From the IMG/VR virus record IMGVR_UViG_2778261246_000008: 23,044 nt of DNA, one strand, 5' to 3'. The position numbers were made by a program, and so were the translations under genes. Position 1 is the stretch's first letter, and every line of letters begins with the position of its first letter. The notes under the pieces are model-generated. The model was given only the letters and a program-made list of their open reading frames with translations, had not been told where the DNA came from and did not search any database. Shown piece by piece: positions 1-23,044 of the stretch. Origin of the DNA: a virus. Lineage: Duplodnaviria > Heunggongvirae > Uroviricota > Caudoviricetes.

Positions 1-975
1 TTACCCAGCAATAGGATTAAATCTCACCGCATCCTGCAAGTAATCCGGCGCAAGGTGGGCATAAATCATCGTTGTCTGAATCTTTGCGTGCCCCAGAATT
101 TTCTGGAGCGTCAGAATATTGCCGCCGTTCATCATGAAATGACTGGCGAAGGTGTGGCGCAGCGCATGAACAGCCTGGCCGTCAGGAACATCAGGTGCGA
201 CCGTTTTGATGACATCGCGAACCAATGGATAATCCAGCGTCGGAAACACCAGTTTCCCGCCCCGTTTTTTGATCTTTTCAAACAGGCTTTCAGAAATAGG
301 AACGGTACGGTTTTTGCTGTTCTTCGTTTTTGAAAAAGTGATTCGACAATGAAGAACACGGCGCTGCTCCAGTGCCGCTACCTCGCCCCATCGCGCCCCG
401 GTCGACAGAAGGATTTCGACAGCCAGCCGTTCATCGGGATTTTCAGCCAGTGCATCCAGCAACTGAACACATTCAGACTTACTCAGATATCCCATTTCGC
501 GCTCGTTAACCTTCATTCCTTTAAGGCCTTGAACGGGGTTATCGTTAAGAAAATGGCCGGATGAGATGAGTGCGGTAAACATCGCGCTTAACGCCCCAAT
601 CTCTCGATTTATGGTGCTGGGCTGTATCCCCTGCTCTATCCTGGACACACGTAGCTCGGTGAGCATCGTTGTATTAAGTTTATGCACGCACGGGTCATCC
701 ATTGCCTCACTCAAGCGCAGCAATTTAAGGCGCGTGTTATGCCCTGACTTCATTAGCTGGCCGTGGTATTTCCACCACAAGTCAATAAGCACTGACAGCG
801 GACGGCGATCAATGGAGTTTCCTTTCCACTCATTGTTATGCTGTTGCGCCAGCACCCACCGCTCATATAAAACTGCATCCGATTTCGTTTTAAATTTTTT
901 GCGAATGCGTTTGCCTTTACGCCCCTCAGGACGCATGTCAAGAAGATACCCTCCCGGAATTGATTTTATGCTCAT
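1..975 (-). CDS. int: Phage tyrosine integrase (P2 Int-like site-specific recombinase)
   Basis: The minus-strand ORF 1..1125 ends with a stop at 1-3. Its C-terminal half carries the tyrosine-recombinase signature (ARWGE...HALRHTFASHFMMNGG...LGH...TTMIYAH). I chose the internal start MSIKS (ATG at 975) because it gives a ~324-aa protein and avoids a 100-nt overlap with the upstream repressor gene; the N-terminus from there reads like P2 Int as I recall it. Confidence 0.9.
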   Translation of the reverse strand: MSIKSIPGGYLLDMRPEGRKGKRIRKKFKTKSDAVLYERWVLAQQHNNEWKGNSIDRRPLSVLIDLWWKYHGQLMKSGHNTRLKLLRLSEAMDDPCVHKLNTTMLTELRVSRIEQGIQPSTINREIGALSAMFTALISSGHFLNDNPVQGLKGMKVNEREMGYLSKSECVQLLDALAENPDERLAVEILLSTGARWGEVAALEQRRVLHCRITFSKTKNSKNRTVPISESLFEKIKKRGGKLVFPTLDYPLVRDVIKTVAPDVPDGQAVHALRHTFASHFMMNGGNILTLQKILGHAKIQTTMIYAHLAPDYLQDAVRFNPIAG

Positions 976-1024
976 TCGTGAAGCCCCAGCGTTACAAGAC
1001 CACCATGCCCCCAGCGTTCCATGA

Positions 1025-1336
1025 TTAGCCGGGCTGTGTGCCAGTCTTGCGGGATTTTTGAGAAGACGATGTGTTTTCTGGCCCATCAGGGGAGAGAGAA
1101 GGACTGATCTGCCCAGCAGCCTCATTTGTTTCGTTACTCATCAACCACGTAGTGTATTTTTTAAATTCCGGGTGCATTGTGATTTTCAGTAAAACCTCCG
1201 TTCCCACACCTCGAATACCAGTCTCGTATTGCTTAACCGTACCAACCGCAATACCTATTGAATCCGCGAACTTTGCCTGACTAAGCCCCTCAGATTCTCG
1301 AATTGCTTTTAGCTTCTTTGATATCTCTATTGACAT
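1025..1336 (-). CDS. C: Immunity repressor, HTH (XRE-like), P2 C-type
   Basis: Internal start MSIEISKKLKAIRESEGLSQAKFADSIGIAVGTVKQYETG within ORF 1025..1438 gives a ~103-aa protein with an N-terminal helix-turn-helix. It is transcribed divergently from the early operon and sits immediately upstream of int, as in the P2 C-int arrangement. Confidence 0.75.
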   Translation of the reverse strand: MSIEISKKLKAIRESEGLSQAKFADSIGIAVGTVKQYETGIRGVGTEVLLKITMHPEFKKYTTWLMSNETNEAAGQISPSLSPDGPENTSSSQKSRKTGTQPG

Positions 1337-1431
1337 GGTGTGCACCTGAATACTATATTGGTTATCAGTTGAGTACCACTTGACGCTACAAAGAGCCACA
1401 AATAGCACCAGATTGAATAGGTTATCACACC
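1330..1431. promoter_or_regulatory. Immunity switch region: candidate early rightward promoter (TTGACA 1330-1335, 18-nt spacer, TATATT 1354-1359) and direct-repeat operator candidates
   Basis: A sigma70-like -35/-10 pair is read directly on the + strand and overlaps the repressor start codon. The 8-bp direct repeat GGTTATCA occurs at 1360-1367 and 1420-1427 (extended 10/12 match atNGGTTATCA), flanking the putative early transcription start region. P2-type repressors bind direct repeats. Confidence 0.45.
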
Positions 1432-1710
1432 ATGGCAAAAGTCCTTAACACATACGAACAAGCGGATTTTGAGCGTTTGGCGGCGTTCTACCCATACCGT
1501 AATGAACATGGGCTACCGGTACTTGAAGAAAGCCTAGAGGATTATGCGAAACGCACAAATCAAAGCATTCTCGCTGTAAGAAGGCAGGCTGATAGATCGG
1601 TAATTCCCGTTACTCAAGAAGGAAGAAACACAAAACGCAAAGTAAATCTCTTCGCAATTTTCCTGAAAACCATCAGAAACGCAGAGAAATACGTGCAGAT
1701 GACAAAATAA
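1432..1710 (+). CDS. cox: Cox-like excisionase / early transcriptional regulator
   Basis: First gene of the rightward operon, divergent from the repressor. The segment DYAKRTNQSILAVRRQADRSVIPVTQEGR has the small winged-helix excisionase pattern and resembles the corresponding part of P2 Cox from memory. No obvious Shine-Dalgarno. Confidence 0.6.
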   Translation: MAKVLNTYEQADFERLAAFYPYRNEHGLPVLEESLEDYAKRTNQSILAVRRQADRSVIPVTQEGRNTKRKVNLFAIFLKTIRNAEKYVQMTK

Positions 1711-1724
1711 CGAGGTGTCATTTT

Positions 1725-2063
1725 ATGCTGAAGCAACGCCGTAATTTTTGTACCGGAACAGAACGCCACGCTAACCGTTTCACTACCAGTGCATCACGCA
1801 GCAACATCCGCTACAGCCTGAGTGATACACACGCAACGCCGGATGGCTACCCAGTAAAACAAATCGGCGAGCACGCCTGGCTGATTGAGAAAGCTGGAAT
1901 CGTGATCCACAAATGCCCACGCAATCCGTTTACCGGAAACCGCATTTTTGCACTGAGCTGTGGCGACAATCAGTTCGGGCAGGATTTCACATTATACGAA
2001 GCACTTCGCACGGTTGATCGTCTGCTTCGCGGGCAAAGTTTTATTAAACAGGCTGATTTATAA
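1725..2063 (+). CDS. Hypothetical early protein (Cys/His-containing, possible zinc-binding)
   Basis: ORF with a GAGGTG Shine-Dalgarno 8 nt upstream of the ATG and consistent codon usage, in the early operon between cox and A. No family recognised. Confidence 0.6.
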   Translation: MLKQRRNFCTGTERHANRFTTSASRSNIRYSLSDTHATPDGYPVKQIGEHAWLIEKAGIVIHKCPRNPFTGNRIFALSCGDNQFGQDFTLYEALRTVDRLLRGQSFIKQADL

Positions 2064-2073
2064 CAGGTGCTTT

Positions 2074-2361
2074 ATGACCAAAGACCATGCACAAGGTGTA
2101 TTTATCCGTTTTATTGATTTTCGCGGTGAACTGTTATTACGTGCATCCGCTATTGACGGAGTGACTCCGGCGGGTAAAAACGGAGCCGACGAAGCCACTT
2201 ACGTTTATCTGAACGGCACGCGACTGCTTGTGGAACTTCCGTACCAGACCGTACGAGAAATCATCAGCGAAGCTGAAAAGGCACGCCAGGTTAATGGCGA
2301 TGAACCCTATATCGAAATTATTTGTATGGATTCAGAGGCTGAAATACAGAAAGCAGATTAA
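2074..2361 (+). CDS. Hypothetical early protein
   Basis: Internal ATG at 2074 (MTKDHAQG...) within ORF 1960..2361, preceded by an AGGTG Shine-Dalgarno and starting 11 nt after the upstream stop. Confidence 0.55.
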   Translation: MTKDHAQGVFIRFIDFRGELLLRASAIDGVTPAGKNGADEATYVYLNGTRLLVELPYQTVREIISEAEKARQVNGDEPYIEIICMDSEAEIQKAD

Positions 2362-2372
2362 AGGGCGTTGTG

Positions 2373-2615
2373 ATGGGCAAAGAATATAAAACTCTCATTA
2401 ACAAAGCACTTGAGCGTTTTTATTTTCGCTTAAGTGCATCAGGCGCTCATGCTGAACGTGCGGCCCGTGACTCATTGACCAGAGCAATCCGAAGTCTGTA
2501 TGACGTGGCTTTTTACGCTGATGATCTGGATGCACTTAACGAACTTTCCGAGCTGATCTGTGCCGCAGAATGCGGGGAACATATTGAACCGTATAAGCTG
2601 GGAAATATCGCATGA
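2373..2615 (+). CDS. Hypothetical early protein
   Basis: ORF 2370..2615 with an ATG at 2373; tightly packed with its neighbours in the early operon. Confidence 0.55.
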   Translation: MGKEYKTLINKALERFYFRLSASGAHAERAARDSLTRAIRSLYDVAFYADDLDALNELSELICAAECGEHIEPYKLGNIA

Positions 2616-2725
2616 GTATATTTATTTCATGGCTTGTTCTGATTATTTCGGTGGTCTGCGCCATTGGGATTATGCGAATTATTAATTCAGTAAAAAAGAT
2701 TGAACGCTTTTTCACTGAAGAATAA
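2612..2725 (+). CDS. Small single-pass membrane peptide (37 aa), unannotated in the ORF track
   Basis: ATG at 2612 overlaps the upstream stop as ATGA. Hand translation gives MSIFISWLVLIISVVCAIGIMRIINSVKKIERFFTEE: a ~20-residue hydrophobic helix followed by a charged tail. Confidence 0.4.
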   Translation: MSIFISWLVLIISVVCAIGIMRIINSVKKIERFFTEE

Positions 2726-2811
2726 CCGCGCAAATAAGACCCCAGGTTAAATAAGAAAATGTGAAAACAATCCGCATTCGCGGAGGTATTCGCACACGCC
2801 AAGGAGGCGTA

Positions 2812-3015
2812 ATGGCAATTAAGCATTTTCCTGTCGTTCGTTTCACCTCCAGAGGACGTGAATACGAAGTTGACGAACGCCTGATTACCACAATCGACAA
2901 ACACCGTTCAGAAAAGGATGCACATCACATCTATCTCACTGACGGCACTTACTTCTGCGCCACCAACGTGGTGCAGGTGAATCTTATCAGACAGGTACAG
3001 GAGTCACGCAGATGA
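2812..3015 (+). CDS. Hypothetical early protein
   Basis: ATG at 2812 is preceded by a strong AAGGAGG Shine-Dalgarno (2801-2807). It lies in frame within ORF 2761..3015. Confidence 0.55.
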   Translation: MAIKHFPVVRFTSRGREYEVDERLITTIDKHRSEKDAHHIYLTDGTYFCATNVVQVNLIRQVQESRR

Positions 3016-3257
3016 CCATTCTGGACTACATCGCTGCCAATCCGGGTTGTAGCAGTGGAGAAATCGCCGCAGCACTGAATACACCAACCACAACCATTAA
3101 TGCGGAGCTACGCCGTCTCTGGCGCAGCGATTTAGTCACAAGAAAAGAGCGCAAAACAGGCGGTCGCTTTTCTTATCAGGTAAACCTGATGCCGTTTGGG
3201 TGTAGCAACCCACTAACCCAGATGTTCAACCAGCTACTGAGGGAAATCAGAGCATGA
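3012..3257 (+). CDS. Small winged-helix DNA-binding protein (putative regulator)
   Basis: ATGA overlap with the upstream gene and an AGGAG Shine-Dalgarno. The segment SSGEIAAALNTPTTTINAELRRLWRSDLV resembles a MarR/wHTH recognition helix-wing. Confidence 0.55.
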   Translation: MTILDYIAANPGCSSGEIAAALNTPTTTINAELRRLWRSDLVTRKERKTGGRFSYQVNLMPFGCSNPLTQMFNQLLREIRA

Positions 3258-3382
3258 GCACCTCCAACTGCCGGAAACCACGTCGGGCTTCAGCAGCTCA
3301 TCCGGCAGCAAAACAAACTCCATTAATTCCTGTTCCGGGCCTTTCCTGCACCTTGCGGCGGGAGGCCTTCGCACATCTGTAA
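3254..3382 (+). CDS. Possible small ORF (42 aa, basic/proline-rich)
   Basis: ATG at 3254 overlaps the upstream stop as ATGA, and GAGGGA lies 9 nt upstream. The ORF fills the gap before the next gene. Weak call because it is short and low-complexity. Confidence 0.2.
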   Translation: MSTSNCRKPRRASAAHPAAKQTPLIPVPGLSCTLRREAFAHL

Positions 3383-3398
3383 CAAGAGGATTGCCGCA

Positions 3399-3764
3399 AT
3401 GATTCTCGCCAACGACTTTCTTGAATACCTGCTCAACACAGAGCGTGATCTTGCCGCTCGCGTGCGTGATCGTTATGACATGTACCTGAAATCCCTGCCT
3501 GTACCGCAGCTCGCTGACGGAAAGATTGTTATTGATGGTCGCTACATGATTGACAGCCACGAGGGAAATTACAGGCTTTACCGCATTGAAGGTGGCACCC
3601 CGTCCGTTATTGGCATTTACCAGCGCCCATCCTCTGCAATCGTCGATGTGATTGCCGACAGCATCCGCATCACACATCGCCATGCCGACACAGAAGACAC
3701 CGTGCTGGAAATTCAGCGGCTGGCTACAGTCTGCCGCGACACCCTGAATGGCATGACGAAGTAA
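3399..3764 (+). CDS. Hypothetical early protein
   Basis: ORF with an AAGAGGA Shine-Dalgarno; immediately upstream of gene A. Confidence 0.6.
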   Translation: MILANDFLEYLLNTERDLAARVRDRYDMYLKSLPVPQLADGKIVIDGRYMIDSHEGNYRLYRIEGGTPSVIGIYQRPSSAIVDVIADSIRITHRHADTEDTVLEIQRLATVCRDTLNGMTK

Positions 3765-3770
3765 ATCACT

Positions 3771-6593
3771 ATGACGGCAGAGTACATCAGGGACTGGCAA
3801 CAACCGCGCCACGCAGTGGGGCGTGAAGGAACGGGGATCCCCGCTCCTGAATCCGCGCTTTCCTCCTGGCTGGATGCCTACCGGGTAGAGAACGAGCGCC
3901 GCCAGGAAATGGCTGATGCGGCCTTCTCCGCCACGCCACTGGGCAACCTGATTAATAAAAGCCTGGACGCACAGGAAAAACAGGACAAAACCATCACACT
4001 GGCAGGAGACGCCAGAAAACAGGCACGCGGCGCGGTGGATGAAGCCATGGCCTCGCTGCGCCTGCTGCCGTCCTATCTGCGCGATCCGCTTATTCGCCAC
4101 CTCTCCTTCCTGCGCAAAAAACAGGAAGCCGATCGCCGGAAAGGCAAAAAGAGCTGGCAGGCGGAACGCTATGCACGCGGAACCCTGCGCAAAATATTCG
4201 AACGTCTGGATCGCACTGACGGACACTGGCTGACACCGGGTTATCGCTCCCTTGCCGGACGCGAACGCCTGGACGATTTGCTTTACCTGCCGCAGCTCAA
4301 CAAACACCAGATACAGACGCTGGCCACCATGACGGCGGCGATGTTCAGCAGCACCTTCGAAAAACTCTGCGATGGCTTTGGCGCGACCGATGGCGAACTG
4401 ACCATGGATGTAACGCTGAAGGCGTATCAGATGCTGGCCCGCATGGCGTTACACCTGCACATCATGCCTCCACATTATGACGCACTGACAACAGATAAAG
4501 ACCGGAGGAACGAACCGGACACGGAGCTGCTGCCGGGCGCAATCCTTCGCCTGACCTGTGCGGAATGGTGGAAACGCAAACTGTGGCTGTTACGTTGCGA
4601 GTGGAGAGAAGAACAACTCCGCGCCGCCTGTCTGGTTTCCAGAAAAACATCACCCTATCTGAGCCAGGACGCGTTAAGCGAGTTTCGCGCACAGCGCGAG
4701 AAAACACGCGATTTCCTGAAAAGTTTCATGCTGGAAAACGAAGACGGGTTCACGATTGATCTCGAGACAGTGTATTACGCGGGAGTAAGTAACCCGGTTC
4801 ACCGTAAGGCAGAAATGATGGCCACCATGAAGGGGCTGGAACTTCTGGCCGAAGCCCGTGGCGACAAAGCGGTGTTTCTGACTGTCACCTGCCCGTCAAA
4901 ATACCACGCCACAACAGAGAACGGTCATCCGAATCCCAAATGGAACGGGGCCACCATGCGCGACTCCAGCGATTACCTAGTTAACACGTTTTTTGCAGCG
5001 GTCCGCAAGAAACTGAACCGCGACGGCCTGCGCTGGTATGGCATCCGCACGGTGGAGCCTCACCATGACGGCACCGTGCACTGGCATATGATGGTCTTTG
5101 CTCATCCGGAAGAAATCGACACCATTGTGTCCCACACCCGCGATATTGCCATTCAGGAAGATCGTCACGAGCTGGGTGATGATATTACCCCACGCTTTAA
5201 GGCGGAGTACGTCGACGGCTCAAAAGGCACGCCAACCAGCTACATCGCCACCTACATCGGAAAGAACCTGGACAGCCGCGCCGTGGATGGCATCGACCCG
5301 AAAACGGGCAAGCCACGCGTTGACCACGAAACAGGTAAATCAATGGCCGAGAGCGTGGAGCGCGCCATCGGCTGGGCGCGCCTTCACCGGGTCCGCCAGT
5401 TCCAGTTCTTTGGCATCCCCTCCCGTCAGGTGTGGCGTGAACTCCGCCGCCTTGCCAGCCAGATGGCACGCAACCCGGAAGGCCCGCAACGGCTGAAGGA
5501 TGACGCAATGGATGCGGTACTCGCTGCCGCTGATGCCGGATGTTTTGCCACCTACATTGAAAAACAGGGTGGCGTACTTGTTCCGCGCAAGGACTACCTG
5601 ATTCGCACAGCCTACGACCTCGCAGATGAGCTGAACGATTACGGCGAACAGAGTGTACAGATTTACGGGATCTGGTCGCCATTCATCGGGGAATCCTCCC
5701 GTGTGTGCACGCATCCGGATAACTGGAAGCTGGTAAGACGTAAACCGGAAGCGGAAGACAGCGCCCGCGAAAATGGTTTTGACCTTCAGGGCGGCCCTGC
5801 CGCCCCTTGGACTCGTGGCAATAACTGTCCCCGTGTACAGGAAACGGACAACAACGGGACAGAACAGCCGGAAGAACGGCCAGCACCGTGGCCGCAGCTC
5901 CCTGATGGCGTTGAAGTGAACGAATGGATGCGCTCACTGAAACGACACGAACGCCGGGCGCTGATGCGTTCGCTTCGTGACAAACAGGCAAAAAACAGCA
6001 GCGATGAAATGCAGAGCTGGACACAGAGCCGCAAACAGCCACGGCCTTTGCCTGATAACCACGAATTACTCGCTAAAGAATGGCGGGAGTCTGCTGAATC
6101 TCTCGGCCTGCATATCGGTGAACAACAGATGCAGCACCTGTTACGGGGCGGCAGTCTGTACGTTGACGGCAGCATCATTGCACCGCAGGGATTTGAAATT
6201 GTACGCAAACCGGATACCCGCCCGGACAGCCGAATCACGCAGCTCTGGCAGCGCCTGAGCCGTAATCATGGCGTAAGCAGCACGGAGATCCGCCATAACC
6301 CGGTCGCCAGCTATCTGGCACAGCTGGGGGCATCAGACCCTGAAGCCGCCGCACGCCTGGCATCCACACTTCAGCAGGACCAGAACACCATGAAAACACC
6401 CGTTACCGTGCTTTCTGACATGCTGCGCGCCATCCGCGACGCAGAGCACGCACAGAGAATCAGTGAAACCACTGAACGCGCCAGCCGCAAAGCAGACCTG
6501 CTGCGGGGTGGCATGACCAGTGGAAACAAAAAACAGACAGAAACGGGATTCACAAATCCCATAAATGAGCAAAAAACGTGCCGCGATATATGA
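3771..6593 (+). CDS. A: Rolling-circle replication initiator / endonuclease, P2 gpA family
   Basis: 940-aa ORF with the HUH metal-binding motif (TVHWHMMVF) and the paired catalytic tyrosines (TSYIATYIGKN) typical of P2 A-type initiators. Position after the early small genes matches P2. Confidence 0.9.
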   Translation: MTAEYIRDWQQPRHAVGREGTGIPAPESALSSWLDAYRVENERRQEMADAAFSATPLGNLINKSLDAQEKQDKTITLAGDARKQARGAVDEAMASLRLLPSYLRDPLIRHLSFLRKKQEADRRKGKKSWQAERYARGTLRKIFERLDRTDGHWLTPGYRSLAGRERLDDLLYLPQLNKHQIQTLATMTAAMFSSTFEKLCDGFGATDGELTMDVTLKAYQMLARMALHLHIMPPHYDALTTDKDRRNEPDTELLPGAILRLTCAEWWKRKLWLLRCEWREEQLRAACLVSRKTSPYLSQDALSEFRAQREKTRDFLKSFMLENEDGFTIDLETVYYAGVSNPVHRKAEMMATMKGLELLAEARGDKAVFLTVTCPSKYHATTENGHPNPKWNGATMRDSSDYLVNTFFAAVRKKLNRDGLRWYGIRTVEPHHDGTVHWHMMVFAHPEEIDTIVSHTRDIAIQEDRHELGDDITPRFKAEYVDGSKGTPTSYIATYIGKNLDSRAVDGIDPKTGKPRVDHETGKSMAESVERAIGWARLHRVRQFQFFGIPSRQVWRELRRLASQMARNPEGPQRLKDDAMDAVLAAADAGCFATYIEKQGGVLVPRKDYLIRTAYDLADELNDYGEQSVQIYGIWSPFIGESSRVCTHPDNWKLVRRKPEAEDSARENGFDLQGGPAAPWTRGNNCPRVQETDNNGTEQPEERPAPWPQLPDGVEVNEWMRSLKRHERRALMRSLRDKQAKNSSDEMQSWTQSRKQPRPLPDNHELLAKEWRESAESLGLHIGEQQMQHLLRGGSLYVDGSIIAPQGFEIVRKPDTRPDSRITQLWQRLSRNHGVSSTEIRHNPVASYLAQLGASDPEAAARLASTLQQDQNTMKTPVTVLSDMLRAIRDAEHAQRISETTERASRKADLLRGGMTSGNKKQTETGFTNPINEQKTCRDI

Positions 6594-6632
6594 AGCGCGC
6601 ACAAAACAGGCAAAAGCGGGATTTAAAAATCC
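6534..6632. repeat. Two copies of a ~27-bp direct repeat, each with a palindromic core (GGGATT-N4-AATCCC and GGATTT-AA-AAATCC)
   Basis: ACAGACAGAAACGGGATTCACAAATCC (6534-6560) and ACAGGCAAAAGCGGGATTTAAAAATCC (6606-6632), about 22/27 identical, spanning the 3' end of A and the A-parM intergenic region. Confidence 0.5.
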
Positions 6633-6669
6633 TGTAAACGATTAATTAATCAACATAAGGAAAAGCGAC

Positions 6670-7629
6670 ATGAAAATTTGTATCGACGACGGCTCCACCA
6701 ACATCAAGCTGGCATGGACTGAGAACGGCGAACGCCGCAACGCCATCAGCCCGAACAGCTTCAAGTCGGAATGGTCTGCGCCGTTCGGTGGCTCGCAGCC
6801 CGCGAACTACATGCTTGATGGCGTGCGCTATGGTTTTGATCCGGTCAGCGATCGCTTTGTCCAGACGACCGACACGCAATACCAGTACAGCGATGTGAAT
6901 GTCATTGCCATTCATCACGCGCTGGTCAAATCAGGCATCACGCCACAGGAGGTGGATGTGGTTGTCACCCTGCCATTGAGCGAGTATTTCGACACAAACG
7001 CACAGCCGGACATGGCCAACATCAGCCGCAAAAAAGCGAACGTTATGCGCCCGGTGGAGTACCAGAACGGCGAAACATTCACTATCCGTAACGTACGGGT
7101 TATGCCTGAATCCATTCCGGCTGGCTTTAAGGCACTGGCTGACATGAGTCCGTTTGAATCCCTGCTGATTGTGGATTTGGGCGGAACCACTCTGGATGTG
7201 GCAAAGGTTCAGGGGCAACTGGCAGGTATCAGCCAGGTGTTTTGCGATCCACACGTAGGCGTTTCTCTGATGGCCGATGCCGTACTGTCGGTGATGGCCA
7301 CTAACGGTATGCGCACCAGTCACCACATCGCCAATACCATTATCGAACATCGCCATAATGAAGCCTGGCTGCGCCAGCACATCCACAATGACGCGCATTA
7401 CGCCAGCCTGATGGCGATTATTCGTGAAAAGGAAGAAACACTGAAACAACGCGTGATCCGCGCGCTGGCGGGTTTTTCGGGTTACGGGCGGGTGATGGTT
7501 GTCGGTGGCGGGGCGGAGATTGTGGCACCCGCTATCCGCGAAGCCTGCGGAGTTAATGCGACTTTCATCGCGGACGGGGTGCCACAGTTTGCTCTGGTTA
7601 ATGGGCTGTACGCAATGGACAAGGAGTAA
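6670..7629 (+). CDS. parM: Actin-like ATPase of the ParM/StbA family
   Basis: The N-terminus MKICIDDGSTNIKL, plus SPNSFK, YSDVNVIAIHHAL, VMPESIPAG, LLIVDLGGTTLD and VVGGGAE, line up with the phosphate-1, connect and adenosine motifs of plasmid R1 ParM as recalled. AAGGA Shine-Dalgarno upstream. Confidence 0.85.
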   Translation: MKICIDDGSTNIKLAWTENGERRNAISPNSFKSEWSAPFGGSQPANYMLDGVRYGFDPVSDRFVQTTDTQYQYSDVNVIAIHHALVKSGITPQEVDVVVTLPLSEYFDTNAQPDMANISRKKANVMRPVEYQNGETFTIRNVRVMPESIPAGFKALADMSPFESLLIVDLGGTTLDVAKVQGQLAGISQVFCDPHVGVSLMADAVLSVMATNGMRTSHHIANTIIEHRHNEAWLRQHIHNDAHYASLMAIIREKEETLKQRVIRALAGFSGYGRVMVVGGGAEIVAPAIREACGVNATFIADGVPQFALVNGLYAMDKE

Positions 7630-7633
7630 ACCA

Positions 7634-7945
7634 ATGACGACACCAACCAGACGGATAAGTTTCTATCTGAAGCCCGCCGCCGTCAAGAACGAAGGTGAAG
7701 CATGCGCCTGGCTGGACAGCCTTACACCAGAAGCGCGCAAAAGCGGCCAACGCGTGGCTTTTCTGGCCGGGCTGGCACTTCTGAAAATGAATCCGGCAGA
7801 GGCTTACCGACTGGCTGCATGGGCTGATGATGAAGCGTTATCAGTGACACAAACCAGGACAGAACGCCCCGCGTCACAGCCAGTATCAACCGCACAGATA
7901 ACCAGTCAGATGGCTGGAAATATCCGGGCGTTATTTCCCGAATAA
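7634..7945 (+). CDS. parR: ParR/StbB-like adaptor, probable ribbon-helix-helix DNA-binding protein
   Basis: Immediately downstream of parM with an AAGGAG Shine-Dalgarno. RISFYLKPAAV...AFLAGLALL...IRALFPE parallels the R1 ParR pattern from memory. Size (103 aa) and position fit the family. Confidence 0.6.
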   Translation: MTTPTRRISFYLKPAAVKNEGEACAWLDSLTPEARKSGQRVAFLAGLALLKMNPAEAYRLAAWADDEALSVTQTRTERPASQPVSTAQITSQMAGNIRALFPE

Positions 7946-8008
7946 CACAACATCAGTGCGCATCCGCCCTGATGACTTTAACCCGGGAACATAAACAAGG
8001 GGGACACA

Positions 8009-8344
8009 ATGCAACGCATTGACAGAGAAAAAGCGCAGCGACTGATTGAGCGGATGGAAGCGCTGGCGAAAGAAGAAAATGTCAACATCCAAAAAATAGC
8101 TGAATGTGGCCAGATAGTTCTTCGTCGTGAAAAAGACCTCAAACAACTGATGTCTGGCGAAACCAGCAAAACATGGACTTCAGGTGAGGAGACGATTTAT
8201 TGCAGCTTCTGCAATAAATCCCAGTACGAAGTCACAAAGGTGATTGCCGGACCGTCTGTTTACATCTGCAATGAGTGCGTTGATTTGTGCAATGAAGTTA
8301 TCAGGAGAGAAGTGACAGACCATGAAGAAAAAACGCATGAATGA
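8009..8344 (+). CDS. Stand-alone ClpX zinc-binding-domain-like protein (C4 zinc ribbon) with an unrelated N-terminal helical extension
   Basis: The C-terminal segment [40 protein letters not shown] is near-colinear with the N-terminal zinc-binding domain of bacterial ClpX (CSFC...CxxC), but there is no AAA+ module. AGGGGGA Shine-Dalgarno. Confidence 0.8.
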
Positions 8345-8510
8345 CGAATTTGACGGCTTTTAATTTTATCGGGGCGCACTGTCGCCCTGCATGGAGAAAA
8401 ACAATAAAAAAGATGAATAACTGCTCATGTCAGACGCGCTGCGGGCAAGTCTGGCACCCTGCCCTGTCTCCGCAAAGGCTGTTGTCTTAACACGACAGAG
8501 TATGCCAGCA

Positions 8511-8918
8511 TTAAATATAATCTTCTTCGTAGTCGCTGATTAATTCATTGCCATAATCAGACAGCAATTTCAAAGCAAAGGTAACTTCCTCAAGGGTAGC
8601 TATCCCCATTGCTGAAAACACCGTTAATTTAACCAGCAGCAGGGAGTTTGAAAGTTCGGAAGAGTTCATCATTAAAAATATTGATGCAGCCTGAAAAGCT
8701 GTGCGTTTATTCCCATCATGAAAGGCATGAGCCTTGGCTATACCAATCAAATACATAGCAGCCAGAGCATGAATATCATCAACCCCTTCATAGTAGTGTA
8801 GTGTCCTGACGCGATTTAAAGCACCTTCAAGTAGCCCGTCATTGGCATTTCCGCTCTGGGGTAAAGTTTCAGCATGGATACGTTCTACTTGTTCTTTTGA
8901 CAAAAACACTATGTCCAT
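8511..8918 (-). CDS. doc: Doc-family toxin (Fic/Doc fold)
   Basis: Contains the Fic/Doc motif HAFHDGNKRTA. Its start overlaps the stop of the upstream antitoxin gene as ATGA on the minus strand. AT-rich relative to the phage backbone. Confidence 0.85.
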   Translation of the reverse strand: MDIVFLSKEQVERIHAETLPQSGNANDGLLEGALNRVRTLHYYEGVDDIHALAAMYLIGIAKAHAFHDGNKRTAFQAASIFLMMNSSELSNSLLLVKLTVFSAMGIATLEEVTFALKLLSDYGNELISDYEEDYI

Positions 8919-9274
8919 CAGTTATCCTCAAGCTTTTTAATGATATCCGCATGTTTTTCTCTTGTACGCTTCATTGCATCTTCAAAAGACAATCCTTTTT
9001 TTCTCTGTGCGACAAGAGCTGGATGACGTTTTTCCAGATCTCTCACTGCATTTATTAAGAGTGGTTGCTTCATTTTGTTTATTTGATCCCGCAGTTTTTT
9101 GGTTTTGCCAAGGACAGCCCGTATTTCAGGACTAAGATCAGAACCAGCAAGAACAACATCCTTCCCTCCCTGCGCCGTGATAACGACACTGCCACCGGAA
9201 GAAAGGTAATCCAGAATTTCACTCAGGTTCTCACGAAATTCATCATCAGTTACAGTTTTCATATTCATTTCCAT
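8918..9274 (-). CDS. phd: Phd/YefM-family antitoxin
   Basis: Small acidic protein immediately upstream of doc and translationally coupled to it. The N-terminus (KTVTDDEFRENLSEILDYL) fits the Phd/YefM pattern. The true start may be one of the internal ATGs (MEMNMK). Confidence 0.7.
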   Translation of the reverse strand: MEMNMKTVTDDEFRENLSEILDYLSSGGSVVITAQGGKDVVLAGSDLSPEIRAVLGKTKKLRDQINKMKQPLLINAVRDLEKRHPALVAQRKKGLSFEDAMKRTREKHADIIKKLEDN

Positions 9275-9348
9275 TATGCACGCCCATAACGTAAGTATAA
9301 CGGCTTGTTGGGCAGTAATAACACCGCCATATTTTCATTTTATACACC

Positions 9349-9374
9349 GCACAATAGTGCACAAATTTGCACAA
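9349..9374. repeat. Three GCACAA hexamers phased at 10 bp (9349, 9359, 9369), with a fourth at 9441
   Basis: Read directly in the sequence: ccGCACAAtagtGCACAAatttGCACAAttttt. One-helical-turn phasing suggests a protein-binding array, either a phd-doc operator or a terminase/cos accessory site. Confidence 0.4.
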
Positions 9375-9417
9375 TTTTTTTGAACAACTTTTTACCCTTC
9401 CGGCCCGCGTGGCGACT

Positions 9418-9520
9418 GGATCCGTCAAGGATCCGTGCGTGCACAAAAAAACGCGTTTTTTCTGCGCGCAGGTGACGGGGGAACAGCCCGCGTTTCAGGG
9501 GGTAAATAGCATCCCCTGAA
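9418..9520. other. Probable cos (cohesive end) region of the prophage
   Basis: Non-coding stretch between the cargo island and the portal gene Q, where cos lies in P2-like phages. GGTGACGGGGGAACAGCCC (9471-9489) matches the P2 19-nt cohesive end as I recall it (GGCGAGGCGGGGAAAGCAC) at about 13/19 positions. Flanked by a GGATCCGT direct repeat (9418-9425, 9429-9436), the perfect palindrome AAAAAACGCGTTTTTT (9446-9461) and the inverted repeat CAGGGG-N11-CCCCTG (9496-9518). Confidence 0.4.
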
Positions 9521-9748
9521 CGATGTCGCAGCGACACAACAGAATGGCTGTATTTCTCACGCTGAGCATGAAAAAGACGTGAGGACTTTTGATTTGATGG
9601 GGTAGCAGATAAGGCCGTCAAAATCGCACTGAGGCGGCGAGAACATGCAGTCAGCGCAGTGGGATTGCGTAAGAGCCTGACCGTCGATGATGGCGATAAG
9701 CTGGAAGACGTCGTGAAATTATCTGATTGATACAGGAGTTGGAGAGTC

Positions 9749-9771
9749 GGGGCATAAATTTTTTATGCCCC
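9749..9771. other. Perfect 10-bp-stem palindrome GGGGCATAAA-ttt-TTTATGCCCC just downstream of the Q stop
   Basis: Read directly. There is no flanking U-tract on either strand, so it is not a canonical intrinsic terminator; it could be a bidirectional terminator variant or a protein-binding site. Confidence 0.3.
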
Positions 9772-9798
9772 GGCGAAGCAGCAGACAAGCGAAGCGCG

Positions 9799-10845
9799 TC
9801 AGGATGTGGGCTGGGTGTCCAGCAGTGCGTAAGGGTTAAATCGGATCACCTCTTCGCCAAGCCAGTCATTGATATGCTTCATGGCCTCCATGACGGGCAT
9901 CAGCTCGTTAATTGCGTAAACCCGCGCGGCCTTCTCCACATCACCAAACGCACTTTTTTCGCCCGGCATCGCCCCCATCAGTTGCGGCGGAACGCGGTGC
10001 GCAGCCAGCACATCATCACGGGATGCCGCCTTAACATTCATGAACTCATCCTTTGCGGTGATCTGCTGGAACGGCAAAATTTGCACCCCCTCTTTGCCAC
10101 CGTTGGGGGCATGAATGAGCACGTTTTTAAACGCACCACCACCACGTGCACCCTGTAGCGTTTCTTTCAGGGAGTCCATGCTTTCGCGGTTTACCTGCGC
10201 TGCACCGATGTAGATGATGCACCCGGCGTGGGATCCGTTGTCGTAATACAGTTTTCTGAACATGTCCGCCGAATGAGACAGGCTGGCCGAGAGTAATGCG
10301 CCAAGATATTCCGGCATGCCGTAGATTTCCTGGTTAATGTCAGGATTCATCAGGTGGCACACTTTACCAGGGCGAAACTGAAACGCATCCTTGCCATCCT
10401 GCACATACCACCATGATTCAAGATCGCTTCCGCGTCGCATGTATTTCGCCAGGGCGTGCCGTAATTTAAGCGGTTCGCCGAGCATATTGCTTCGAAGCTC
10501 AAGGAATGCGTTACCGAACACAAACCAGTCCAGCGCCAGCGCCGAGAAATCCTGCCGGGAAAGCAGCGGGTGCGGAATATAGCAGCCGAGCAATACATTG
10601 CGCTTAAAGTAAAGCGCAGACTGATGCCAGGACGTTTGCCGGGCAGCTCTTGCCAGACCGTACCAGTCTACCGGGGTTTCATACCACCGCCCGTTATCAG
10701 CACAGTACATATTGTCCAGCAAATCATGCCCGGTCAGGCGATAAGGACCATCAAAAGTGAATGCACTGAGCGACGATTCTTTCCTGAGTGCATCAGCGAG
10801 ATCAATGCGTGAACTCATGCGCACTTTTTTATTTTTTCTGCTCAT
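9799..10845 (-). CDS. Q: Portal protein (P2 gpQ family)
   Basis: 348-aa ORF adjacent to the putative cos and directly downstream of the large terminase gene, with a 1-nt ATGA overlap. Order and size match P2 Q. Confidence 0.88.
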   Translation of the reverse strand: MSRKNKKVRMSSRIDLADALRKESSLSAFTFDGPYRLTGHDLLDNMYCADNGRWYETPVDWYGLARAARQTSWHQSALYFKRNVLLGCYIPHPLLSRQDFSALALDWFVFGNAFLELRSNMLGEPLKLRHALAKYMRRGSDLESWWYVQDGKDAFQFRPGKVCHLMNPDINQEIYGMPEYLGALLSASLSHSADMFRKLYYDNGSHAGCIIYIGAAQVNRESMDSLKETLQGARGGGAFKNVLIHAPNGGKEGVQILPFQQITAKDEFMNVKAASRDDVLAAHRVPPQLMGAMPGEKSAFGDVEKAARVYAINELMPVMEAMKHINDWLGEEVIRFNPYALLDTQPTS

Positions 10846-12596
10846 CAGAACTCCATAACCGTGAAACGCTCGTTTTCTCCTTCGCCGCCAATTGGTTCGT
10901 TAATGACAGCAAGCATGGTTGCCCACGCAAGGTCGCCGTGGCTGATCCCCCTCGCGCGGTCCGTTTCGTAAGTGATAAAGCCGCCCGGTGTTTTCACCTT
11001 ACGCACGGCGTTAAAGGCCGCGACCAGCTCGCGTTCGGCGCGATCGTATTCCCACCGCCCGGCACGCATTATTTGCAGCATTTTCAGTACCAGCGACCGT
11101 TTTGATGACAGCGTGAAGGTGTACGGAATAGCGGCAGGGAAAAACCGTTTCACTATCTGATAAACAGCCTCCCCGTTCCCGCCCGTCACATCAATGCCGA
11201 TGTGTTCCACGTTGTAGCGATACGTGAAATCTTCAATGACTCTGGCCTGTTCTTCAAACTCCAGCCCCTGAACGCGTCGCGTCTCCACCGTTCGAAAACG
11301 GCCACCAGGAACAGCCGGAGGAACCACCACGGACACAGCGCCGCTGTCGCCGTTGCCACTGCTGCCGTTTGCGTCATACCCAATCCATACCGGACGATTC
11401 CCCATCGGGCGGGGAGCAAAAGGTTTCCAGTCTTTCCAGTCGTCGTATCCGTCAACACCGCAGCCAATCAGGATATTCAGGTTAAATGCCGATTCCCCTT
11501 CGCGGACAAACTCACACATATAGAGATTGAGGAACTCGTCTTCGGTGTATTCATCACGAATTTCGTCGATATCGGTGTGTTTCCAGCCGTGATTAACCAC
11601 ATCTTCCAGCGTGACAATTTGCCGCCACATCCGGTCAGGGCAGATAAGCCCGTTATGCAGCGTTTTCCAGTCCACAGAAAAACGCTGGCGTTTATGCGTG
11701 GCCTTTTTCTCGTTCCAGCGGTCGCCGTTCCAGTAGGCGTATGCTTCGTGCGTTTCGGTGGATGGCGTGGAGAAGTAGGTGCGCCGCAGTCCGCTGAGGG
11801 TTGCCATAGCGCCAGCCACCTTGCGCAGTTCAGCAAAGCGACTGACCCAGAAAAATTCATCAAAATAAAAATTGCCCGTATAGGACTGCGCCGACGCAGC
11901 AGAAGTGCCGAGAAAATGCAGCTCTGCGCCGTTGGAGAGGATGATTTTATCGCCCCCTTTCAGCTCCACATCAACTTCAGCCGCAGCCTTCTGAATAATG
12001 CTTTTAAACTGGAACGCCTGACGACGCGACGCAGACAAAAAAATCTGGTTACGCTGGTAAGGTTGCGCCACATCGTCACGCAGCGCCATCAGCAGTGCTT
12101 CCTGTGCAAAATACCAGGTCGCCCCAATCTGTCGGGATTTCAGGATCATCCTGTTACGTATCCCGGCTTCCCTGCAAAGGGTCAGGGAGTCAAACCAGCC
12201 CCGCTGATGCCACTCCAGCCTGCTGATGATTTTTTCCCGCAGTGCGGCAATCTGTTCCGGCGTGAAATGATTTTTGAGTTTTTTCGCCCGGCCTTTCTTC
12301 CCTGTGGCCGTCGCATCCGGCTGGCCATCATGCAGTTTTTTAAGCTGCCGGGTCAGCAGGTCTATTTCCTTGAAGTCACCACCTGTTTTATTCTGTTTTT
12401 CAGTGAGCTGGATGAGGCGCGCATCGATGGACTGCGTGACACGCTGCACGGGTGGCGTTTCATCCCACTGGTCGCGTTTTTTCCACGCATAAATCGTGTT
12501 CGGGTTTATTCCCATCAGACGTGATATTTCTGCGGGCGGATAACCCTGCCAGTAAAGTTGTCGCGCACGCTGGCGCACAAAAGCGTCCTGAATCAT
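10845..12596 (-). CDS. P: Terminase large (ATPase) subunit (P2 gpP family)
   Basis: 583-aa ORF divergent from the O-N-M capsid operon, with a GGGGGAG Shine-Dalgarno. Position and size match P2 P. Confidence 0.9.
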   Translation of the reverse strand: MIQDAFVRQRARQLYWQGYPPAEISRLMGINPNTIYAWKKRDQWDETPPVQRVTQSIDARLIQLTEKQNKTGGDFKEIDLLTRQLKKLHDGQPDATATGKKGRAKKLKNHFTPEQIAALREKIISRLEWHQRGWFDSLTLCREAGIRNRMILKSRQIGATWYFAQEALLMALRDDVAQPYQRNQIFLSASRRQAFQFKSIIQKAAAEVDVELKGGDKIILSNGAELHFLGTSAASAQSYTGNFYFDEFFWVSRFAELRKVAGAMATLSGLRRTYFSTPSTETHEAYAYWNGDRWNEKKATHKRQRFSVDWKTLHNGLICPDRMWRQIVTLEDVVNHGWKHTDIDEIRDEYTEDEFLNLYMCEFVREGESAFNLNILIGCGVDGYDDWKDWKPFAPRPMGNRPVWIGYDANGSSGNGDSGAVSVVVPPAVPGGRFRTVETRRVQGLEFEEQARVIEDFTYRYNVEHIGIDVTGGNGEAVYQIVKRFFPAAIPYTFTLSSKRSLVLKMLQIMRAGRWEYDRAERELVAAFNAVRKVKTPGGFITYETDRARGISHGDLAWATMLAVINEPIGGEGENERFTVMEF

Positions 12597-12750
12597 TGCT
12601 CCCCCTGAGTAATTACAGGAAGATTACCCGCGCGCGAAACTGTTCTCCTTAACCCCCTGTTCTGGCCGTTTTCTTACAACAAAAGCCCTTTGTATCAGCC
12701 TGTTACGCTTTGCCATCATGACTGAAGAACCAGTCAGAGGGGCAAAAACT
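12597..12750. promoter_or_regulatory. Divergent late promoter region (P2 P/O-type), presumably activator-dependent
   Basis: 154-bp intergenic region between divergent late operons. It contains the partial dyad cTGT-N15-ACAa (12658-12678). No exact TGT-N12-ACA Ogr-type site was found. Confidence 0.45.
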
Positions 12751-13587
12751 ATGGCTAATGAAAAAAAGACATCCCGCAAAAAGTTTCGCGTGGCTGTCTC
12801 CGGATCAACTGTTGATGGCCGCGAAATCAGCCCGGTACATCTGCGTGAAGCCGCCGAGAACTTCAACCCGGATGTTTACGCTGCCCGCGTGAACGTTGAG
12901 CACTATCTCTCGCCATGCCCGTCAAGCGAATTTTCCGCAATGGGCGATGTCACCGCACTGAGTACGGAAGACATTACGGAAGGTCCGCTGGCCGGACGTA
13001 CTGCGCTGTATGCAGAAATCGAACCGACCGAGCGCATGAAGCAGCTTGTCGCGGACGGCAAGAAAATCTATTCCAGTATCGAACTGCACCCGCAGTTCTC
13101 CGTTAACGGGCGCGCCTATCTGGTCGGGCTGGCGATGACCGACACCCCGGCAAGCCTGGGCACTGAGCGCCTGAAATTCACGGCACAGCAACGTCAGGCG
13201 GTGATGACGTTCAACAGTGTCCAGGGTGAAGCACCGCTCATTTCCGAAGCCATCGAGTCTGAAATCATCGAAATGGCAGAACAACGCCAGGAAGAAGGCA
13301 CCCAGTGGTTTAACCGCGTTATGGGGATTATTGGCCGTGGCCGCAAAGCGGATGACGCCAGTTTCTCCCGTATTCAGGAAGCGGTGGAAGGCGTCGCAAC
13401 GTCACAGGCCGACATTATCGACCGTTTTAATGTGCTGGAAACCCGCCATCAGCAGGACCGCCAGAAAATCACGTCACTGACCACAGAGCTGACAGCACTG
13501 AAGGAAAAACTGCGCACGCAGGACGGCGATCCGCAGAACCGCTTCACCGCAACGGGCGCAGCCTCCGACCAGCTGGCTGACTTCTGA
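12751..13587 (+). CDS. O: Capsid scaffolding protein (P2 gpO family)
   Basis: Start MANEKKTSRKKFRVAVSGSTVDGREIS with a GAGGGG Shine-Dalgarno. FRV..G.T.DGR.IS and YLVGLAMTDTPASLGTE correspond to P2 O as recalled. Confidence 0.88.
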   Translation: MANEKKTSRKKFRVAVSGSTVDGREISPVHLREAAENFNPDVYAARVNVEHYLSPCPSSEFSAMGDVTALSTEDITEGPLAGRTALYAEIEPTERMKQLVADGKKIYSSIELHPQFSVNGRAYLVGLAMTDTPASLGTERLKFTAQQRQAVMTFNSVQGEAPLISEAIESEIIEMAEQRQEEGTQWFNRVMGIIGRGRKADDASFSRIQEAVEGVATSQADIIDRFNVLETRHQQDRQKITSLTTELTALKEKLRTQDGDPQNRFTATGAASDQLADF

Positions 13588-13609
13588 TAAGACAAAGGAG
13601 CAAATTTTT

Positions 13610-14662
13610 ATGAATCTGGTGATGTCAGATATTACCCGCAACAAGCTGGGTTGCTATATGGCGCAGCAGGCGTCGCTTAACAATATCCCGGTATCTGCAC
13701 TGGTATCGCGATTTACCGTGGAACCCTCGGTGCAGCAGCGTTTTGAAAACGCAGTAAAGGAGAGCACTGAATTTACAAAAAAAATTAACGTGTTCGGTGT
13801 GACTGACCAGAAAGGCGAAAAAATCCTCCTGGACACCACCGGGCCGATTGCGCGCACGAATACCAGTTATGACGGCACAAAACGCCGTAACCCGAATAAC
13901 GTGGTTGATCTGAAAAACCGCAAATACCAGTGCGAACAGGTGAACTACGACACGTTTATTTCGTATCCGCAGCTTGATGCCTGGGCGGCACACCCTGATT
14001 TTCAGTCCCGCGTCAGCACACAGATTGCCCGGCAGGTGGCGCTTGACCGCATCATGATCGGTTTCAACGGCACGTCTCACGCAGATGAGTCCAACTTCAG
14101 CACTAACAAGCTGCTTCAGGACGTTAACGTGGGATGGCTGGAGCACATCAGAACCGACGCCAGCGAGCGCGTTATGAATGATGTAACGCTGACCTCCCGC
14201 AACATGGACAACACCGTGGCGCACGCGGGTAAATATGCGAACGCTGATGCACTGGTACAAGACGCGCGCTCATCCCTGCTGGATGAATGGCACAAGGAAG
14301 CTGACGACCTCGTGGTGATTATGGGGCGCAACCTGTTTAACTCGCTGCGTCTGCCCGTGCTGAACAGCATCAGCGGCCAGAATCCCAATGCGGAATTACT
14401 TGCCGGACAGCTCATCCTGTCATCGCGCGCCATTGGCGGGCTGGATGTATTCCTTGCGCCGTTCTTCCCGGATGCAACGATGCTGATCACCTCGTTCAAC
14501 AACCTGTCAATTTACTGGCAGAAAGGAACAATGCGTCGCCTGATGAAAGACGAGCCGGAATACAACCGCATCGCCACCTACCAGTCCATCAATGACGCTT
14601 ATGTCGTTGAAGACTATGGCAAGTGCGCGATGGTCACTGGCCTGAAGTTCGCCGACAGCTAA
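13610..14662 (+). CDS. N: Major capsid protein (P2 gpN family)
   Basis: 350-aa ORF with an AAGGAG Shine-Dalgarno. FTVEPSV, GWL, LVVIMGRNL, LITSFNNLSIY and YVVEDYG correspond to P2 N as recalled. Confidence 0.9.
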   Translation: MNLVMSDITRNKLGCYMAQQASLNNIPVSALVSRFTVEPSVQQRFENAVKESTEFTKKINVFGVTDQKGEKILLDTTGPIARTNTSYDGTKRRNPNNVVDLKNRKYQCEQVNYDTFISYPQLDAWAAHPDFQSRVSTQIARQVALDRIMIGFNGTSHADESNFSTNKLLQDVNVGWLEHIRTDASERVMNDVTLTSRNMDNTVAHAGKYANADALVQDARSSLLDEWHKEADDLVVIMGRNLFNSLRLPVLNSISGQNPNAELLAGQLILSSRAIGGLDVFLAPFFPDATMLITSFNNLSIYWQKGTMRRLMKDEPEYNRIATYQSINDAYVVEDYGKCAMVTGLKFADS

Positions 14663-14671
14663 TCACCTCAC

Positions 14672-14690
14672 GGCGGGCATCATGCCCGCC
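14672..14690 (+). other. GC-rich hairpin (GGCGGGC-atcat-GCCCGCC) in the N-M intergenic region
   Basis: Read directly. No U-tract follows; it may be an mRNA-stabilising or processing structure downstream of the highly expressed capsid gene. Confidence 0.35.
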
Positions 14691-14707
14691 TGTAACGGAG
14701 AGAAAAA

Positions 14708-15508
14708 ATGATTACTCCTGCACAGCAACACTGGCAGAACGTGATGGCACAGCGCGCAGGCCGGGCGAATGAAGGCGTGGACCACGCCGCGCGTACCGCG
14801 CATGAAGAGGTGCTGTATCGTCTGCGTCTGGTACAGGCCCGGCTTAAGGGCGTACAGGCCAGAAGCGCGAAAGCCGCCATCAAAAAAGAGTTATTGCCGG
14901 ACTTTTCCGGCTGGATTGAGGGAACGCTGGAGGCTGACGGCGGGCAGCAGGATGAAGTGATTGCCACGCTGATGGTCTGGGCGATTGACTGCGGCGATCT
15001 TCCGCTGGCGCTGCGTATTGGCGCATATGTGGTCCGTCACAACCTCATCATGCCGGATAACTTTGGACGTACTGCTGCCACGGTACTGACCGAAGAAATC
15101 TGTAATCCGGTACTGACGCAGGCCGGGACGGATGCCGACGCGGATTTGTCCGCCTTTATCGAACCACTGGACACCCTCCGGGAGATTGTCACCGACCAGG
15201 ACATGCCGGACGAAGTGCGCGCCAAATTATGCAAAGCGTGCGCCTTTGCCCGCCGTGGCCTGAGTGATGCGGACAGCATGGCCCTGTCACTGAAGCTGCT
15301 GCGCGAAGCAATGCACCTGAACCCGAACGCAGGTGTGAAACGCGAGATTGCAACCCTTTCCCGCGCCCTGAAAAAAGCCGATTCCGCAGCCGCACCAGAA
15401 GACGCCAGCGCACAGCAGACGCAGGACGAAAGCAGCAAAAGTAAAAAGACAACGCGGAAGCCTGCAACACGAAAAACCACCGCGACGCAGAAGGCGAAGC
15501 GCGGTTAA
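14708..15508 (+). CDS. M: Terminase small / endonuclease subunit (P2 gpM family)
   Basis: 266-aa ORF following N, with a GGAGAG Shine-Dalgarno and a basic Lys/Thr-rich C-terminal tail. Order matches P2. Confidence 0.82.
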   Translation: MITPAQQHWQNVMAQRAGRANEGVDHAARTAHEEVLYRLRLVQARLKGVQARSAKAAIKKELLPDFSGWIEGTLEADGGQQDEVIATLMVWAIDCGDLPLALRIGAYVVRHNLIMPDNFGRTAATVLTEEICNPVLTQAGTDADADLSAFIEPLDTLREIVTDQDMPDEVRAKLCKACAFARRGLSDADSMALSLKLLREAMHLNPNAGVKREIATLSRALKKADSAAAPEDASAQQTQDESSKSKKTTRKPATRKTTATQKAKRG

Positions 15509-15523
15509 CGACTGACCCCGTCA

Positions 15524-15596
15524 GCGGGCGGCGTGCGCGGTGTTCCGGTTTGACTCCGTGACCGTTTACACCGCGCACCCACCGCCCGATTTTTTT
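15524..15596 (+). terminator. Compound GC-rich stem-loop followed by a T7 run (probable intrinsic terminator or attenuator after M)
   Basis: GCGGGCGGcGTGCGCGGTG (15524-15542) pairs with CACCGCGCACccaCCGCCCG (15569-15588) around a 26-nt loop, followed by A and TTTTTTT (15590-15596). Confidence 0.55.
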
Positions 15597-15610
15597 CAGG
15601 AGTGAACCCC

Positions 15611-16105
15611 ATGAGTATGGTTGCCAGAACTGAACCCGGACCCGCAGAGGACGACATCACCGATACCGATGATGGCGATACCCGCATTTCAGCGGGTGCA
15701 TTCTGGCCGGATATTGTGCTGCGCGAGCTGCGTCTGGCGGTACGACTGCCGGGCCGCGTGACCACCTCCCGCCTGCTGCATACTGCCACCGGGGCTGTGG
15801 CACACGTTACCCGCGAGCTGGAAGCATGGCAGCAGGAACAGCAGGCAGCTGGCCATCAGACGCTGGCCGATGTTCCGGCACCCGTAATTAACGGAGAAAG
15901 CGTCAATCTCTGGCACTGGCGCAATGCTGTTTATACCGCCACGCGCGCCCTGATTCTGGAGCGTTATCGTGATGCAGACACAACGGACAAGGGCGACCGC
16001 CGGGCGGACGCACTGGATATACAGACATCGGATTTGTGGCGCGATGTGAGCTGGGCCATCTCTGACATTCTGTGCCGCCCGCGAATCTTTGCGGAATTGT
16101 GCTGA
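15611..16105 (+). CDS. L: Head completion/stabilisation protein (P2 gpL family)
   Basis: ATG at 15611 with an AGGAG Shine-Dalgarno. Position after M and size (164 aa) match P2 L. Confidence 0.8.
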   Translation: MSMVARTEPGPAEDDITDTDDGDTRISAGAFWPDIVLRELRLAVRLPGRVTTSRLLHTATGAVAHVTRELEAWQQEQQAAGHQTLADVPAPVINGESVNLWHWRNAVYTATRALILERYRDADTTDKGDRRADALDIQTSDLWRDVSWAISDILCRPRIFAELC

Positions 16106-16305
16106 TGAAAGTGAAGGCACTGGAAGGCGACACCGTGGATTCGCTCTGTTTCCGGTACTACGGCACGACGCAGGGCGTCACCGAAAAGGTGCTGGATGCC
16201 AACCCCGGACTCTGTCAGCAGGTATTTCTGGACGCCGGGCAGGAAGTGGAGATGCCGGAGCCGGAGAAGAAGAAACGAGAAATGATTCAGTTGTGGGGGG
16301 AGTAG
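16105..16305 (+). CDS. X: Tail protein X (LysM-like, P2 gpX family)
   Basis: 66-aa MKVKALEGDTVDSLCFRYYGTTQGVTEKVLDANPGL...LW resembles P2 X as recalled. ATGA overlap with L. Confidence 0.85.
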   Translation: MKVKALEGDTVDSLCFRYYGTTQGVTEKVLDANPGLCQQVFLDAGQEVEMPEPEKKKREMIQLWGE

Positions 16306-16307
16306 CA

Positions 16308-16631
16308 GTGAGCACCATTCAAACAGGGATCACAGAGCAGGTTATTGCGTGGCTCTTTGACCACCTGCCAACGGTGTATGCAGCAGGCGCGGCGGTCAGC
16401 ATTTCCGCGCTGATGAGTCTTTATGACGGACGAACACTGGTTCAGACCGTAACGGGATCGCTGGCGTGCGGCGTTCTTGCCATGGCCGTGGCCGGGTCGT
16501 TGCGCTTCTTCGGGTTTCCTGAAGATGCCGTGACGTTTATCGGCGCATCAATCGGTTTTATGGGGGCAGAGAAAGCACGCGACAAGGTTATTGCGGCCTT
16601 TAATCGCAGGGTGAAGGAGAAGGACGAATGA
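16308..16631 (+). CDS. Holin (P2 Y position)
   Basis: GTG start with a GGGGGGAG Shine-Dalgarno. The small protein has hydrophobic segments (AAGAAVSISALM, LACGVLAMAVAG) and a charged C-terminus, and lies directly upstream of the endolysin. Confidence 0.7.
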   Translation: MSTIQTGITEQVIAWLFDHLPTVYAAGAAVSISALMSLYDGRTLVQTVTGSLACGVLAMAVAGSLRFFGFPEDAVTFIGASIGFMGAEKARDKVIAAFNRRVKEKDE

Positions 16632-17020
16632 GCAACACATTTAAATTCAGCAGCCGGAGCGAAAAGAATTTGCAGGGCGTAAATCCTGATCTGGTGAAAG
16701 TGACCCGACGGGCACTGGAAATCTCGGAAGTGGATTTTGGTATCACCGAAGGGTTGCGCAGCCGTTACCGCCAGAAGCAACTGGTGGCCACGGGTAAGAG
16801 CCAGACCATGAACAGCCGCCACCTTACGGGACATGCCGTGGATGTTGTGGCTTATATCGGCAGCCAGGTGTCATGGGAATGGCCGCTGTACGAAAAAATC
16901 GCAGCAGCATTCAGACAGGCCAGCCGGGAACTGAATATTCCGGTGGAATGGGGAGGCGACTGGAAGACTCTGAAAGACGGACCGCATTTTCAGTTACCAC
17001 ACGGAGCCTATCCGGCATGA
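16628..17020 (+). CDS. Endolysin, peptidase M15-type (L-alanyl-D-glutamate peptidase-like)
   Basis: 130-aa ORF with SRH..G.A.D and WGGDW..L.D.PHFQL, matching the zinc-peptidase endolysin pattern (phage T5 endolysin-like). AGGAG Shine-Dalgarno; ATGA overlap with the holin. Confidence 0.82.
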   Translation: MSNTFKFSSRSEKNLQGVNPDLVKVTRRALEISEVDFGITEGLRSRYRQKQLVATGKSQTMNSRHLTGHAVDVVAYIGSQVSWEWPLYEKIAAAFRQASRELNIPVEWGGDWKTLKDGPHFQLPHGAYPA

Positions 17021-17424
17021 AGCTCTGGCCCACGCTTGGCGTCGCTTTCCTTCTGATTGCCGGATGGGGAACATCCATGCGTCTGTCGTGGTCGCTGGGC
17101 CGGGAGAACGCCAGAAACGAAGCGCAGGCCAGCACCCTGAAAAGTACCGCCGACACCCTGAATATCATCAGCGCCGGGGTACAGGATATGCAGCAGGTGC
17201 TGGCGCAACTCCGCGTGGAAAATCAGCAACGCAATCAGGACGGAGAGGTAAGACGTGAACAGCTACGCAACGATATTGCAAAAGATGAATGCGCCCACGC
17301 TTTGCCTGACGCTCGTTTTACTGACAGGCTGCGCAGGCACGCAGAACGCGCCACGGACAGCGCCGTCAGTCCGGCTTATACCGCAGACGCTGACCATACC
17401 GGTAACGCCTCCCCCCTTCCCTGA
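17017..17424 (+). CDS. lysB: i-spanin (Rz / LysB-like)
   Basis: Internal ATG at 17017 (MKLWPTLGVAFLLIAGWG...): an N-terminal transmembrane segment followed by a coiled-coil-like, charged periplasmic region. Downstream of the endolysin. Confidence 0.7.
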   Translation: MKLWPTLGVAFLLIAGWGTSMRLSWSLGRENARNEAQASTLKSTADTLNIISAGVQDMQQVLAQLRVENQQRNQDGEVRREQLRNDIAKDECAHALPDARFTDRLRRHAERATDSAVSPAYTADADHTGNASPLP

Positions 17425-17575
17425 TACTCCCACATGGGGAAATCTCGGTATATGGGGCGACCGCCTTCTGGATGCACTGGAAACCTGTAACGCGGATAAA
17501 CGGGCCATTGAATTACTGGAACAGCGCAGGCTGCAACGACTGAACAACGAGGATAACAACCATGCTGAAAACTGA
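17255..17575 (+). CDS. lysC: o-spanin lipoprotein (Rz1 / LysC-like), out of frame and overlapping lysB
   Basis: GTG at 17255 with a GGAGAGG Shine-Dalgarno. Lipobox LLTGC followed by a proline-rich region. The start lies inside lysB in a different frame and the gene extends past the lysB stop, as in P2 lysB/lysC. Confidence 0.7.
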   Translation: MNSYATILQKMNAPTLCLTLVLLTGCAGTQNAPRTAPSVRLIPQTLTIPVTPPPFPDTPTWGNLGIWGDRLLDALETCNADKRAIELLEQRRLQRLNNEDNNHAEN

Positions 17576-18029
17576 TTCCCTGCGTGAAGCCATGACCCGT
17601 TCATGCCGATGGTGTCAGGCCAACCCGGAAAAATTCACCATTTTCGTGGAGAGCGGCAACATTGAAACGACCGGAGAAACGCCCTCGTTTGTTTACCGCT
17701 ATCAGATGGTGATGTTTGTCATGGATTACGCCGGGGAGCTGGACGACCTCACGCTGCCGCTACTGGCGTGGTTATCCGAAAATCAGCCACAGTTGTTGCT
17801 CAATCCGGAGCGTAATCAGGACATCAAATTCTCCGCCGTTATCAATGACGATGACAGCGCCGATCTCCTGTTTACGCTCCCCCTGCGGGAACGCGTTCGC
17901 ATCACGCGCAGCAGTCAGGGCACACCGCAGGCAGAACACCTGCCTGAGCCAAAACCCCGCCTGCCATCTTCCGAAGGCGACTGGTCGCATGTATTCCAGG
18001 ATGTGACGTGGGGTGAAAGCGATGGATAA
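17562..18029 (+). CDS. R: Tail completion protein (P2 gpR family)
   Basis: 155-aa ORF with a GAGGA Shine-Dalgarno; position and size match P2 R. Confidence 0.82.
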   Translation: MLKTDSLREAMTRSCRWCQANPEKFTIFVESGNIETTGETPSFVYRYQMVMFVMDYAGELDDLTLPLLAWLSENQPQLLLNPERNQDIKFSAVINDDDSADLLFTLPLRERVRITRSSQGTPQAEHLPEPKPRLPSSEGDWSHVFQDVTWGESDG

Positions 18030-18657
18030 GGCATTCACCCGCGTGGATGAAACCTTTGAGGCCATCCGCGACAGCCTGAATCAGCAGGCCATCAATAACA
18101 TCGCCAGAAAGCTGGCACAGGATTTACGCCGCGCCCAGCAGGCGCGTATCCGGTCACAGAAAGCGCCGGACGGGACCGCGTGGACACCACGCAGACGCCG
18201 CGTAACCCGGATACAGGAACGCATTCGCTTTATCTGGAATAACGAAGCACGCACGCTGAAAAACTGGCATCACGACACGGGGAAATACGGGCGAACCATT
18301 ACCGGGTGGGATGAGGATAAAAACAATATCCGCACGTTTTACCGGGATGACATCGACCGTTTTCTGGAAATACGCACCCGGCGCATCAACCAGGACAGCA
18401 CAAAGCGCGTCCCCATGTTCGTAAAACTGCGCACCGCCCGCTACCTGAAAGCCCGTGCAGATGCATCCGGTGTGACGGTGGGTTACAGCGGCGTGGCCGC
18501 ACGTATTGCACGCGTTCATCAGTTAGGTGAGCGCGATCAGGTTGCGCCGGGCATTTTCACCGATTACCCGGTACGTGAGCTGCTGGGTATCAGCCAGGCA
18601 GATGAGCGCCTGATTTATAACACGGTGCTGGGCCGGATTGCGGAGGCTGTACGGTGA
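18013..18657 (+). CDS. S: Tail completion / virion morphogenesis protein (P2 gpS family)
   Basis: ORF following R and overlapping its 3' end. The start is ambiguous between GTG 18013 and ATG 18022. Confidence 0.78.
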   Translation: MKAMDKAFTRVDETFEAIRDSLNQQAINNIARKLAQDLRRAQQARIRSQKAPDGTAWTPRRRRVTRIQERIRFIWNNEARTLKNWHHDTGKYGRTITGWDEDKNNIRTFYRDDIDRFLEIRTRRINQDSTKRVPMFVKLRTARYLKARADASGVTVGYSGVAARIARVHQLGERDQVAPGIFTDYPVRELLGISQADERLIYNTVLGRIAEAVR

Positions 18658-19235
18658 GCGCAGAACTCATGCGACTGCTGAGCAACATCATCCGTACCGG
18701 GATCATCTCTGAAGTTGATGAGGAATCCTGGTGCGTGCGCGTTCGCAGCGGCGAACTGGAAACAGGCTGGCTGCGCTGGAACACCACGCGCGCGGGAGCC
18801 TTCAATGTGTGGCTGCCGCCATCACCCGGCGAACAGGTGGTAATTGCCTGCATTGGCGGCAACCCGGAAACCGCCATGATAATTGGCAGCCTGTGGAGTG
18901 ATGCCATTCCGGCCCCCGGCAAAAGCCTGAAAGAAATCGTGGTCAGCGCGCCGGATGGCACGGTGTTCCGCTACGACGCGGACGCAGGCGCACTGAGCGC
19001 CAGCGGCATGAAAACAGCCACCCTGCAGGCATCCGTCAGCGTGACACTGGATACGCCCGTCGTGGAATGCACAGACCTTCTGAGAACGGCGACGCTTGAC
19101 GTCACAAAAGGGGGAAAGATGAGCGGCAATATCACGCACAGCGGCGGCAATTTCACCTCAAACGGCATCACAGTGCATACGCATAAACACGGTGGCGTTA
19201 AAGGTGGCAGCGATTCGACAGGAGGCCCGCAGTGA
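18654..19235 (+). CDS. V: Baseplate spike/hub protein (P2 gpV family)
   Basis: GTG start with a GGAGG Shine-Dalgarno; 193-aa Gly/Ser/Thr-rich C-terminus; order S-V-W-J-I-H. Confidence 0.82.
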   Translation: MSAELMRLLSNIIRTGIISEVDEESWCVRVRSGELETGWLRWNTTRAGAFNVWLPPSPGEQVVIACIGGNPETAMIIGSLWSDAIPAPGKSLKEIVVSAPDGTVFRYDADAGALSASGMKTATLQASVSVTLDTPVVECTDLLRTATLDVTKGGKMSGNITHSGGNFTSNGITVHTHKHGGVKGGSDSTGGPQ

Positions 19236-19582
19236 CAACCCGCTACACAGGAATGAACCCGGACGGAACGGGAAACCTGAACGATATGGAGCACCTGAAA
19301 CAGTCAGTCAGGGACATCCTGACCACCCCGCTGGCAAGCCGGGTTATGCGACGGGAATATGGCAGCCTTGTGCCTGATTTGATTGACGAACCCATGAATA
19401 ACACCACGCGTCTGCAATGCATGAGTGCTGCCGTGATTGCGCTGACACGATGGGAACCCCGCATTGCCCTGGACGCTATCGACGTTGTCTGGAAGGCAGG
19501 AGGCCGCGCCGGGGTGACGCTGTCGGGCACTGTCATGCAGACCATGCAGAATGTTGAATTAACCATCACGCTGAGGGAGTAA
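19232..19582 (+). CDS. W: Baseplate wedge protein (P2 gpW / T4 gp25-like)
   Basis: 116-aa ORF; GTG start with a GGAGG Shine-Dalgarno, overlapping the V stop. Confidence 0.82.
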   Translation: MTTRYTGMNPDGTGNLNDMEHLKQSVRDILTTPLASRVMRREYGSLVPDLIDEPMNNTTRLQCMSAAVIALTRWEPRIALDAIDVVWKAGGRAGVTLSGTVMQTMQNVELTITLRE

Positions 19583-19585
19583 ATC

Positions 19586-20482
19586 ATGCCTGCCGTTGAC
19601 CTTTCACAGTTACCGGACCCCGCCATCATCGCGGAGCCTGACTTTGAGGCAATTCTGGCTGACACAAAGGCCATGATGATTGCGTCCTATCCCGCCGAAC
19701 AGCGTGAAGCCGTTTCCGCCGCGCTGGAGCTGGAATCGGAACCCCTTAACGTTATCGCTCAAACCATGTCGTTTCGTGAAATGCTGTTACGCCAGCGGGT
19801 CAATGAGGGTGCACGCGCCTGCATGCTAAGCCACAGCGCCGGGACAGACCTGGACAACCTCGCGGGCAATATGAACACAAAGCGCCTGGTTATCACTCCG
19901 GCAACGGATACCACCGACGCAGTGATGGAAAGTGACACCTCGCTGAGACTACGGGCGCAACGGGCATATGACGGTCTGAGTGTTGCTGGCCCGTCAGGTG
20001 CATACGAGTATTTTGCACGCAGCGCCAGCGGTCTGGTACGCGATGCGCGGGCCATCAGCCCGTCTCCGGCCAACGTGACGGTTTCCATCCTGTCCACTGA
20101 GGGCGACGGCACAGCAACGGAGGCGTTGCTTAATACCGTTCGCGCCGTTCTGAATGCAGAGGATACCCGCCCGGTGGCCGACCGCCTGACCGTACAGAGT
20201 GCCAGAATCGTGACATGGCGGCTGAATGCAAAACTGTACTTTTACCCCGGCCCGGAATCCGAACCTATTCTGGCCGCGGCGGAATCGTCGTTCAGGAAGT
20301 GGCTGTCTGAGCAGGGGCTTATCGGTCAGGATGTGGCGTTGTCAGCCATTGCTGCCGCACTGCATGTGCACGGTGTGCAACGCGTGGAGATAATCGAACC
20401 CACACAAAATATGGCCATCAGCGACATACAGGCGGCGCGCTGTGAGTCATTCACCATCAGCGAAGGTGGGCGTAATGAGTAA
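19586..20482 (+). CDS. J: Baseplate assembly protein (P2 gpJ family)
   Basis: 298-aa ORF with a GGGAG Shine-Dalgarno; position and size match P2 J. Confidence 0.88.
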   Translation: MPAVDLSQLPDPAIIAEPDFEAILADTKAMMIASYPAEQREAVSAALELESEPLNVIAQTMSFREMLLRQRVNEGARACMLSHSAGTDLDNLAGNMNTKRLVITPATDTTDAVMESDTSLRLRAQRAYDGLSVAGPSGAYEYFARSASGLVRDARAISPSPANVTVSILSTEGDGTATEALLNTVRAVLNAEDTRPVADRLTVQSARIVTWRLNAKLYFYPGPESEPILAAAESSFRKWLSEQGLIGQDVALSAIAAALHVHGVQRVEIIEPTQNMAISDIQAARCESFTISEGGRNE

Positions 20483-21005
20483 TTCACTGTTACCGCCATC
20501 AGCCAGCAATTTCATGCGTTGTGCCGAAGCTGTCGGAACGCGCATTACAGACATTCCGGTAGACCTCAACACGCTGTGGTCGCCGGACACCTGCCCGGTG
20601 CATCTGCTGCCTTATCTCGCCTGGGCATTTTCCGTTGACCGCTGGGATCGCAACTGGCCGGAAGAGACAAAGCGACAGGTGATTCGTGATGCATGGCTGA
20701 TACACCGACACAAAGGGACCATCAGCGCACTGCGCCGGGCCATTGAGCCGCTGGGATACCTCATTCGTGTGTCTGAGTGGTGGGAGTTCGGCGGAGAACC
20801 GGGAACATTTACCGTTGAAGTCGGCACGCTGGACAGTGGCGTGACGGAGGAAATGTATCTGGAAATGGAGCGGTTGATTGCTGATGCCCGCCCGGTCAGC
20901 CGCCACATGACAGGGCTGAATATCATTCAGGAGATCCCGGGGGATATTTTCGCGGCGGCAGCAACTTACGACGGTGAAGTCATTACCATTTATCCGGACG
21001 ATTAA
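20475..21005 (+). CDS. I: Baseplate/tail protein (P2 gpI family)
   Basis: Internal ATG at 20475 (MSNSLLPPSASNF...) gives 176 aa, the size I recall for P2 I; it overlaps the J stop by 8 nt. Confidence 0.82.
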   Translation: MSNSLLPPSASNFMRCAEAVGTRITDIPVDLNTLWSPDTCPVHLLPYLAWAFSVDRWDRNWPEETKRQVIRDAWLIHRHKGTISALRRAIEPLGYLIRVSEWWEFGGEPGTFTVEVGTLDSGVTEEMYLEMERLIADARPVSRHMTGLNIIQEIPGDIFAAAATYDGEVITIYPDD

Positions 21006-21007
21006 GC

Positions 21008-23044
21008 ATGAGTACCACAACACGAAAATTTAAAACCGTTATCACCGATACGGGTGCCAAAAAATTAGCTCAGGCAGCCGCGCCAGATGGTAATCCTGTC
21101 CGCCTGACTCACATGGCCGTGGGCGACGGTGGCGGCACGTTGCCCACACCAGACAGTAAGCAGACCCGTCTGGTGCATGAGGTGTGGCGACATACTGTTA
21201 ATCGCGTCATCCTGGACGCAACACATCAGAACCGCATTATTGCGGAGCTGGTTATTCCTCCTGAAACGGGCGGATTCTGGATCCGGGAAATTGGTGTATT
21301 TGATGAGCACGGCGATTTAATCGCGGTGGGCAATACTGCCGAAAGTTACAAGCCAGCCGTTGCCGAAGGATCCGGACGTGCACAAACATTTCGCACCATT
21401 CTGACCGTATCCAGCACTGCCACCGTGGCGCTTACCGTGGATAACACCATGGTTATGGCCACAGTGGATTACGTGAATGACAAACTGAAAGAACATGAAC
21501 AGTCACGACGTCACCCGGACGCCTCGCTGACCGCAAAAGGCTTTGTTCAACTCAGTAGCGCCACCAACAGCACGTCTGAAGCACTGGCCGCAACGCCGAA
21601 AGCGGTCAAGGCAGCCTATGACCTTGCTAACGGGAAATATACCGCACAGGACGCCACCACAGCGCGAAAAGGTCTTGTCCAGCTCAGTAGCGCCACCAAC
21701 AGTGATTCTGAAACGCTTGCGGCAACGCCAAAGGCGGTAAAGGCAGCATATGACCTCGCTAACGGGAAATATACCGCACAGGATGCCACCACAGCGCGAA
21801 AAGGTCTTGTCCAGCTCAGTAGCGCCACAAACAGCGATTCTGAAACGCTTGCGGCAACGCCAAAGGCGGTAAAGGCCGCGTATGACCTTGCTAACGGGAA
21901 ATACACTGCACAGGATGCCACTACAGCGCGAAAAGGTCTTGTCCAGCTCAGTAGCGCCACCAACAGTGATTCTGAAACGCTGGCCGCAACATCAAAAGCG
22001 GTGAAGTCTGCCTATGACAATGCTGAAAAACGTCTTCAGAAAGATCAGAACGGTGCGGATATTCCGGGAAAGGATACCTTCACGAAAAATATCGGTGCCT
22101 GTCGTGCTTATAGCGGCGCTTTGAGCACTGAAGCCGGAAACTGGACAACCGCTCAGTTTATTGAATGGCTGGATTCCCGTGGTGCATTTAATCATCCGTA
22201 CTGGATGTGCAAAGGCTCATGGTCATATGCAAATAACAAAATCATTACGGATACCGGATGTGGTGATATCCACCTGGCTGGTTGTGTCGTCGAGGTCATG
22301 GGAACTAAATCTGCAATCACTATCCGAGTGACCACGCCGACAACATCAAGTGGTGGCGGTACAACCAGCGCGCAATTCACTTACATTAATCATGGGGACG
22401 GCTACTCCCCCGGCTGGCGTCGTGACTGGAATCGTCAGGGCGACTCAATGACCGGAACGATTAATCAGGATGGCGGAAGCCAGAATGCCTATATGTCTAC
22501 GGCCTTATGTTCAGGCACCAGAGGCGGCAAAAAATATCTCAGAAAGTTTCGTGGTGGAGAAGGAGACACTATCTGGCATGAAACAGTACAGGGCGGGGTA
22601 ATTCGCTGGGCGACAGGAAACTATGACGCTCAGGAAGAATTATCACTCAGCTCCGCTTATGGTCTCCGTTCAAGAGGTGAGATTACATCACTCAGTGCTA
22701 ATGGTCTGCGCATTGCTTATGGCAATTATGGATTCTTTATCAGGAATGATGGCGGCAGCACATATTTAATGCTGACGGCCTCTGGCGATAAATTTGGGAC
22801 ATGGAACGGCTTAAGACCGCTGACTATCAATAACGCCAATGGCGGAGTGTCAATGGGGCATGGCCTGAGTGTTACAGGTGATATTGTCTGTTCTTGCCCC
22901 CTTATTTCCAGACAGGGGTTGTATCTTAAGTTAACATTACCCGCTGACGTCGATATTCTCGCGGAGAGCGATAACCCAACGCACTATGCGGATGGTTTTC
23001 ATTGTAATGCTCGATCGCCACTGCAAGGTTATGCAATGCCGTTC
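21008..23044 (+). CDS. H: Tail fibre protein (P2 gpH family), 3' end beyond the window
   Basis: Hand translation from ATG 21008 is open through to the window end (679 codons). The N-terminus [21 protein letters not shown]...MAVGDGGG...HEVWRH...[17 protein letters not shown] is the conserved P2 H virion-attachment domain. Absent from the ORF track because no stop falls inside the window. Confidence 0.88.
21536..22030 (+). repeat. Tandem array of ~3.7 copies of a 132-bp (44-aa) unit inside H
   Basis: The unit [44 protein letters not shown] starts at 21536, 21668, 21800 and 21932 (period exactly 132 bp), with synonymous and near-synonymous differences between copies. It also produces the repeat-containing antisense ORF 21616..21963. 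Confidence 0.85.

Follow-up and report, generated by a model that had tools for sequence, protein, structure and literature searches.

The window analysed here, a stretch of 23,044 nucleotides, is a P2/P88-like (Peduoviridae) prophage of E. coli. Its positions 1-22889 are 99.9% identical to the prophage of the pig isolate HCP5S3_I2, and the window is 98.8-98.9% identical to the prophages of the cattle isolates C7 and C3. The open reading frame of the tail-fibre gene H begins with the ATG at 21008, continues to the window end, and contains a tandem repeat array in the same frame. The baseplate genes V, W, J and I are located upstream, as open reading frames at 18654-21005, and an intact relative, a 99.9% identical prophage, is annotated with V, W/gp25, J, I, a tail fiber protein and a tail fiber assembly protein. 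The P2 late-operon synteny V-W-J-I-H and G is therefore present, G itself lying beyond the insertion sequence and the window end. The features of the window are collected in the table.

Table. Coordinates of the features discussed in the text, numbered from the first nucleotide of the window
Feature	Position	Strand	Evidence or remark
ParM/StbA actin-like segregation protein	6670-7629		
Plasmid_stab_B protein	within 7499-7945		
ClpX-type zinc-finger protein	8009-8344		
Doc/Fic toxin and Phd antitoxin	8511-9274	-	
Tail-fibre gene H, codons 1-627 of a 775-codon allele	21008-22889	+	Translation; matches to intact alleles
N-terminal tail-collar fibre domain PF12571, aa 6-153	21023-21466	+	Pfam E 7.7e-54
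Repeat unit 1	21536-21667	+	Holds the L033 breakpoint (last difference 21574); C3 deletion junction spans 21617-21639 in this unit
Repeat unit 2	21668-21799	+	Missing from the 2-unit C3 allele
Repeat unit 3	21800-21931	+	Peptide identical to that of unit 2; C3 deletion junction spans 21881-21903 in this unit
Repeat unit 4, terminal hybrid	21932-22063	+	Conserved core, then Mu S-like sequence
Distal fibre part: Mu S' (G-minus)-like aa 337-490, then gp34-type trimerisation domain PF21446, aa 544-607	22064-22889	+	PDB 8ju3, E 1.7e-87; PDB 5yvq; Pfam
End of the IS3-family element ISEc48 (3' end of the transposase gene), interrupting H	22890-23044	-	Antisense to H

The H protein starts with a PF12571 collar domain, the putative baseplate attachment part, and this N-terminal region is closest to that of P88-like Xuanwuvirus phages. 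The PF03406 repeats follow directly after the collar domain, and the segment located after the Mu S'-like part resembles Mu S (PDB 5yvq). H shares the PF12571 domain and the gene order of P2 gpH-type fibres, but its reading frame is not intact, and its distal part is not homologous to that of P2 H, matching instead Mu S'/S and the trimerisation domain of T4 gp34, with a C-terminal identity to P2-type alleles of ~7% ungapped. The protein is a mosaic, as is usual for gpH-type fibres.

From 22890 onwards, the window matches ISEc48 copies of ~1,900 E. coli genomes at 99-100%, and it ends inside this element. The similarity of H to every intact allele ends at 22889, with divergence from 22890: the matches to the tail fiber protein genes of C7 and HCP5S3_I2 (99.8-99.9%) both end at query position 1882, the equivalent of 22889 in the window. 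Since the homology to intact alleles stops there and ISEc48 follows, H, which comprises 2328 nt and 775 codons when intact, is cut after codon 627. Because of this truncation, the fibre encoded in the window's genome is probably non-functional, and its array would not be expressed in a working fibre. The ISEc48 insertion in H was absent from the complete E. coli genomes that carry the same prophage.

Within H, Tandem Repeats Finder delineated a 132-bp array at 21535-22018 (period 132, 3.7 copies, 89% matches, 0% indels, score 737), the rest of the 23-kb window holding no array with a score above 42. A second, independent repeat search reproduced the 132-nt spacing. The original prediction of a ~3.7-copy, 132-bp array inside the tail-fibre gene H is thus borne out by the repeat search, by the PF03406 and PF12571 matches and by the gene context. 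Of the limits it gave, 21536 and 22030, the start is exact, while the end falls a few bases beyond the point, at ~22018-22024, where DNA similarity among the units ceases. Positions 21536-22063 correspond to three full units and one partial unit, in frame with H. Between units 2 and 3, 8 of the 132 nucleotides differ, each change being synonymous, and the 44-residue unit quoted beforehand is exactly the one that both encode. The accompanying description of the copies as separated by few nucleotide differences holds for this pair, but not for unit 1, which is 14-16% different (18 differences from unit 2, 21 from unit 3). Unit 4 is similar to units 2 and 3 over its first ~90 nt and divergent after.

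The four units correspond to four stretches of a PF03406 (Phage_fiber_2) match of 261.4 bits (E 2e-79), which is well past chance; the best stretch, aa 173-213, aligns with positions 1-41 of the 42-position profile. With a score above the Pfam gathering score of 22 bits and a phage tail fibre as the host protein, the repeats belong to this family. Other candidate readings of the same sequence were discarded. A minus-strand open reading frame at 21616-21963 (115 aa), wholly contained in the array and itself repetitive, is a by-product of the repeat and not a gene. A resemblance to TPR proteins (Pfam TPR_20, 21.4 bits, below the 25-bit cut-off) and weak matches to designed TPR proteins in the PDB, devoid of significant stretches, reflect the composition of an Ala-rich periodic sequence.

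Copy number was compared across related phages. Among cultured Peduoviridae, it ranges from 1 to 4, with one unit in L-413C H, two in P2 H and 186 K, three in fiAA91-ss, P88 and P88_4B11, and four in vB_YpM_46. We then surveyed 80 IMG/VR loci whose N-terminal domain is related to that of H; the identity is 95-99% in 70 loci and 59-64% in the other 10. Nine loci carry one unit, 24 two, 31 three and 12 four, while five and eight units were each found in one locus and seven in two, some of these calls resting on draft assemblies, in which 132-bp repeats are open to mis-assembly. Loci with a nearly unchanging N-terminal domain thus carry anywhere between 1 and 8 units, and the number also varies within almost every distal-domain class. 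The spacing between units is 44 residues in 78 of the 80 loci, the other two having some 56-residue spacings. The possibility that copy number is invariant among relatives is thus set aside. The best protein-database matches to H carry 3-6 units. A cross-genus contig scan returned distant genera only (51-62% identity), without close E. coli relatives, and was therefore used solely to define a one-copy baseline: 58 of 63 complete genes from Xenorhabdus, Photorhabdus, Pectobacterium and other genera have a single unit. The statement that P2 H has fewer copies proved right, and the array can be called expanded relative to P2 and to these other genera. Among close relatives, with their range of 1-8 and their mode of three, four units are mid-range.

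At a larger scale, the unit is carried by 1,454 of 1.84 billion representative proteins, with up to 12 units in 700-850-aa fibre proteins of other types, in which 44- and 56-residue versions alternate. In three of the distant loci, from Xenorhabdus and Pectobacterium (L093, L099 and L119), the one Phage_fiber_2 unit is followed by a tandem NANGRVPxxRKVNGKALSADIxL... motif, and other repeat types seem to take the shaft role in such single-unit relatives.

One and the same allele exists with 2, 3, 4, 7 and 8 units. C7 (four units) and C3 (two units) each differ from the window at 1 of 528 positions in the 5' flank and at 0 of 826 in the 3' flank. The corresponding differences are 6/528 and 4/826 for CH468 (three units) and 6/528 and 5/826 for the contig L003 (eight units); in L004 (seven units), the contig end cuts the allele. 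Strains C3 and C7 carry the prophage at one and the same place in the chromosome and share 99.85% identity over 47 kb, and the two loci are identical over 4.6 kb save for a 264-bp indel. Unit 1 of C3 is chimeric: its first 19 informative sites are those of window unit 1 and its last 4 those of unit 3, with 0 mismatches. In a minimal-crossover reconstruction, one in-register jump, without any mismatch, turns the array of the window or C7 into the whole C3 array. Between C3 and C7, the shared prefix and suffix overlap by 23 nt, which define the exchange site. This junction reads as a direct footprint of contraction, for which homologous recombination and slippage would look alike from the product. 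Likewise, CH468 is L003 with one crossover from unit 3 to unit 8 and 1 mismatch, and L004 is L003 minus one of three identical units. Single in-register crossovers thus account for C3 from C7 or the window, and for CH468 and L004 from L003, in agreement with the proposal that such arrays gain and lose units by slippage or homologous recombination. The full-frame variant alleles, of 687, 731, 775 and 951 aa, all stay in frame; since the unit is a multiple of 3 nt, whole units are lost or gained without a frame break. For the same reason, the locus does not qualify as a phase-variable contingency locus of the simple-sequence-repeat type.

We propose that the 132-bp units, which are 84-94% identical, misalign in register, and that such misalignment during homologous recombination or replication would delete or duplicate whole units in frame. 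Each unit would lengthen the trimeric fibre by one segment in its proximal part, and the number of units may thereby set the length or reach of the proximal shaft. In parallel, the conserved core of the unit would double as a homology patch by which varied distal receptor-binding cassettes are joined to a conserved proximal part. We therefore hold it highly probable that the array consists of four tandem PF03406 44-residue repeats, placed between the baseplate-attachment and the receptor-binding parts of the fibre, and polymorphic through in-register misalignment.

The array also coincides with module junctions. Over 3 kb upstream and in the 5' region of H, the window and the IMG/VR locus L033 are 3.4% divergent, with 21574, in unit 1, as the last differing position; from 21575 to 22889, they show 0 differences over 1,315 nt. 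This switch within unit 1 is a recombination breakpoint that joined a different phage backbone to the same distal cassette. With other prophages, homology to the window ends at 22017/22018, and each of the eleven distal classes is joined inside the terminal unit, right behind the AATPKAVK core. The L033 breakpoint, the 22017/22018 edge and the AATPKAVK junctions together indicate that the conserved core has a second role as a homology patch in the exchange of receptor-binding cassettes. This cassette-exchange reading agrees with what is reportedly the classical view of tail-fibre mosaicism, said to go back to Haggård-Ljungquist in 1992 and to Sandmeier in 1994.

As an alternative, copy number itself may be neutral, the core acting mainly as a homology patch for distal cassette exchange and the gain or loss of units being a by-product of unequal alignment. 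The sharp breakpoint with L033, the end of homology at the array edge and the use of the terminal unit as the joining place of every distal class all speak in its favour, as do the concentration of differences between L085 and the window in the array, and the mosaic boundary of L-413C H at aa 207, within the first unit (PMC7460101). Against it, the C3/C7 event altered unit number alone, with no exchange of the flanks, and the unit proteins are under strong purifying selection. Calculated over 72 unique units, terminal ones left aside, pS amounts to 0.44 and pN to 0.059 (pN/pS 0.13), and for window units 2 and 3 pS is 0.24 and pN 0, which identifies the units as protein modules subject to such selection. 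Because this selection acts at the protein level, the units are more than DNA homology patches. We thus regard neutrality of copy number as a real possibility, though one that falls short of an even chance. It is also compatible with the main explanation, that of shaft repeats polymorphic through in-register misalignment.

In another reading, the array could be a high-frequency, in-frame length-variation locus, each lysogen or lysate always containing a mixture of fibre lengths, with 1 to 8 or more units. If true, this would provide bet-hedging for P2-like phages, allowing them to reach receptors under O-antigen or capsule of varied thickness, in addition to a cassette swap point. The C3/C7 pair is compatible with a high rate of variation but gives no rate, and we consider such a locus improbable.

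Assembly has also to be taken into account, since differences in copy number could stem from repeats collapsed or expanded in short-read assemblies, with a true number that is fixed. Many database homologues are labelled partial, so the survey leans on draft assemblies; the IMG/VR loci come from draft genomes, and the collapse of a repeat would likewise yield a chimeric unit. By contrast, individually finished phage genomes differ from each other (P2 and 186 with 2 units, L-413C with 1, P88 with 3, vB_YpM_46 with 4), and a single allele is represented with 2, 3 and 4 units in three entries of the complete-genome collection. In addition, the units are resolvable in assembly because they differ by 6-16% at the DNA level, and a misjoined C3 array would require an assembly-graph path across just 23 identical nt. 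A purely artefactual origin of the variation is therefore very unlikely. Still, as most close database homologues are labelled partial, care is advised when fibre length is read or annotated from draft assemblies of such genes.

Finally, the identical peptides of units 2 and 3, and the three DNA-identical units of L003, which indicate a fresh amplification elsewhere, might suggest that the array is a fresh slippage product, amplified recently and locally in this prophage, a reading already contradicted, and to which we give hardly any credence, by the synonymous divergence (0.24 between units 2 and 3, 0.41-0.50 between either and unit 1) that marks the window units as old paralogues, by the identical 4-unit arrangement in unrelated hosts (pig, cow, IMG isolates) and by the C3 comparison, which indicates contraction from 4 to 2 and not expansion.

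The repeats have counterparts in known fibres. P2 gpH and 186 gpK occupy the same position in the V-W-J-I-H-G order and share with window H the PF12571 domain and the PF03406 units, which start at residue 174-177; they differ by having two units instead of the four of the window allele, and the distal part of the window fibre is not P2 H-like, being composed of Mu S'-like sequence and a gp34-type trimerisation domain. Another counterpart is the fibre of the Yersinia phage vB_YpM_46 (Peduovirus YPM46), which has four units and the distal domain type of window H. It is colinear with H nt 229-1879 at 92% identity, the first 228 nt being different, and its gene is intact in a cultured phage, whereas window H is truncated.

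In phage Mu, the S/S' fibre (gp49; PDB 5yvq, 8ju3, 9ki1) carries one PF03406 unit (residues 117-159), after which comes ...NANARLAKDRNGADIP, just like in the window's terminal unit, and the variable part of Mu S' is similar to window aa 337-490. Mu S has a different N-terminal baseplate domain and a single unit, as opposed to PF12571 and four units in window H. Moreover, Mu switches its distal parts by Gin-mediated inversion, while the intact relatives of the window prophage have no invertase beside H-G. An invertible segment of the Mu G, P1 C or p15B Min type was searched for next to H-G in these intact relatives, and neither an invertase nor an inverted second cassette was found; tail genes of the opposite strand come immediately after H and G. 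We observed that window 22019-22480 is highly similar to the variable region of Mu S' (G-minus; PDB 8ju3), and that the segment at ~22080-22112, which lines up with the gix crossover site of Mu, is only a degenerate remnant of it. At the equivalent place, the annotation of 186 K marks a "Mu-like inversion crossover site".

Lambda Stf and the collagen-like EPclB of EHEC prophages contain Pf2 domains, of the same Pfam family as the window units. These proteins are side fibres of siphoviruses or podoviruses and, unlike window H, contain PfN, collagen and coiled-coil segments. Pf2 recurs in side tail fibres, where the adjoining repetitive segments vary by whole repeat units, and little is known of its structure or function (PMC3368898). 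The Phage_fiber_2 family has likewise been described as being without known structure or function (PMC8078820). By PDB sequence and profile searches, the only solved chains that contain the unit are the Mu S entries, and the Mu cryo-EM paper makes no statement on the modelling of residues 117-159. An AlphaFold2 monomer of aa 150-420, built on a 19-sequence alignment, was all-helical with a pLDDT of 45.5 and a pTM of 0.25, and was set aside as unsuitable for a trimeric fibre.

The repeat family was already known, as were its occurrence in P2-type fibres and the mosaicism of these genes, and the exact allele is in RefSeq as "tail fiber protein". No specific report on copy-number variation of the PF03406 repeat in P2-like fibres was found in the literature. 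What is added here is a clean in-register loss of units, from 4 to 2 at a 23-nt junction, between near-identical prophages, and the range of 1-8 units. As natural fusion points and putative length-tuning modules, the repeats could be useful for the engineering of P2-like fibres or tailocins.

Elsewhere in the window, a variable cargo region at 6670-9274, between the replication gene A (3771-6593) and the portal gene, contains the ParM/StbA and Plasmid_stab_B genes, the zinc-finger gene and the toxin-antitoxin genes of the table. A plasmid-type partition pair is an unusual cargo for an integrase-bearing P2-like prophage. Outside the window, C7 (L169, 42950-46398) and C3 (L170, 42684-46132) carry genes for a SIR2-family protein and an ATP-binding protein between D and ogr, a known P2 cargo hotspot, and this pair is likely an anti-phage defence pair.
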